DNA of 64,000 nt from the NCBI GenBank assembly GCA_963843145.1, contig CAWJJC010000022.1, positions 416,001 through 480,000 on the forward strand, given 5' to 3'. The notes below the pieces were generated by a model. The model saw nothing but the letters and a program-made list of their open reading frames with translations. It had not been told where the DNA came from and made no database searches. Each line of letters starts with the position of its first letter. Position 1 is the stretch's first letter. This DNA is from an uncultured delta proteobacterium (GTDB lineage Bacteria > Desulfobacterota > RBG-13-43-22). The position numbers and the translations under genes are program-made. Positions 1 to 64,000 of the stretch are shown here, piece after piece.

Positions 1-93
1 CGAAGCAACCGTTGGTAAACACGATTTTCTTCTCTTGGACCTTCAGGGATTCAACCAGGGCGGTTAGTTCGGAACGGGGAATAATTTTTGAGT

Positions 94-852
94 TCATTGG
101 GCCACTACCCGGGCCAGGGTATAGACCGACACCTGACCCGCCCCGGCTTTCTTGAGCACCCGGGCACACTCGTTGACAGTGGCCCCAGTGGTAAAAACAT
201 CGTCCACCAATAAAATATTTTTCCCCCGGACACCATCCGGGGCCTTGAGCTCAAAGGCTCCACGGACATTTTGACGTCGCTCATCAGGATTCAACCGGAC
301 TTGCGGCGGCGTATGGCGGATCCGTTTCAGGATCCCGGGTTTAATTTTCCCCGGGGGAATATCCTCCAGGGCCTTGCTTAGAAGCAAGGCCTGGTTAAAG
401 CCCCTTTCCCGGAGCCTTTTCGGATGCAAGGGGACCGGGATGAGGTAATCAAAGTCCGGTTTTTCCCATTTCAGCCGATTGCCCAACCAACCCAGAACTT
501 CAGTTAACAGGTATTCCTTCCGATATTTGAAGCGGTGGATCGCCCCGGTGACCTGACCCTGATAAACGACCACGGCCCGGGCCTGGTCGTAAAAGGGCGG
601 CCGTCGAAGGCAATCCTCGCACAGATGACTGCTGCCTCCGGCGGGATAAGGCAGTCCGCAACCAGGGCATTGGGGGGCTTCAATCCAGCGGATCTCCCGC
701 TCACAATCCGGGCAGAGAAAGGCCCGGCGCTGAACGGCCACCGGGGATCGGCAAAAGGAGCAACGGGGGGGATAAATCAGGGCAGTAAATCCATTCCACC
801 AAGGAGAATTTACCCCAAATGTTCGATCAGGGCCTGCCCAAAACCGGAACAT
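94..852 (-). CDS. comF: ComF family protein (double Zn-ribbon + phosphoribosyltransferase domain)
   Basis: CxxC pairs at N-terminus, RGFNQA motif, [15 protein letters not shown] loop; true start may be downstream. Confidence 0.85.
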
Positions 853-1991
853 GAAACCTCCCGGGCCCCGGTCATCTGTCGGGCCAGGTCGTAGGTGACG
901 ATCCCTTCGGAAATAGTCTTCTGCAAGCCGTTATAAATCAATTCGGCAGCCTCTACCCAGCCCAGGTGTTCGAGTAATAAGGCCCCGGAGAGGATCAGAG
1001 AACCGGGATTGACTTTATCCTGCCCGGCATACTGGGGAGCTGACCCATGAGTGGCCTCAAAGATGGCGCAGGTATCCCCGATGTTGGCCCCCGGGGCCAT
1101 GCCCAGCCCGCCTACCTGAGCCGCCAAGGCATCGGAAAGGTAGTCTCCGTTCAGGTTCGGGGTGGCGATCACCGAATACTCTTCGGGCCGCAGGAGGACC
1201 TGCTGGAACATCATATCGGCGATTCGATCCTTAATGATCAGCTTGCCTATCCCTTCCGCCTGATCCTGACCCAGCAGCCAATCGGCTTCGGTAATGGTTT
1301 CCGAGGGAAATTCTTCCTTCGCCACTTCATAGCCCCACTGGCAAAAGGCCCCCTCCGTAAACTTCATAATGTTCCCCTTGTGGACCAGGGTCACGCTGGT
1401 TTTTTTGCGGCTCAAGGCATACTGTATGGCTCGACGCACCAACCGCCGGGTCCCGCTGCGGCTGATGGGTTTGATACCGATTCCGGTATCAATCCCCAGT
1501 TTTCTCCCGGTTTTTTCCTTGATCCACTGTATTAACTCCCAGGTCTCAGGGGCCTCGGCCGGCCACTCGAGGCCGGCATAAACATCTTCGGTATTTTCGC
1601 GGAATACAACCATATCTACTAGATCCGGGCGCTTCATGGGGCTGGGAACTCCCTGGAAGTAGCGTACCGGTCGTAAGCAGACATAGAGATCCAGTTCCTG
1701 ACGTAACTGAACGTTGAGACTGCGAAGCCCCTTGCCGACCGGGGTGGTCAAGGGGCCCTTGAGGGCGATTCCATAGTGACGGATAGCCTGCAGGGTTTCC
1801 GACGGGAGCCATTGCCCGGTTTGGGCAAAGGCCTTTTCCCCGGCCAGGACCTCCTGCCAGTCGATAGCCTTTTCGCCCCCGTAGGCCTTCCGGATAGCGG
1901 CCTCCAGCACCGGCCGGGTAGCCTTCCAGATATCCGCGCCGGTGCCGTCACCCTCAATAAAAGGAACCGTGATGGTTGTTGACATGGTCAT
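810..1991 (-). CDS. icd: NADP-dependent isocitrate dehydrogenase
   Basis: [41 protein letters not shown] motifs; start moved to ATG 1991 (or 1985) because the upstream extension runs through a repeat. Confidence 0.95.
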
Positions 1992-2000
1992 TTCATTTCT

Positions 2001-2201
2001 AAATTCGAAATTCGAAGCACGAAATCCGAAACAAACAACAATGTTCAAAATTCAAATGACCGAAACGCTTCCCCTCCCCTAGCGGGAGGGCGTAACTGTT
2101 GGATCCCCCGCTACGGCGGTGCATGCCGTTTCGGAGAACGGTTGTTTTGAATTTCGAATTTTGGTCATTTGAATTTGTTTCGGATTTCGGGTTTCGAGTT
2201 T
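2001..2201. repeat. Heptamer-repeat palindromic element (CGAAATT/CGAAGCA/CGAAATC/CGAAACA arms)
   Basis: Left arm is the inverted complement of the right arm; related copy at 45161-45319. Confidence 0.8.
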
Positions 2202-2214
2202 AACCCCCAAAGGC

Positions 2215-3408
2215 TTAGGATACCTTAAGAACCAGGGCCGCCCCGGTGTCCCCGGCGGCGCAACCGGCGAAAAGCCCATAGCCACCGCCGATTTTGACCA
2301 GTTCTTCGATCAATTCAACGGTGCAGCGGGCCCCGGTAGGCCCCTGGGGATGTCCGAAAATCAGTGAACTCCCGTAATTGTTAAAGATTTCCCCTGGGAT
2401 TTTCATCAGCCGGGCCATGATGATATCGTTGACCGAGAAGGGGTTGTGGGTTTTGACCGCTGCTAAATCTTTAACCTGGACCCCCGCATTTTTCAGGGCC
2501 ATCTCCGAAGCCGGGGTCACGGCGGCCGCCATATGGGCTTTCTCGGCCCGGTTATAGCCGTAGCTCAAAACCTGGATGGTGATGTTTTTATCCTGGCTTA
2601 AATCCCTGGCCTTTTCCCGGGAGGTCAGGATCAGGCCGGCATTGCCATCAGCCGGGTGGGTTTGGGCGCCGAAGGAAATACAGCCTCCGGGGATGACCGG
2701 TTTCAGCGGGGCCAGCCCTTCGGCGGTATTGGGGGTAATGCCTTCGTCCGCTTCCACCAGGATCGACTTTTTCTTGGAGATCTTTATTTCCACCGGGATC
2801 ATATAGCCTTTTTGGAATTCCCGGTCATTGGCCATACCCATCAGGTATTTCTCATAGAGCCGGACAGCCAAGGCATCCGATTCTTCCTTGGTCACCCCGC
2901 CGTATTTGTTCCCCACGTTCTCGGCCGTTTGCACCATGGGCACTCCGCCATAGGGATCTTTGTTGAAATTATCCATCATCCAGTTTTCACTGATCACTTC
3001 TCCTCCCGGTCCGTTGGGATTGGGCCAGACGGTATGGGGGCCGTTGGAGCAGCGGTCGGTAGTCGCCACTAAAACATTCTGATACATCCCGGTTTCCAGG
3101 CCGGCCGCCGCCGTGTAAATGGACGTGGCGCTGGTGGCGCAAGCCTGGCTGATGGTCGGTCCGCTGATCTGATCATTGCCCATGAGGGCGCAAAACCAGG
3201 GGTTGGCGTAAAACCAGGCCCGCTGGCCGATAGTTATGCCCAGAATACAGCCGTCAAACATTTCGGGAGAATAGCCCCTTATTTCAAGGAATTTTTTGGC
3301 CGTGGCCGCGGCTAATTCAATGGAATTGATATTTTGAAAGGACATCTGCCAGCGGGAAAAGGGCGAAGACCAGTACCCCTTATGGGGGATGAAAGATTTC
3401 TGAAACAT
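2215..3408 (-). CDS. Thiolase family protein
   Basis: QACATS, GHPQGPTG and CAAGDTG motifs; RBS ggagg before ATG 3408. Confidence 0.88.
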   Translation of the reverse strand: MFQKSFIPHKGYWSSPFSRWQMSFQNINSIELAAATAKKFLEIRGYSPEMFDGCILGITIGQRAWFYANPWFCALMGNDQISGPTISQACATSATSIYTAAAGLETGMYQNVLVATTDRCSNGPHTVWPNPNGPGGEVISENWMMDNFNKDPYGGVPMVQTAENVGNKYGGVTKEESDALAVRLYEKYLMGMANDREFQKGYMIPVEIKISKKKSILVEADEGITPNTAEGLAPLKPVIPGGCISFGAQTHPADGNAGLILTSREKARDLSQDKNITIQVLSYGYNRAEKAHMAAAVTPASEMALKNAGVQVKDLAAVKTHNPFSVNDIIMARLMKIPGEIFNNYGSSLIFGHPQGPTGARCTVELIEELVKIGGGYGLFAGCAAGDTGAALVLKVS

Positions 3409-3778
3409 GCCTGAGCCTCCTTGGTTTTCGTGTCCGACCCCGATAGTATGCCGGTGGCCGAACACCGAAAACTGATTGAAATAGTTTAGCTATACGCTGA
3501 AATACGCGTTTCAGGAGTATAAGAAAGTGCCGCCGAAGTGTCAAGGGAAAAGGAAGTCCGGGGGGCCTAAAATCCTTGGCCCTTCCGCCCGACCCGGTCG
3601 GGCAAATTACAAAATTGTTGTTTTCTGAGGTAACCTGTGGTAGATCTTTGACGGACTCGATAGATGTCCGGCATCAGCCCGAGTGCGATTTAGCGCCGGG
3701 TCCCACCCGAGGCGGGATGAGGGTGGGACCATTTGAATTCAATTCAAATGGCATCTCGATTGACCAGAGAAAAGGACG

Positions 3779-5347
3779 ATGAAAAACATTTTCCCCCCCC
3801 TAAAAGATTTGGAAAACTCCCATTATGTCCGGGAAATCTATTGCCTCTATGAGATCGCTAAAACCCTGAATGCCACCCTGGATCTGACCAAATCCCTCCA
3901 GGAGACCTTGAGTATTTTATCCAAGTTCCTGGGGATGAGCCGGGCCACGGTCAGTGTGTTGAACCCCCTCTCTTCCGAAATATCCATTGAAATAGCCCAT
4001 GATTTATCCCCTGAAGCCAGGCGCCGGGGCAAGTACCGTTTAGGGGAAGGCATCACCGGTCGGGTGGTTCAAACCGGCGAACCGGCCATCATCCCTCGCA
4101 TCAGCCAGGAACCCCTCTTTCTGAACAAGACCCGTTCCCGGAAGAACCTGGAAAAACAGGACATTTCTTTTATCTGCGTCCCTATCAAAATCGGCAAAAA
4201 AACCATCGGGGCCTTGAGCGTTGACCGATTGTTCGATAACGACATCTCTTTGGATGAGGATTTACGCTTCCTGACCATCATCGGGGCCCTGATCGCCGAG
4301 ACGGTCAACAAACTCCAGCACTTGAACCGGGAAAAAGAAAAACTCATTGATGAAAACCTCCGCCTGCGGAAAGAACTCACCGAGCGCTATCAGGTAGATC
4401 ATATCATCGGCAACAGTCGTCCCATGCGGGAAGTATATGAGATGATCCACAAGGTGGCCCAGAGCAACGCCACCGTCCACCTGCGCGGCGAAAGCGGCAC
4501 CGGCAAGGAACTGGTGGCCAATGCCATCCACTACCAAAGCCTCCGAGCCCATAAACCCTTCATTAAGATCAATTGCGCCGCTCTGCCGGAGACCCTCTTG
4601 GAGAGTGAACTCTTCGGTTATGAAAAAGGCGCCTTCACCGGGGCCACGGCCTTGAAATTGGGCCGCTTTGAACGGGCCCAGGGTGGGACCCTGTTTTTAG
4701 ATGAAATCGGAGACCTGAACCCCAATATCCAGACCAAACTCTTGAGAGTTATCCAGGAAAAAGAAATCGATCGTCTGGGCGGCCGCCAGCCGATACCGGT
4801 TGATGTCCGGATTATCGCCGCTACTCACCAGAATTTGGAAAAGGCCCTGGAAGAGAAACGTTTTCGGGAAGACCTCTATTACCGGCTGAACGTCTTTCCC
4901 ATCTATCTGCCCCCCTTGAGGGAACGACGAACCGACATTCTGCTGCTGGCTGAATTTTTCCTGGAGAAATACACCCAGGAGCACCATAAGAACATCCGAC
5001 GTATTTCGACTCCGGCCATCGACCTCCTGATGCAATATCACTGGCCGGGAAACGTCCGGGAGCTTCAGAACTGCATGGAGCGGGCCGTGCTGATCTGCGA
5101 AGAGGAAGCTATCAAAAGCCACCACCTGCCGGCGACCCTGCAAACGGCGGAGAGTTCCAACACCCAGGCCAGGCTTTCCTTCACTCCGGCGGTGGAGGCC
5201 TTTGAAAAGGAAATGATCATCGAGGCCCTGAAGAAAAGCAACGGGATCAGCTCTCGAGCCGCCCAGGAACTGGGCCTGACCCAACGAATCATGAACTATA
5301 AAATTGATAAATTCGGGATTGAACCCCGAAGGTTTAAGGTCAAGTGA
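3779..5347 (+). CDS. Sigma-54-dependent activator, NifA-like (GAF-AAA+-HTH)
   Basis: GAF N-terminus, [23 protein letters not shown]-terminal HTH. Confidence 0.93.
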
Positions 5348-5354
5348 AGGGTTA

Positions 5355-5686
5355 CTTCGCCCTTTTGGGTGGGGAGCCCCAGGGATAATAGATCACCCTG
5401 AATCTAAGCTCGGGCCGTCTGGGTCTCTTGGAAAGGGTTTTCCAAGGGCCATCCGGACTCCGAATCCGGGCCTAAACATTAACTTGATTTAAAGGCAGGC
5501 CCAAAACCGGAGACCTTTAACGCCTTCCCATCTGGCCCTGCCTCCAGGACCGACTTGATAACCCAGGGGCCGGGTTAGAACGACAAAAGAAGTGTGGAAA
5601 ACCCTTTCCAAGAGACCCAGACGGCCACGAAGGCTCAGATTCGGGGTGATCTATTAAATAGATGGCCACCCACCCATAAAGGCGAA
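5355..5686 (+). ncRNA. Structured nested-inverted-repeat element, copy A (candidate ncRNA/cis-regulator or MITE)
   Basis: Perfect 32-bp IR 5413-5444/5595-5626, further outer stems, homologous to 56394-56704 with compensatory changes. Confidence 0.6.
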
Positions 5687-5712
5687 ATGTTCAATTAAAG
5701 AAAGGAAGTCCT

Positions 5713-6867
5713 ATGAACAATTTTTCATTTGTCGGAGCTGGAGAGATTCATTTCGGCCGGGGCGCCATCCGTCAGTTGCCGGAGTTGGCTAAACGGTACA
5801 GTCGGGATACCGTCCTGGTAACGCTGGATCCTTTTTTTTCCAAAGGATCGTTGAAGGCCGATTTAGCGAAACAATTAAAGGCCGTGGGTCTCCAGCCGGT
5901 CTTTTTTGACAAACTGGAAGCCGAACCGGCCCCCGCTTCGGCCGAGGCCGGCGCCCGCCTGGCCGGGGATAAGAAATGTAAACTGGTCATCGGACTGGGC
6001 GGAGGCAGCGCCCTGGATACGGCTAAGGCTATCGCCGTCCTGGCTACGAACAAAGGGCAGGTCAGCGATTACGTCGGGCTGGACCGCGTACCCAAAGCCG
6101 GGCTGCCGACCATCCTGATCCCCACCTCTGCCGGGACCGGGAGCGAAGTGACTTTCACTGCCGTCTTCACCAACCGGAAGACCAAGACCAAGGGGGGAAT
6201 AAACAGTCGCTTTCTCTTCCCCACCGTAGCCCTGCTGGATCCGGAATTAACCCTGACTCTCCCCCCGCAGATTACCGCCCAGACCGGCATGGATGCCCTG
6301 ACCCACGCCATGGAGGCCTATACCTCCAACAAGGCCAACCCGTTAAGCGACCTGGTGGCTGAAAAGGCGATTGCCCTGATTGGCGGGTCCCTGAAAAAGG
6401 CGGTGCAGAAAGGGAACGATATGCAGGCCCGGGAAAACATGCTTTTAGGCAGCCTGCTGGCCGGGCTGGCCTTGGCCAACGCCGGGGTGACCGCCGTCCA
6501 TGCCATGGCCTATCCCCTGGGGGCTTTTTTCAATATCCCCCACGGCCTGGCCAATGCCGTGCTGCTGCCCTATGTCCTGGAGTTTAACCGCATCGGGCAT
6601 CCCGAGCGTTTCGCCCGCATGGAGGCCCTGCTGGGCGGCTCCGCTCCGGCCGACTCCCCGGAAAAGGGGGCTAAAAAATGCATCCAAAGAGTCACCCGCC
6701 TTTCCCGGGCTATCGGCATCCCCCGGAATTTAGCCGAATTGAAGATTCCCCGCAAGGCCATCCCGGAAATGGCCCCGGCAGCCATGAAAGTCGCCCGTCC
6801 CATCGAAAACAATCGCCGGCCGATCACCGAGGGGGATATCATCGCCCTTTATGAAAAGATGTATTAG
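5713..6867 (+). CDS. Iron-containing alcohol dehydrogenase
   Basis: GLGGGSALDTAK, PTSAGTGSE, DALTHAME, H..H metal ligands (VHAMAY, IPHG). Confidence 0.93.
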   Translation: MNNFSFVGAGEIHFGRGAIRQLPELAKRYSRDTVLVTLDPFFSKGSLKADLAKQLKAVGLQPVFFDKLEAEPAPASAEAGARLAGDKKCKLVIGLGGGSALDTAKAIAVLATNKGQVSDYVGLDRVPKAGLPTILIPTSAGTGSEVTFTAVFTNRKTKTKGGINSRFLFPTVALLDPELTLTLPPQITAQTGMDALTHAMEAYTSNKANPLSDLVAEKAIALIGGSLKKAVQKGNDMQARENMLLGSLLAGLALANAGVTAVHAMAYPLGAFFNIPHGLANAVLLPYVLEFNRIGHPERFARMEALLGGSAPADSPEKGAKKCIQRVTRLSRAIGIPRNLAELKIPRKAIPEMAPAAMKVARPIENNRRPITEGDIIALYEKMY

Positions 6868-7094
6868 CCTTTGAAAAGGGGGAATGAATTTCCATGTATG
6901 ATCATAACCTACTGAAACGGATGACTATTATTGTTCTTGACTTGATTTTTCACCATGATAATATTTAAAAAATGGCTAAGTCTGGAAGACGATGTAATAT
7001 GATCTCCTTTATTGAATAGGTTGGCGAAAACCAAAATCTCCTGCCCAAATGACGTCTCATTGGTATTACTGGCGAAGAGGCAACCATAAAAAAG

Positions 7095-8273
7095 ATGAGT
7101 CTCTTAAATGAATATATCCAAAAACGTTTGAGTGGTAACGAGCTTGAAGCCGAGTTATTGCGCCTTATCTCCAAATATAATAAATTAAGGGACACCTATC
7201 TTTTTGTTTTTTCAGCAGCGATCGGAAAGCCCATCCCTGCGATAAGCCTGGAGCAAGCAGACTTCTATATTTTTCACGATCTCTTGTCGGGTAAAAATAG
7301 AAAAAGCGTCGATATCTATATTGAAACGCCAGGCGGAAGCGGTGAAACAGCAGAGGAGATCGTCCGGTTCCTACACAAGAACTTTGAAACCGTGTCTTTT
7401 ATCGTATCCGGGGAGGCCAAGAGTGCCGGTACGCTCATCGTCCTTTCCGGGGATGAAATATTGATGACAGAGACGGGCAGCTTGGGCCCGATCGATGCAC
7501 AAGTCAAAATTGGTAGGTCGGTTGTATCTGCCTATGACTACGTTGAGTGGGTTAATGAAAAACGCAAAGAGGCAGAAACCTTAGGTACTCTAAATCCTTT
7601 TGATGCCACCATGGTAGCCCAAATCACCCCTGGTGAATTAAGCGGCGTTTACCATGCTCTCAAATATGCAGAGGAATTGGTTGTCGAATGGCTAGTGAAT
7701 TATAAGTTTAGGAAATGGCATGAAACGGAGACCAGGAAATATCCGGTAACACTTGAGGCCAAGAAGAAACGTGCCGGAGAAATTGCCGCGGAGTTAACAA
7801 ATCATGCCAAATGGCGTCTCCACGGCAGGTCTATTAAGATTGACGACCTTGAGAATATCGGACTCAAGATCAAAAGGGTAGAAGACGATATCAAGTTAAG
7901 GGAATTGGTTCATCGAATTCAAATTGTTTGCCGTTTGCTTTTTGATACGACAACCACCTTTAAGATATTTGCCACGGAAGACACAAAAATCTTTCGCCAG
8001 GCTGCGCCCGCCAACGTACCGATCAAAATGCCCTTAAGGCCGGGCAAGGCAGACGTTTTACAGATTGATCATAAATGTCCGCAATGTGGCGTTGCTCATA
8101 AGATTTATGCTAAATTTAACCCAAATCCCAAAATCGATCAGGACCTTCAAAAACAAGGTTTTCGTCCGTTTCCAAAAAATGGTAAAATCCAATGTAATTG
8201 TGGTTTTGAGATGGATTTGACAGGGCTCAAGAACCAGATTGAATCCGATTTGGGCAAGTCAATGGTTTTATAA
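7095..8273 (+). CDS. SDH family ClpP-fold serine protease with C-terminal Cys/Zn-ribbon extension
   Basis: ETPGG, AKSAGT, SLGPIDAQ, HGRSI motifs; C-terminal CPQC...CNCG; AT-rich relative to flanks. Confidence 0.8.
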   Translation: MSLLNEYIQKRLSGNELEAELLRLISKYNKLRDTYLFVFSAAIGKPIPAISLEQADFYIFHDLLSGKNRKSVDIYIETPGGSGETAEEIVRFLHKNFETVSFIVSGEAKSAGTLIVLSGDEILMTETGSLGPIDAQVKIGRSVVSAYDYVEWVNEKRKEAETLGTLNPFDATMVAQITPGELSGVYHALKYAEELVVEWLVNYKFRKWHETETRKYPVTLEAKKKRAGEIAAELTNHAKWRLHGRSIKIDDLENIGLKIKRVEDDIKLRELVHRIQIVCRLLFDTTTTFKIFATEDTKIFRQAAPANVPIKMPLRPGKADVLQIDHKCPQCGVAHKIYAKFNPNPKIDQDLQKQGFRPFPKNGKIQCNCGFEMDLTGLKNQIESDLGKSMVL

Positions 8274-8287
8274 TTTATTTCAATAGG

Positions 8288-8473
8288 ATGCCTATTATGG
8301 ATAAGAAGATTAAAGAAAGAGAACTGGAAGAAAAAGCCTTGCTAACCTTTTTGCAAAGGACTAAGGAAGGGGAATATGCGACAATTGCAAAGTGTTCGAT
8401 GAGATTTATTAGGGAAAAGGAGCAGCGCGAGCCCATATATAATGATGAAGAATATTATTATAGCATAAGGTGA
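8288..8473 (+). CDS. Small hypothetical protein
   Basis: 61-aa ORF 14 nt after the protease, same strand, same AT-rich island. Confidence 0.45.
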   Translation: MPIMDKKIKERELEEKALLTFLQRTKEGEYATIAKCSMRFIREKEQREPIYNDEEYYYSIR

Positions 8474-8865
8474 TTTTCACATTTAATTTTTCCAACCTAT
8501 AGGCGCGTTGTTATTGGGAATCAAACTTTATCGCTTTTGATGGCTTCGACCAATTTTCACATTCCACCTGTTAGGTTCTTCGGAAAAAATGCGGCAGGTT
8601 TATATTCTCTTTTAACTTGCTCTTACTTGCCCCCGAAAGACCACCAATTCCTTGCCGCTTAAAATCTCGGCAATATGTCCGGGTCCCTTATCAAGATTGT
8701 CGTATCAAAGATTTTCTTAAAGAACTTAATTCCAGCGAGGGCCTGGTTCCCGATATCCCATAGATATTCAAGGCCTTGAAGGCCAACGGCTCTCCGAAAT
8801 CCCGTTTTGAGACAAGATGAGGACCGGACCTATTTTGGACTCTTCCGGATCAATTTCACAAGGTC

Positions 8866-10022
8866 CTAATTTGATGCGTTTTCGGGTTCCGTCGGCTTCT
8901 CTCCGATCCGGGCTAAGAATTTTTTTTGTTTGTCCCTGTCCCAATGAGCGCAGAAGGCCGGCTTGCCGCCTATTACCCTTTTCAGGCATAAAGAACAGGT
9001 CGGTTCGCAGGAGACCAGCGGTTCCTGAACCAACCCTTCGGCCTTCTTAGGCCAGAGAGGATCGGCCAGGAGGACTCGGGCCAGGCCGATCAGATCGGCC
9101 TGGCCCGAGTCCAGTATCCGTTCGGCCGTCTCCGGAGTCTGAATCCTGCCGGCGGCTATCACCGGGGTTTTTGGGACAACCGCTTTGATTTGCCCGGCAA
9201 AGGAAGACATATAGCCTTCCTCTCTTTTCGGCCTTCAGGTACTCGGGCAGGAAAAAGGAATCATAGGTGCCGGCCATGACCGAGAGGTAGGCCACTCCCC
9301 GTTTTCCCAGCTCTTGGGCATAGAGGGTTGTTTCCTCGGGATGGAGGCCGTCGGGCAGCCACTCATCGGCCAGAAAACGGTATCCCACCGGGAAATCCGG
9401 TCCCACGGCACCCAGCACCGCGTCGACCACCTGTAAAGGGAAGCGCATCCGGTTTTCCAAATGACCCCCCATAGCCATCGGTCCGCTGATTGGTTCGGGG
9501 TGAAAGAAATTGGACCAACAGGTAGCCGGTTCCCCCGTGAAGTTCTACCCCATCGAACCCGGCCTCCTTCACCCGCAAGGCGCCGGTCACGAAGGCCCGG
9601 GTCACTTGATCCATATCCTCCTGATTCATCTCCCGGGGGACCACCCGATAGGTTTCAAAAGGGGACGGGGCGATTTTATCGGCCCCATAGGCATAGCGCC
9701 CCGCATGGTTGATCTGCTGGATGGCCAGGGCCCCCTGTTGGTGAATAGTTTTAGCCAGCCCGGAGAGTCCCAAAAGGAACCGCTCCTCATCCACACGGAG
9801 GGTAAAAGGCGATCCCATCCCCTTAGAGTCCACGGCCGCGTTTTCCACCACGATCAAGGAGGCCCCCGAGGCCGCCATCTCCTGATAATGGTCCAGGATC
9901 AGGGAATTGACCGTCCCATCGGGGTTGGCATAGCCCAGGAACAGCGGGGCCATGGTGATCCGGTTTTTTAGAGTCAGATTTTTTATGGTAAATGGAGAAG
10001 GCAGCAGCGTCTTTTTATTCAT
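8866..10022 (-). CDS. NADH:flavin oxidoreductase (OYE family), split by two frameshifts
   Basis: LKNRITMAP, GFDGVELHGGTGYL, RTDxYGG, ADLIGLAR motifs spread over three overlapping ORFs. Confidence 0.85.
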
Positions 10023-10265
10023 AGTACCTCCAAGGATTGGTTGAAATGGCGTTAAGGGAAAAAGGCTGCTCAATCAAACCGGTTCGTAGCGACACGGTTT
10101 GGGAGAAACGACCTCACCCTGCTCTTTTAGGATAACAGAGGACAATTTTTTTTACAAATAGGGAAAATCCTGTAAAATAAGATAATATTTGAGGTGCCGT
10201 TTATGGGACTCTCTCTATCCGGCAGGGCCGCGACTTTGTTAAGAGGGCTTCAATATTCAAATTCA

Positions 10266-11045
10266 ATGGAAATCCAACCTGGACTGATGAACCCGATCTA
10301 TTGGGAAGAAGCCTATCGTCTTCGTACCTATGAAGTCGATTTCCAAAACCGATTGCGCCTCAGCGCCCTTTTTCATTTTATGCAGGAGACGGCCAGCAAT
10401 CAAATTGAGCGCCAAGGGGTAGGTATAGACATCCTGCGGACCGACAACTTGGCCTGGGTGCTTTCCCGCCTGCTGATCGTGATGGACCGCTACCCCGGAT
10501 GGGGGGAGGAAATCCTGGTTAAGACCTGGCCCCGGGGGATCGAGCGCCTGTTTGCCCTGCGGGATTTTCTGATTACCAGCCGGCAGGGCGAAGTGCTGGG
10601 TCGGGTTACTTCCAATTGGCTGCTCGTGAATCTAAGGACCCGAAGACCCAAGAGATTGGAGGAGGTTTTTAAACGTATGCCGATTGATCCCGGACAGCGC
10701 GCCTTAGATCGGCGATTGGAAAAGCTCCCTCCCCTGGAATCACCCGAGGAGACGCTGGGCTTCAAGGCCGCCTACCAACACATCGATTTGAACCGGCATA
10801 TGAACAATGCCCATTACGTCGGCTGGATTTTAAACAGTTTCCCTTTGGACTTCCATCAGCATTACCAGTTGGCCGATTTGCAGATCAACTTCCTGGCCGA
10901 AACCCAAGGGGGCGAGGTGCTCACCATTTACCGGGAAAGAATCGGAAAGGGCGAACGCCTTTCGCAGGGAATCGAAGGACGAAAAAATGACGGGCAGACC
11001 CTGGCCTTCCAGGCCAGAGTGGATTGGACCAGATCTTCTTCCTAA
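10266..11045 (+). CDS. Acyl-ACP thioesterase
   Basis: YEVDF, WVLSRL, IDLNRHMNNAHY motifs; start uncertain (10266 or 10287). Confidence 0.88.
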   Translation: MEIQPGLMNPIYWEEAYRLRTYEVDFQNRLRLSALFHFMQETASNQIERQGVGIDILRTDNLAWVLSRLLIVMDRYPGWGEEILVKTWPRGIERLFALRDFLITSRQGEVLGRVTSNWLLVNLRTRRPKRLEEVFKRMPIDPGQRALDRRLEKLPPLESPEETLGFKAAYQHIDLNRHMNNAHYVGWILNSFPLDFHQHYQLADLQINFLAETQGGEVLTIYRERIGKGERLSQGIEGRKNDGQTLAFQARVDWTRSSS

Positions 11046-11133
11046 TTTGAAATTCCTTTGACAGGATTTAGATGTTAGGCTATTGGTTGATAACCATCAG
11101 GAGATCTAATTAGAAAATAAGGAGGCATAAGAA

Positions 11134-12333
11134 ATGCCCGGTTATGAAGTGCTTGGGGAAGAAGAAAAAAAAGAGATCCTGGAAGTTCTGGAAACGGGCG
11201 TCCTGTTTCGCTACGGGTTTCCGGCCCAGCGGCAGGGCCGCTATAAGGTTGAAGAGTTTGAAAAGGCCTTTGCCGCTTTTACCGGTCGGAAACATGCCCT
11301 GGCTGTCTCTTCCGGAAGCACGGCCCTGAGGGTGGCCTTGGCCGCCTCGGCGTGGGCTTCGGGGACGAGGTCATTACCACCGGTTTCACTTTTGTGGCCA
11401 CCTGGGAAGCCATACTGGAGACCGGGGCCGTACCAGTGTTCACCGAAATCGACGACACCTTGAATATGGATCCGCAAGACCTGGAAAAGAAAATTACCCC
11501 CCGGACCCGGGCCATCATTCCGGTGCATATGCTGGGAGCCCAGGCGAATATTGAGCCGATTCTGGAAGTCGCCGGCCGGCACAACCTGCCGGTTATTGAA
11601 GATACGGCCCAGGCCGCCGGGGGATTTATCCGAGGTAAGCACCTGGGGTCCTTCGGGGCCATCGGCACCTTTTCCTTCGATTCGGTCAAGACCTTGACCA
11701 CCGGTGAGGGTGGGATGCTGATCATGGACGACCCCGAACTTTTTCGCCGGGCCTCGGAATACCACGATCACGGCCACGACCATATCGGTACCGATCGCGG
11801 ACTGGAGGGCCGGAGCTTCATCGGCTTCAACTACCGGATGATGGAGTTGCAGGGGGCGCTGGGATTGGCGCAATTGCGGAAGCTCCCGGAGATGATCGTC
11901 CCGGCAGCGGGAGAACAAGCGCCGTCTGAAGGCCATCCTCTCGGGGTTGAAGGGAATCAGGTTCCGGCACCTGCCGGATCCGGAGGGCGACACCGCTACT
12001 TTCCTGGCTTTTTTCCTGCCCGATCCGGAAAAAACCCTGGCCTTTAAAGAATTAGCCGGGAAAGGCGGGGTGGGGTTGGTTTATTTTTTCCAGAACACCT
12101 GGCATTATTACCGCAACTGGGAACATCTGCTGGGACAGAAAACCTCCGGCCACAACGGCTGGCCTTTTCGGGCCGCTGACGGGCGCGATCTTCAATACCC
12201 GCCGGATGCGCTTCCCCAGTCGGATGCCTTGATGGCCCGGACCCTGGTACTGCCCATCAACATCAAGATGGACGAGGCGATATTCGGCAAGGTGGAGCAG
12301 TTGGTCTCCGAAGCCAATAATAAATTTTTTTAG
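11134..12333 (+). CDS. DegT/DnrJ PLP aminotransferase, KdnA-like, split by frameshifts
   Basis: MPGYE start, EDTAQA, FSFDSVKTLTTGEGG, DHGHDH; three overlapping ORFs. Confidence 0.8.
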
Positions 12334-12355
12334 CCAAGGGGGGCTAAAAAAATTT

Positions 12356-13093
12356 ATGGAAACTGTCATAATCATCCCGGCCCGCTTTGAATCCTCCCGA
12401 TTCCCCGGCAAGCCCTTGGCTCAGATTCACGGCTGCCCGATGATCGGCCGGGTGATTCTGCGGGCCCGGCAGATCAGCGGGGTTTCCCGGATCGCCGTGG
12501 CCACCGATGACGAGCGGATCATCGCCTGTGCCCGGGAATTTCAGGTCCCGATACTTCGAACCCGCTCGGAGCACCGAACAGGGACCGACCGGATCGCCGA
12601 AGCCGCCGATCAACTGGATCTGGCTCCCGACACGCTGGTGGTCAATATCCAGGGGGACCAGCCTTTTTTCCCCTTCCAGGCCGTTGCGGACCTGATCGCC
12701 GGTCATCAAGAGAATCCGCACTGGCCCCTGAGCACCCTGATCTACCGCATCACCGTCCCGTCCGAGATCCCGGATCCCAAGCATGTGAAGACCGTCTTCG
12801 ATTCCAGCGGCCGGGCCCTTTACTTCTCCCGCTCCCCCATCCCCTTTTACCGCGACGGCGATCCCGCCCCTGTTTATTACAAACACCTGGGCATTTACGC
12901 CTACCGCCGGGACTTCCTCGACATCTTTACTTCCCTCCCCACAGGTCCCCTGGAAGCCGCCGAAAAGCTGGAACAGCTCCGGGCCCTCGAGCACGGCTAC
13001 CCGGTCCAGGTGATCATTACCCTCCACGATTCCTTCGAGGTGGATTCTCCGGAGGACCTGCATCGGTTGCCGGGAGATAACCCCGTTTTTTAA
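12356..13093 (+). CDS. kdsB: 3-deoxy-manno-octulosonate cytidylyltransferase
   Basis: [42 protein letters not shown]. Confidence 0.95.
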
Positions 13094-13118
13094 TAGCCGG
13101 TTGAAAAGGGGATTAGGA

Positions 13119-13484
13119 ATGAAAAAGTCCGGATGCCTTGAAATCACAATTTGTGATTTCAAGTTGGGGTGTTTGCGGCGGGCTCGACCTTATGCCTTCA
13201 CTGAACAAGGCGTGGCCATGCTTTCCAGTGTGCTGCGCAGTGAGCGGGCTATTCAGGTCAACATCGCCATCATGAGGGTTTTCGTACGACTCCGCCAGAT
13301 GCTGGCAACCCATAAGGATCTGGCGACCAAGTTGGCCGAGCTTGAAAATCGGCTTAAGGATCACGATGAGCAGATTTTGGCCATCTTCGACGCCATCCGC
13401 GCCCTGATGGTCCCACCGGAAAAACCCAAGAAGAAGATCGGGTTCGACCTGAAGGAGAAACAAGCGGGATACAGAAAAAGATGA
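13119..13484 (+). pseudogene. ORF6N-domain protein, N-terminally truncated
   Basis: [33 protein letters not shown] and KKKIGF are present; N-terminal half missing. Confidence 0.7.
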
Positions 13485-13645
13485 AAAGATGGGGGGAAAA
13501 GAGTGTTATAAAGCCAGGAACGCCTAAGAAAAAACGCCCCCTCAACCAAAATTGAGAAGGCGTCGGGCCGGAGATGCTATCTCCGGGGCTGTTAATTATT
13601 GTATTTTACCATCTGCCTGCGTTTCGTCAAGAAAATAGAAATTTT

Positions 13646-13724
13646 GGAGTGCGGCGACACGTCGCCGCTTTCCTATATCGGGACGCGTCCCAGTGATCAA
13701 AGCGCGGACGCGTCCGCGCACTCC
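13646..13724. repeat. REP-like inverted pair (GGAGTGCGG-type)
   Basis: ggagtgcggcgacacgtcgccgcttt and aaagcgcggacgcgtccgcgcactcc, each palindromic and mutually inverted. Confidence 0.7.
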
Positions 13725-13777
13725 AAAAAAACCAACGGTCGCCATAACGGTATACTACACCGATAGAAGGAGGCAAA

Positions 13778-15244
13778 ATGCCAACCATCGGACGAAACGA
13801 CCCCTGTCCTTGCGGCAGCGGGAAAAAGTACAAGAAATGCTGTCTAAACGAAACCAAGGTGGTCTCCACCGAAGAGTTCCACTACCAGCGGTTGTCGGAG
13901 GCCTATAACCAGGTCTTCGACAAAATGGCCGAATTTTGCGGACGGGTGCTGGGGCCGGAGGCGGAGGACCGGGCTTTGTCCGAGTACTGGATGGCCGCCG
14001 GCGTAGACGTCTCTCCCGCCGACGAGGATATTAAACGGCAGATGCCTCTGTTCGCTCCCTGGATGGTTTTCAACTGGGAGGTTGACGCGTCTGCTTCCGC
14101 CAAAAATCGACCGGCCATCGAGGGGAAGACAGTAGCCGAAATCCTTCTCCAGGATCCGACTTGCCGGCTCGATTCCCTGGAACGCCAGTTGGCCGAAGCC
14201 TCCAATCGTAACCCTTACCGTTTTTTCGAAGTGCTGCGGGTGGACCCTGGGAAACGGGTCGATCTGCAGGACGTCTTGACGGGCGTCACGTATACGGTCC
14301 AGGAGCGGTCTGGGTCGCATTATATGAAACCGCATGACCTGCTCTTCGGTCGAGTGGCCGCGATCGACGAAGTCAACATGTTTATCGGGCTGATCCCCTA
14401 TCCCATTCCCCCCGCCTACAAGGTCGGCCTCATCGAATTGCGAAACCGGCTGAAGGCGGGAAAGGCGGAGATCACCGAGGCCGACATCCGGACCGGGGAG
14501 ACGGAAATCCGCCGGGAGTTTTTTCTGATGGACCACTTCCTGCACCATCCCCCCACCATCTGCAACACCGACGGCGATCCTTTGGAACCGCATAAACTGA
14601 TTTTCGAGATTGATTCGCCGGAAAGGGTGTTGGATGAACTGGCCTCTCTCAGTGTCACCGAATCCAAGGAAGAGATTGTCCGCAACGCCCACTACAACGA
14701 GGACGGCAGCCTTCAACGGGTGGAATGGGACTGGAGCCGGCCGGGCCACAAACAAAGCCCCGGAATGTCCAATACGATTCTGGGAAATTTGAAGATCGAC
14801 GGAAGCCGGTTTACGGTCGAGGTGAATTCGGCGAATCGGGCCAAAAAAATTCGAAAAACTATCGAAAAACGTTTGGGAACCACGGTCCGCTTCAAACTGG
14901 ACGAAATCACTCCATTCAGACCACAGGAAGTGTGGGAATCCGCCCAGGACCCGGATAGGCGGGAATCGGCCTCCGATAAATTCCTGATCCAGAACCCGGA
15001 GGTGCAACGGGCACTGGCCGAAAGCATGCGGTCCCATTGGGAAGGCTGGGTGGACATGAAAATCCCGGCTTTAGGTAACCGGACTCCGCGAGAGGCGGTT
15101 CGCACGGCAGACGGCCGGGAGGCCGTGGAGGCCCTGCTCATCGATTTTGAACGGGGGAAAGCCGTCCAACCGGAGTTGAACGAGTTCAACCGTCGTGGGG
15201 TTCAGCGGGTCAGGGAATTACTGGGCTTGGCGAAAAAAGGATAG
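13778..15244 (+). CDS. SEC-C motif protein with C-terminal MbcA/Xre-antitoxin-like domain
   Basis: [18 protein letters not shown]; C-terminal [17 protein letters not shown]. Confidence 0.8.
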
Positions 15245-15913
15245 ATGTTGGACGCTCCTACCCCTCCAAAATGCCTCGAATGCGCCAAATTTTACCGGCA
15301 CCAGCCTCACGTCACGTGCCGGGTCTGCAATGACTTCAGGCTGGAAGAAACGCTCTTATGCGATCTGAACCGAATGATTCAGAAGCCGGACCCTTTCCAT
15401 TGTCACGCCTTCCAGCCCCGGCTCCACCTGGCCGGGACGAGGGAAGATGGACAGCCTACGAAATCGAGGCCGACTCCTCCTCGATCCCAGCTTCAATTCC
15501 TCCGGGATTTTTTGAAATCGGATAAGATCAAGTACCGAAAGGCCCTGGCCCTGCAAAAACTGGAACAGGACCCGGATGAGATTATAGTCAATCTTAAATA
15601 TCACCTGCTCTGGAACACGGCCCACCGAAGGCCGGTCTTTATTCCTCCCAAAAAGTATTTTGAAAATGTATTCGACCTGTTTCTCGGTTTCGGGGAATTG
15701 GTCGGTGGTACGGCCGCTTTGATGTGGCTGGCCCCGGATCATGTCCATGTCTATGTGGAAACGGATGGCGAGAAACCCTTGGAGGCCATTGTGAAGAAAT
15801 TGAAGGCAGCTTCCTCTAAAGCCCTTTTGGAGCAATTTCAAAACACGAAGGAGAATCTGACCAAAGGCGGACGCCTTTGGGATAAGGCTTATTTTGTAGA
15901 GACCATAGGCTGA
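15245..15913 (+). CDS. IS200-like Y1 transposase domain with Cys-rich N-terminus, lacking the C-terminal catalytic helix
   Basis: KYHLLW, DHVH (HUH), LWDKAYFVETIG then stop. Confidence 0.7.
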   Translation: MLDAPTPPKCLECAKFYRHQPHVTCRVCNDFRLEETLLCDLNRMIQKPDPFHCHAFQPRLHLAGTREDGQPTKSRPTPPRSQLQFLRDFLKSDKIKYRKALALQKLEQDPDEIIVNLKYHLLWNTAHRRPVFIPPKKYFENVFDLFLGFGELVGGTAALMWLAPDHVHVYVETDGEKPLEAIVKKLKAASSKALLEQFQNTKENLTKGGRLWDKAYFVETIG

Positions 15914-16341
15914 AGGTATTTGTACAATTTTCGGCAGGTGGCGTCGAAGGACCGCGATTCCTCTTCCGAATCCAAGTGGCGACAATAGGGACCGCCCTCC
16001 AGTCCGATCGTTTCCATCAGTTTCTGTTGGGGAGTAAAGCGGAGGTATTCATTGTCATCGTTGACCTCCCGAATGATCTCCCCGCCGAGCAGCCAGAGGT
16101 TATCGATGTGGTTTCGGATAGTTGACTTGGACCACCCGTAATCGATAAGCGACTGAATGAAAGGACGAAATACCTCGACAAGTCCTTCCCCATAGGGAAC
16201 ATCTTTGTCCTCACCTTTCCAACTGTCTGGCCATTCCTGAAAATCGGGGCAGATCTTTTCAATGGTCAGGAGGGAGAGGGCCGCCCTCTTTTGCTTAAGG
16301 GGAGAATTCTCCACGCCCTTCTTGGTTAATCGAGTGCTCAT
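15889..16341 (-). CDS. Hypothetical protein
   Basis: 150-aa ORF overlapping the upstream gene's stop. Confidence 0.6.
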   Translation of the reverse strand: MSTRLTKKGVENSPLKQKRAALSLLTIEKICPDFQEWPDSWKGEDKDVPYGEGLVEVFRPFIQSLIDYGWSKSTIRNHIDNLWLLGGEIIREVNDDNEYLRFTPQQKLMETIGLEGGPYCRHLDSEEESRSFDATCRKLYKYLQPMVSTK

Positions 16342-16526
16342 TTCTTTCCCAAAGCCTCCAAGTCAGCCATTTCTTTTTGCTTCCGCTCGATTTCCTCTTC
16401 CAGCTCTTCAATGACCAGCAATTGGTGGGGGCGGATAGAGTGGGCCGGCAGGGCCGCTTCGCGGTCGACCTTATCCAACTTTAGTTTTTCTATCTCTTCC
16501 TGAAGCCGGGCTATTTTAGGGTCCAT
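16338..16526 (-). CDS. Small coiled-coil hypothetical protein
   Basis: DREAALPAHSIRPHQ core; ATG 16526. Confidence 0.65.
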   Translation of the reverse strand: MDPKIARLQEEIEKLKLDKVDREAALPAHSIRPHQLLVIEELEEEIERKQKEMADLEALGKK

Positions 16527-16672
16527 GGGGAGTGATCCTATCAAAAACCTTGAAGAAGTCAAGAAGGCTTCAAGCCGTCATCCCCGATCAGGGCCGCAGA
16601 CGAAGTTGGGATCATTTAGATCGGCAGGGGAGCGACCACCTGGACCTCATAGGGGGGGGCATTTCGTCCCAT

Positions 16673-17512
16673 TTATGGGTTTATCGGCTCCGCCTGCTTG
16701 ATCCAGAAAAAACGTTTGTACTTGTCCCCCTGGTATTCCACCAGGGCCCTGATTTTTTGCGAGGGAATGAAAAACGGCTGGCGTATTTCCGAGAAGAGAA
16801 TTATTTCTTCGGTTTCTTTATCCTGCAGGAAATTGGGATAGCCCTTTACCGCCTCGGATTTATCCACCCGGACCATCACCCGGGTGATCTCTTTTTCGGG
16901 ATTCAGGCCCAGAGGGTTCCCGGATAAGGGACTGCTTTCCAGGACGGTCCCCCAGAGGATCGCCCGGCGGGTTTCCAGGAAACTTTCGGGCAGGTTGGTT
17001 TTTCCCTTTTGGATGCCCTTTCCTGTTGGAGAAAGTTCTACCTTCGAAGGGGGGACTGGATAAGCAAACAGGGTTTCTGGCTTGGTTTCTCCCGGTTCTG
17101 AAGGGAAGGTGAGCCGGGAAGGGCTGGAGGTGGATGAGGGTTCATTTTTTTGTCGATCAGGTGCCGGGCCGTAGAGCCGGACCCATTGAGCCACTTTATA
17201 CTCCCCTTTCCAGATAAAAGCCTGGGGAACAGATCTTTCTATCCGGGAGAGCAGTTGACGTGCCGGTTTTTCCTGCTTGAATTGTCCGATCCGGACGGCA
17301 TAGAGCGAGCCTTTTTTTTCAATACGTAGGGCTTCCAGATAGGCGGGTCCGAACTTTCGTTGGAGAGATCGGTATTGGTTTTCGGCATTTTTTATTTTCT
17401 GATAAATCCCGACCTGGACACTGTAGATTTCGGCTCCGAAAACAGTTCCGGGGCCAATCAACAGGACCGTCAGCAATAATAAAAACGCCCGTTTCAACAA
17501 TGATAACCTCAC
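16673..17512 (-). CDS. SPOR-domain exported protein
   Basis: Signal peptide then YSVQVG...YAVRIGQF. Confidence 0.7.
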   Translation of the reverse strand: MRLSLLKRAFLLLLTVLLIGPGTVFGAEIYSVQVGIYQKIKNAENQYRSLQRKFGPAYLEALRIEKKGSLYAVRIGQFKQEKPARQLLSRIERSVPQAFIWKGEYKVAQWVRLYGPAPDRQKNEPSSTSSPSRLTFPSEPGETKPETLFAYPVPPSKVELSPTGKGIQKGKTNLPESFLETRRAILWGTVLESSPLSGNPLGLNPEKEITRVMVRVDKSEAVKGYPNFLQDKETEEIILFSEIRQPFFIPSQKIRALVEYQGDKYKRFFWIKQAEPINP

Positions 17513-17785
17513 AAAAAGCCTGAGAATGTCCTTCCGTTTGGCAAGAGACCCCGCGGCCGTGAAGGGCCCTCACTTCATTTGAATATTGATTCGGTCCAGG
17601 CCGGATGCCCTAATTTTACGTGGATTTAGCAGGCTGTCAACTTTTAAACGCTATCGGTAAGGGCCGAATCATCCGCCTCCATTGGTAGGGTAGGGCCGTC
17701 GAGTCTGCGGGAAGGATTTTTCTTAATAGACCCATTTAGGATAACGGCCTTTACAAAACGGAGTAAAACAAATATATTTTTACTT

Positions 17786-18742
17786 ATGAAGTGGTCATCT
17801 TACTTCGCCAAAATACTGTTCACCCTGGTTGGGCTGCTGGTTACAGCCCCTGGTCTCGCAGCGCAAGAGCCAATGGCGCCCTTCTTTCTTATGGGCGACG
17901 GCTGGGTGCATATTCGGAATGCCCAGAATAACCTGGAGATCAAGGTCCATCTGCTCAACGCCGACGGGTCCTTAAACGATGCTGCCTTGAGCCGGGTCGA
18001 CACCGTCTTCGGCTTTTCCAGCAAAGATCCGGAGGATCACATCTCGCCCCGGTTACTTTTTATGCTCGATTACTTCTCAGATCTAGTGGCCCCGGGGAAA
18101 TTGATTCACCTCCATTCCGGGTACCGGAATCCGGAATATAACCAGAAACTGAAGCAGGCTGGCTTGACCGTGGCCAAGACCAGCCTGCATATAGACGGGA
18201 TGGCCCTGGATTTCTCCATCGAGGGGGTGAAGGGCCGGGACCTCTGGGAAATCGTCCGGCAGAAGAACTGCTGCGGCATCGGCTATTACGGCGGAGAGGT
18301 CGTTCACCTGGATGCCGGCCGGCCCCGATTCTGGGAAAAGGCCACAGCCGGGGTCGACACTGGGGAAAGCGACTATAACCGGCGCCTGACCCTCTCCACG
18401 GAATTTGATCGCTACCGTCCCGGACAAAGGGTGCGACTTATTTTGGCTTCGTTGAGTGACTTGGGGTTCGGGATCAACCGTTCGGGGGGCCTGGTCGGAG
18501 ATCGGGAAGGGGAAGAATTCGTTGCCGGCCTGAACCTCCAAAACAGCGGCAGCCAGGATTGTATCTTTATTCAGGACCGGAGGGCTACCCGTTTTATTTA
18601 TTTTGACCTCCCCCAGGAAATTACGGAAGGCCGCTACCGGATTCGTCTTAACTTTTGCCAACGGCCTTTTGAGCAGATGCCGCTCAAGGCGGTGTCCAAT
18701 GAGATCGAGATATGGAGCTCACTGAAGAAATCAGAAAAATAG
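17786..18742 (+). CDS. DUF882/YcbK (peptidase M15-like) exported protein
   Basis: SGYRNPEYN, SLHIDGMALD, GIGYY, VHLDAG motifs. Confidence 0.82.
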   Translation: MKWSSYFAKILFTLVGLLVTAPGLAAQEPMAPFFLMGDGWVHIRNAQNNLEIKVHLLNADGSLNDAALSRVDTVFGFSSKDPEDHISPRLLFMLDYFSDLVAPGKLIHLHSGYRNPEYNQKLKQAGLTVAKTSLHIDGMALDFSIEGVKGRDLWEIVRQKNCCGIGYYGGEVVHLDAGRPRFWEKATAGVDTGESDYNRRLTLSTEFDRYRPGQRVRLILASLSDLGFGINRSGGLVGDREGEEFVAGLNLQNSGSQDCIFIQDRRATRFIYFDLPQEITEGRYRIRLNFCQRPFEQMPLKAVSNEIEIWSSLKKSEK

Positions 18743-18750
18743 CCGACCGC

Positions 18751-19029
18751 TTATTTTCCGCCGGAGAAAAAGGTCATCCAAACCCCCAATACCATAAAAA
18801 GCACCCCGGCCCCGATTTTTATCATCTGGGGTGGGATCAGTTTGTGGACGACCCCTCCCAGGAGCACTCCCAGAAGAGAAGTCAGGACCAGTGCTCCGGC
18901 CGAACCTAAAAAGACGGCCAGACGTGATGAGCTGTTGGCTGAAAAGGCAAAAGTGGCCAACTGGGTCTTGTCCCCCAACTCAGCCAGAAAAATCATCCCA
19001 AAGGTAGTGAACAAGGTTTTATAGTCCAT
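18751..19029 (-). CDS. TMEM165/GDT1 family protein
   Basis: FLAELGDKTQL signature. Confidence 0.92.
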   Translation of the reverse strand: MDYKTLFTTFGMIFLAELGDKTQLATFAFSANSSSRLAVFLGSAGALVLTSLLGVLLGGVVHKLIPPQMIKIGAGVLFMVLGVWMTFFSGGK

Positions 19030-19132
19030 GAAATTCTCCCGGGTGTATTTTGTTATAACATTTGATTTTAAGGGTGTATATTTACCTGATTATAATACCG
19101 GATGACAACACCATTATTTAAAGGAGGACAAA

Positions 19133-19462
19133 ATGGCTGAATGCTTCTATCCCAAGGATGGCCGGAAGTATATTCCACAACTGAAGGAGCTGAAACCCGA
19201 ACTCTTCGAATCTTTCATGGCCTTGAATGAAAAGACTTTTGCCGAAGGATCCCTCTCCACTAAAACGAAGGAATTGATCGCTGTGGCCGTAGCCCACACC
19301 ACACGCTGTCCTTACTGTATCGAAGGCCACATTCAGATGGCCAAAAAAGCTGGGGCCACCGGGGAAGAGATTGCCGAATCGATATTTGTAGCCGTGGCTA
19401 TGAATGCCGGGGCAGCTTTTGCCCATTCCATCATATCCCTGGAAACCTTGGATTCCAAATAA
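19133..19462 (+). CDS. Carboxymuconolactone decarboxylase/AhpD family protein
   Basis: KELIAVAVAH...CPYCIEGH; RBS aggagg. Confidence 0.9.
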   Translation: MAECFYPKDGRKYIPQLKELKPELFESFMALNEKTFAEGSLSTKTKELIAVAVAHTTRCPYCIEGHIQMAKKAGATGEEIAESIFVAVAMNAGAAFAHSIISLETLDSK

Positions 19463-19497
19463 AGGGGGAAAACGATCGGGGGGAGTTGAACCTATCT

Positions 19498-20001
19498 ATG
19501 GCGAATATCCTTTGTTTTACCAGAAATCGATGCACCACCGTGGAAAGGGTGGATGATCAGACGACCCGATCCACCTGCCGCGTCCAGGACACGCTGATGG
19601 AGGCCTGGGTGGAGATCCTGGTTAGGTCTCCCGACCTGGAAATCGTTGAGGTGAGGGGTCAAGTCAGACGGTCCGGTGAAGGGGACCGGGCCGACATCTC
19701 CTCGGATCTGCAACAAGTCCTCGGCGCCCGGGTGGGGCCGGGGATCAAGAAGATCATCCGGGGTCTTATCGCCAATGGGCCTTTGGTGGAAACGTTCTCC
19801 ACCCTTTTGGAGGAATGCTGCAACGGCGTTATCCTGTCTTTTACCCGGGACGTCCTGGTGCTGGCCCCCCAAAACCGGGCCGGAGAGAAGGACTTCTTTT
19901 CCAACATGGTCCGGGCCAATCCCAGGCTGTATAACAGTTGCGCGGCCCTTTCCGCGGACAGCCCGCTGATGGCGGACCTGGATCTTGACTCTAAATGCTA
20001 A
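19498..20001 (+). CDS. DUF2889-like protein
   Basis: FTRNR...DT...LEIVEV...ECC...NSC pattern resembling the N-terminus of the next gene. Confidence 0.55.
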   Translation: MANILCFTRNRCTTVERVDDQTTRSTCRVQDTLMEAWVEILVRSPDLEIVEVRGQVRRSGEGDRADISSDLQQVLGARVGPGIKKIIRGLIANGPLVETFSTLLEECCNGVILSFTRDVLVLAPQNRAGEKDFFSNMVRANPRLYNSCAALSADSPLMADLDLDSKC

Positions 20002-21116
20002 AATTCGCTCGGAATAAACTGACCAGCGTTTACCGGAAGGGTGAAGACCGGCTGTCGGTCCATGGGGTATTGGAAGACGATATCTACGGCCTGGAAATTG
20101 ACCTGGACCTGAGCCTCTCCGGTCTGGAGGTCCTGTCCATTAAGGGGCGCTGGAATCGGATGGAGAATGCGGAATGCCCCCGGGCCCTCCCTTTTCTTCA
20201 GGAGGCGGTGGGATTTCGGATCGATCAAGATTTTACCCAGAAGGTTCAGAAGATCGTGGGCCGGAGGTCCTGCCGCCATTTTGCGGATTTGATCCTGGAG
20301 TGCGGCCAAGCGGCCCGGGACGCCGCCTGGCTCATCCGGGGAAAGGATCCGGAACTTCAAAGGCCGGAGATGGAGGTCCAGGACTATTTCGGGAAGGCCG
20401 GCGGATCGAGGAAAACCGAGTCCCCGTCCGAACTTTCCGTTGAGGGAAAAGGGGAGGAACGCGACCGGGAGGCCTCCCGGGGAATGGTGATCGACCTCCA
20501 TGTCCATTCCTCTCCGGCCTCCCCCTGCAGTTCCAATCCGGTGGAGCGGCTGATTGAAGAGGCCCGGGCGATCGGTCTGGATGGAATCTGCCTGACCGAT
20601 CACAATTATGTCTGGGATCCGGCCGAGGTGGAAGGCCTCCGGGAAAAGCATGGCTTCCTTATCCTGCGGGGCAATGAAATCACCACGGACCAGGGAGATA
20701 TTCTGGTATTAGGCCTGGATGAAGATATTCAAGGAGTGATCAAACTGGAGGAACTCCGGGAAAGGGTTCTCAAGGCAGGCGCCTTTATGATCGCGGCCCA
20801 TCCCTTCCGAGGTTTTCTGACTTTCGGGATTGGGTATCTTGGTCTGACGCCGGAAAAGGCTCGGAAGCGGCCGGTTTTTCAAAGGGTGGACGCCGTGGAG
20901 GTCCTGAACAGCCGGGTATCCGAGAAAGAAAACCGCTTTGCCGCCCAGGTGGCGGAGGGCCTCGGACTGCCGCTGACCGGCGGGAGCGACGCCCATAAGG
21001 CCGGGGAGGTGGGCCGGTACGCCACCCGCTTTTCCGATCCGATTCGAAATGAACGGGATCTGGTCGAGGCCTTAAAGAAAGGCCGGTTTTCCCCGGTAGT
21101 TTTTCGAAAGCAGTAA
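19995..21116 (+). CDS. DUF2889-like domain fused to a PHP phosphoesterase domain
   Basis: N-terminal ECP...SCRH; C-terminal DLHVHS, TDHN, AHPF, GGSDAH. Confidence 0.75.
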   Translation: MLKFARNKLTSVYRKGEDRLSVHGVLEDDIYGLEIDLDLSLSGLEVLSIKGRWNRMENAECPRALPFLQEAVGFRIDQDFTQKVQKIVGRRSCRHFADLILECGQAARDAAWLIRGKDPELQRPEMEVQDYFGKAGGSRKTESPSELSVEGKGEERDREASRGMVIDLHVHSSPASPCSSNPVERLIEEARAIGLDGICLTDHNYVWDPAEVEGLREKHGFLILRGNEITTDQGDILVLGLDEDIQGVIKLEELRERVLKAGAFMIAAHPFRGFLTFGIGYLGLTPEKARKRPVFQRVDAVEVLNSRVSEKENRFAAQVAEGLGLPLTGGSDAHKAGEVGRYATRFSDPIRNERDLVEALKKGRFSPVVFRKQ

Positions 21117-21140
21117 TCGGCTGTTTGCTAACCCCTTATC

Positions 21141-21284
21141 CCCAGGAAAATCATTATGTTCGGTTCAGCCTGCCGGACGCCTGACCGGGAAGCCGGGGAT
21201 TTGGATCTGATTATCGTTTATGATACTTCGAAGCGTTTTCTGGACCGATTAAAAGAATTGTATGAGGAGAGTGCTTCATGGTAA
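21141..21284 (+). pseudogene. Minimal nucleotidyltransferase (MNT) remnant
   Basis: Translates PRKIIMFGSAC...GDLDLIIV...RFLDRLKELY; in-frame stop just upstream. Confidence 0.55.
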
Positions 21285-22726
21285 AAAAATCAGAAGATAG
21301 CGGTATGAACGTATCCCGGGACTGGGAAAAAATCATTCGCAGGATGGAGCAATTGCTGCGCCTGAAATCTTTTCCCGTGGCCTTCAAGATGTTGGAGAAT
21401 AAAGAAGATCTGAGTACCATTCCTTTCATCCGCCGGCTGGACAAAAAAGTGACCCTCTGCCAGTTGATTACCCTGGCCCGGAACTTTGACTGGACGGTGG
21501 GTGCGGAGGTGGGCGACTTTCTCTCGCCCACCTGCCCCTCGATCCTGGGCCTGACCGAGGTCCCGGAAATAAACCGCGACGGGACCTTTCGCAGCATTGT
21601 CTGGGTCAAGACCCGGGAGGACGCCCAAAAGTTCGAGGCCGCCATCCCCCGCCTGCCCCTGGGGAAATTCCAGGCCGTGGTCCTGGCCCCCCTGGTCTAT
21701 AAACCTTTTGAGCCCGATATCGTCCTGATCTACGCCAATCCGGCCCAGATGATACTCCTGATCAATGCCCTCCAGTTTGAAAAATATGAGGTGATGCAGT
21801 TTTATTGCGTGGGGGAGTCCTCCTGTTCGGATGCCATCGCCCGCTGCTACCTGACGGGAAAGCCCTCGTTGACTATCCCCTGCTATGGGGAGCGGCGCTA
21901 CGGCCACGCCCAGGACGAAGACCTGGTGATGGCCTTGCCGCCGGGGGATGTGGAAAAGGCCTTAAGAGGGCTGGAGACCCTCTACCGGAGAGGCATCCGC
22001 TATCCTATCAGTTATGCCGGGGCCGAACAGGACCTAACCCGGGCCTTTCCCGGGTCCTATAACAGCCTGGGGCAACTGGAAGCGATCCGGGGGCAGGACG
22101 AACGATTCCTTCTGGGCGTAACGGGGGGGATCGCCACCGGAAAGACCACGGTGGTCAACCTGCTCCGGGCGAAGGGGGCTGCGGTGATCGACTTCGATCT
22201 TTTGGCCCGGAAGGTGGTGGAGCCCGATAAAGCGGCCTGGAAGGATATTGTGGCCTATTTCGGGGAGCAGGTCCTCCAGGAAGACCGGAACTTGGACCGA
22301 AAAAAGTTGTCGGAGATCGTTTTTCAGGATCTGGAGAAACGGAAAAAACTCGAGGGCTTTACCCATCCCCGGATTCTCGGGGAGTTTATTCAGGAGTTGA
22401 ATGAAATCGTCTCTGCTAACCCTCAGGCCATTGTCCTGGTGGACATTCCGCTGTTGATCGAGCTGAACCTCCAGTATCTGTTTCATAAGCTCCTGGTGGT
22501 TTATGTGCCGGAAGAAGAGCAGATCCATCGCCTGATGGAGCGGGACGCGATCAGCCGGGAGGAGGCGGCCGGTCGGCTCAAGGCGCAGCTTCCCATTGAA
22601 GAGAAGGTGGGCTACGCGGATTTTGTCATCCACAATGAAGGTTCGCTGGAAGAGACGGGGAAACAGGTGGATGCGCTTTGGAAAAAGCTAAAGCAGCTCC
22701 AAGAGGAAAAGGCGAAAGAGGCCTAA
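21278..22726 (+). CDS. coaE: DUF169 domain fused to dephospho-CoA kinase
   Basis: N-terminal TLCQ...EPDIVLIY...SCSD...PCYGER; C-terminal GVTGGIATGKTT, THP, DIPLL. Confidence 0.85.
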   Translation: MVKKSEDSGMNVSRDWEKIIRRMEQLLRLKSFPVAFKMLENKEDLSTIPFIRRLDKKVTLCQLITLARNFDWTVGAEVGDFLSPTCPSILGLTEVPEINRDGTFRSIVWVKTREDAQKFEAAIPRLPLGKFQAVVLAPLVYKPFEPDIVLIYANPAQMILLINALQFEKYEVMQFYCVGESSCSDAIARCYLTGKPSLTIPCYGERRYGHAQDEDLVMALPPGDVEKALRGLETLYRRGIRYPISYAGAEQDLTRAFPGSYNSLGQLEAIRGQDERFLLGVTGGIATGKTTVVNLLRAKGAAVIDFDLLARKVVEPDKAAWKDIVAYFGEQVLQEDRNLDRKKLSEIVFQDLEKRKKLEGFTHPRILGEFIQELNEIVSANPQAIVLVDIPLLIELNLQYLFHKLLVVYVPEEEQIHRLMERDAISREEAAGRLKAQLPIEEKVGYADFVIHNEGSLEETGKQVDALWKKLKQLQEEKAKEA

Positions 22727-22773
22727 CCACAAGTAGTTGATTAACAAGATTTAGGTGTTATTCCTTCCATGAT

Positions 22774-24081
22774 ATGCATATGAAAGATACCCCTCGGCCC
22801 TCTAATCTTCAGGACCTCCCGCGGATGCTCTATGCCGATGAACAAGGACGGATCTTTGAACATCCCTATCTGCGGATGGCCGGGTTCTTCGGACGCCGTC
22901 CGGCCCCCATCGTTAAGGATGATCTGATCCCCATGCCGGAATTCAGCAAGCTTTTCTATCTGCCGGGGTGTGCGCCCCTGGGCCTGGACCCGGAGACCGG
23001 TGAATACCGCCTGGTTTCCGAGATCCTCGTCGCCGGGGAAAAGATTCGTTGTTCAGCCGTGGCGGCCTTCCCCGAACCGGGGCTGGTGCGCAGCCATTTG
23101 CCGGCGGCGGACTATCGGTACCGGCAAGTGCCCCTGCCCCTTTGGGGGTATACGGCTGTGGGCTTCAAACGGGGCCGCTTCCGGATCGCCGCCTTCCGGA
23201 TTGAATCCAACTTCCGGTGGGATCCGCGCAATTTCGATGACCGAGAATTGATGCCGGCTATTCGGCGCTATCAAAAGAAGCAGGCTGGGGGGCCCCTCTT
23301 GGAACACCTCATCGCCTGCGCTGTTCAAAACCACTGTTTCGCCGCCAAGAACCTTTTCTTGGGCCGCTGGGAGGCACCCCTGCCGGTGAGTCGCCGCTGC
23401 AACGCCCGCTGCCTGGGTTGTCTTTCCCGGCAGGGAAAAGAGACCTGCGCCGCTTCCCATCAGCGCATCGGCTTTAAACCGGATCGGGAAGAGATCGTTT
23501 CCCTCGCCGTGCGGCATCTCCGGCAGGCCCCGGATGCGGTAGTCAGCTTTGGACAGGGCTGCGAAGGGGAGCCCTTAACCGAATACCGGCTGATTGCCGA
23601 CAGTATCCGGGAGATCCGTCGCCGGACCGACCGGGGGACTATCAATCTCAATACCAACGGCAGCCTGCCGGAGCGGGTTCTGCTGCTGGCCCAAAGCGGA
23701 CTGGACAGCATCCGGATCAGCCTGAACAGTGCCCGTCCCTCGTTTTACCAGGCCTATTACCGTCCCCAGGGGTATACTTTTCAGGAGGTGGTCACCTCCC
23801 TAAAAACGGCTGTGGATCAGGGCCTGTTTACCATGGTCAATTACCTGGTTTTCCCGGGCATCACCGACCAGGAGTCGGAGTTGAGGGCCATACAAAAGTT
23901 GATCCGCCGCACCGGCCTTAATTTCCTGCATCTAAAAAATTTAAATATCGACCCCGAGTTTTATCTGAGCAGGTTGCCCGTTTCCAGATCTCCTTCCAAA
24001 GGGCATAAAAATATGGTGACCGTTTTAAAAAAGGAATTTCCCGGGCTGCAACTGGGGTACTTTAACCAGGCGGTCAAGTGA
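22774..24081 (+). CDS. Radical SAM protein of unknown function
   Basis: CNARCLGC, SFGQGCEGEP, NTNG. Confidence 0.88.
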   Translation: MHMKDTPRPSNLQDLPRMLYADEQGRIFEHPYLRMAGFFGRRPAPIVKDDLIPMPEFSKLFYLPGCAPLGLDPETGEYRLVSEILVAGEKIRCSAVAAFPEPGLVRSHLPAADYRYRQVPLPLWGYTAVGFKRGRFRIAAFRIESNFRWDPRNFDDRELMPAIRRYQKKQAGGPLLEHLIACAVQNHCFAAKNLFLGRWEAPLPVSRRCNARCLGCLSRQGKETCAASHQRIGFKPDREEIVSLAVRHLRQAPDAVVSFGQGCEGEPLTEYRLIADSIREIRRRTDRGTINLNTNGSLPERVLLLAQSGLDSIRISLNSARPSFYQAYYRPQGYTFQEVVTSLKTAVDQGLFTMVNYLVFPGITDQESELRAIQKLIRRTGLNFLHLKNLNIDPEFYLSRLPVSRSPSKGHKNMVTVLKKEFPGLQLGYFNQAVK

Positions 24082-24091
24082 AAAAGAACGC

Positions 24092-24187
24092 GGGTTCAAT
24101 ACGAAAATAGGGTCCAAGCTCACCAGCGCTCAGGCCTTTCCCCTTAGGCTTTTTCATGCTTCGTGGCCTCAGGCGGCCATGGGGGTT
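24092..24187. repeat. Modular repeat (TACGAAAAT...TTTTCATGCTTCG...CATGGGGGTT)
   Basis: Ends match the reverse complement of 47622-47788 and 49812-49977; interior differs. Confidence 0.6.
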
Positions 24188-24222
24188 ATATTATCAAGCG
24201 CCACCTTGGGCATTGTTTTTGC

Positions 24223-24457
24223 CGTCATGCCGGACTCGATCCGGCATCCAAGTCCTTTGAGACGTAACTGAGGCCTGGATTTCGGATCGCGCTTCGCTTG
24301 TCCGGAATGACGAGATGACTCGATCCGATCAAAGCCTAATTACATGCTTCGCAGGTGGCCCTGATGAAAAACTCGTCACCCCCGAATGCTTTTATCGGGT
24401 ATCCACTCCTCTTCTCGAGAACCAGGATTCCCGCTCAAGAGCGCTGCGGGAATGACG
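24223..24457. repeat. Two CGTC-type REP pairs
   Basis: cgtcatgccggactcgatccggcatcca...ggaatgacg and cgtcacccccg...ggattcccgc...gcgggaatgacg. Confidence 0.8.
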
Positions 24458-24512
24458 CTCTCCTCTGAAGTAGCGACCATTGAGAGGCCAATTAGAGGTC
24501 AAAAAACCAGTT

Positions 24513-24896
24513 ATGCGTCCCCTCGACCTTTCCATGGATGAATTTGAAAAGATGACCTCCCAGGCCATCAGGGAGATACCGGAAGATTTCCTGGAGGCCC
24601 TGGAAAACGTGGAAGTCTTTGTGGAGGAAGAAGCCGGACAGGAGGTCTTGGACGAATTGGGGATTGGCTTCCCGGGGAGTCTCCTGGGTCTTTATCAGGG
24701 GGTACCCCGAGGTGAGCAGAGCGCCTTTAACCCTCCGCCCATCCTGCCGCACCGGATTATACTTTTCCTTCGTCCGATCCTCCGGATAAGCCGAAACCGG
24801 AGGGAAGTGGTAGAACAAATAAAAAAAACCCTGGTCCATGAAATTGCCCACCATTTCGGTTTTTCTGATAACCGTCTCCGGGAGTTGGGGTATTGA
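24513..24896 (+). CDS. Zincin-like metallopeptidase (DUF1025)
   Basis: LLGLYQG, HEIAHHFG. Confidence 0.88.
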   Translation: MRPLDLSMDEFEKMTSQAIREIPEDFLEALENVEVFVEEEAGQEVLDELGIGFPGSLLGLYQGVPRGEQSAFNPPPILPHRIILFLRPILRISRNRREVVEQIKKTLVHEIAHHFGFSDNRLRELGY

Positions 24897-24985
24897 GGCC
24901 CGTTTTTATGTTTGACAAAGGGGTTTACTTTTGGATATAGAAAATTAGATAAGGGACCGAAGCTCCACAAATAAAGGAGGTTGGC

Positions 24986-25918
24986 ATGAGTGCCCAGGGA
25001 AAACCAAAGGCCTTGATCTTGGTTATCGACGATGAAATGATCGTCCACCAGAGTATTTCCAGAATTCTCGAAGCGGAGGCCTATCGAGTGGATGGGGTCC
25101 TCCGGGTGGACGAAGCCCTGGAGCGGCTGAAAAAAACGCCCTACGATCTGGTGTTGACCGACCTGATGATCCCTGAAAAAAGCGGGATGGAGGCGGTCAA
25201 GGCCATCGCCCGAGATTATCCCGACATGGGCGTGGTGATGTTTACCGGTTTTCCCACCGTTGATTCCGCGGTCGAATCGATGAAGCTGGGCTCCCTGGAT
25301 TACCTACCCAAGCCCTTCACCCCGGACGAATTGCTGGCCGTGGTTGACCGGTCCCTGGAAAGAATCCAAAAAATTCGACGGGAACGGGAACTGGAGGAAA
25401 TATACTCCGAAGCCGAAATGGCGATCCAGTCCAGTCTGGAACTGAAGGAAATCCTAAATTCCATCAATGAAAATGTGGTTCGCCTCTTTAAAGTCAAAGG
25501 CAGTTCCCTTCTAATCCTCAACCAGAAAAAGGAGACCCTGGAACTGGCTTCCTCCCTGGGGCTTTCCGAGGGCTACTTGCAGAAGGGGACCATCGACGCC
25601 ACAAAAAGCGTGCCCGAGGTGCTCAGGTCCAGCGAAGCGGCGGTGGTCCAGGCCGACCAGTTTGAAAATAAACTTCAGTACCCGGAGGAGGCTCGCCGGG
25701 AAGGGATCTCCACGATCCTCTCCTATCCGCTCAAGGTGCAAGACCGGATATCGGGTATCCTGCGGCTCTACAGCCAACAGCCCCGTTCTTTCAGCCGGGA
25801 GGAACTGGACCTGCTCCAGAAATTCGCCGAACAGGGAACTCGGGCCATCGAAAACGCCTTAGCTTACGCCAAAGTGCGCAACGACCTGGAAGCGCTCCAG
25901 AAATACGTCCCGGAATAG
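24986..25918 (+). CDS. Response regulator (REC + GAF)
   Basis: IDDE, TDLMIP, YLPKPF then GAF-like domain. Confidence 0.88.
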   Translation: MSAQGKPKALILVIDDEMIVHQSISRILEAEAYRVDGVLRVDEALERLKKTPYDLVLTDLMIPEKSGMEAVKAIARDYPDMGVVMFTGFPTVDSAVESMKLGSLDYLPKPFTPDELLAVVDRSLERIQKIRRERELEEIYSEAEMAIQSSLELKEILNSINENVVRLFKVKGSSLLILNQKKETLELASSLGLSEGYLQKGTIDATKSVPEVLRSSEAAVVQADQFENKLQYPEEARREGISTILSYPLKVQDRISGILRLYSQQPRSFSREELDLLQKFAEQGTRAIENALAYAKVRNDLEALQKYVPE

Positions 25919-26059
25919 ATTCTTACCTCCATTGTTCTGAGAATTTGTCTTTAACAATGGATGAAAGAATCTAAATTAAAAGACGTTAGCTTTAAATCTG
26001 TTAAGTGGTTTTTATTATAGCCAAAAATATTAGGAATATTTTTGGCTCGGGAGAAGAAA

Positions 26060-27016
26060 ATGACCGCAGAGATCAAAGGAAACGTCCTGGTTTTAGACGG
26101 CGAACCCCAGGTGCTGGATGAATTGACCCGTCTGCTGGAGGCCAATCAATACCGGGTATCCCCTTGCCGAACCGGAAAAGAGGCACTCGCCCTTTTTAAA
26201 GAGAAAGATTTTGATCTGTTGATTATCGAGTGGCAAGTGGACGGTCCGGACGGACTGGACGGCTTTCAAGTCATGGAATCGGTCGGCAAGCTGGATCCGA
26301 CCCTGGCCGTGGTAGTCTTGACGGCTTTCCCTGATGTGGATTCGGCCGTCAAGGCCATGCGCTTGGGCGCCAAGGATTATCTTAAAAAGCCCCTGGTTCC
26401 GGATCAGCTCCTGGCTTTGGTCGAAAAGGTGATCGAAGACCGAAAAGCCCTGAGGAACCGGAGGGAATCTAAGGCGGTCTTTGAAGACATCAAGCGGAAG
26501 ATCTCTTCATCTTTGAATCTTCAGGAGGTCCTGGACCTGATCGCCACCGGGGTAACCAAGGGGATGGGGGTAAAGGGCTGCACCATCGGCCTCCTGGACA
26601 AGAAGCGGGATCAACTGAAAGTGGTGGCCTACCAGGGATTAACCCAGAAGTATCTGGAAAAAGGGCCTATTGATCCCGCACGCAGCTTGGGCGGGATGGT
26701 CCAAAGCGGCCAAGACCTCTTGATCGAGGACGTCGCTCGGGATAGCCGGGTCCAATACCCCGAAGAGGCCAGGGAAGAAGGTATTAAATCCATCCTGAGC
26801 GTGCCTTTGCTGCTCAAACAGGAACTTATCGGGGCGCTGCGCATTTATACCGCCACGGCCCATAATTTTTCTCCGGAAGAATTCAAATTCCTTCACGACT
26901 TGGCGGATCAGGCCGCGCTGGCCATTGAAAATGCCCGCTCCTACGAAGACATGAAAGAAAAATACGAGGCCTTGCGTGGCGATCTGGTCGATTATTTTGA
27001 AGACGGCTGGACTTAG
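26060..27016 (+). CDS. Response regulator (degenerate REC + GAF), paralog of the previous gene
   Basis: LDGE, IIEWQ (phospho-Asp replaced by Glu), YLKKP, GAF with QYPEEAREEG. Confidence 0.85.
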   Translation: MTAEIKGNVLVLDGEPQVLDELTRLLEANQYRVSPCRTGKEALALFKEKDFDLLIIEWQVDGPDGLDGFQVMESVGKLDPTLAVVVLTAFPDVDSAVKAMRLGAKDYLKKPLVPDQLLALVEKVIEDRKALRNRRESKAVFEDIKRKISSSLNLQEVLDLIATGVTKGMGVKGCTIGLLDKKRDQLKVVAYQGLTQKYLEKGPIDPARSLGGMVQSGQDLLIEDVARDSRVQYPEEAREEGIKSILSVPLLLKQELIGALRIYTATAHNFSPEEFKFLHDLADQAALAIENARSYEDMKEKYEALRGDLVDYFEDGWT

Positions 27017-27106
27017 AACGCCTGCCGTATCCCGCAGCCCTCTTTATTCCTTAATTTTCTCGCCGCAGTAGGGTCCTCCCATACCATCCAGGTGGCTTAA
27101 CCCGCT

Positions 27107-28242
27107 ATGAAGAAACTGAAAAAAACCAAGTCGAAAATTCCGGTCCCAGCTAAGGGTAAAATCGCCGACCTCAACAGCTTACCCAAATTCTGGGCCAACC
27201 TCATTGAAAATTCTCCGGATGCCATTGTGGCCATCCGCAAGGGGGGGAGATCATCATCTTCAACCGGGCGGCGGAAAAGCTTTTGGGCTATCGGGAGGCC
27301 GAGGTCATCGAGCGAATGAACATTACGGATATTTACCCTTTCGGCCAGGCCAAAGCGATCATGAAGGATCTGAGGTCCGCGGAATACGGCGGACCCGGCT
27401 TGCTGGAGAAGAGGGAATTTCTCCTGCTGGATAAAAACGGCTGGGAGATCCCGGTCTATATTTCGGCCTCGATACTCTACGATGCGGAAAGGGAAATCGG
27501 TTCGGTGGGGGTATTCACCGATCTGCGGGAGAAGCGGGAATTGGAAAAGCAACTCCTGCGGACCGAAAAATTGTCTTCTCTGGGCAAGATGGCGGCCGGG
27601 ATTGCCCATGAAATCAACCAGCCGCTGACCGGTGTCTTGACCTTCGCCCACCTGCTGCTCAAAAAATTCAAGGACGATGAAGCGACCCGACTGGATCTGG
27701 AATTGATCGTCCGGGAAACCACCCGCATTAAGAAAATCGTTCAGGGGGTCCTGGATTTTGGCCGGGAAACTCCGATGAAAAAAGAGTTACAGGCCATTGA
27801 GGATATCCTGGACACCACCCTAAAAATCATCATCCACCAGGAACGTTTTTTCGGCATCAACCTGATTAAGAAATACGGCGCCGATATACCGCCGGTCAAG
27901 GCAGACAGCAGTCGAATGGAACAAGTATTTTTGAATATTATCTTCAATGCCCTGGAAGCCATGGGTGGTTCCGGCACGCTGACCGTTCAAACTCGAAAGA
28001 CTTCCGAAGGGGTCGAAGTGGACCTGAGCGATACCGGGCCCGGGATCCCCGCAGAGATCCTGGATAAGATCTTCGATCCTTTTTATACCACCAAGGATTC
28101 CACCGAAGGACTGGGCATGGGCCTGGGTTTGGCCGTTTGTTACGGGATTGTCAAGAAACACAACGGGGATATCCAGGTAACCAGTTCCCCCGAGTTGGGC
28201 ACCACTTTTACCGTCAGGCTGCCACTTGCTGAACCTGCTTGA
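27107..28242 (+). CDS. PAS sensor histidine kinase, frameshift near 27245
   Basis: PAS, AHEINQPL H-box, N/G1/F/G2 boxes; break in a G homopolymer. Confidence 0.88.
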
Positions 28243-28346
28243 CAGGAAAACCCATTCGCCGAGACCCCATGGCCACAGAGGCCCGATTTCAGGTTCATTT
28301 GCCCTATATTGTGGCCACCCACCCAAAAGTGCGCACAACCATTAAA

Positions 28347-29492
28347 TTAAATCAAACCTTTCCCTTTAAGTTCTTTAAAGATGAACTGCCCTTCATTCAG
28401 ACCCCGATAAATGGCGGCTGAGGTGATGGTGGCCGTGGTTACGGCATCGACCTTGTGCGAAAAGTGAAAGGGGTTGTAAATATATCGGCCGATAATTCTT
28501 TGGCGCATCTTGGCGATATCGGCGTCATCCCAATTTTCATTACCGTATTTGGTCAGTTGAATAGGAATGAATTGAAGGATTTTTCCATTGGCTCCGAAAG
28601 TGTAGATAAAATGGGTATCATGACAGACGTCACAGGTGGGCAACTGGCTGACCACCTGGGCGAAGAGGCGCCGGCTTTCCCCGTTTTTTTCAACGACCCC
28701 CGTATAGATGACGCGTCCCTTTTTGAGGGTAACTCGATCAAAGCCGGATAGCCGCCCCCCTCCCTCGGTAAAGGCCTCCTTCACCTTGGCTTGAATCTCT
28801 TCCTCGCTGATGGGAGGCTTGAGGGTTATGACCTGGGCTTTGGTACTTTCTCCTTTTTTCCGGATAGCGGCCAGCGTCATACCGGACACGGCCTTTAACT
28901 TTTCTAACAACCCCTGAATGTCCTCATTGACACCCAAGTGGGTATCAGCCACCAGAGCGGGTTTAGCCGTAGGATCTCTGCGGACGAAAATTGAAAAGGG
29001 GGTCGGACTCCCGCCCACCGCCTCATGGAGGATATATTGGGTGTCGGGAATAATCGGATAGGGTATCTGGAAATGATCGCGAAAAATTTTAATCTCCTCG
29101 TCGTCGTTCCCTACGGCGATCCCGATCATTTTGATTTGTTTCCTGGTGGCCGCCTTCGATTGTATTAGGTCAAAGAGTCGGTTGTAGGAGGGGGCCTGTT
29201 TTTGGCAAGCGGCACAATAGACGTTCAATATCTCCACCAAAATGACTTTCGCCTGGATATCTTGGATCGTAAAACGATCACCCTTGGGAATTCCCAAGTA
29301 GGCCCTGTCTTTGGCCTTCAGCGGTGTTTTCAGGGCGGTAGCCGGAAAGTCGTCTCCGCCCTTGATGAATGTTTTTTCCTGTGCTCGGAGTTCGGCCGGC
29401 CCTCCGAAAAAAAATAAAAACATTCCTATGGCCAACAAGATCGGGATAAAAGCGAATTTTCTGGACATGGCGGGTTTTCCTTCCCTGTTCAT
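28347..29492 (-). CDS. Exported TlpA/thioredoxin-like protein fused to a CxxCH and FMN-binding-like domain
   Basis: Signal peptide, YCAAC, CDVCH, VDAVTTATITS. Confidence 0.7.
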   Translation of the reverse strand: MNREGKPAMSRKFAFIPILLAIGMFLFFFGGPAELRAQEKTFIKGGDDFPATALKTPLKAKDRAYLGIPKGDRFTIQDIQAKVILVEILNVYCAACQKQAPSYNRLFDLIQSKAATRKQIKMIGIAVGNDDEEIKIFRDHFQIPYPIIPDTQYILHEAVGGSPTPFSIFVRRDPTAKPALVADTHLGVNEDIQGLLEKLKAVSGMTLAAIRKKGESTKAQVITLKPPISEEEIQAKVKEAFTEGGGRLSGFDRVTLKKGRVIYTGVVEKNGESRRLFAQVVSQLPTCDVCHDTHFIYTFGANGKILQFIPIQLTKYGNENWDDADIAKMRQRIIGRYIYNPFHFSHKVDAVTTATITSAAIYRGLNEGQFIFKELKGKGLI

Positions 29493-29638
29493 CGGAGATA
29501 ATCCTGCCGAATACTATTCATAGTCTCCATAGTAGAGATTAGCGCAACTTCTTTTCTTGCCTCTTATTAGCCGAAAGGGATGACGCCGGGTCGATTAGGC
29601 ATCTACTTTTTCGGCTGAGGGGACGGCGTCTGCGGCAC

Positions 29639-30226
29639 CTACCGCAACAGGGACTTCATTTCTTTGAACAATCCCGGCATGTCCTTATTGAAACCCAAAT
29701 GCGTGCCGGTCACTTGAAAGGTTTTCCCCCCCGCATCCCGGCGCACAATAATGGAAAAAGGGGCCGGTGGTCCTCCCACCGCCTTATGGAGGATGTATTC
29801 CGGATCGGAAACAATCGCGTAGGGTATCTGGAAATGATCTCGGAACTTCTTAATCTCCGGCTCCTCGTCCCCGACAGCGACCCCGAGCATTTTAATTTTT
29901 TCCCGGGTGGCCGGATCCGATTGAATCATGCCGAATAGCTGCTTGTACAGGGGCGCTTGAAGCTGACAAGGGATACAATACACATCAAATATTTCCACTA
30001 AAATGACTTCGGCCTTCAGGTCTTTGATCGTAAAATGGTCGCCTCCGGAAATTCCCAGATAGGTCCGGTCTTGAGCCTGGACCGGGGTTTTCAGAGCGAC
30101 TGTCGGAAAGGCCTCTCCCTTTTTGATCACCTTTTTCCCCTGGGCCTGGAGATCGCTCAGCCATCCGGATAAAAACAAAAGCACTCCCAATCCCAGGACC
30201 GTGATAAACGTGGATCTTTTAAACAT
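29639..30226 (-). CDS. Exported TlpA/thioredoxin-like protein
   Basis: Signal peptide, YCIPC; paralog of the N-terminus of 28347-29492. Confidence 0.78.
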   Translation of the reverse strand: MFKRSTFITVLGLGVLLFLSGWLSDLQAQGKKVIKKGEAFPTVALKTPVQAQDRTYLGISGGDHFTIKDLKAEVILVEIFDVYCIPCQLQAPLYKQLFGMIQSDPATREKIKMLGVAVGDEEPEIKKFRDHFQIPYAIVSDPEYILHKAVGGPPAPFSIIVRRDAGGKTFQVTGTHLGFNKDMPGLFKEMKSLLR

Positions 30227-31271
30227 GGGCAGTTTTTCCTCCTCTCGTCAGCTTTTTTCCTGGCCACCTTCGGGAGGCCATTTTCTCTCCATCCCGGGTC
30301 AAGAGCATGGCCGCCAGCCGCTCCTGCCGGTTTATCAAGGACAGACCCACTTCCGGACCTAAAAGCAGGAGGGCGGTGGCCAGGGCATCGGCTGTTTCAG
30401 CCGAAGAGGCGGTAACCGTGCCGCTGACCGCCCGGAGGGGAGACGAACCACTTACCGGGGACAGGATATGATGATGGATCTTTTCCTGGTCAAAATAGAC
30501 CATATAATTTCCCGAGGTAGCTACCGCCCCTTCCCGGAGCAAAATCATTTCCGGAGAACTCGTTCCGCCGTTCGGGTCATAGACCGCTATTCGCCAGGGT
30601 TTATCGTCTCCCCGGCCCCCGAAGACCCGAAGGTCTCCCCCCGCATCCACCAGCGCATGTCGAATTCCCTCTTTCCGGAGATAGGCGATGGTATCGTCGA
30701 CGATGGTCCCCTTGGCTATGCCGTCAAGGGTGACTCCCATGCCTTCCTTGGAAAAAGTGATTTCTTCGGGACGAACCTTCAGTGCGGCGGCGCCTACCCG
30801 GCTTAAGGCGTCCCGGACGGACGACTCCGCGGGAAGACGGCCTAGTTCCTTTTCAGACTCATAAAGGTCCAGTAAAGGTTTGGTGGTCACGTCAAAAAGG
30901 CCCCGGGTCTGGGCATGAATAGCCTGACATTGCCTGAGCAGCCGATGCAGTTCAGGAGGAGGACTCGAAAGGGCCCCCCGTTCATTTAGATAGCTGAGGG
31001 CCGAACGCGGATCATGGCGACTAAATATTCGGATCTGTGTTTCCATTCGCTGAAAACCCGCTCCCAGGACGGCCTGAGCCTGATCACGCGAAGGATGGAA
31101 AATGGTAATAGTGACAAAGGTCCCCATCAGGTTCCGGGTTTCGGAGACTTGTGACAGGGAGGAGGAAAAGGGGCTCGTGGTCATGGGCGCCGCCCAACCT
31201 TTGACCGTCCAGCCGGCGCCCAAGAGGCCCAGGCCTTGGAGAAAGGCCCGTCGGTTCCATAGCGTTTTCAT
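30219..31271 (-). CDS. apbE: FAD:protein FMN transferase with Tat signal
   Basis: RRAFL, MGT, LDGIAKG, DAGGD, ATSGNY, ADALAT. Confidence 0.92.
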   Translation of the reverse strand: MKTLWNRRAFLQGLGLLGAGWTVKGWAAPMTTSPFSSSLSQVSETRNLMGTFVTITIFHPSRDQAQAVLGAGFQRMETQIRIFSRHDPRSALSYLNERGALSSPPPELHRLLRQCQAIHAQTRGLFDVTTKPLLDLYESEKELGRLPAESSVRDALSRVGAAALKVRPEEITFSKEGMGVTLDGIAKGTIVDDTIAYLRKEGIRHALVDAGGDLRVFGGRGDDKPWRIAVYDPNGGTSSPEMILLREGAVATSGNYMVYFDQEKIHHHILSPVSGSSPLRAVSGTVTASSAETADALATALLLLGPEVGLSLINRQERLAAMLLTRDGEKMASRRWPGKKLTRGGKTAHV

Positions 31272-31357
31272 AAGTCGTCTATCCTGTGAGGCAAAGTTGA
31301 GGTTAGGAAGAAAGAGTTGCCGTCGGTCGAGGAGTCCCTAGTCGTAGAAGGCGCCGT

Positions 31358-31392
31358 AAAAAAAGGCGGCGGGTTGAACCGCCGCCTTTTTC
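31358..31392. terminator. Bidirectional intrinsic terminator
   Basis: A-tract, ggcggcgg/ccgccgcc stem, T-tract. Confidence 0.8.
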
Positions 31393-31416
31393 GGATTCAT
31401 TGATTTCAGAATAGCG

Positions 31417-31809
31417 CTAGGGCTGTAGCGTTCTCATCATTTCGTCTTCAGCCTTTTTGCTCCAGACGACTTTGCCCTTCACGGTCATCGTATCGACATT
31501 AATGGCACTGTACTTCTTGTTCACGGTCCCGGAAACTTCGACGGTATCCAGGAAGTACTTGGCTTTGAGGCCCAGGCCGATATTGGACATGTAATAATAC
31601 TTCCCGTCGGCCGTAACCAACACAAAGTCTTTTTCCAGGTTGATCACCGGATCGGCCTTGTCAATCGGGCAGATGTAGCCTTTTAAGAGACAGGTTAACC
31701 CTTCAATTTTTCCCTTGACCGTCTCCGCATTGACAATCATGGGAATCAGTAGAAATATGACCAACAATACAGCCGGCACTAGCGTTTGCTTTTTGATTCC
31801 GTGCATCAT
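31417..31809 (-). CDS. Exported hypothetical protein with two Cys
   Basis: Signal peptide, GLTC...CP. Confidence 0.7.
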   Translation of the reverse strand: MMHGIKKQTLVPAVLLVIFLLIPMIVNAETVKGKIEGLTCLLKGYICPIDKADPVINLEKDFVLVTADGKYYYMSNIGLGLKAKYFLDTVEVSGTVNKKYSAINVDTMTVKGKVVWSKKAEDEMMRTLQP

Positions 31810-31898
31810 ATCACCTCATAATTTGTAAGATTTGGTTTTCGGGGGGAGGGAAAGGCCGTTAAGCTTCCCCCTCCCCCGGGGTTTCGTTTAGAGTCAGG

Positions 31899-33047
31899 TT
31901 AGAATACAAACTGGAACTGTACGCCGCCCAACCATTCTTTGCCCAGGTCGGGGTTGCCGGCGACGTTCGGGTTCTTCCCGTAGTCATAATAGGTGAATTC
32001 CGGAACGACGTAGAAGCTGTCAGCGACCTTCCAGTTGAGGCTCGCACCGTACATCATGCGGATGTTGTACTTGTCGCCCACATAAACGTCAGTGTTTTCA
32101 GCCTTGTCGTATCCAACATAAAGGTGAGGAATAACCGGGCCGGCGTTGAAGGCCAAGTCGACAAAACCATTCAACCCGGTGGTATCCTTAACCTTGCCGT
32201 TAACTCTCTGGTATTGCTGGAAACCACTTTCCAGGGCCAGCGGGCTGGCGATGTTCGCCCCGTAGCCAATCTGGAAGGTACCCGTAAAGGCGCCGGCTTT
32301 AACTACGACCGGCAGCACGGTATACCAAGAGGTCATGTTGTCGTCAAACCCGTTCGGCAAATTATTCCATTTGACGTATTGATAATAACCGGCCGGCATC
32401 AGGGAGACCACGCCAAAGTTCAACCGCAATTTGGCGGCGACCATAGGGATCGTGGCAAAGGAGCGTTGGTTGGTATCGGTATAGTACATGGGGCTGTACC
32501 AGAGAGATGTCATACCCGACGACCTTGGTAACATCCTGGGAGAAACGAACCTGGGCGTTACGTTGATCATACACAGTACCCCAACCGAAGCCGGCGACAT
32601 GGCCGCGACCCCGAGGCCTAAGTTCTGACCGGCGACCACGGAAAATACATGGCCATCGGTCTTGCCTGCCAATAGGGTGCAGTTTCCGAATTTATACCAG
32701 CCATACAGTTTGGCGCTTTCCACAAATTGGGCGCCTCCGGAGTATTTTGTACTCGTCGTCTGCTTGATCGCCGGCCAATCCGGAGTTCAAAATAGCCGCC
32801 CACATGGCCGACTTCCAATCGAGCCGCGGACGCGGGAATGAGTGGGAATATTCATGAAAAACTCAGTCTGATCGGATTTTCCGTCATATAGTTCTTTGCT
32901 CCGATTCCAGGCCCCGACATCGGTCAACATCAAAGCTCCAAAATAAAAATTGGTGTCTTTGGCGCCCTCGATCTTGAAAGCGAAAGCCGGAACGGCAAAC
33001 ATTACGGCCAGGCCCAAGACCAATGCGAAAATTAAAGTTTTTTTCAT
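31899..33047 (-). CDS. Outer-membrane beta-barrel/porin-like protein, split by frameshifts
   Basis: Signal peptide (VPAFA), aromatic beta-strands, C-terminal QFVF. Confidence 0.7.
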
Positions 33048-33258
33048 TGTCTCTTTTCTCCTTGTTAAGGTTGATCTTTTCTCTTTAAGTAAACAAACTC
33101 CTTGTTATTGCTTATCTTTTTATCGCCAGCCGATGACCACCTCCCCTCCTGAACAGGATTCACTCATTTTCGACCAGCAATTTATACGGTTAAGCCGTTG
33201 ATGTCAAGCATTATTTTTGATTCCCGGGACAATTCCTTTATCAGATATTGGGGAGGTT

Positions 33259-33479
33259 CGGGCGGGGATCAACCCCGCCCCGATTTAACGTGGATAAGGC
33301 CCTCTATTTATTGTAATTAAAGGCAATTTCTCATCATCACCGAATGCCCTTGTCGTGGATCCAATATTCCCCAAAAAAAGCTTGGATTCCCGCTCAGAAG
33401 CGCCGCGGGAATGACGTTCTATTCTCTGATATTGTTATTATTTTTGGGTTTCCGTAGGGGCGGGGTTGATCCCCGCCCG
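33259..33479. repeat. GTAG-type REP pair enclosing a CGTC-type REP pair
   Basis: gggcggggatcaaccccgccc and gtaggggcggggttgatccccgccc flank ggattcccgctcagaagcgccgcgggaatgacg. Confidence 0.75.
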
Positions 33480-33494
33480 CCTGTCAATCGTCTT

Positions 33495-34763
33495 TTAAAC
33501 AAGACCTTTGACTAATTGGCCGATCTTCTCCAAATCGTCGGTTCCGGCCGGGAAAGATACGCCCGCATTCAGGATCTGTCCATCCCTGACCATCTGTACT
33601 TTGATCACCGGGAGATAGTTTCCATCCCACTCCTCCAAGCCGAAGGACACCTGATAAGTCATATTGGACGGAAAGGGTGGGGCGGCCGGAAATGATTCTG
33701 TTTGCTGAGCAAAAAAGGTCTCTTTTTCTTGAGCCTCCAGGGGTCGACAAAACAGAACGCTCCCCTGCTTTAACTGCTCCACGCAGTTGTTGCAGGAAAG
33801 GCAGGCGGCTTTTCGCCGGTCGCCCTTTTGCCAGCGATTGATCAAATCCAGCTCCCGGATAAAGGGCCGGCAGAGAGCGATGAAATCGGCGGTCCCTTCT
33901 TCCAGAAGGCGCCGGGCCGTGGGAAAAGACCGGATCCCGCCCACCAAAATGACCGGGATTTGGAGCTGCTGCTTGAAGGCCAGGGCTTCGTTTCGGAAAA
34001 AGGCCGGGTCATCCTCGCCGCTGTTTTTATCCCGGAGCAGGTTGGGCAAGTTCAACAGGCCGCCGCTGATCTCCAGGGCATCGACGCCGACCGCCTCCAG
34101 CCGCCGGCCTACCTGGATGGATTCCTCCAACCGGAGTCCATCCTCGATCAGGTCCCGGCTGTTGATTTTCACCAAGAGGGGGTACTCGGGATTAAGCTGT
34201 CCCCGGACGGCCTCTGCCACTTCTACCAGGGCCCGGGCCCGGTTTTCAATCGAACCGCCGTATTCATCGCTGCGGGGATTGTAACGGGGGCAGAGGAGCT
34301 GGCTCAGGAAGAAGCCGTGGGCGGCCAGGATCTGAATCCCGTCGAACCCGGCTTGCTCTGCCCGGCAGGCGGCCCGGGCGAAGGCCGTGCCGACCGCCCG
34401 GATATCCTCCGCGGTCATTTGGCTCACCCGGGACTTGGAGAGATAGGCCCCCCCATAATTAAGCTGCAGGACGATCCGGCCTCCCCGGTCATGGACGGCC
34501 CGGGTCAATTGTTGGAGTCCGGGGAGCAGGTCGTCCGAATAACTGCCGAGCTGTCGGGGCGAATGTTTCCCCGAGGGGTGGACATAACTATGACCGGTGA
34601 TGATCAGACCCACTCCACCGTCGGCCAGGGCACGGTACAGATCGATCAGGGGCGCGGTAACCGACCCATCCTCGGCCGCCATTCCCTCCCAGGTAGCCGA
34701 GCGCACAAAACGGTTTTTTAAGGTCAGGCCGTTTATCCGACCGGGCTCAAATAAGGGTTCCAT
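33495..34763 (-). CDS. NADH:flavin oxidoreductase (OYE family)
   Basis: LKNRFVRSAT, GFDGIQILAAHGFFLSQ, DEYGGS, CLSCNNC. Confidence 0.9.
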   Translation of the reverse strand: MEPLFEPGRINGLTLKNRFVRSATWEGMAAEDGSVTAPLIDLYRALADGGVGLIITGHSYVHPSGKHSPRQLGSYSDDLLPGLQQLTRAVHDRGGRIVLQLNYGGAYLSKSRVSQMTAEDIRAVGTAFARAACRAEQAGFDGIQILAAHGFFLSQLLCPRYNPRSDEYGGSIENRARALVEVAEAVRGQLNPEYPLLVKINSRDLIEDGLRLEESIQVGRRLEAVGVDALEISGGLLNLPNLLRDKNSGEDDPAFFRNEALAFKQQLQIPVILVGGIRSFPTARRLLEEGTADFIALCRPFIRELDLINRWQKGDRRKAACLSCNNCVEQLKQGSVLFCRPLEAQEKETFFAQQTESFPAAPPFPSNMTYQVSFGLEEWDGNYLPVIKVQMVRDGQILNAGVSFPAGTDDLEKIGQLVKGLV

Positions 34764-34857
34764 CAAAGACCTCGTATTTAATGGAAGAACTGCCGCAGTT
34801 GGTTACCAGAAGTTTCATGCCTGTTCGGCTAATAAAGGCCAGCGACCGGGGCGGGCC

Positions 34858-35886
34858 CTACGCGGTAAACAGGGTCGTGCCGGCGGACCGCAGGTCGCTG
34901 ACCGCCCGCTTCACCCGCTCGGCCATGGCCCCTTCCGCTTCGGAAAGGTAGGTGCGGGGATCGTAAGCCTTTTTGTTGCCCATTTCGCCGTCCACCTTGA
35001 GCACCTCCTGATAATGCCGAAACATATGGTGGACGACCTGCCGGGTGAACGCGTACTGGGTGTCGGTGTCGACATTCATTTTAACCACGCCATAGTCAAT
35101 GGCCTCGTGGATGTCGGCCAATTCCGAGCCCGAGCCGCCGTGGAAGACCAGATAGAAGCGAGCCGCCTCGCCGTACTGGTTGACCACCGCTTCCTGACAG
35201 TCTCGCAGGATGGAGGGTTTCAATTTGACTGCCCCGGGCTTGTATACGCCGTGAACGTTTCCAAAGGTAGCCGCCAGCAGGTAGCGGGCCCCTTTTAAGG
35301 CATTGAGGCGTCGGGCGACCTCCAGGGTATCCCCGGGGGTAGTGTAGAGCTTGGCCGAGGCCTCGGCCTTGATGCCGTCTTCCTCCCCTCCCACCACCCC
35401 AGCTTCGATTTCCAGAATCAATTCGTTTTTTTGAAACCGCTCCAGCAGCTTGATGGAAATATCCAGGTTGTCTTTCAGAGGCAGGGCGCTGCCGTCGAAC
35501 ATGTGGCTGCTGAAGAGATTGGGCCTTCCGGCGGCCCGCCGCCGCTCCGTTTCCTCCACCAGCGGAAGAACGTAGTGATCCAGCTTCTCCGCCTGGCAGT
35601 GGTCGGTGTGCAGGGCCACAAAGATGGGATAGCGTTCAGCCATCCGGTGAACATGTTCGGCGATGGAGATCGCCCCCAGGACCATGTCCTTGACTGACGA
35701 CCCGGAGGCGAAGGCGGCGCCCCCGGTGGAAACTTGGATGATACCGTCGCTTTGGCTTTCCGCCAGCCCTTTGAGGACGGCATTGGCCGTGGTCAGGGAA
35801 GTGACATTAATGGCCGGGTAGGCGAAGCGCCCCTCACGGGCACGATCGAGCATTTTACAGTAGGTCAGGTAATCGGCAACCGGCAT
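34858..35886 (-). CDS. fbaA: Class II fructose-bisphosphate aldolase
   Basis: HTDHC, GGEEDG, FGNVHGVY, FHGGSG, KMNVDTD. Confidence 0.95.
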   Translation of the reverse strand: MPVADYLTYCKMLDRAREGRFAYPAINVTSLTTANAVLKGLAESQSDGIIQVSTGGAAFASGSSVKDMVLGAISIAEHVHRMAERYPIFVALHTDHCQAEKLDHYVLPLVEETERRRAAGRPNLFSSHMFDGSALPLKDNLDISIKLLERFQKNELILEIEAGVVGGEEDGIKAEASAKLYTTPGDTLEVARRLNALKGARYLLAATFGNVHGVYKPGAVKLKPSILRDCQEAVVNQYGEAARFYLVFHGGSGSELADIHEAIDYGVVKMNVDTDTQYAFTRQVVHHMFRHYQEVLKVDGEMGNKKAYDPRTYLSEAEGAMAERVKRAVSDLRSAGTTLFTA

Positions 35887-35917
35887 AGTGTGCTCCTTTG
35901 TTAAGAGGTTGATTTTT

Positions 35918-36079
35918 CGTCATCCCCGAAGGTCTTTATCGGGGATCCAGTGTTCCTTGAAGAAAAGCCTGGATTCCCGCTCAGAAGCGCCGCGGGAATG
36001 ACGCTTTATGATGTTGTTACTATTTTGAGACCATTTGTAAAAGGTATTTGGACGTCATTCCCGCGGAGGCGGGAATCCA
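35918..36079. repeat. CGTC-type REP cluster downstream of the GIY-YIG gene
   Basis: cgtcatccccg...ggaatgacg and cgtcattcccgcggaggcgggaatcca. Confidence 0.82.
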
Positions 36080-36081
36080 GG

Positions 36082-36375
36082 TCACCGGATGATCATGTCC
36101 GTTAGATCTCTCCAATCAGCATTATTTCGTTCGATCAACCTGATTTTCCAGGCCCGCTCCCATTTTTTCATCTGTTTTTCTCGAGTCAAGGCGCTTTCAG
36201 CCGTCTCATGCACTTCAAAGTAGACAAGATTCTTTATGCCATATTTTTTTGAAAAACCGTCTGCCTGGCCCTCCTTATGTTGCCAAGTCCTCTGAACCAG
36301 ATTCGAGGTCACACCAATGTAGAGCGTTCCATTTCGTTTACTGGCCAGGATGTAAACATAGAACTGTTTAGGCAC
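36082..36375 (-). CDS. Small GIY-YIG nuclease
   Basis: YVYILAS..NGTLYIGVT, REKQMKKW. Confidence 0.92.
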   Translation of the reverse strand: MPKQFYVYILASKRNGTLYIGVTSNLVQRTWQHKEGQADGFSKKYGIKNLVYFEVHETAESALTREKQMKKWERAWKIRLIERNNADWRDLTDMIIR

Positions 36376-36388
36376 ACAAAATCCTTAT

Positions 36389-36421
36389 GGATTCCCACGC
36401 AGAAGCGCTGCGGGAATGACG
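36389..36421. repeat. CGTC-type REP upstream of the GIY-YIG gene
   Basis: ggattcccacgcagaagcgctgcgggaatgacg. Confidence 0.75.
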
Positions 36422-36463
36422 GTCCGACCACGAACCAATAACGCCTGACGTGAATTTTTCTTG

Positions 36464-38554
36464 TCAGGTCGTCTCTTTTCCTATCCTCTCCATCAGCACC
36501 ACAATCGACCGAGGTTGAACCGGGTAGGTCTCCCCGGAAACAGCCGGGGCGTGGGCCCAGGTGCCGATGTCTTCGGGCGGGTCCAGCGCGGTGTCGATCC
36601 ACCGGTGCCAGGCCTTGCCCTGCAGGTTTTGAACGGGCGGCAGTTCAAAGGTCAGGGGCTTCCAGTAAGCGTTCAACATCATGTAGGTCAAGAGCCGGCC
36701 CTGGCGGCTCCAGGCGCTGAAGGCCAGACTATGAGAATCCGGGCTCCAGTCGGGCTGGCTGAGCTTGACCCCGTGCCACTGAATCCGGGCCTGTCTGAGG
36801 ATCTGGCTCAGGGTCAATTCCCGGCCGGGGGTGAAGGTGTCCGTGCGCAGGCGGGCCGCGATCAAGCTCTTGACGAACCGATGCACATCGGCATGTTCAG
36901 CCAGGAGGTCCCAATCCAACCAACTGATTTCGTTGTCCTGGCAGTAGGCGTTGTTGTTTCCCCCCTGGGTCCGACGGACCTCGTCGCCCATGAGGAGCAT
37001 GGGGGCCCCCAGGGCCAGGAGGGTGACGGTTAGAAAGTTCTTTACCTGGCGGTTGCGGAGCCTTTCGATTTCCGGTTTGTCCGCGGGGCCCTCCACCCCG
37101 CAATTCCAACTCAGGTTGTCGTCGGTCCCGTCGCGGTCCTCTTCGCCGTTGTCCTTGTTGTGTTTGGTGTTATAAGAGACCAGGTCGTTCAAGGTAAAAC
37201 CGTCGTGGCAGGTAACGAAATTGATGCTCTGTTCCGGTTCGCGTTCCTGCCCGCCGTAAAGGTCCGGACTGCCCAGTAGCCGGGGGGCTACGGCGGAAAC
37301 GGCGCCACGGTCGCCTTTGATAAAGCGCCGCACGTCATCCCGGAATTTGCCGTTCCATTCTTTCCAGCTTTCCCCGACAAAGCTGCCCACCTGGTAAAGC
37401 CCGGCCGCGTCCCAGGCTTCGGCAATCAGCTTGGTACCGGCCAGGACCGGGTCGGATTCAATATCCCAGAGGACCGGGGGATTGGCCAGGGGTTGGCCGG
37501 TTTCATCCCGGGAAAGAATGGCGGCCAGATCAAAACGGAAGCCGTCCACGTGCATCTCTTCAACCCAGTGGTGTAAACTATCGATGATCATCCGCCGGAC
37601 GATGGAATTGCCGGAATTGAGGGTATTGCCGCATCCCGAATAGTTGGCGTACCGGCCGGTGGCGGCTTCCAGGATGTAGTAAGCCCGGTTTTCAAAACCC
37701 CGATAGCAAAGCGTCGGACCGTATTCGTGCCCTTCGGTAGTGTGGTTAAAGACCACGTCCAGGATGACCTCGATCCCGGCTCGGTGCAGGGCCTTGACCA
37801 TATCCCGGAATTCATCCAACGGATCGAGGGGGTCTCGGCGGGAGCAGTAACTCCCGTGAGGGGCGAAGAAGCTGACGGGGCTGTAGCCCCAGTAGTTCTC
37901 GAAGCCGGGAGGCGCGTCCTGTTCATCAAATTCAAAGACCGGGAGGAGTTCCACGGCGGTGATTCCCAAATCCTGCAGGTAGGGGATTTTCTCGATCAAC
38001 CCGGCGTAGGTCCCCCGTTTATCCACTGGCACCCCCGAACTGGGATGACGGGTGAATCCCCGGACGTGCAGTTCATAAATAATGGTATTGGAAAACGGGC
38101 GCCGGAGTGGGGCGTCCCCCTCCCAATCGTAAAGGCTCAAATCCGCCACCACGCTTTTCATGGCCGTGGCCGTGTTGTCTCCCGGAAGGCCGGCGGCCAG
38201 CCGGCTGTAATGAGGGGGCGTCACCAAGGCCTTGCCGTAGGGATCCAGCAGAATTTTTTGGCCGTCAAAACGCAGCCCCTTTTCCGGTGCATAGGGGCCG
38301 GAAACACGGTAGCCATAGATTTGTCCGCAAGTCAGTCCGGGGACGAAGATATGCCAGTAGAAATAGGTCCGGTTTTTGTTTGGTTCCAGGAGAATGACCC
38401 GGGCCGGTCGGGCGTCATCGGGCCGGTCGAACAGGAGCAGTTCCACTCCGGAGGCGTTTTTGGAATAGACGCTGAAATTGACGCCTTCCGGGTTGACAGT
38501 GGCTCCGAGGGGGAAAGCGCTTCCCGGGGGATATTGATCACTAGAGGAGTTCAT
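36464..38554 (-). CDS. glgX: Glycogen debranching enzyme
   Basis: PLGAT, YWGYS, DVVFNHT, DGFRFDL, AEAWD, CHDGFTL. Confidence 0.95.
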   Translation of the reverse strand: MNSSSDQYPPGSAFPLGATVNPEGVNFSVYSKNASGVELLLFDRPDDARPARVILLEPNKNRTYFYWHIFVPGLTCGQIYGYRVSGPYAPEKGLRFDGQKILLDPYGKALVTPPHYSRLAAGLPGDNTATAMKSVVADLSLYDWEGDAPLRRPFSNTIIYELHVRGFTRHPSSGVPVDKRGTYAGLIEKIPYLQDLGITAVELLPVFEFDEQDAPPGFENYWGYSPVSFFAPHGSYCSRRDPLDPLDEFRDMVKALHRAGIEVILDVVFNHTTEGHEYGPTLCYRGFENRAYYILEAATGRYANYSGCGNTLNSGNSIVRRMIIDSLHHWVEEMHVDGFRFDLAAILSRDETGQPLANPPVLWDIESDPVLAGTKLIAEAWDAAGLYQVGSFVGESWKEWNGKFRDDVRRFIKGDRGAVSAVAPRLLGSPDLYGGQEREPEQSINFVTCHDGFTLNDLVSYNTKHNKDNGEEDRDGTDDNLSWNCGVEGPADKPEIERLRNRQVKNFLTVTLLALGAPMLLMGDEVRRTQGGNNNAYCQDNEISWLDWDLLAEHADVHRFVKSLIAARLRTDTFTPGRELTLSQILRQARIQWHGVKLSQPDWSPDSHSLAFSAWSRQGRLLTYMMLNAYWKPLTFELPPVQNLQGKAWHRWIDTALDPPEDIGTWAHAPAVSGETYPVQPRSIVVLMERIGKETT

Positions 38555-38811
38555 CGGTTCGTACCCTCCGGTTGATAGAACACCCGTTCCTGATTTTTCA
38601 GGATTATTCCCGGATCGAACGGTCCGGGTCAATTTTGTCCGGGCAGGACTTCTTTTGGATACGCTTCATACCCAGACCCCGTTTTCAACCAGGGGCAGCC
38701 GTTTCGCCGGGGTAACTGATTTTGAGCGTTTGTCCAATGGTTCAATAATAGCAGAAAATGCAGATTAGACCAATGATGATTTATTCCCCTTTTTCGAAAA
38801 TGGGGGAGGAG

Positions 38812-39861
38812 TTATGGTTCCAGAAAGCATTGCGGGTCTTCGCCGGTCAGGTGGGGACGCCCCGCGGCCCGGGAAAAGGCATAGGCCATAGCCCGGCATC
38901 CCCGACAGGCCGCCCACCGGCGGCAACGGCCGCATTTTCCTTCGTAACTGTTTCTATCCCTTAGCCGCTCCAGTACCGGGGAGCCGCTCCAGAGTTCACG
39001 CAGGGAGTCCCGGCGCACATTTCCGATGGGGACCGGCAACCGGCGGCAGGGAGTGACCGTGCCGTCGGCCATCAAGGTCAAGCCGGATACCCCGGCCGCG
39101 CACCCGCCTTGGGGGAACCCTCCCAGGTCGTTCGGATCAGCGCCCGACTCCATCTGCCGGTAAAGGGGATCGCCGCTGACCAGTTCCAATCCCTCGGGAG
39201 AGAGGGAATGGATTTCCTGATAAAGGTCCCGGACTTGATCCGGTTTTAACAGCTTGGAAGAGAGCAGGGCCCCTTGACCGGCGGGGATCAATCGGGAGAA
39301 CCCCAGCCGCTGGACGTTCAAGGCCTGGGCCAGGGGAATCATTTTTAAAAATTGGTCCCGGTTGAGATCGGATAAAGTTGTATTGATGGTCACCGGGATC
39401 CCGGCTTCCACTAAGGTTCCGATCCCTTTCAGCGCTTCGGCAAAACTGCCTTTCCCCCTGAGGGCATCATGGGTTTCCTCCAGACCTTCCAGACTGATCT
39501 GGACTCCCCGAACCGCCAGGCGGCTCAGTCGGCCTGCCCTATCCCGGTCCAGGAGGGTTCCGTTGGTCAGGAGATAAAGGTCAAAACCCCGCCGACTCAT
39601 TTCTTCGAGAATTAGAAAAAGATCGGAGCGCAGGAATGGCTCTCCTCCGGTAACATTGATACTGGTCTGGAAGGTCAGGCCATAGCTATTTGACCAGTCT
39701 GCCAGCATCAGGGTTATCTCGTTCAGGGTTTCTTTGATTTCAGAGAAAGTTAGTTCCTCAAAAGGCCCTTTCTCCTGATAGCAGTGGAGACAATGAAGAT
39801 TGCATTTTTCGGTCAGATGCCATTGAAAAAAGAAATCAAAGGGGTGGTCGGTTTGCATCAT
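38812..39861 (-). CDS. Radical SAM/SPASM domain protein (putative peptide maturase)
   Basis: QWHLTEKCNLHCLHC, TGGEP; SPASM GCAAG...PC...CGRC-x5-C-RGC...DPQC. Confidence 0.9.
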   Translation of the reverse strand: MMQTDHPFDFFFQWHLTEKCNLHCLHCYQEKGPFEELTFSEIKETLNEITLMLADWSNSYGLTFQTSINVTGGEPFLRSDLFLILEEMSRRGFDLYLLTNGTLLDRDRAGRLSRLAVRGVQISLEGLEETHDALRGKGSFAEALKGIGTLVEAGIPVTINTTLSDLNRDQFLKMIPLAQALNVQRLGFSRLIPAGQGALLSSKLLKPDQVRDLYQEIHSLSPEGLELVSGDPLYRQMESGADPNDLGGFPQGGCAAGVSGLTLMADGTVTPCRRLPVPIGNVRRDSLRELWSGSPVLERLRDRNSYEGKCGRCRRWAACRGCRAMAYAFSRAAGRPHLTGEDPQCFLEP

Positions 39862-39916
39862 TCAGGTCCGTTTTCTGGTCTTCATTCTAAACCCTCTGAC
39901 CCGGGGCGGGCACCCC

Positions 39917-40062
39917 AAATGAACGTCGAACATTGAACATCGAACGCCCAACCTCGAATGAAAAACAAGCTTCCATTGCCGGACAGAGAGTGTCAAATCT
40001 TGTTCTTTCATCTTCTTTTATTCAATATTCGATGTTGGAAGTTCGATGTTCGATGTTCAATT
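39917..40062. repeat. Heptamer-repeat palindromic element (GAACATC/GAACATT type)
   Basis: Inverted 7-mer arms; near-identical ends to 47480-47624. Confidence 0.8.
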
Positions 40063-40150
40063 GCTCAATGACCCTTACAAAGCCCATCCAGCGCAAAAAT
40101 AACCTACGGCCTATTGGGCGCGGGCGGGCTATTTTCATACCAAGGACAAA

Positions 40151-40203
40151 GGCGGATAGGGAGCAGGTTAGCGATGCTTTTTCCCCGCCTCCTCCCTATC
40201 CGT
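40151..40203 (-). terminator. Strong hairpin between peptide ORF and maturase (possible leaky terminator or mRNA stabiliser)
   Basis: cggatagggag/ctccctatccg stem with a short T-tract on the minus strand. Confidence 0.45.
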
Positions 40204-40213
40204 CCGTTGATTC

Positions 40214-40232
40214 CATTGCTGAACCAGCAATG
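40214..40232 (-). promoter_or_regulatory. Putative bacterial SECIS hairpin
   Basis: CATTGCTG-GTT-CAGCAATG, starting 10 nt after the second in-frame TGA, G-U in the apical loop. Confidence 0.6.
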
Positions 40233-40233
40233 T

Positions 40234-40356
40234 TTACGATTTTCAGCCTTTTCACTTGTGGCATACTGTTTTGGGACCTTCCTTCGCCGCTGCCTTCATT
40301 TTGGCCCAAAAAGCTGCCTCTTTCGCCAACCCCTCCGGGTTCATCTTTTTTTTCAT
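40234..40356 (-). CDS. Putative selenocysteine-containing precursor peptide MKKKMNPEGLAKEAAFWAKMKAAAKEGPKTVCHKUKGUKS
   Basis: AGGAGGTG RBS, two in-frame TGA in C-x2-U-x2-U spacing, TAA stop, SECIS-like hairpin, upstream of rSAM/SPASM gene. Confidence 0.7.
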
Positions 40357-40439
40357 CCTTTTTCACCTCCTTTCTTTTGTTAAGTATCCGGTATCGAGTT
40401 TCGTCTCTATCCGGCATCCGTCTTTTCAACCCGCGAACC

Positions 40440-42083
40440 TCAACTTTCCTCCCCCTTCTTACGGTCCAAATCCATTTGCCGCAGATCCTTGCGCATGATT
40501 TTGCCGGTGGCCGTCAGGGGCAGTTCGGCCAGGAATTCGATTTCCCGGGGGTATTCATGGGCGGCCAGTCGGGTTTTAATAAACTGCTGGATTTCTTCTT
40601 TCAGGGAATGCTCGGGGAGTATTCCGGATTTAAGAACGATAAAAGCCTTGACGATTTCCCCCCGTACCGCGTCGGGGCTGCCGATGACCCCGGCCAGGGC
40701 CACAGCCGGGTGTTTGATCAGGCAATCTTCGATCTCGGCCGGCCCTATCCGGTACCCGGCGCTGCTGATCAGGTCGTCCTTGCGTCCCACGAACCAGAAA
40801 TAGCCCTCCTCGTCCTTGCGGGCCAGGTCGCCGGTCAGACTCCAGTCGCCGATGAACTTGTCTTCCGTGGCCTGGGGGTTGCCCCAGTAGCCCAGAAACA
40901 TGACCGGGTCCGGCCGCTGGATGGCCACCTCTCCTATTTCTCCCGGGGGCAGGACCTGCCCTTCTCCATCCACGATCTCCACCCGGTGGCCGGGAATGGG
41001 ACGGCCCATGGAACCCCGCCGGTTCTCCATGATCTCGGAACAATTGCCCAGGACCAGGTTTACCTCCGTTTGCCCGTAGAATTCATTAATCGTCAGCCCC
41101 ATGACCTTACGGCCCCACTCCAGGAGTTCTTCGCCCAGGGTCTCCCCGCCGCAGCCGATGGTCCGCATGGCAAAATCGTAACGGTCCCCCGGGTCCGGGA
41201 CCTGGCGCATGATCTTCAGGGCCGTGGGCGGCATGAAGGCATTGCGGATACCGTATTTGGCGATAAAATGAAAGGCCTGCTCGGGGTCAAACTTTTTTGC
41301 CCGAAAGGCGACTACCGGGACCCCGTGGTGCCAGCTTGGCAGCAGGACGTCGATCAAACCGCCGATCCAGGCCCAGTCGGCCGGTGTCCAGTACAGGTCA
41401 TCTTTTTTGGGAAAGAAATTATGGAAGAACTCCACTCCGGGGACATGGCCCAGGACCACTCGCTGGGCATGGAGCGCCCCCTTGGGCGGGCCGGTGGTGC
41501 CGGAGGTATAGATAATCAAGGCCGGATCGTCGGCCCTGGTCCGCAGCGGGGTAAAGGAAGGGGATCCTTTTTCCAGGATCTTCCAGAAATCGACCACTCC
41601 ATCGGGGGTTTCTCCCCGGGTGACGATAACCGTCTTCAACTCCGGCAAGCGGTCCTTTATTTCCAGGATCTTGGGGAGATTGTCTTCGTCGGTGATCACC
41701 GCCCGGGCGCCGCTGTGACCCAAACGGTATTCCAGGGCCTCGGGTCCGAAGAGGGTGAAAAGAGGGAGAGCGATCCCCGCGGTTTTATAGATGGCCAGAT
41801 GGGAGAGGGCCGTCTCCGGACATTGCGGCAGGAGGATCCCCACCCGTTCCCCCCGATGCAGGCCGCAGGCCTGCAAGGCGTTGGCCAGGCGGTTGGAGCG
41901 CTGTTTGAGGTCCCAAAAGGTATATTTCTCGACCTGCCCCTTATCGTCTTCGTAGATCAGGGCCAGGCGGTAGCGCTGGTCAGCCCACTTGTCGCAGCAA
42001 TCCACCCCGATATTGTAGAATAGGGGGACTTTCCAGTGGAAGGAGTTATAGACCTTTTCGTAGGTGTTCCCTTTTTTGAGCAT
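40440..42083 (-). CDS. Acyl-CoA synthetase (AMP-forming)
   Basis: YTSGTTGPPKG, YGQTE, TGD, GRKDD, TGKIMR. Confidence 0.92.
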   Translation of the reverse strand: MLKKGNTYEKVYNSFHWKVPLFYNIGVDCCDKWADQRYRLALIYEDDKGQVEKYTFWDLKQRSNRLANALQACGLHRGERVGILLPQCPETALSHLAIYKTAGIALPLFTLFGPEALEYRLGHSGARAVITDEDNLPKILEIKDRLPELKTVIVTRGETPDGVVDFWKILEKGSPSFTPLRTRADDPALIIYTSGTTGPPKGALHAQRVVLGHVPGVEFFHNFFPKKDDLYWTPADWAWIGGLIDVLLPSWHHGVPVVAFRAKKFDPEQAFHFIAKYGIRNAFMPPTALKIMRQVPDPGDRYDFAMRTIGCGGETLGEELLEWGRKVMGLTINEFYGQTEVNLVLGNCSEIMENRRGSMGRPIPGHRVEIVDGEGQVLPPGEIGEVAIQRPDPVMFLGYWGNPQATEDKFIGDWSLTGDLARKDEEGYFWFVGRKDDLISSAGYRIGPAEIEDCLIKHPAVALAGVIGSPDAVRGEIVKAFIVLKSGILPEHSLKEEIQQFIKTRLAAHEYPREIEFLAELPLTATGKIMRKDLRQMDLDRKKGEES

Positions 42084-42126
42084 GGAGAGATCCTTCTCAG
42101 AAGCGCTGCGGGAATGACGCGCTCAT

Positions 42127-42657
42127 TCATTTTACCAGGTCCGCCTCCACCTCCAGGTTAAGGAGGACCTCATTCCCGGCCACCAGGCCGCCGTTTTCCA
42201 TGGTGAAATTCCAGCTTACTCCGAAATCATGGCGGTTGATGCGGGTAGTCGCCGAAAAGCCGATGCTGATGTCTTCGTCGAAGGGACTTTTCACTTTCCC
42301 CAGGTATTCAAGGTCCAGGGGTACGGATCGGGTGACACCCCGGATGGTCAAATCGCCGGTCACTTTAAAGCTATGAATGGCTACCGGTTCCATCCTGAGA
42401 CCCTTAAATTGGATGAGCGGATGATTATGCACGTCTAAAAAATCAGGGCTGCACAAGTGCTCGTCCCGCTTCGGGATACCGGTATAAATGGAGGCGGCTT
42501 CGATTTCGACTTCCACCGAACCCAGGTCGGGTTTGTCCGGATCGAATTGAATGGACCCGGAAATCTTGTTGAACTGGCCGCGAACCAGGGTGATCATGAA
42601 GTGCCGGACGGTAAAGGCGGCCACGGTGTGATCAGGGTCAATTTTCCACTCAGACAT
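42127..42657 (-). CDS. YceI family protein
   Basis: WKIDPDHT, RDEHL, GDLTIRGVT; RBS aggagg before 42657. Confidence 0.92.
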   Translation of the reverse strand: MSEWKIDPDHTVAAFTVRHFMITLVRGQFNKISGSIQFDPDKPDLGSVEVEIEAASIYTGIPKRDEHLCSPDFLDVHNHPLIQFKGLRMEPVAIHSFKVTGDLTIRGVTRSVPLDLEYLGKVKSPFDEDISIGFSATTRINRHDFGVSWNFTMENGGLVAGNEVLLNLEVEADLVK

Positions 42658-42784
42658 AGAAACCTCCTTGAAATTCCATTTGCCAACAACCAGAGGAAAG
42701 TTTAACATAGTTTAAAGAAAGTTTCTAGTCCAGCGGCTCGACCCTGTTGTAAAAATATTGATACCATTGATATAGGTGGCCTTT

Positions 42785-43129
42785 ATGGGACGCATGAGTT
42801 TTGGCCCCGGGAGGCGGTCTTCCCGCAGTCCGGTAAAATCCCCGTCCTCGGAAAAAGACCCGGCGGCTTTTGTCCGGGATTTGAAGAAGTCTCTGCCGGT
42901 CCGGGAAAGCTATCGGGACCGCTCTCTGGCTATCCACGGACTGATCTGCGCCCGCTGCGGACGGGAATTCGAGCCGGCCCAGCGGCAATTGCTCACCGTC
43001 CATCACCGGGACGGGAACCATCAGAATAACCCGCCCGACGGCAGCAACTGGGAGAATCTATGTATCTATTGCCATGAGGATACCCACTCCCGGGAGTTGC
43101 TGGGGGAGTATTTAGATAAAAAAGACTGA
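42785..43129 (+). CDS. yajD: YajD family HNH nuclease
   Basis: CARCGREF, LTVHHRDGNH.NNPPDGSNWENLC.YCH. Confidence 0.85.
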   Translation: MGRMSFGPGRRSSRSPVKSPSSEKDPAAFVRDLKKSLPVRESYRDRSLAIHGLICARCGREFEPAQRQLLTVHHRDGNHQNNPPDGSNWENLCIYCHEDTHSRELLGEYLDKKD

Positions 43130-45111
43130 TGATTTCCATTGACCGCGTTTCCAAATTCTATGGCCGGCAAGACCTGCTGAAAGAGGTTTCCTTTTCCATC
43201 AATCCCGGGGACAAAATGGCCCTGGTCGGGGCCAACGGCACGGGGAAAACTACTCTTTTCAGAATCCTCCTGGGCGAAATCGAGCCGGACAGCGGCCAGG
43301 TCCACCTGAAAAAAGGGGTTCGGTTGGGGCATCTTCCTCAGGAGGTGATCCGGGTAAAGGGAAAAAGGGTCCTGGACCAGGTGATGGAAATGGATCCGGA
43401 GCTAAAACGGTACCAAATCGAGTACCGGGAGGTCTCGCGACGGTTGATTGCCGCCTCTGATCCTGCCGACCAGGAGATTTTGGCCCATAAGCAAAGCCGT
43501 TTATTGGAGGAACTGGAACGTCTGGGGGGGTACGATCTGGAGGCCCGGGCCCAACAAATCCTGTCCGGTTTGGGTTTCTCGGAGGAACAGTTTCAGGCCC
43601 CGGTGGAGACCTTAAGCGGAGGGTGGGTCATGCGGGCGGCCCTGGCCCGGATCCTGCTGTTGAAGCCCGAGCTGCTCCTTTTGGATGAGCCGACCAATCA
43701 CCTGGACCTGGATTCGTTATTATGGTTAGAGAATTTTCTTAAAGGGACTTCATCGGCCCTGCTTTTGATTTCCCACGACCGGGTTTTTATGGATAAAGTG
43801 GTCCTGCGGGTCCTCGAGCTGGAAAAGGGGGGGCTGACCTCCTATGCCGGCAATTACAGCCGGTACCGGGAAGAAAAAGCCAAGCGCCTCCAGCTTCAAG
43901 AGGCCGCCTATTATAACCAGGTAGAGAAGATTCGCCAGATTGAGGACTTTGTCGCCCGAAACCGATCCCGAAAAGATCGGGCCAAGCAGGTGCAATCCCG
44001 GATTAGGGTCCTGGAGCAAATGGAACGCCTCGAACATCCTCGGGAGGAACATCAGGTTTCCTTTCAATTCCAGGAGCCGGTACGGACCGGCAAGGTGGTT
44101 TTGGAACTCCAGGGGGTCGGGAAATCGTACGGTGAAAAAATACTCTATCAAGGAGTTGATCTGACGATCAGCCGGGGAGACTGTGTCGCTTTTCTAGGCC
44201 CCAACGGCGCAGGGAAAAGCACGCTGATCAAGATCATGGCCGGGATCGTCCCGCCCGACCAAGGAAAACGGGAACTGGGGCATCATGTCACCCTGGACTA
44301 TTTTGCCCAGCATCAACTGGACCAGTTGAGAGGCGAACGAACGGTCTGGCAGGAGATCGGCGATGTGGCCGGCGATCGGACCTACGGGGCCTTGCGAAAT
44401 CAGTTGGCGGCCTTCTTATTCCGGGAGGAGGATGAAATCAAAAAAAAGGTCTCGGTCCTTTCCGGGGGGGAGAAAAGCCGTCTGGTGATACTCAAGATGC
44501 TCCTGGGCGGGGCCAACTTTCTGCTTTTTGACGAACCCACCAACCATCTGGACATCCCTTCCCGTGACGTGTTGGAAGAGGCGCTGCGCGCCTTTAACGG
44601 GACTATTTGCCTGATTACCCACGACCGGCATCTGATCGATGCCCTGGCCAACCGGACGGTGTATATTCGAGACGGGCGGCTGGAAATGTTCCCGGGAAAT
44701 TACCGGGACTTTGAGCAGATCTGGAAAGGACGAGTGGAATCGAAGGAACCTTCCGAGGACCCATATCCCAAAGACCTTTCCCGAGCGGCCGGTTTGAAAA
44801 ACGGTGCCCCGGGCCGCAAAACGACCCAGGAGAAGCGGCAGGAGGCGGAGCGGCGCAACGCCCTGTTTAGACAAAAAGCGCCCCTCAAAAAGGAAATCGA
44901 AGAGCTGGAAGAGCGGTTAGCCGGGGCCGGCGCCGAGAAAGAAAGACTGGGGAAAATCCTGGCCGATCCGGAATTCTACCGCCAGGGGACGGGGATTCAG
45001 GAAGCCCAGCAAGGCTATGGGCGGCTTCAGAAGGAAATCGACACCCTGACCGAACGCTGGGCGAAAGCCCTCCAAGAGTTGGAAGAACTGGAAGCCCAGG
45101 CGGGGGACTGA
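43129..45111 (+). CDS. ABC-F family ATPase
   Basis: Two ABC cassettes (GANGTGKTT, GPNGAGKST, LSGG, DEPTNHLD), C-terminal coiled coil. Confidence 0.95.
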   Translation: MISIDRVSKFYGRQDLLKEVSFSINPGDKMALVGANGTGKTTLFRILLGEIEPDSGQVHLKKGVRLGHLPQEVIRVKGKRVLDQVMEMDPELKRYQIEYREVSRRLIAASDPADQEILAHKQSRLLEELERLGGYDLEARAQQILSGLGFSEEQFQAPVETLSGGWVMRAALARILLLKPELLLLDEPTNHLDLDSLLWLENFLKGTSSALLLISHDRVFMDKVVLRVLELEKGGLTSYAGNYSRYREEKAKRLQLQEAAYYNQVEKIRQIEDFVARNRSRKDRAKQVQSRIRVLEQMERLEHPREEHQVSFQFQEPVRTGKVVLELQGVGKSYGEKILYQGVDLTISRGDCVAFLGPNGAGKSTLIKIMAGIVPPDQGKRELGHHVTLDYFAQHQLDQLRGERTVWQEIGDVAGDRTYGALRNQLAAFLFREEDEIKKKVSVLSGGEKSRLVILKMLLGGANFLLFDEPTNHLDIPSRDVLEEALRAFNGTICLITHDRHLIDALANRTVYIRDGRLEMFPGNYRDFEQIWKGRVESKEPSEDPYPKDLSRAAGLKNGAPGRKTTQEKRQEAERRNALFRQKAPLKKEIEELEERLAGAGAEKERLGKILADPEFYRQGTGIQEAQQGYGRLQKEIDTLTERWAKALQELEELEAQAGD

Positions 45112-45160
45112 TCCGGGTAGGAGACAATTGTCCCTACCCTTTTGATGAACAATTAGTATA

Positions 45161-45319
45161 AATACGAAATTCGAAGCACGAAATCGACTCGGCTAAACAA
45201 GCTAAACTAAGGCCCAAAACTGTCGAAGGACTCAACAAGCAAAAAAGTTACGAATTTCAAAATCTAAATGGTCAAATTGAATTTGTTTCGAATTTCGAGT
45301 TTCGAGTTTCGGATTTTTA
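45161..45319. repeat. Heptamer-repeat palindromic element, related to 2001-2201
   Basis: cgaaattcgaagcacgaaatc ... gaatttgtttcgaatttcgagtttcgagtttcggattt. Confidence 0.75.
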
Positions 45320-45386
45320 GCCAAAAATTAAAATATTTTATGGTTAGTTCTTTATACTTTCATAATACTCCTGATCCCGCCTGACC

Positions 45387-45794
45387 ATGGTCTGGGGCCT
45401 GGATTGGAAATTTTACAGCGCCAATGAATACTTTTTTTGCCTCTATGATCCCGATCGGGTGCTCCGTCCGGAACCGGACGTGGTTCACGTCTGGGCCAAC
45501 TGGATTGCCACCCCGGAAGGAAAAAAATACCGGACCCAGGAAATGGCTCAAACGAAAATCCCTAAATCCGCGTTGGAACGCTACGAGTCCACCCGGGTCC
45601 GGATGGCCCTCCATTGCGCCGATCGCACCTATCAGCTCCTGTCGATCGCCGATTACGATGATCAGCAGCGAGAGATCGGGAATGGATCGCAGGCTTGTTT
45701 TTTAGAGGAGTTCGTAACTCGCCAGCCGATTGGAAAGAACTCCAGCGAAGAAGACTTATACAAAATTCTTTGTTCGGGCCAAAAAGGCAAATAG
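45387..45794 (+). CDS. Hypothetical, surface-adhesin-E-like exported protein (start uncertain)
   Basis: DWKFY...VW...C..R.YQLL...YD pattern. Confidence 0.5.
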   Translation: MVWGLDWKFYSANEYFFCLYDPDRVLRPEPDVVHVWANWIATPEGKKYRTQEMAQTKIPKSALERYESTRVRMALHCADRTYQLLSIADYDDQQREIGNGSQACFLEEFVTRQPIGKNSSEEDLYKILCSGQKGK

Positions 45795-45852
45795 CTAGAT
45801 TCTTACCTCCATGTCTAAAAGCTTGCCTCAAGCCGAAAACCTTCCCCTCCAG

Positions 45853-46743
45853 TTAGGTCGCGGATCTCCGGGCCAGAAAAATACCCGACAGCACCAGCAG
45901 CCCCCCCAATGCCTGTCCAAGGCTCAGCGCCTCGGACAGCAGCACCCAGGCCAGGAGAGCGGCAAAAACCGGCTGCAGCAGCAGGGTTACCGAGGAAAAG
46001 GCCGCGGGCAAATGGGCCAGGGCATAAGTGATCAGCCCTTGTCCGCCGACATGTGAGATCAGGGCCAGCCCCAAGAGTACCAGCCAACCCCAGGGGGATC
46101 CTGGGAAAAACTTCTCCCCGGAGAGCCAGGTAACGGCCAGAAGGATCGCCGTACAACCGACTGTACTCCAGGTCATGATGGCCGCCGTAGAAAAATCCCG
46201 GCGCAGACGGGTAATGGACAAGAGATACCCGGCATAAAAAAAAGAGGCCGTCAGGGCCAGGAGATCGCCCTTCACCTGGTTCAGGCGAATCTGAAAGCTG
46301 GCGCCCACTATCAGTGTCGCCCCCAGCAGGGCGCTGACCAGCCCGGCTAAAAATAGTTTCTTAATTCGATCTTTAAACAGCCACCAGCCGGCGAAAGTTA
46401 CCCAGAGGGGGGCGTAATTGACCAGCAGGGTGGAATTGGCTACGGAGGTGAGGCGGAGGGACCAGTGCCAGACCGAAAGATCCCCGGCGAAAAATAACCC
46501 GGCGGCGGCCAGACGTAGATAATCGCTATACCGGGAAGGCCGCCGAATGTCCGGCCGTTGACGCCGTTCCAAGGCCGTCCAAAGCCACAGGGCGGGCCAG
46601 GCCAGCAGGAGTCGCCAGAAGGCCGTGGAGAGAGGACCGACCTCGCTGACCCGGACAAAAATAGGGGCAAAGGCAATGGACAAGGCGCCCCCAATGAGGG
46701 CCAGAAGGGGGAGGTGGGGGTTGCGGGGTAAAGTCGGTGCCAT
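45853..46743 (-). CDS. DMT/EamA transporter
   Basis: About ten hydrophobic segments in two repeats. Confidence 0.9.
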   Translation of the reverse strand: MAPTLPRNPHLPLLALIGGALSIAFAPIFVRVSEVGPLSTAFWRLLLAWPALWLWTALERRQRPDIRRPSRYSDYLRLAAAGLFFAGDLSVWHWSLRLTSVANSTLLVNYAPLWVTFAGWWLFKDRIKKLFLAGLVSALLGATLIVGASFQIRLNQVKGDLLALTASFFYAGYLLSITRLRRDFSTAAIMTWSTVGCTAILLAVTWLSGEKFFPGSPWGWLVLLGLALISHVGGQGLITYALAHLPAAFSSVTLLLQPVFAALLAWVLLSEALSLGQALGGLLVLSGIFLARRSAT

Positions 46744-46799
46744 AGAGCTGATTGCCGGATAAGAGCATGGTTACGGATTAAAACAGCGCTCCTTGCTGG

Positions 46800-47417
46800 T
46801 TACAGATCACGGATCGCTGGTTCAATAGCGGTACGATCCAGCATCTGGCGTATATCCGTAGGGGAGAAGGGGAGGTCCCGGAAGATCTTTTTTTCCTGTT
46901 TCAATGAATTTTCAAGCAGTGCGGCGATTCGTTGTTGGTCTTCGGGGGTGCGGCCATAACGCTCCTGCAGATAGCGAAACCGGGTCTCCAGGTCAACAAT
47001 CTCGTCGTGCAAGACCCGTTTATCGGCATAATGAACGAGCTCTATTTCGGTTATTCGGTGATTTGGGGGTTGCCCCTCATTAAGGTTGACGTGCTGGGCG
47101 ACGATTTCGGCGACTTCCGGATAACCGCGGGTCCGTAAAAAATCGGCCCCGATTTCGGTATGTTTTTTTTTGGTTTTCAGACACTCGGTCTTGGCGATGT
47201 CATGGAGGAGCGCCCCGGCTTCCAAAAGGGCCAGATCCAGGGGAGGGTTGGAGGACGGCAAATGGGTCGCCAGGACCTGGGCCACCCGGGCCACCTGCAG
47301 GCTGTGGTTGCGGATATTGGGGAGCATACCCTGGTCTGCCATCAGGGCCAGGCACTCTTCCCGGGAGGGGACGCGGGGCTTAAGCTCGGATGAATGGGAG
47401 TTAGGGGATAGGGTCAT
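46800..47417 (-). CDS. HD/HDIG domain protein
   Basis: HS..VA, LLHDIAK, YADKR. Confidence 0.88.
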   Translation of the reverse strand: MTLSPNSHSSELKPRVPSREECLALMADQGMLPNIRNHSLQVARVAQVLATHLPSSNPPLDLALLEAGALLHDIAKTECLKTKKKHTEIGADFLRTRGYPEVAEIVAQHVNLNEGQPPNHRITEIELVHYADKRVLHDEIVDLETRFRYLQERYGRTPEDQQRIAALLENSLKQEKKIFRDLPFSPTDIRQMLDRTAIEPAIRDL

Positions 47418-47479
47418 CGATCAGGTTCTCTTTAAAATGAATCCACGCCAAGGTTCGATTTGTCCACGGGTTTCGTGTA

Positions 47480-47624
47480 AAATGAACATCGAACATTGAA
47501 CATCGAACGCACAACCTCGAATGAAAAACAAACCGCTATGGCCGAATAGAGGAACCCTATTTCTGCTTCTTCATCTTTTCCCATTGGACGTTCGATGTTG
47601 AATGTTCGATGTTCGACGTTCATT
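47480..47624. repeat. Heptamer-repeat palindromic element, related to 39917-40062
   Basis: aatgaacatcgaacattgaacatcgaacg ... cgttcgatgttgaatgttcgatgttcgacgttcatt. Confidence 0.8.
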
Positions 47625-47788
47625 TTTCGTATTAAACCCCCATGCCCTGGGCGGGCACCCCGAAGCATGAAAATAAAGGAGCAGACATAAGCCTAGGTTT
47701 TTAACATTAATAATTAATAATCAATTGTTCATTATTAATTATTGATGAATGCCCGAGTGGTGCCGGGTTCTATTTTCGTACTAAACCC
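47622..47788. repeat. ~165-bp direct repeat, copy 1, bounded by TTTTCGTA(T/C)TAAACCC
   Basis: Near-identical to 49812-49977; overlaps the stop codon of the adjacent gene. Confidence 0.88.
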
Positions 47789-49733
47789 TCAACTCCGGCA
47801 GGTCCCGGTACAGCTCCAGGGCCTGGGGATTGGCCAGGGCGTCCCGATTGGTTACGGGTTTGCCGTGGACCACATTACGAACCGCCAACTCCACCTTTTT
47901 CATATTGATCGTATAGGGGATGTCGGCCACCGGGATGATCTTGGCCGGTACATGGCGGGGAGAAGTGTTCTCCCGAATGGTTTTATTAATCTTTTTAGCC
48001 AGAGGCTCATTGAATTCCACTCCGGGGGCCAGTTTGATGAAAAGAATGATGCGGACATCGTTGTCCCAGTCCTGGCCGATGACGATGCTGTCGGCGATCT
48101 CCTCCAGGGTCTCCACCTGGCGGTAGATGTCGGCGGTGCCGATGCGCACTCCGCCCGGGTTCAGCGTGGCATCCGAACGCCCGTAGAAGATCACCCCGCC
48201 GTTTTCGGTAATCTCGATGAAGTCCCCATGGGTCCAGATGTTGGGAAAGACCCGGAAATAGGCGTTCAAATATTTTTCGTTATCGGGATCTTTCCAGAAA
48301 TAGAGCGGCATGGAGGGGAAAGGGGCTTCGCAAACCAGTTCCCCTTGCTCGCCGATCACCGCCTTTCCTTCGGTGTCATAGGCCTTGACCTTCATGGCCA
48401 GACCCCGACACTGCAGCTCCCCCTCGTAGACCGGGCCGAGGGGATTGCCCAGGCCGAAGCAGCCGTTTAAATCCGTTCCTCCGGCGATGGAGGCCAACTG
48501 GACATCCGGCTTGATTTCCCGGTAGACGTAGTGAAAACTTTCAGCCGGGAGCGGGGAACCGGTGGAGAGAATGGCCTTCATCGGGGTCAGGTCGAATCGT
48601 GATCCGGGCTTGAAGCCTTCCTTCTCGATGGCGGCCAGGTAGCGGGCGCTGGTCCCGAAAACGGTTACCTTTTCATCCTGGGCCAGTTTCCAGAGGGCCC
48701 CCGGGTCGGGGTAGAAAGGCGAACCGTCGAACAGTACCAGTGTGGCCCCCACGGCCAGGGAACTGGTCAGCCAATTCCACATCATCCAACCGCAGGTGGT
48801 GAAATAAAAAATCGTGTCTTCCCGCTTCAGATCGGTGTGGAGCATAAGCTCCTTGAGGTGATGGACCAATATGCCCGCTACCCCCTGGACCATGCACTTG
48901 GGCAGGCCGGTGGTCCCGGAGGAATACATGATATATAGGGGATGATCGGCCGAGACCTGTACAAAGTTGATTTCCGGGTGATCGACCGGGATAAGAAAAT
49001 CCTGATAATGGACGGCGTTGGGGATGGGTCCCAGGTCGGCCCGCTGCTCGGTGTAAGGGACGACCACCACCTTTTGGATGGAAGGGAGCTGCGAAATGAT
49101 ATCGGCAACCCGGGCCAGGGAGTCAAAGGACTTGCCGTTATAGGAATAGCCATTGGCGGTGAAAAGGACCTTGGGCTCGATCTGGCCGAAACGGTCCAGG
49201 ACCCCCTTGATCCCAAAATCCGGCGAGCAGGAAGACCAGACGGCGCCCAGGCTGGCGGCGGCCAGCATGGCGATAATGGTTTCCATCATATTGGGCATGA
49301 AGCCCACCACCCGGTCCCCGGGTTGAATACCCTCCAGCCGCAGGGACAGGGCCAAGGCCGCTACCTGAGCGTACAACTCGGCATAGGTGATCCGGCGCGG
49401 TTCCTGCACCTCGCCTTTAAAAATCAAGGCCACTCGGTCGTCCCGATAGCGGAGGAGGTTTTCGGCAAAGTTCAACCGGGCCCCTTCAAACCACTTCGCC
49501 CCGGGCATCTTGCCCAGATCGTCCACCACCCGGTCATAACCCCGGGAGGCCTTGACTCCGGCAAACTCCCAAAAGGCGGCCCAGAAATCCGGGATCTCGG
49601 TGATGGACCACTCGTACAATTCCGGATAGTCCTCAAAGTCCTTATCGAATTTCCGGTTGACCCACTGGATAAAGCGGGTCAGGTTAGCTTGTTTTTTCCG
49701 CTCGGCGGACGGTTCCCAGAGTGGTTTTTTCAT
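47781..49733 (-). CDS. Acetoacetate-CoA ligase
   Basis: LNFAENLL, YSSGTTGLPKC, CGWMMWNW, GRSDATLNPGGVRIGT. Confidence 0.93.
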   Translation of the reverse strand: MKKPLWEPSAERKKQANLTRFIQWVNRKFDKDFEDYPELYEWSITEIPDFWAAFWEFAGVKASRGYDRVVDDLGKMPGAKWFEGARLNFAENLLRYRDDRVALIFKGEVQEPRRITYAELYAQVAALALSLRLEGIQPGDRVVGFMPNMMETIIAMLAAASLGAVWSSCSPDFGIKGVLDRFGQIEPKVLFTANGYSYNGKSFDSLARVADIISQLPSIQKVVVVPYTEQRADLGPIPNAVHYQDFLIPVDHPEINFVQVSADHPLYIMYSSGTTGLPKCMVQGVAGILVHHLKELMLHTDLKREDTIFYFTTCGWMMWNWLTSSLAVGATLVLFDGSPFYPDPGALWKLAQDEKVTVFGTSARYLAAIEKEGFKPGSRFDLTPMKAILSTGSPLPAESFHYVYREIKPDVQLASIAGGTDLNGCFGLGNPLGPVYEGELQCRGLAMKVKAYDTEGKAVIGEQGELVCEAPFPSMPLYFWKDPDNEKYLNAYFRVFPNIWTHGDFIEITENGGVIFYGRSDATLNPGGVRIGTADIYRQVETLEEIADSIVIGQDWDNDVRIILFIKLAPGVEFNEPLAKKINKTIRENTSPRHVPAKIIPVADIPYTINMKKVELAVRNVVHGKPVTNRDALANPQALELYRDLPELRV

Positions 49734-49811
49734 AAGGGCCTCTTTAAAAAGACGGGTTTTTTATCTTAATTCCTCAGGCCTGGGTCAGACATACCGATTG
49801 GCTCGGATAGC

Positions 49812-49977
49812 TATTTTCGTATTAAACCCCCATCCCCGGGGCGGGCACCCCGAAGCATGAAAATAAGGGGCAGACATAAGCCTAACGGATTGACATTAAT
49901 AATTAATAATCAATTGTTCATTATTAATTATTGATGAATGCCCGAGTGGCGCCGGGTTCTATTTTCGTATTAAACCC
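49812..49977. repeat. ~165-bp direct repeat, copy 2
   Basis: Near-identical to 47622-47788. Confidence 0.88.
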
Positions 49978-50133
49978 ACCTACCATATTTAAAAAAAATT
50001 AAGGTGTCAAGCAGGATATTCGATAAGCTAACTATCATTAACTGTTTAAGATATAGGATATTTTTGCTTTCAGGGGCCAGTCGCTGTGAAGAAGGATGAT
50101 CCCCTTGCTCCAAGTGGCCGGTCTGAATTTTTA

Positions 50134-50168
50134 TTGACAAGGAAAACGCATGTAATTACATTGTAATT
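50134..50168 (+). promoter_or_regulatory. Sigma-70 promoter with overlapping palindromic operator for the mazEF-like operon
   Basis: TTGACA-17nt-TACATT; ATGTAATTACAT palindrome over the -10 box. Confidence 0.7.
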
Positions 50169-50197
50169 CCAAACAAATTCCTAAACGGAAAATGGTG

Positions 50198-50452
50198 ATG
50201 AGAGCCCACATTGTAAAAATCGGTAATTCCCAGGGAATAAGGATTCCCAAGCCCATCCTAGAACAGTTGGGGATTGTGGAGGACGTTGATATTAAAGTCG
50301 AGGCTAGTCAGATCATCATCCGGCCCATCTTAGATCCAAGATCCGGTTGGAATGAGGCCTTTCGAAAAATGGCTAAAAATGGTGATGAGCTCCCCGTAGA
50401 AGGCGATGGAATTGTTGACCACTCCTGGGATGAAACCGAATGGGAATGGTAA
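50198..50452 (+). CDS. AbrB/MazE antitoxin
   Basis: KIGNSQGIRIPK; C-terminal WDETEWEW. Confidence 0.9.
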   Translation: MRAHIVKIGNSQGIRIPKPILEQLGIVEDVDIKVEASQIIIRPILDPRSGWNEAFRKMAKNGDELPVEGDGIVDHSWDETEWEW

Positions 50453-50772
50453 TCAGCCGCTTTGATATTTTTTTGATAAATCTTGATCCTACGGTGGGCT
50501 CAGAGATCAGAAAGACAAGACCATGTCTGGTCATTTCACCTGATGAGATGAATCGTCATATTCGTACCGTGATCGTAGCGCCGCTGACAACAAAAGAAGG
50601 AAAAGCGTATCCCACCCGGGTCGCTTGCGAATTTCGAGGTAAAAAAGGGCAGATCGTTTTAGATCAGATTCGTACGTTGGATAAATCGCGGCTTATTAAG
50701 AAACAAGGGACCGTAGATCCTCAAATTCAAATCAAAGTAATTTCCAGGCTACAAAAAATGTTTGCCTTTTGA
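50446..50772 (+). CDS. PemK/MazF toxin
   Basis: LDPTVGSEIRKTRPCLVISP, DQIRTLDKSRL. Confidence 0.92.
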   Translation: MVISRFDIFLINLDPTVGSEIRKTRPCLVISPDEMNRHIRTVIVAPLTTKEGKAYPTRVACEFRGKKGQIVLDQIRTLDKSRLIKKQGTVDPQIQIKVISRLQKMFAF

Positions 50773-50802
50773 TTGAAAAGGGTGCAGCGCGGGTCTCTTC
50801 AT

Positions 50803-52527
50803 TCACCGCTGATAGCGGTTGGTGATCGGCAGCCGCCAGTCCTTGCCGAAGGCCCGGGTGGTTATTTTGATGCCCGGCGGGCTTTGGCGGCGTTTGTATT
50901 CGTTGCGGTCCACCAGGCGGATTACCTTTTCCACCATGGCTTGATCAAATCCCCGACGGACCATCTCCTCCACCGAACAGCTTTCCTCCACATAGGCTTG
51001 AAGAATGGGATCCAGCAGGTCGTATTCGGGCAGGGAATCGGAATCCTTCTGATCGGGGCGAAGCTCCGCGGAAGGGGGCTTTTCCAGGACCCGTCGAGGC
51101 AGGAGTTCTTTCCCGGCCAGTTGGTTCCGGTAACGGCACAGTTCGTAGACCAGGATCTTGGGCACATCCTTTAACACGGCGAACCCTCCGGCCGTATCCC
51201 CGTACAGGGTGGAATAGCCCACGCCGGTCTCGCTTTTGTTGCCGGTGGTCAGCACCAGCCAGCCGAATTTGTTGGAAAGGGCCATCAGAATCGTTCCCCG
51301 GATTCGGGGTTGCAAGTTTTCTTCCGTCAATTCCTCCGGCAGCCCTTGAAAATGGGGATTCAGGACTTCCAGATAGGTTTGAAAAAGGGCGTCGATGGGA
51401 ATGACGGAAAAATGAATGCCGAGATTTTGGGCCAATTGCTCGGCGTCTTCCAGACTATGGGAAGAGGAAAAGCGGGTAGGCAGGGCGATGCCGTGCACCC
51501 GGGCGGGCCCCAGGGCATCGGCGGCCAGGACGGCGGTCAGGGAACTGTCCACCCCGCCGGAAAGACCCAGCACCACTTCCTTGAATCCGTTCTTGCGGAC
51601 GTAGTCTCTGGTGCCTAAAACGAGGGCCTGGTAGCCTTCCGCGGTACGGGGCAGCGGGACTTGCTTTTTAGCAACGGCGGAGACCGTTTTGGAAACCCGG
51701 GGAAGAGGCGGGATAAGGACCTCTCGCAGGGAACCGCTATCCTCTCGGGGTTGCTTTCGCCGCCGCGGATCAAATAGACGCCAGCGAAAGACTTCGGTCA
51801 GGTCCAGATCGGCCACCAGAAAATCTTCTTCAAATTGGGCGGCCCGGGCCAGAATTTCCCCCTGAGGTCCGAAGATCAGACTCTGCCCGTCGAAGATCAG
51901 TTCATCCTGGCCGCCCACCAGGTTGCAATAAACCAGATAGGAACGATTGTCCGCCGCCCGGGTGGCCAGCATCCGCTCCCGATCGCTTCCCTTGCCCAGG
52001 TAGAAGGGCGAGGAGGAGATGTTGATCAGCAGTTGGGCCCCGCCTGGGCCGGCCTGTTCCCGGGCCGGACCGTCCGGGTACCAGAGGTCTTCGCAAATAC
52101 TGACCCCGAAACAGGCCTCGCCTAATCGAAAGACGGCATTGTTTTGTCCTACCTTAAAGTAGCGATTTTCATCAAAGACGCCGTAATTGGGAAGCAATTG
52201 CTTATGATAAACCGCCTGGATCCGTCCGTCGGCCGCGACCAGGGCGCTGTTATAGAGATCGTCTTCCACCCAGAGACCGCCGATAATGGCCACTAACCCT
52301 TTCGTCTGGGGCAGGAGGTCCAGGAGGGTCTGCCGGGCGGCATAAACAAAATCCGGTTTCAGCAGCAGGTCCTCGGGCGGGTATCCGCTGACGGCCATTT
52401 CCGGAAAGGCCACCAGGTCCACTTCCTGCCTGCGGGCCAATTCCAACTGTTCTTCGATCTTCCGGCGATTTCCCGGAAGGTCACCCACGGTGGTGTTGAT
52501 CTGGGACAGGGCGATGCGCAGGTTCAT
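50803..52527 (-). CDS. nadE: Glutamine-dependent NAD+ synthetase
   Basis: Nitrilase domain (FPE, ICED) plus GLSGGVDS, GNKSE, PSAEL. Confidence 0.95.
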   Translation of the reverse strand: MNLRIALSQINTTVGDLPGNRRKIEEQLELARRQEVDLVAFPEMAVSGYPPEDLLLKPDFVYAARQTLLDLLPQTKGLVAIIGGLWVEDDLYNSALVAADGRIQAVYHKQLLPNYGVFDENRYFKVGQNNAVFRLGEACFGVSICEDLWYPDGPAREQAGPGGAQLLINISSSPFYLGKGSDRERMLATRAADNRSYLVYCNLVGGQDELIFDGQSLIFGPQGEILARAAQFEEDFLVADLDLTEVFRWRLFDPRRRKQPREDSGSLREVLIPPLPRVSKTVSAVAKKQVPLPRTAEGYQALVLGTRDYVRKNGFKEVVLGLSGGVDSSLTAVLAADALGPARVHGIALPTRFSSSHSLEDAEQLAQNLGIHFSVIPIDALFQTYLEVLNPHFQGLPEELTEENLQPRIRGTILMALSNKFGWLVLTTGNKSETGVGYSTLYGDTAGGFAVLKDVPKILVYELCRYRNQLAGKELLPRRVLEKPPSAELRPDQKDSDSLPEYDLLDPILQAYVEESCSVEEMVRRGFDQAMVEKVIRLVDRNEYKRRQSPPGIKITTRAFGKDWRLPITNRYQR

Positions 52528-52689
52528 AGGTCAAAGCTCCTTGCGAATTTGACCCAGTGTAGCATAAAGGGAAAGGAGTTGGCAACGAAAGGGACCGGGC
52601 AGCGCTAGAACCGGAAACTTTCTTTCATTGACACCCGATGGCTTTTTTGATTTAAGAGAGGCATAAAATCAGCGCCAAAGGGGATAGCC

Positions 52690-53526
52690 ATGTATGCGGA
52701 TTTGAAAGGTAAGACGGCCCTGGTGACCGGAGCGGGAAAGGAGACCGGAATCGGTTATGCCATCGGCCGGAAACTGGCCGCCTCGGGAATGAATATTATC
52801 CTGGCCGATCTGGGCCGCGAAGGGGCGGGTAACGGACCGGTCAAGACCGGGACTCGGGAAGAACTAGAAGCGCTTGTTAGAAAAGCGGCGGAGGAATATG
52901 GGGTGGGGGCCCTGGGGGTGGAAGTGGATGTGACCGCCAATGAATCCATCCAGAGGATGGTGGAAAAAATAAAAGAGCGGTTTAGCCGCATTGATGTGCT
53001 GGCCAATAATGCCGGCGCCTCCTTCGGTGTTCCCAATTTATTTCATACTTATAACGAAGCCGATTGGCTCAAGACGATCGACGTCAATCTGCACAGCGTC
53101 TTCCGGGTGACCCGGGCGGTGCTCCCTTTGATGACCAATAACGGGGGAAGCATCATCAACACCGCTTCCCGGGCCGGCAAGGTCCCGCCCTTGTTCAACG
53201 GGGCCTACGCCGTGGCCAAGGCCGGCTTGATCATGCTCACCAAAGTCATGGCCCAGGAATTGGCCGGAATGAATATCCGGGTGAACGCCATTTGCCCCGG
53301 CCAGGTGATGACCGATCTGGAAAAATGGCGATTCGGTCTGGAAGCGCAATTTTATTCCTGTACCAGCGAGGAGCGGGAACAGGCCATGTGCCAGACCATC
53401 CCCCTGCGCCGTATCGGGTCGCCGGAGGAAGTAGCCAATCTGGTCGCCTTTCTGGCCTCCCAAGAGTCATCCTATATGACCGGCCAGGCCGTCAATGTGA
53501 CCGGCGGGCAGTTGATGGAGCTGTAA
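52690..53526 (+). CDS. SDR family oxidoreductase
   Basis: TGAG...GIG, NNAG, YAVAK, NAICPG. Confidence 0.92.
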   Translation: MYADLKGKTALVTGAGKETGIGYAIGRKLAASGMNIILADLGREGAGNGPVKTGTREELEALVRKAAEEYGVGALGVEVDVTANESIQRMVEKIKERFSRIDVLANNAGASFGVPNLFHTYNEADWLKTIDVNLHSVFRVTRAVLPLMTNNGGSIINTASRAGKVPPLFNGAYAVAKAGLIMLTKVMAQELAGMNIRVNAICPGQVMTDLEKWRFGLEAQFYSCTSEEREQAMCQTIPLRRIGSPEEVANLVAFLASQESSYMTGQAVNVTGGQLMEL

Positions 53527-53668
53527 ACCCAGGATAAAGGATCGAGGATAAAGGAGAGTGATGAGCAAGGGGTTGTTGAACCGTCTGCTCTCTCTTCTTT
53601 ATCCCTATTCCTGATTCCTCCCTGGCGGGATATCACCCGCTCACCCCTAACCTGCAAAGGAGTTGAAC

Positions 53669-55363
53669 ATGGCCAATATTTCCGGCGGTCAGCTTACCGC
53701 TGAAGCGCTAATCGAAAGAAAGGTGGAATATGTTTTCACCTTGAGCGGGGGGCACATCACCCCGATTTATCAATACCTCGAAAATTCAGCGGTCCGGCTG
53801 TTTGACACGCGGCATGAACAGGCGGCGGTCTTCATGGCCGAGGCCTACGGCCGGCTGACCCGAAAACCCGGGGTGGCCATGGTCACTGCCGGGCCGGGTT
53901 TTACGAATTCGCTGACCGCCGTGGCCAGCGCCTACCTGGCCAATACCCCGCTGGTCCTGATCTCCGGTTGCGTGGGGATCGACAGTTGTGAGAAATTGGA
54001 CCTCCAGGATATGCGTCAGCTCCCGGTAATTGAGCCTATGGTCAAAAAGGCCCTGGTCTGCCAACGGACCGAACGGATCCCGGAGTATATCGATATGGCC
54101 TTCCGCACGGCCCGCAGCGGCCGTCCCGGGCCGGTTTACCTGGAGCTGCCGATTGATATATTAAACGGCTCGGTGGACCCCTACCAGGCCAAAAAAAGAA
54201 GAACCGACGTGGAGTCCCACCCGGTCGATCCGGACCAGGCGGCTATTTTGATTGATATGATTCGTCAGGCCCGGAAGCCGTTGGTCATTGCCGGCAGCGG
54301 GGCCTGGTATGCCGGGGCCGAAAAGGCCCTGATCGAATTTATTGAGAAAACCGGATTGCCGGTTTTTACCGCGGGGCTGGGACGGGGGACTATCCCGGAT
54401 ACCCATCCCCTGTGCTTTGAATCTTCGCTGGCCATTCGACCCGGAGCCGGTTTTTTTGCCTTTATGAATACCGATCTGGTTATTCTCCTGGGTAACCGCC
54501 TCAGCCTCTTTTATATTTTCGGTGAGGTCTTCAACCCCCAGGCCAAATTGGTCCAGGTGGATATCCAAGGGGAGGAGCTGGGGCGCAACCGGGCGGTGGA
54601 CCTGCCGGTGGTCAGTGACGTTCGGGCTTTGCTGACCGAATTGAACCGTCTGGTCGATCAACAGGGCGCGGCCGAAAGCCTGCGCCGGCAATTCGCCGGC
54701 TGGATAGACGAACTCAAGAAATCGGAAGCCGACAACAAGGCCATGTCTCGGCCCACCTGGGAAAGCGATCAGGTCCCCATCCATCCCTTACGGCTGGCCC
54801 GGGAGGTCGATGACTTCATGAACCGGGAGGAGGACATCGTTGTGGCCGACGGCGGCGATACCACCACCTGGATGGGGATGACTCGGACGGTCCGTCGTCC
54901 CGGTCACTATTTGGACTATGGTCTGTTCGGCTGCCTGGCCGTGGGACTGCCCTTTGCCAACGCCGCTCAGCTCCTGAATCCTGATAAACGGGTCTGCCTG
55001 CTGACCGGCGACGGGTCGGTGGGCTTCAATTTCATGGAGTTTGAGACGGCCCTTCGAAAACAATTGCCCATTGTGGTGGTCATCAACAACGACCTGGGTT
55101 GGGGCATGATCCGGCACAGCCAGGAAATCAAGATCGGGAGGGCCATCCCGGACGGCACCTTTATCGGGAAGGTGGATTACCACAAAATGGTCGAGGCCCT
55201 GGGCGGGCTGGGCCTGTTCGTAGAGCAGCCGGCGGCCATCCGGCCGGCACTGGAGGAGGCCTTTGCCTCGGGGAAAACAGCCTGCATCAACGTCATGACC
55301 GATCCCACGGTCATCAGCCCGGGAAGCATTGCCTTGGCTAATCTGGGGGGATATAAAGCCTGA
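53669..55363 (+). CDS. Thiamine-diphosphate enzyme (acetolactate synthase/2-hydroxyacyl-CoA lyase-like)
   Basis: RHEQAA, TAGPG, GDGSVG...NN. Confidence 0.88.
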   Translation: MANISGGQLTAEALIERKVEYVFTLSGGHITPIYQYLENSAVRLFDTRHEQAAVFMAEAYGRLTRKPGVAMVTAGPGFTNSLTAVASAYLANTPLVLISGCVGIDSCEKLDLQDMRQLPVIEPMVKKALVCQRTERIPEYIDMAFRTARSGRPGPVYLELPIDILNGSVDPYQAKKRRTDVESHPVDPDQAAILIDMIRQARKPLVIAGSGAWYAGAEKALIEFIEKTGLPVFTAGLGRGTIPDTHPLCFESSLAIRPGAGFFAFMNTDLVILLGNRLSLFYIFGEVFNPQAKLVQVDIQGEELGRNRAVDLPVVSDVRALLTELNRLVDQQGAAESLRRQFAGWIDELKKSEADNKAMSRPTWESDQVPIHPLRLAREVDDFMNREEDIVVADGGDTTTWMGMTRTVRRPGHYLDYGLFGCLAVGLPFANAAQLLNPDKRVCLLTGDGSVGFNFMEFETALRKQLPIVVVINNDLGWGMIRHSQEIKIGRAIPDGTFIGKVDYHKMVEALGGLGLFVEQPAAIRPALEEAFASGKTACINVMTDPTVISPGSIALANLGGYKA

Positions 55364-55424
55364 TTGACAGCTCGCCCGAAAAAATGTAATCATAATGTAG
55401 TAATTGATGTTAAGGGGGGCCATT

Positions 55425-55673
55425 ATGGTTAGAACGCAGATTCAATTGACCGACGATCAGGCCAAGACGGTCAAGAAGTTAGCCATAGCCCGTGGCGTCT
55501 CCATGGCTGAATTCATCCGTCAGGCGGTCGAGGGGGTTATTCACTCGAGTCCCGACATTGACCGGGAAGAACGGGTTAAACGGGCCAGGGACATAGCCGG
55601 GAAATTCAGTTCCGGGAAAAGCGACGTTTCCAGGAAACATGATGCCTATCTCGACGGGGCCTACCGACCATGA
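55425..55673 (+). CDS. CopG/RHH antitoxin
   Basis: RTQIQL, SMAEFIRQAV, HDAYL. Confidence 0.85.
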   Translation: MVRTQIQLTDDQAKTVKKLAIARGVSMAEFIRQAVEGVIHSSPDIDREERVKRARDIAGKFSSGKSDVSRKHDAYLDGAYRP

Positions 55674-56068
55674 GGGTATTTATCGACACCTCCTCCTTGT
55701 ACGCCTTGCTCGATCGGACGGATGAAAATCACCTGAAGGCCAAGCGGGAATGGAACCGAATCCTGGATGAGGACTATACCCTGGTGGCCAGCAACTATAT
55801 CCTCGTGGAGACCCTGGCCCTCCTTCAGAGCCGTATTGGGATGGAAGCGGTACGAGGATTTCAGGAAGATGTGTTTCCTCTGCTTTTCGTAGAGTTCATT
55901 ACCCCCAAGATTCACCGCCTGGGCACATCCGCTTTGCTTTCTTCATCCAGGAGGCGGCTGAGTTTCGTGGATTGTGTAAGTTTCGAGGTCATGCGGGAAA
56001 CCGGGATCCGAAAGGTGTTTGCCTTTGACCCCCATTTTAAGGAGCAGGGGTTTGAGGTCGTGCCGTAA
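55670..56068 (+). CDS. PIN-domain (VapC) toxin
   Basis: FIDTS, SFVDCVSF, FAFDPHF; ATGA overlap with the antitoxin. Confidence 0.9.
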   Translation: MRVFIDTSSLYALLDRTDENHLKAKREWNRILDEDYTLVASNYILVETLALLQSRIGMEAVRGFQEDVFPLLFVEFITPKIHRLGTSALLSSSRRRLSFVDCVSFEVMRETGIRKVFAFDPHFKEQGFEVVP

Positions 56069-56203
56069 CGGTTCTCTTGAATTTCTACTCCCCTTTCAAA
56101 TTAAGAAGAACGAATGAACGACGGTCAAGGGGGCGGGCCCCCGCTCCCGGCCCTTATCAGGGTAGGGAGCGGAAGGGCAATTTCCCTTTGCCGGGCCAGG
56201 CCC

Positions 56204-56302
56204 CTATTTCTTCTTTTTTTCTTGCTTGGCCTTCTTCTTTTCTTTGGCTGTTTTGGCCGGCTTCTTTTTTGCGTCCTTCTTGGCGTCCATTGATTTGGCC
56301 AT
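56204..56302 (-). CDS. 32-aa lysine-rich small protein MAKSMDAKKDAKKKPAKTAKEKKKAKQEKKKK
   Basis: AAGGAGG RBS, clean ORF, downstream GC hairpins. Confidence 0.7.
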   Translation of the reverse strand: MAKSMDAKKDAKKKPAKTAKEKKKAKQEKKKK

Positions 56303-56393
56303 GAGGTTCCTCCTTAAAAATTAAATTGATGGAGAATACCATTTTCGCCTTTTAAAAAAAATGGAAAAAAGTTACTTTTTCTAAAAAAAGCCG

Positions 56394-56704
56394 CTTCGCC
56401 CTTTTGGTGTGGGTACCCCCCAGATCTGGTCTGGCCGTCGGGTCTCGGCGAAAGGGTTTTCCAAAAGTGCTCCGGACTTTGAATCCGGGCCTAACTTACT
56501 AATTTTATTTGAAGCAGGCCCAAACTCGGAGTCTTTTGATGCTTCCCAGGTTGGCCCTGCCTCCGGGAAGATTTCGGAACACGGGGGCCGGGTTAGAGCC
56601 GAAAAGGCAATAAGGAAAACCCTTTCGCCGAGACCCGACGGCCACAGAGGCCTGATTTCAGTTTAAGCTACCAGGGGTTGCGGCCAGCTACCCCAAAGGG
56701 CGAA
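56394..56704 (+). ncRNA. Structured nested-inverted-repeat element, copy B
   Basis: Perfect 30-bp IR 56433-56462/56614-56643; homolog of 5355-5686. Confidence 0.6.
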
Positions 56705-56729
56705 CAACCTAATAAAAGGAGGCCTCCCG

Positions 56730-58199
56730 ATGAAATATGTCGCCGCCATCGATCAGGGGACCACCAGCACCCGATGCTTTCTCTTTGACCGGGCGGGACA
56801 GCCGAAGGCCGGGGCCCAACAGGAGCACCGGCAGATTTATCCGCGGCCGGGCTGGGTGGAGCATGACCCGGTCGAGATTTGGGATCGGACCCAGCGGGTG
56901 TTCGCCGAGGCCCTAGACTTGGTCCGGGCCGAACCGGGCGACCTGGCCGCCATCGGTATCACCAACCAGCGGGAGACGACGGTGATCTGGGAAAAGGCCG
57001 GCGGACGGCCGATCCACAACGCCCTGGTCTGGCAGGATACGCGCACGGCCGGCCTCTGTGCCGACCTGGCCGGGCAGGGCGGGCAGGACCGCTTCCGCCC
57101 CAAAACCGGCCTGCCGCTGGCCACTTATTTCTCGGGCCCGAAAATCCTCTGGCTGCTGGACCAGGTACCCGGCGCTCGGGAGCGGGCCGAGAACGGCGAT
57201 TTATTGTTCGGGACGATCGACACCTGGCTGGTCTGGAACCTGACCGGCGCTCATGTCACCGATGTGACCAACGCCGCCCGGACCCTGCTGATGAATCTGG
57301 AGACCCTGGATTGGGATGAAGACCTGCTTCGCGAACTGGGGGTGCCCCGAGCCCTGCTGCCCCGGATCGTTTCCTCGAGCGAGCTCTACGGAGTCACGCG
57401 CCAGGGCGTGCCGGTGTCGGGGATTCTGGGCGATCAACAGGCCGCCCTGTTTGGGCAGACCTGCTTCTCCCCGGGGGAGGCCAAGAACACCTACGGCACC
57501 GGTTGCTTCATGCTGCTCAACACCGGAGAAACCGCGGTGCCTTCGAAAAATGGCCTGTTGACCACGCTGGGGTACCAACTGGGGAAACAACCTCCGGTCT
57601 ATGCCCTGGAAGGCTCGATTGCCGTAACCGGCGCGCTGGTGCAATGGCTGCGGGACAACCTCGGTCTGATCGGGCAGTCCGCCGAAGTGGAGAAACTGGC
57701 CGGCTCCGTGGACGACAACGGCGGCATCTACTTCGTCCCCGCCTTCAGCGGCTTATATGCGCCTTATTGGAAGGACAGCGCCCGGGGGGCCATCGTCGGG
57801 ATGACCCGCTACGTGAACAAGGGGCATATCGCCCGCGCCGCCCTGGAAGCCACGGCCTATCAGACCCGCGAAGTTCTGGAGGCGATGAATAAAGACAGCG
57901 GCGTTCGGCTGAGCTCCCTGAGAGTGGACGGCGGGATGGTTCGCAACGAACTCCTGATGCAGTTCCAGGCGGACATCCTCCAGGTCCCGGTGACCCGACC
58001 CCGGATCTCCGAAACCACCGCGCTTGGGGCGGCGTATGCCGCCGGACTGGCGGTGGGCTTCTGGCCCAATCTGGAAGAACTGCGCCGGAACTGGCAGGCC
58101 GATAAAACCTGGCGGCCCCGGATGGGGGAGGAAGAGCGCGATCGGCTGTATCGTGGCTGGCAGAAGGCTGTCACCCGCACCTTTGATTGGATCGATTAA
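56730..58199 (+). CDS. glpK: Glycerol kinase
   Basis: [33 protein letters not shown]. Confidence 0.96.
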
Positions 58200-58240
58200 C
58201 AGTTTGAGGAAGTGGATCAAAGAATGAGGAGGTAAAAATC

Positions 58241-59971
58241 ATGCCCAAGCAAAAAATGACCCCCAGCGAAGCGTTGGTCGAGACCCTGGTGGCCGAGGGG
58301 GTAAAAACAGTATTCGGGATCGTGGGTTCGGCCTTCATGGATGCCCTGGATTTATTCCCGGCGGCGGGAATCCGCTTTGTTTCCGTGGCCCACGAACAGG
58401 CTGCCGCCCACGCCGCCGACGGCCTGGCCCGGGTGACCGGTCGGCCCCAGGTCTGCATCGCCCAGAACGGCCCGGGGGCGGCCAATTTCGTGTCCGCCGT
58501 TACTGCCGCCTTCTGGGCCCACTCGCCGGTGGTGGCCATCACCCCGGAAACGGGTTCCCTGGGGATCGGGACCGGCGGCTTTCAGGAGCTGGACCAAATG
58601 GCCTGGTTCAAGGAGCAGACGGTCTACCAGGTGCGCGTCAATCGGCCGGAGCGAATGGCCGAGTTGGCCCGCCGGGCGTTTTATCTGGCCAAATTGGAAA
58701 ACGGACCGGCCCAGCTCAATATCCCCCGCGATTACTTTTACGGTTTGTGCGAGGATGAGATCTATCCCACTCTGACCGTCTCCCGGGGCAGCGGACCGCG
58801 GGAGGCCCTGGAAGCGGCCGCCCGGCTGCTGCTCAAGGCCAAAATCCCGGTCATTCTGGCCGGAGGCGGGGTCTCCCAGGGGAACGCGCTGGAAGAAGTA
58901 ATGGCCCTGGCCGAGTACCTCGGCGCCCCGGTGGCCAACACCTATCTGCACAATGACACTTTTCCGGGTGACCATCCGCTGGCCGTGGGACCCATCGGCT
59001 ACTGCGGCTCCAAGGCGGCCATGCGGACCTTAGCCCAAGCGGATGTGGTCCTGGCCCTGGGCACCCGCCTGGGCCCCTTCGGCACCCTGCCCCAGTATGG
59101 ATTGGACTACTGGCCTAAACAGGCCAAGCTTATTCAGGTGGACGTGAATGCCCGGGTCCTGGGCCTCAGTCGGAGGGTGGACGTGGCCAGCCCGGCGGAA
59201 GTGAAGGAATTCACCCGTGAAATGATCCTGCTGCTCAAAACCCGCAAGCCGGAGATAAAAGTTAATCGAAAACGCCTACGGGAACTGGAAAAAGCGAAGC
59301 AGGATTGGTCCGAGGAATTACGGAAGGAATCTTCCTCCACCGCCAAACTGATGCATCCCCGGAGATTTCTATGGGAGCTGTCCCGGGCCATCCCCCCGGG
59401 TTCCACCGTCACCACGGACATCGGCAATAATTCCTCCCTGTGCAATGCTTATCTGAAATTCACCGACGTTCGGCAGCACCTGGCCGCCCTGAGCTGGGGC
59501 AATTGCGGCTTTGCCTACGGGGCCGCCCTGGGGGCCAAGATCGGCCGGCCCAAGGTCCCGGTCTTTGCCTTCCAGGGAGACGGAGCCTACGGGATCAGCG
59601 GCCTGGCCGAAGTCATGACGGCGGTAAGGGAAAATATCCCGGTGATTGCCGTGGTGGCCAATAACCAGGAGTGGGGGGCGGAAAAGAAAAATCAGATCGA
59701 TTATTACGATAACCGTTTTGTGGGCGCTAACCTGCCGGGTAACCCGGATTACGCTCGGTTGGCGGAGGATATGGGGGCCAAGGGATATCGGGTGGAGGAC
59801 TACCGGGACGTGCCGGAGGTGGTGCGCGAAGCCGTCAAGTCCAACCGGCCCTGCGTGATCAACGCGCTGATCGAAGGCGGCGAAAAGGTCCTGGCCGAGC
59901 CCTTCCGGAGGGATGCCTTGAAAAAACCGGTGCGCCTTCTGCCTAAATACAAGCACTTGACGGTTCGATGA
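58241..59971 (+). CDS. xsc: Sulfoacetaldehyde acetyltransferase
   Basis: MTPSEA, FGIVGSAF, AQNGPG, WGAEKKNQ, EPFRRDALKKP. Confidence 0.88.
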   Translation: MPKQKMTPSEALVETLVAEGVKTVFGIVGSAFMDALDLFPAAGIRFVSVAHEQAAAHAADGLARVTGRPQVCIAQNGPGAANFVSAVTAAFWAHSPVVAITPETGSLGIGTGGFQELDQMAWFKEQTVYQVRVNRPERMAELARRAFYLAKLENGPAQLNIPRDYFYGLCEDEIYPTLTVSRGSGPREALEAAARLLLKAKIPVILAGGGVSQGNALEEVMALAEYLGAPVANTYLHNDTFPGDHPLAVGPIGYCGSKAAMRTLAQADVVLALGTRLGPFGTLPQYGLDYWPKQAKLIQVDVNARVLGLSRRVDVASPAEVKEFTREMILLLKTRKPEIKVNRKRLRELEKAKQDWSEELRKESSSTAKLMHPRRFLWELSRAIPPGSTVTTDIGNNSSLCNAYLKFTDVRQHLAALSWGNCGFAYGAALGAKIGRPKVPVFAFQGDGAYGISGLAEVMTAVRENIPVIAVVANNQEWGAEKKNQIDYYDNRFVGANLPGNPDYARLAEDMGAKGYRVEDYRDVPEVVREAVKSNRPCVINALIEGGEKVLAEPFRRDALKKPVRLLPKYKHLTVR

Positions 59972-60069
59972 AGAAATTTTCGGTGTTAGAAGTGCCCATT
60001 TTGATGGACACCGGGGACATTCGGTAATAGAATTTCTAATAAAGCTTTTAGCTGGAGGGAATTTTTTGT

Positions 60070-61161
60070 ATGGAGATCAAATGGGGAAGACTGGTCGGGC
60101 TGGTATTCATCGGGATCTGTCTCATCATTAACCCGGCGTCGGCCGCCCGGAAGAAAGCCGCGGTGAAGAAAGCGAAAGTGACGCAGAAAGAACCTGCGCG
60201 ACCTAAGCCGGCGGACGTCAATACCGCGCTGGTCTTTGGGAAGGCCGGAACGGATCCGGGCGAGTTCGAGACCATCGACGGCGTCTGGGTGGATGCCCGG
60301 GGCCGGATCCTGGTCGTCGACAAGGGGAATAACCGGATCAGCTTTTTTAATGGCGGCGGCCGGTTTTTGAAGTCTTTCGGGGAACCGGGTGAAGGACCGG
60401 GCCAGTTCAACCGGTGCACGGGTATCGTCATTGACCAGCGGCAGCGCATCATCATCTCCGACCAGGGCAATTTCCGCATCCAGGTCTTCGATGCGGATGG
60501 AAAATTCCTGACCGCTTTCGGACGCCAGGGAAACGGTGACGGGGAATTTCAGGAGCCCATGGGCCTGGCCCTGGACGCCCAGGGGCATCTTTACGTTGCC
60601 GACGGGACCCGGGGCGATGTTCAGGTTTTCGACGAAAATTTCACCTTTGTCCGGAAATTCGGGATCCTAAACCCGGATGCCGGACGAATGGAAATGATCG
60701 AGTCGGTGGCCGTCGGTCCCCCGCCCCAGCAGGAAGTTTATGTCTCCGACGAAAAGAATTCCCGCATCCAGCGTTTCAGTGCCGAAGGGGAGCACCTCGG
60801 GACACTCGGCAAACAGGGCTTCGGACCGGGGATGTTCGCCAAGGAAGTGGAAGGATTGACGTTCGATAATCTGGGATACCTCTACGCGATGGATGAAAGC
60901 GGCGGCAAGATCGAGGTCTTTGACCCGGAAGGCCGGCCGGTTCATTCCTTCGGCGGGGGATTGGGCATCCGGCCGGGCCAATTCAATTCACCGGATGGTC
61001 TTCATTACAGCCCCCTTTATAACAGCATCCTGGTCGCCGACCAGCGGAATCACCGCGTTCAGGTCTTTCATCTGGATGATATCTGGAAAAACAAGAAGCG
61101 GGTATCTCAAAAACAGGAGAACCGACAGACCGACCCTTCCCCCGATGACGGCCGGTCATGA
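60070..61161 (+). CDS. NHL-repeat beta-propeller exported protein
   Basis: Signal peptide, repeated G..G.F..P.G...D..N.RIQVF. Confidence 0.88.
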   Translation: MEIKWGRLVGLVFIGICLIINPASAARKKAAVKKAKVTQKEPARPKPADVNTALVFGKAGTDPGEFETIDGVWVDARGRILVVDKGNNRISFFNGGGRFLKSFGEPGEGPGQFNRCTGIVIDQRQRIIISDQGNFRIQVFDADGKFLTAFGRQGNGDGEFQEPMGLALDAQGHLYVADGTRGDVQVFDENFTFVRKFGILNPDAGRMEMIESVAVGPPPQQEVYVSDEKNSRIQRFSAEGEHLGTLGKQGFGPGMFAKEVEGLTFDNLGYLYAMDESGGKIEVFDPEGRPVHSFGGGLGIRPGQFNSPDGLHYSPLYNSILVADQRNHRVQVFHLDDIWKNKKRVSQKQENRQTDPSPDDGRS

Positions 61162-61175
61162 TCCTTGGGTACCGC

Positions 61176-61388
61176 TTAGTACGAAAATAATCTTGAATAC
61201 CGCTTTTTAGGCCTTTGTCTTGTGTCGTCATACCGGACTTGATCCGGTATCCAGGACCTCCGGAGCTTAACCGAGGCTGGATTCCGGATCGCGTCACGCC
61301 TTAGGCGTGACTTGTCTGGAATGACGAATCTTGGTCAATATTTTCATGATTCGCGGGTGCCCTGCGGGGCCGCAGACTTTATTACCAA
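61176..61388. repeat. Modular TACGAAAAT...ATTTTCATG repeat enclosing a CGTC-type REP pair (61226-61326)
   Basis: Ends resemble the 24092 and 47622 elements; cgtcataccggacttgatccggtatcca...ggaatgacg inside. Confidence 0.65.
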
Positions 61389-61438
61389 GGAGGCGTCCAC
61401 CTTGACCAGGGAATCTGACTTGGCGACGCTGTTCCCGA

Positions 61439-61774
61439 TCAAGTCGAGCGACTGGTTGGGCGTTGTCGCTCATCTTGCTCCTTTAGCCGCTTCCACCAAT
61501 AAAAAGGTCGCCTTTTTTGATGAGCACACGATACTATTCGATTAGGATCCGGGTAAACAGCATAGATCAGATTGTAGGGAAACCGCCACAAGGTCTTCCG
61601 CCGCATCCTCTTTCCTATTGGTTGGGAAGCCTCGGGGCTTTTTGAAATCTGATCGAGCGCTCGTTCCACCTCCCGAAGAAAGTCCGAGCCAAGCCCAGGC
61701 TTACGGACCTCATAGTACTGCGCCGCCTCTGTGATTTCGGCATCAGCATCGGGATGGAATACGATCAGTTTCAC
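61439..61774 (-). CDS. RelE/ParE family toxin (integron cassette)
   Basis: FHPDA..E..EAA.YY...GLG..F, RFPY, AHQKRRPFYW. Confidence 0.88.
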   Translation of the reverse strand: MKLIVFHPDADAEITEAAQYYEVRKPGLGSDFLREVERALDQISKSPEASQPIGKRMRRKTLWRFPYNLIYAVYPDPNRIVSCAHQKRRPFYWWKRLKEQDERQRPTSRST

Positions 61775-61995
61775 GAGATAGCAGCCCGCGCTCGGCGAAG
61801 TACTTCTTTCGCCGGTATCTCAGTCACCTGCCCCCGCTCCATCTCGTCAAGGCGGCGTTCCGCTTCCTCAAGCCACAACGCCTCGACCTCCGCTTCAGAT
61901 AACTCGTCGAGGCTCTCGACTATCCACTTTGCGAGCGCCGCCCGATCCTTCAAATCCAGTTTCTTGATCTCGGCTTCGATTTCTTTGAGGCTCAT
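61771..61995 (-). CDS. Addiction module antitoxin
   Basis: DRAALA, W.EEAERRL; overlaps the toxin start. Confidence 0.88.
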   Translation of the reverse strand: MSLKEIEAEIKKLDLKDRAALAKWIVESLDELSEAEVEALWLEEAERRLDEMERGQVTEIPAKEVLRRARAAIS

Positions 61996-62041
61996 AAGGT
62001 CACTCCTTTGTTGTTCACTACTATCAGGTCTCTCATTTCAT

Positions 62042-62134
62042 GCCCAACGCCCAAGCTGAGTGACAGCGGCCAGCGACGTTACCGCTAAGCGCCACCGCCT
62101 GCATCCCGCCGTCCATTCAGGCGCTTAGTTGGAT
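62042..62134 (-). other. Integron attC site (complete)
   Basis: R'' ATCCAAC, 5 nt, L'' GCCTGAAT ... L' ACTCAGC, 6 nt, R' GTTGGGC. Confidence 0.8.
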
Positions 62135-62185
62135 GCGGGAGAAATTTATCTTAGTAGAGAAAAATTCTCATACAATGCAGGGACG

Positions 62186-62457
62186 TTAGGCCTGAGAGTG
62201 GGCCTTAAGCCAGTCGCGTAGGGCATCGTTGATTCGAGACTGCCATCCTTTGCCCGTGGACTTGAAGGCGGAGAGTAGTAGGTCCAAAGAATGTTCACCG
62301 TCTTCTTCGGAGATTCCACCGTAGGCCGGCCGCGCCTGGGGAGCACCGCCATCAGCTCTGGGGGCAGCACCTTGGAGGCTGGTTTGAAATACTTGAAGTC
62401 ATCGGCGGCAAGTTCGCGGACCTCGCCGTCTTCGTCAGTCGGTAATTGTTTCGTCAT
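62186..62457 (-). pseudogene. BrnA antitoxin, frameshifted
   Basis: DEDGEVREL...RGRP then, in another frame, FKSTGKGWQSRINDALRDWL; stop lies inside GCCTAAC. Confidence 0.78.
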
Positions 62458-62664
62458 GGTTGGGTCAAAGTCGATTCTCCTAGAATTATTGTATCCACAA
62501 AAAATAAGGCCATCAACTCTTCCCTTAGGCATTCATCAATAATAATGCTTTTGTGGCCAATCGTTCGAGTTTATTCTTTTGCTCCGCTAAAGGGATCAAT
62601 ATTCTATATTAGCCTTCTTTCCATAATTCATACCCGGGCCATACCTCATGACTTGGCCCGGGAT

Positions 62665-63646
62665 CTATACCGAACATTTCGAAAACAGTTTCTCAAACAG
62701 CTTTTTCAAGGCCTCATCTTCCGCCATTCGGGACACCAGCCTTCTTCCTTTCCTGACTGACCGCGCTGCCGCCTATCCCGAAAAGGCTTCCGATCTCGTC
62801 TCCGGTCAATCCGCCTACCCGATACAGCAATTCCATGGCCAACCGGCGCCGGTCCCCCTTGGAAGATTTAAGCTCTTCCAAACTCAAACCGGTTTCCACT
62901 GCCAGAAATTCCAGGACCTGCTCCTTGGATCGATAGCGTTTCAAGGCGTTATATCCGCTGTAGTCCCCGACCGGCAGTTCCTTAATGTGTTTTTCCCGGA
63001 CCCATTGGATATAACCCGCTCGGCCCAGAACACACCCGCCGACTATTTTTCCTTTCAGTTCGAGGCCCCCGACGAGGTCCTCTCGGGTCCGTTTTCCATA
63101 ACCACGCCGTCCCTTTGGGTTGTCCCCGCCGAATTCACCCAAAACCAACCCGTAATCCACCCCCGGCCATCGGGCTTTGACATTCAAATATCCCGGTAGG
63201 GTGCTCCAAGGATAGTCCAGCAGATAGTGCCACCGGACTTTGGCGTCTTCCGATTCCAGCTCTCGGGTCCGGACCGGGTTCAAGTGGATATAGCGGGACA
63301 GCTCGGACAGATAACTCTCTTTTTCCACCAGAATGCTTTTATACCGGCCTTGGTACAAGTGGCCCACCCGCCCGTGCCGGCGGTTGAAATAGCCGGTATA
63401 GGTGATGTTAAACCGCCGCATGAATTCGTTCAAATTGCCCAGAGGGGTCTCCAGCAACAAATGAAAATGGTTCCCCATCAAAACCCCGGCATGCATCTTC
63501 ACGTTATAGATGATTAGGGACCCCGCCAGGATTTCCAGGAATTCCGTCCGGTCCGTATCGTCCCGGAAGATGTCCTGACGGTCATTGCCCCGGCAGGTGA
63601 CGTGATATAACGCCCCGGGATATCGGATGCGCAAAGGTCGGCTCAT
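62665..63646 (-). mobile_element. RAYT-like Y1 (HUH) transposase with C-terminal HTH; 1-bp frameshift near the 3' end
   Basis: MSRPLRI.YPGA.YHVT.RGN, NHFHLL, GHLYQGRY, YIHLNP, YPWS. Confidence 0.88.
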
Positions 63647-63705
63647 GGAATCTCTGTATCAATATGGAATGGAGGATGTCAATACTAAAGATTTGACCCC
63701 TTTTT

Positions 63706-63758
63706 GCGCTGGTTAAGCGGCGTCGCGCCGCGCTGTTCGCTGGAACCGTTTGTAAGGC
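63706..63758 (-). other. Integron attC site lacking its R' box
   Basis: GCCTTAC, 5 nt, GTTCCAGC ... GCTTAAC, 6 nt, then AAAAAGGGGTCAAATC instead of GTTRRRY. Confidence 0.65.
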
Positions 63759-63781
63759 GACCGTCTCATGTTGATCCTCGT

Positions 63782-64000
63782 TCATCGCTCGCCCCTTGCT
63801 TGGTCGAAGCGCGCAAGGTAAGCCGCATAGTCAATCGCTGGCGCGGTAGCCAGGAGTTGGAGCTGCTTGAGTAGACGAAATAAAAACTGTACGAGCGAAC
63901 GCGGCCCTTCGGCGACTGCGACCTCGACGGGGTGTCCGGTGCGATAGTTGGCCTCGAACGCGCCGTGCACAAGGGCGCACCCGACGTCGAGCTGTGCCTC
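63782..64000 (-). CDS. 3' end of a cassette gene, possibly DUF6602-like
   Basis: LDVGCAL.HGAF...FLFRLLKQLQ...PAIDY..Y; runs off the window. Confidence 0.5.
   Translation of the reverse strand, partial: EAQLDVGCALVHGAFEANYRTGHPVEVAVAEGPRSLVQFLFRLLKQLQLLATAPAIDYAAYLARFDQARGER

Follow-up and report, generated by a model that had tools for sequence, protein, structure and literature searches.

The locus described here raises two questions: whether a very short open reading frame, crossed by two in-frame TGA codons and lying upstream of a radical SAM/SPASM enzyme gene, is translated into a peptide with two selenocysteines (Sec), and whether that peptide is a substrate of the enzyme. All positions refer to the window, that is, the whole stretch of 64,000 nucleotides from an uncultured delta proteobacterium that was analysed. 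The selenopeptide gene (40234..40356, minus strand) comprises 40 codons followed by TAA and is preceded, 7 nt before the ATG at 40356-40354, by the ribosome-binding site AGGAGGTG (40364..40371, minus strand); a GGAGGTG-type site also precedes the start codon in those homologs whose sequences were printed. The frame reads MKKKMNPEGLAKEAAFWAKMKAAAKEGPKTV-C(40263-40261)-H-K-TGA(40254-40252)-K-G-TGA(40245-40243)-K-S-TAA(40236-40234), with a conserved N-terminal KEAAFW...P and a conserved C-terminal core, C-H-K-U-K-G-U-K-S. If both TGAs are translated, the product is a lysine-rich peptide of 40 residues in which the first TGA (40252..40254, minus strand) is read as Sec residue 35 and the second (40243..40245, minus strand) as Sec residue 38. 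The original prediction, made from sequence alone, had claimed the ribosome-binding site, the ATG at 40356, the arrangement of Cys and both TGAs at i, i+3 and i+6, and the TAA stop; all of these held when the coordinates were re-read. The analysis establishes the gene and the signals for its recoding, as well as its conservation and its linkage to the enzyme gene. That this tiny gene encodes a 40-residue peptide with two selenocysteines, which annotation truncates at the first TGA, is likely; there are no chemical or proteomic data, and selenium incorporation is inferred.

The evidence for translation through both TGAs comes from 82 distinct homologous copies with the same frame, found in many lineages and carried by records labelled Thermodesulfobacteriota, Nitrospirota, Syntrophales, Geobacter, Deferribacteres and Chloroflexi/Dehalococcoidia. 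The core Cys codon, TGC in the window (40261..40263, minus strand), specifies Cys in every copy (TGC in 66, TGT in 16). Site 1 is TGA in 80 of the 82 copies and TGC (Cys) in the other two (loci L065 and L148), while at site 2 TGA stands in 81 copies and only locus L047 has TGC; Sec is thus almost never swapped for Cys. Beyond site 2, Lys follows in all 82 copies (AAA in 28, AAG in 54), and the next residue is Ser in 53 copies, written with six codons from two codon families (TCN and AGY), and Gly in 17. The tails after the core vary in length by whole codons alone (2, 3 or 4) and an in-frame stop is always present; in one third of the copies the second UGA is followed, 6 nt later, by a third. 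Residues E13, A14, W17, K21, P28, C32, K34, K39 and S40 were invariant in 18 aligned sequences, a similar conservation pattern was seen across all 82 copies, and the consensus core is C-[HLR]-[KA]-U-K-[SG]-U-K-[SG]. The synonymous codon variation after the TGAs therefore points to selection on amino acids and not on RNA, and the recurrence of the frame, both TGAs, the hairpin described below and the enzyme gene in 82 sequences is far beyond chance. Both tests of membership among selenoprotein genes, namely a conserved in-frame UGA with coding conservation beyond it, and Cys at the Sec position in some homologs, are met. Two findings would have refuted the original prediction at this point: homologs ending at the first TGA without any alignment of Cys with TGA, or raw reads exposing the TGA codons as errors. 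Neither applies, as the downstream codons are under selection and TGC swaps occur, albeit rarely, and since the same TGAs recur in independent assemblies, by which the second point was judged, they are not sequencing errors.

The simplest rival explanation is that the frame stops at the first TGA, yielding a 34-residue peptide ending in C-H-K, and that the remainder is an RNA element. In its favour, every public gene call ends there and Rfam gives no SECIS family. A word-based protein search with the peptide gave five matches, every one a 34-residue truncated form. A profile search covering 1.84 billion representatives, in a library clustered at 50% identity, gave 88 matches, 83 of which were short proteins whose alignment stops at profile position 33-34 with their own C-terminus at, or no more than 1 residue from, that point. 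One match (P0013) aligns over the whole 40-position profile and has W where the TGAs stand, which marks it as the product of gene calling with a TGA=W code. A further four hits (P0010, P0054, P0093 and P0096) are long proteins with several matching stretches and were regarded as spurious, P0010 and P0054 being repetitive; 17 of the 88 matching sequences were inspected individually. No all-Cys form was present among the 88 hits. The rival is all but excluded by the Ser (TCN/AGY) and Lys (AAA/AAG) codon variation past the TGAs, by the occurrence of TGC at both sites, and by length changes in whole codons with an in-frame stop always following. The claim that gene callers would miss the peptide held, public protein sets containing only the 34-residue truncations.

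A SECIS-like hairpin, supported by folding and covariation, lies in the 3' untranslated region (40214..40232, minus strand) and consists of an 8-bp stem with a GUU loop (CATTGCTG-GTT-CAGCAATG at 40232-40214). The distance to the stem is 10 nt from the second TGA and 19 nt from the first; an 8-bp hairpin with a G-U loop at these two spacings had been predicted, and this held exactly. The region folds better than shuffled sequences (z = -4.17; 1 of 200 shuffles equally stable). Across the homologs, the hairpin is present in 81 of 82 copies; in 72 of these 81 the stem starts 9-12 nt from the second UGA, 10 nt being the commonest spacing, and the loops are GUU, GGUC, GUC, UGGAU, GGUCA or GUG. Its covariation score is 0.281 versus 0.154 in shuffles, none of 500 shuffles reaching the observed value; 93.5% of the cells of the alignment are paired, and both sides have changed in 5 of the 8 pairs. 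The membership test of a SECIS hairpin at the proper distance with a G/U apical loop is met, the first UGA lying 9 nt farther away. An Rfam search of positions 36000-44000, at E up to 10, found no SECIS family, which we read as a limit of the library rather than as evidence against a SECIS; its four weak matches, to three plant or animal microRNA families and one ribozyme family, were set aside. In the same genome, a clear hairpin with a GUC loop stands 13 nt past the UGA of the formate dehydrogenase gene, and reading of selD revealed no clear SECIS hairpin.

In the E. coli fdhF SECIS, the apical hairpin lies about 11 nt after the UGA and carries G and U in its loop. The hairpin described here resembles it in having G and U in the loop and a similar UGA-to-hairpin spacing, but differs in lying wholly in the 3' untranslated region and in that one hairpin apparently serves two UGAs 9 nt apart. 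In the mechanism that we propose, this single hairpin just past the stop would be bound by SelB and would direct recoding of both UGAs, the second at the usual distance (about 10 nt to the stem) and the first three codons upstream, while a third UGA, where present, would be too near the hairpin for recoding and would serve as the stop. At 19 nt from the stem, the first UGA exceeds the classical spacing, and its decoding efficiency is therefore a caveat that counts against our reading. The genome encodes tRNA-Sec, selA, selB and selD, the last itself carrying an in-frame TGA, so that a lack of Sec machinery, which would have refuted the original prediction, can be dismissed. In a sample of the phylum, selB was above cut-off in 20 of 21 peptide-positive genomes, the exception being 85% complete; this association does not discriminate, because selB is nearly universal in the sample (372 of 401 genomes).

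The next co-oriented gene after the peptide (38812..39861, minus strand) encodes a 349-aa radical SAM/SPASM enzyme, an assignment already made in the original prediction and upheld by Pfam (Radical_SAM, E 7e-23; SPASM, E 1e-10; also Fer4_12). The CxxxCxxC motif (C20/C24/C27) and the seven SPASM Cys (254, 272, 310, 313, 319, 322 and 345) are invariant in 16 orthologs, and the test of membership among peptide maturases, a CxxxCxxC SAM-cluster motif together with a seven-Cys SPASM motif, is met. The enzyme falls below every NCBIfam cut-off, and a PDB sequence search with it returned distant radical SAM relatives only (SkfB, MoaA, PqqE and CteB), which give no guide to its function. According to Pfam it has no N-terminal RRE/PqqD-like recognition domain, its SAM-cluster motif standing already at residue 20, and no conserved RRE/PqqD-like, protease or transporter/exporter gene was seen near the cassette in the 15 loci compared. 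The absence of a recognition domain or partner leaves leader recognition unexplained, which weighs against our main reading.

The linkage of the two genes is extensive. Starting from the peptide, 32 of 35 loci have an enzyme ortholog downstream, and the three misses come down to a pair of orphan paralogs whose genome carries a linked copy as well. Starting from the enzyme, a peptide lies upstream in 60 of the 66 genome-contig loci with an enzyme identity of 42% or more, and in none of the 14 at 39% or less; six of the 66 lacked a peptide, four of them with enough upstream DNA to show one, which counts against our main reading. The enzyme was the sole neighbour common to most loci (14 of the 15 compared), and the test of a short-peptide/enzyme adjacency conserved across lineages is met. 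Had no peptide been conserved beside the radical SAM orthologs, the original prediction would have failed; the counts of 60/66 versus 0/14 rule this out. A YceI-like gene recurs near a few peptide loci.

Between the two genes, a second, terminator-like GC-rich hairpin (40142..40205, minus strand) has a core of about 11 bp (40202-40192 with 40163-40153) followed by a T-rich tract, and many of the printed related loci have a counterpart downstream whose T-run is clearer. A simple promoter/terminator scan detected nothing promoter-like and did not classify the second hairpin in the window as a terminator. These features bear on another rival explanation, in which the small frame is a regulatory leader that senses Sec-tRNA supply and sets transcription of the enzyme gene through the terminator-like hairpin, the peptide itself being functionless. 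Attenuation leaders place rare regulatory codons before a terminator, and two UGAs ahead of such a hairpin, here and in many loci, resemble this arrangement. Against it, the peptide sequence itself is conserved across phyla, the enzyme starts only 36-65 nt after the core in several lineages (including L029/L030), leaving no room for a terminator, and orphan copies occur far from any enzyme gene; we regard this explanation as very unlikely.

The intergenic region also contains an inverted-repeat element of about 150 nt (39915..40070, strand not given), which folds at -52.8 kcal/mol and has 105 short blastn matches spread over 12 of the genome's contigs. The gap between peptide and enzyme genes is shorter in three genomes of the same genus, and we read the element as an insertion that is not part of the peptide/enzyme system. 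As to transcription, one RNA library yielded a 209-nt contig that aligns to 40177-40376 with 97% identity. It may hint that the peptide gene is transcribed, but the hint is a weak one, the sequence being a relative's and possibly derived from contaminating DNA. No sequencing run contained as many as half of the words sampled from the window. Runs were compared by contigs only, so that strand, transcript ends and expression level cannot be read from them and uncovered parts carry no meaning.

Among the systems nearest in design is the thio(seleno)oxazole pair SbtA/SbtM, in which a short peptide with two UGA-encoded Sec and a SECIS lies beside a radical SAM/SPASM enzyme (PMC9204691, PMC11002830, PMC13188914). 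The two share a two-Sec peptide, a SECIS, a radical SAM/SPASM enzyme and anaerobic hosts of deltaproteobacterial type, and SbtM (TIGR04082) is our enzyme's second-best NCBIfam match. The peptides differ: neither ours nor its 18 homologs matched the SbtA model TIGR04081 (cut-off 30.5 bits) at E up to 10, and Sec stands here in K-U-K and G/S-U-K contexts, whereas SbtA uses a GGUG/SGUG motif. The expectation that leader and core would differ from those of the selenobiotic SbtA family was therefore borne out. A genome-wide TIGR04081 search matched only one site, elsewhere and by chance (E 4.3). Neither NCBIfam nor Pfam placed the peptide or its 18 homologs in a family, three chance matches having E 0.02 or more. 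The enzyme differs as well: it scores 163.7 bits against SbtM (cut-off 350), and the alignment covers model positions 199-516 of 516, the N-terminal ~200 residues being absent. The selenopeptide family is, moreover, far wider than SbtA, reaching Nitrospirota and Chloroflexi.

A second likeness is to the SCIFF/ranthipeptide systems (CteA/CteB, Tte1186a/Tte1186 and PapA/PapB), which are likewise two-gene cassettes of a SPASM maturase and a peptide of ~40-45 residues with a conserved N-terminal part and a Cys-rich C-terminus. CteB, PapB and Tte1186 have a 3+4 Cys cluster pattern with an open site on auxiliary cluster 1, and in those enzymes Sec-substituted substrates bind the cluster and form selenoethers (PMC10177961). 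Our enzyme shares the 3+4 pattern, and we infer that the C-x3-K and U-x3-K spacings of the core recall the C-x3-D motif of PapA. On the other side, the enzyme here resembles CteB only weakly in sequence (PDB 5wgg, E 1.6e-7 over residues 14-136) and is without an N-terminal recognition domain. Sec is natural here and engineered there, and the crosslink here is inferred, none having been shown.

Based on these comparisons, the best explanation in our view, and a likely one (probability roughly 0.7), is that the selenopeptide and the radical SAM/SPASM maturase form a two-gene cassette representing a second, undescribed seleno-RiPP-like family, of which substrate status, chemistry and cellular role are inferred. 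Three Cys of the enzyme would bind the SAM cluster and seven would hold two auxiliary clusters, one with an open iron site, which we propose by analogy with thioether-forming maturases. The conserved N-terminal helix of the peptide would dock on the enzyme, whereupon the core C-x-x-U-K-x-U-K would bind the open auxiliary-cluster iron through a selenolate or thiolate; the 5'-deoxyadenosyl radical would take a hydrogen from the core; and the core would be crosslinked (Se-C or S-C), or the Sec beta-carbon oxidised to give a seleno-heterocycle. As no protease or exporter accompanies the cassette, the product would more likely be a small, modified intracellular selenoprotein or cofactor-like peptide than a secreted bacteriocin. 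The existence of orphan peptide copies without an enzyme in one genome counts against this reading. The original prediction of a seleno-RiPP precursor/maturase pair is largely supported, the enzyme-substrate relation remaining an inference; its suggestion of selenoether crosslinks also remains inferred, as does seleno-oxazole formation.

The rival that bears most directly on substrate status holds that the peptide is a free-standing redox or metal/metalloid-binding selenoprotein, a partner of the enzyme that is not modified by it and acts as a selenium donor, an electron carrier or a cluster-ligating subunit. It gains from the lack of a conserved protease, exporter or RRE gene and of a recognition domain in the enzyme. 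The ligands of ferredoxin-type CxxCxxC clusters share the i, i+3, i+6 spacing, which the peptide recalls; one orphan copy is followed by a same-strand pyridine nucleotide-disulfide oxidoreductase gene; and the near-absence of Cys replacement suits a role in which selenium matters. On the other hand, where compact SPASM enzymes paired with Cys-rich peptides have been characterised they are the maturases of those peptides (SCIFF, PapA and SbtA), the conserved N-terminal helix resembles a recognition leader, and the oxidoreductase neighbour is one case only. We consider this rival unlikely, and retain the precursor/maturase cassette.

Predicted selenoproteins with a UxxU pair (NF041115, TIGR02605) or with Sec two residues ahead of the stop, termed UXX-star (NF041114, NF041211), have been listed (Table 1 of PMC13188914) and share with our peptide a Sec pair three apart, Sec near the C-terminus and a SECIS beyond the stop. 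These proteins are redoxin-like or metal-binding and belong to other families, none of which matches the selenopeptide, and the same table links no UxxU or UXX-star family to a radical SAM maturase. In the literature searched, SbtA/SbtM was the only natural family of Sec-containing radical SAM substrates described, and the 2026 inventory of 119 prokaryotic selenoprotein families (PMC13188914) contained, in the parts examined, none with the peptide motif. The selenopeptide family is much more widespread than SbtA, and the near-absence of Cys in place of Sec suggests a chemistry that needs selenium itself. A bolder joint reading, which we judge less likely than not, is that of an obligately selenium-dependent, radical-SAM-matured peptide family, acting as an intracellular cofactor or metal/metalloid ligand, whose mRNA is a recoding ruler, and whose product could be a selenoether-bridged peptide, the first to occur naturally, or else a seleno-heterocycle peptide of a second type. 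If it were true, its role would span anaerobes of at least five phylum-level groups, and one SECIS in a 3' untranslated region would decode UGAs ~10 and 19 nt away while a UGA 1-4 nt from the stem terminates, a natural case of SECIS distance deciding between Sec insertion and termination. The family also provides a defined enzyme and putative substrate with which new radical SAM chemistry at selenium could be tested.

A correction of genome annotation is a further outcome: standard annotation is blind to the family, cutting the peptide short or overlooking it and giving the enzyme a generic or heme-synthase name. The best NCBIfam match of the enzyme, over its full length, is the heme b synthase AhbD (TIGR04545; 176.2 bits, cut-off 500), whereas its gene is linked to that of the selenopeptide rather than to heme genes. 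Public names for the enzyme are either generic or, in several ortholog records, 'AdoMet-dependent heme synthase', the latter probably a misannotation. The genome also has a separate, weaker radical SAM/SPASM homolog with 34% identity to the enzyme (G000 C20:662641-663654).

On the minus strand of the window, a ribosome-binding site, AGGAGGTG (40371-40364), lies ahead of an ATG at 40356 that opens a frame of 40 codons, MKKKMNPEGLAKEAAFWAKMKAAAKEGPKTV-C-H-K-TGA-K-G-TGA-K-S-TAA, whose first (40254-40252) and second (40245-40243) in-frame TGA codons are followed by the TAA stop (40236-40234). An 8-bp hairpin with a GUU loop (40232-40214) begins 10 nt past the second TGA, and beyond it on the same strand lie a second, longer and GC-rich hairpin and then a T-rich tract (about 40205-40142). 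The 117-nt hairpin stretch folded with a z-score of -4.17 relative to shuffled sequences, with both hairpins present in the centroid structure. The product of the next gene on the minus strand (39861-38812) is 349 residues long and shows the Pfam domains Radical_SAM and SPASM (hereafter the enzyme), and the two genes are flanked by an acyl-CoA synthetase-type gene upstream and the gene of a GlgX debranching enzyme downstream. When checked on the minus strand, all the coordinates of the original prediction, which had proposed a selenocysteine (Sec)-containing RiPP precursor paired with its maturase, proved correct. Between the two genes we also observed an inverted-repeat element of ~150 nt (39915-40070; fold -52.8 kcal/mol), whose arms gave 105 short blastn matches over 12 contigs of the same genome; the arms alone, with differing inner sequence, were matched by many metagenome and metatranscriptome contigs. 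This element belongs to a genome-wide repeat family, REP- or MITE-like in appearance, and has inserted between the peptide and enzyme genes.

A six-frame search of 61 genomes, comprising the source genome of the window plus 60 relatives, returned full-length peptide matches with in-frame TGA in 17 of them (the genome itself, 15 of the 20 same-family relatives, and one genome from another family). The profile derived from an alignment of 18 homologous peptides was then run against 401 genomes sampled across the phylum, 21 of which gave TGA-containing matches (E 5.6e-6 or better); five additional weak matches devoid of TGA were set aside as probably due to chance. Together with the loci from a scan for enzyme relatives, described below, the pooled collection amounted to 86 peptide copies, of which 82 are distinct and form the basis of all codon counts. 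These counts revealed that (i) the core Cys is invariant, (ii) TGA occupies Sec site 1 in 80 copies (TGC in the other 2) and Sec site 2 in 81 copies (TGC in the remaining one), (iii) the second TGA is always followed by Lys (AAA, n = 28; AAG, n = 54), and then by Ser in 53 copies (TCG, TCC, TCT, TCA, AGC or AGT) or Gly in 17, and (iv) the tail measures 2, 3 or 4 whole codons, ending in TAA (n = 40), TGA (n = 26) or TAG (n = 16). The consensus core thus reads C-[HLR]-[KA]-U-K-[SG]-U-K-[SG], with one more residue optional. The use of both Ser codon families, the wobble at the invariant Lys and the whole-codon changes in length point to selection on a translated product rather than on an RNA element. 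The alternative that the product has 34 residues and ends at the first TGA is contradicted by this codon pattern, and can be all but ruled out.

The three replacements of TGA by TGC represent the classical Sec/Cys exchange; two concern paralogs within a single genome, the third a Deltaproteobacteria record. Sec is nevertheless almost never swapped for Cys in this family, and no all-Cys form was found among 88 profile hits. The genome with the two TGC paralogs (G020) holds three peptide paralogs in all (L063, L065 and L047), whose Sec sites read U/U, C/U and U/C; just one of the three adjoins the enzyme gene. One of its orphan copies precedes a pyridine nucleotide-disulfide oxidoreductase gene (Pfam Pyr_redox_2, E 1.5e-58), while close to the other is a frame of 190 residues (L065, 3195-3767) that we took for YceI-like from its sequence, without a family scan.

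In 81 of the 82 distinct copies, the second TGA precedes a hairpin of 5-11 bp, the stem of which starts 8-16 nt past this codon (9-12 nt in 72 of the 81, most commonly 10) and the loop 16-19 nt past it in 75, a spacing that is independent of tail length and stop codon. The loops (GUU, n = 17; GGUC, n = 17; GUC, n = 15; UGGAU, n = 12; GGUCA, n = 7; GUG, n = 3; and a few others) all contain a G followed by U or G. On an alignment of 31 sequences, 93.5% of cells were paired, against just 21-61% in slid registers, both-side changes occurred in 5 of 8 pairs, and the covariation score (0.281) exceeded that of shuffled alignments (0.154), none of 500 shuffles reaching it. One copy retains the same shape with a very different stem (GCCGCC/GGCGGC). 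The minimal E. coli SECIS is an apical stem-loop 11 nt past the UGA, with G and U in its loop; the peptide hairpin agrees with it in distance and loop. Rfam reported no SECIS family over the peptide-hairpin region. The first UGA lies 19 nt from the stem, past the classical spacing; the use of a single hairpin for both UGAs is an inference resting on the conservation of both TGAs and on the predicted UxxU selenoproteins listed in Table 1 of a 2026 review (PMC13188914). In the copies with a TGA stop (26/82; e.g. L020, L023 and L029), this stop stands 6 nt beyond the second Sec-TGA, with 1-4 nt left before the hairpin, so that one codon would be read two ways within nine bases, and identical codons would read Sec, Sec and stop within 18 nt.

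The genome itself encodes tRNA-Sec, selB (368.8 bits; cut-off 242) and selA (609 bits). Its selD (contig C27, 447576-448499; L010) has one in-frame TGA, so that the selenophosphate synthetase is itself a selenoprotein. A formate dehydrogenase alpha-subunit gene on the minus strand of contig C28 likewise carries an in-frame TGA (HCARL-U-HSST), with a GUC-loop hairpin 13 nt downstream, which offers a handy internal reference SECIS. Overall, the sequence evidence establishes a translated peptide gene that has two Sec codons and a SECIS past its stop, in a genome with complete Sec machinery; selenium incorporation itself is inferred.

In a tblastn search, 32 of the 35 peptide loci showed a match to the enzyme, at 48-100% identity, downstream and on the same strand. 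The other three loci correspond to two places in one genome that also carries a linked copy. Conversely, the scan for enzyme relatives, with one genome per species, returned 80 loci, 60 of which have the peptide upstream. All 60 fall among the 66 loci whose enzyme is at least 42% identical, with the peptide at most 800 nt upstream; two of the remaining six have less than 140 nt of upstream sequence, and no peptide was seen in the available upstream DNA of the other four. The peptide was absent upstream in all 14 loci at 39% identity or less. Across 18-kb regions from 15 genomes, the enzyme was the sole widely recurring neighbour (14/15; the fifteenth shows a partial tblastn match with no intact frame in the ORF list), and no conserved protease, exporter or PqqD-like gene was found; the arrangement is therefore a two-gene cassette. 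The partnership between the peptide and this SPASM enzyme, which has seven conserved cysteines, is exclusive, and it is very likely that the peptide gene is genuine, undergoes translation and is tied to the enzyme. One could argue that the small frame is a Sec-sensing leader controlling the enzyme gene via the second hairpin. This we regard as very unlikely, as the peptide sequence is conserved across phyla, the enzyme gene begins in some lineages too near the core to fit a terminator, and orphan peptide copies exist. A YceI-like gene (42127-42708, minus strand; Pfam E 1.7e-46) is located some 2 kb away from the peptide gene; in two other genomes (L086 and L091), blastp clustering placed its homologs close to the cassette, in one of them immediately after the enzyme gene, a weak recurrence.

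The enzyme falls beneath the curated cut-off of every NCBIfam model, its best matches being AhbD (176 of 500 bits) and SbtM (164 of 350 bits, over the C-terminal 318 positions only), followed by the ACGX, NirJ2, TIGR04053 and GeoRSP families. Public records name its orthologs 'radical SAM protein', 'radical SAM protein with 4Fe4S-binding SPASM domain' or 'AdoMet-dependent heme synthase', the last, borne by many, being probably wrong. In 16 orthologs, C20, C24 and C27 of the SAM cluster are invariant, as are C254, C272, C310, C313, C319, C322 and C345 (C-x17-C ... C-x2-C-x5-C-x2-C ... C). The same seven-Cys arrangement occurs in the SCIFF/ranthipeptide-type maturases CteB, PapB and Tte1186, where auxiliary cluster 1 is held by three Cys with an open site and cluster 2 by four; Sec-substituted substrates are reported to bind a maturase iron-sulfur cluster through selenium, at auxiliary cluster 1 in the case of Tte1186, and to yield selenoethers (PMC10177961).

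As the SAM-cluster motif starts at residue 20, the enzyme has no space for an N-terminal recognition domain. This absence, the ferredoxin-like spacing of the core and the orphan copy adjoining a disulfide oxidoreductase gene would suit a free-standing redox or metal-binding selenoprotein that is a partner of the enzyme and not its substrate, a reading we consider unlikely. We infer instead that the peptide is likely the substrate (probability roughly 0.65-0.7). As a substrate, it would be recognised through its conserved N-terminal part (K-E-A-A-F/Y-W ... P-G-K-V); a selenolate or thiolate of the core would bind the open iron site of auxiliary cluster 1, a hydrogen in the core would be abstracted by the deoxyadenosyl radical, and the core would afterwards be crosslinked or oxidised. 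Ranthipeptide-type Se-C/S-C crosslinks and the formation of a seleno-oxazole by oxidation at the Sec beta-carbon, as with SbtM, are both plausible, with little to choose between them: the C-x3-K and U-x3-K spacings set by the invariant lysines recall the C-x3-D of PapA, while by score no characterised peptide maturase is closer than SbtM. Commitment to any single chemistry would accordingly be tentative. The lack of export or cleavage genes and the near absence of Cys in place of Sec favour an intracellular product that would need selenium for its function. Thus, the pairing of a double-Sec peptide and SECIS with a SPASM enzyme, as originally predicted, holds as far as sequence evidence goes, while substrate status and chemistry, including the suggested selenoether crosslinks, are inferred.

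By analogy, the system likely functions like SbtA/SbtM and the SCIFF-type cassettes while belonging to neither. The peptide gave no match to TIGR04081 (SbtA), and its Sec contexts (K-U-K and S/G-U-K) differ from the GGUG/SGUG of SbtA; the enzyme, besides scoring beneath the SbtM cut-off, lacks the N-terminal third of SbtM, and resembles CteB only remotely. The table covered from the 2026 inventory of 119 selenoprotein families (PMC13188914, Table 1) contains no such peptide, and in the full-text literature searched SbtA/SbtM was the sole natural Sec-containing radical SAM substrate found, although an earlier description elsewhere is not excluded. We therefore infer, from sequence alone, that natural selenocysteine peptides with a radical SAM/SPASM partner likely include this second family, which is larger and of a different build.

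A 209-nt contig from a wetland RNA library spans 40177-40376 with 6 mismatches, one of them a synonymous Gly change. It reaches from the ribosome-binding site across the frame and the SECIS into the second hairpin, half of which it covers, and is a possible sign of expression, DNA carry-over not being excluded.

Standard annotation hides this selenopeptide family. Slips in public records affect the proteins P0009, P0013, P0109 and others: besides the heme synthase name given to many enzyme orthologs, a 34-residue truncated peptide carries the name 'chitodextrinase', and the gene call of one peptide used a TGA=W code, which put W at the two Sec sites as well as at the stop.
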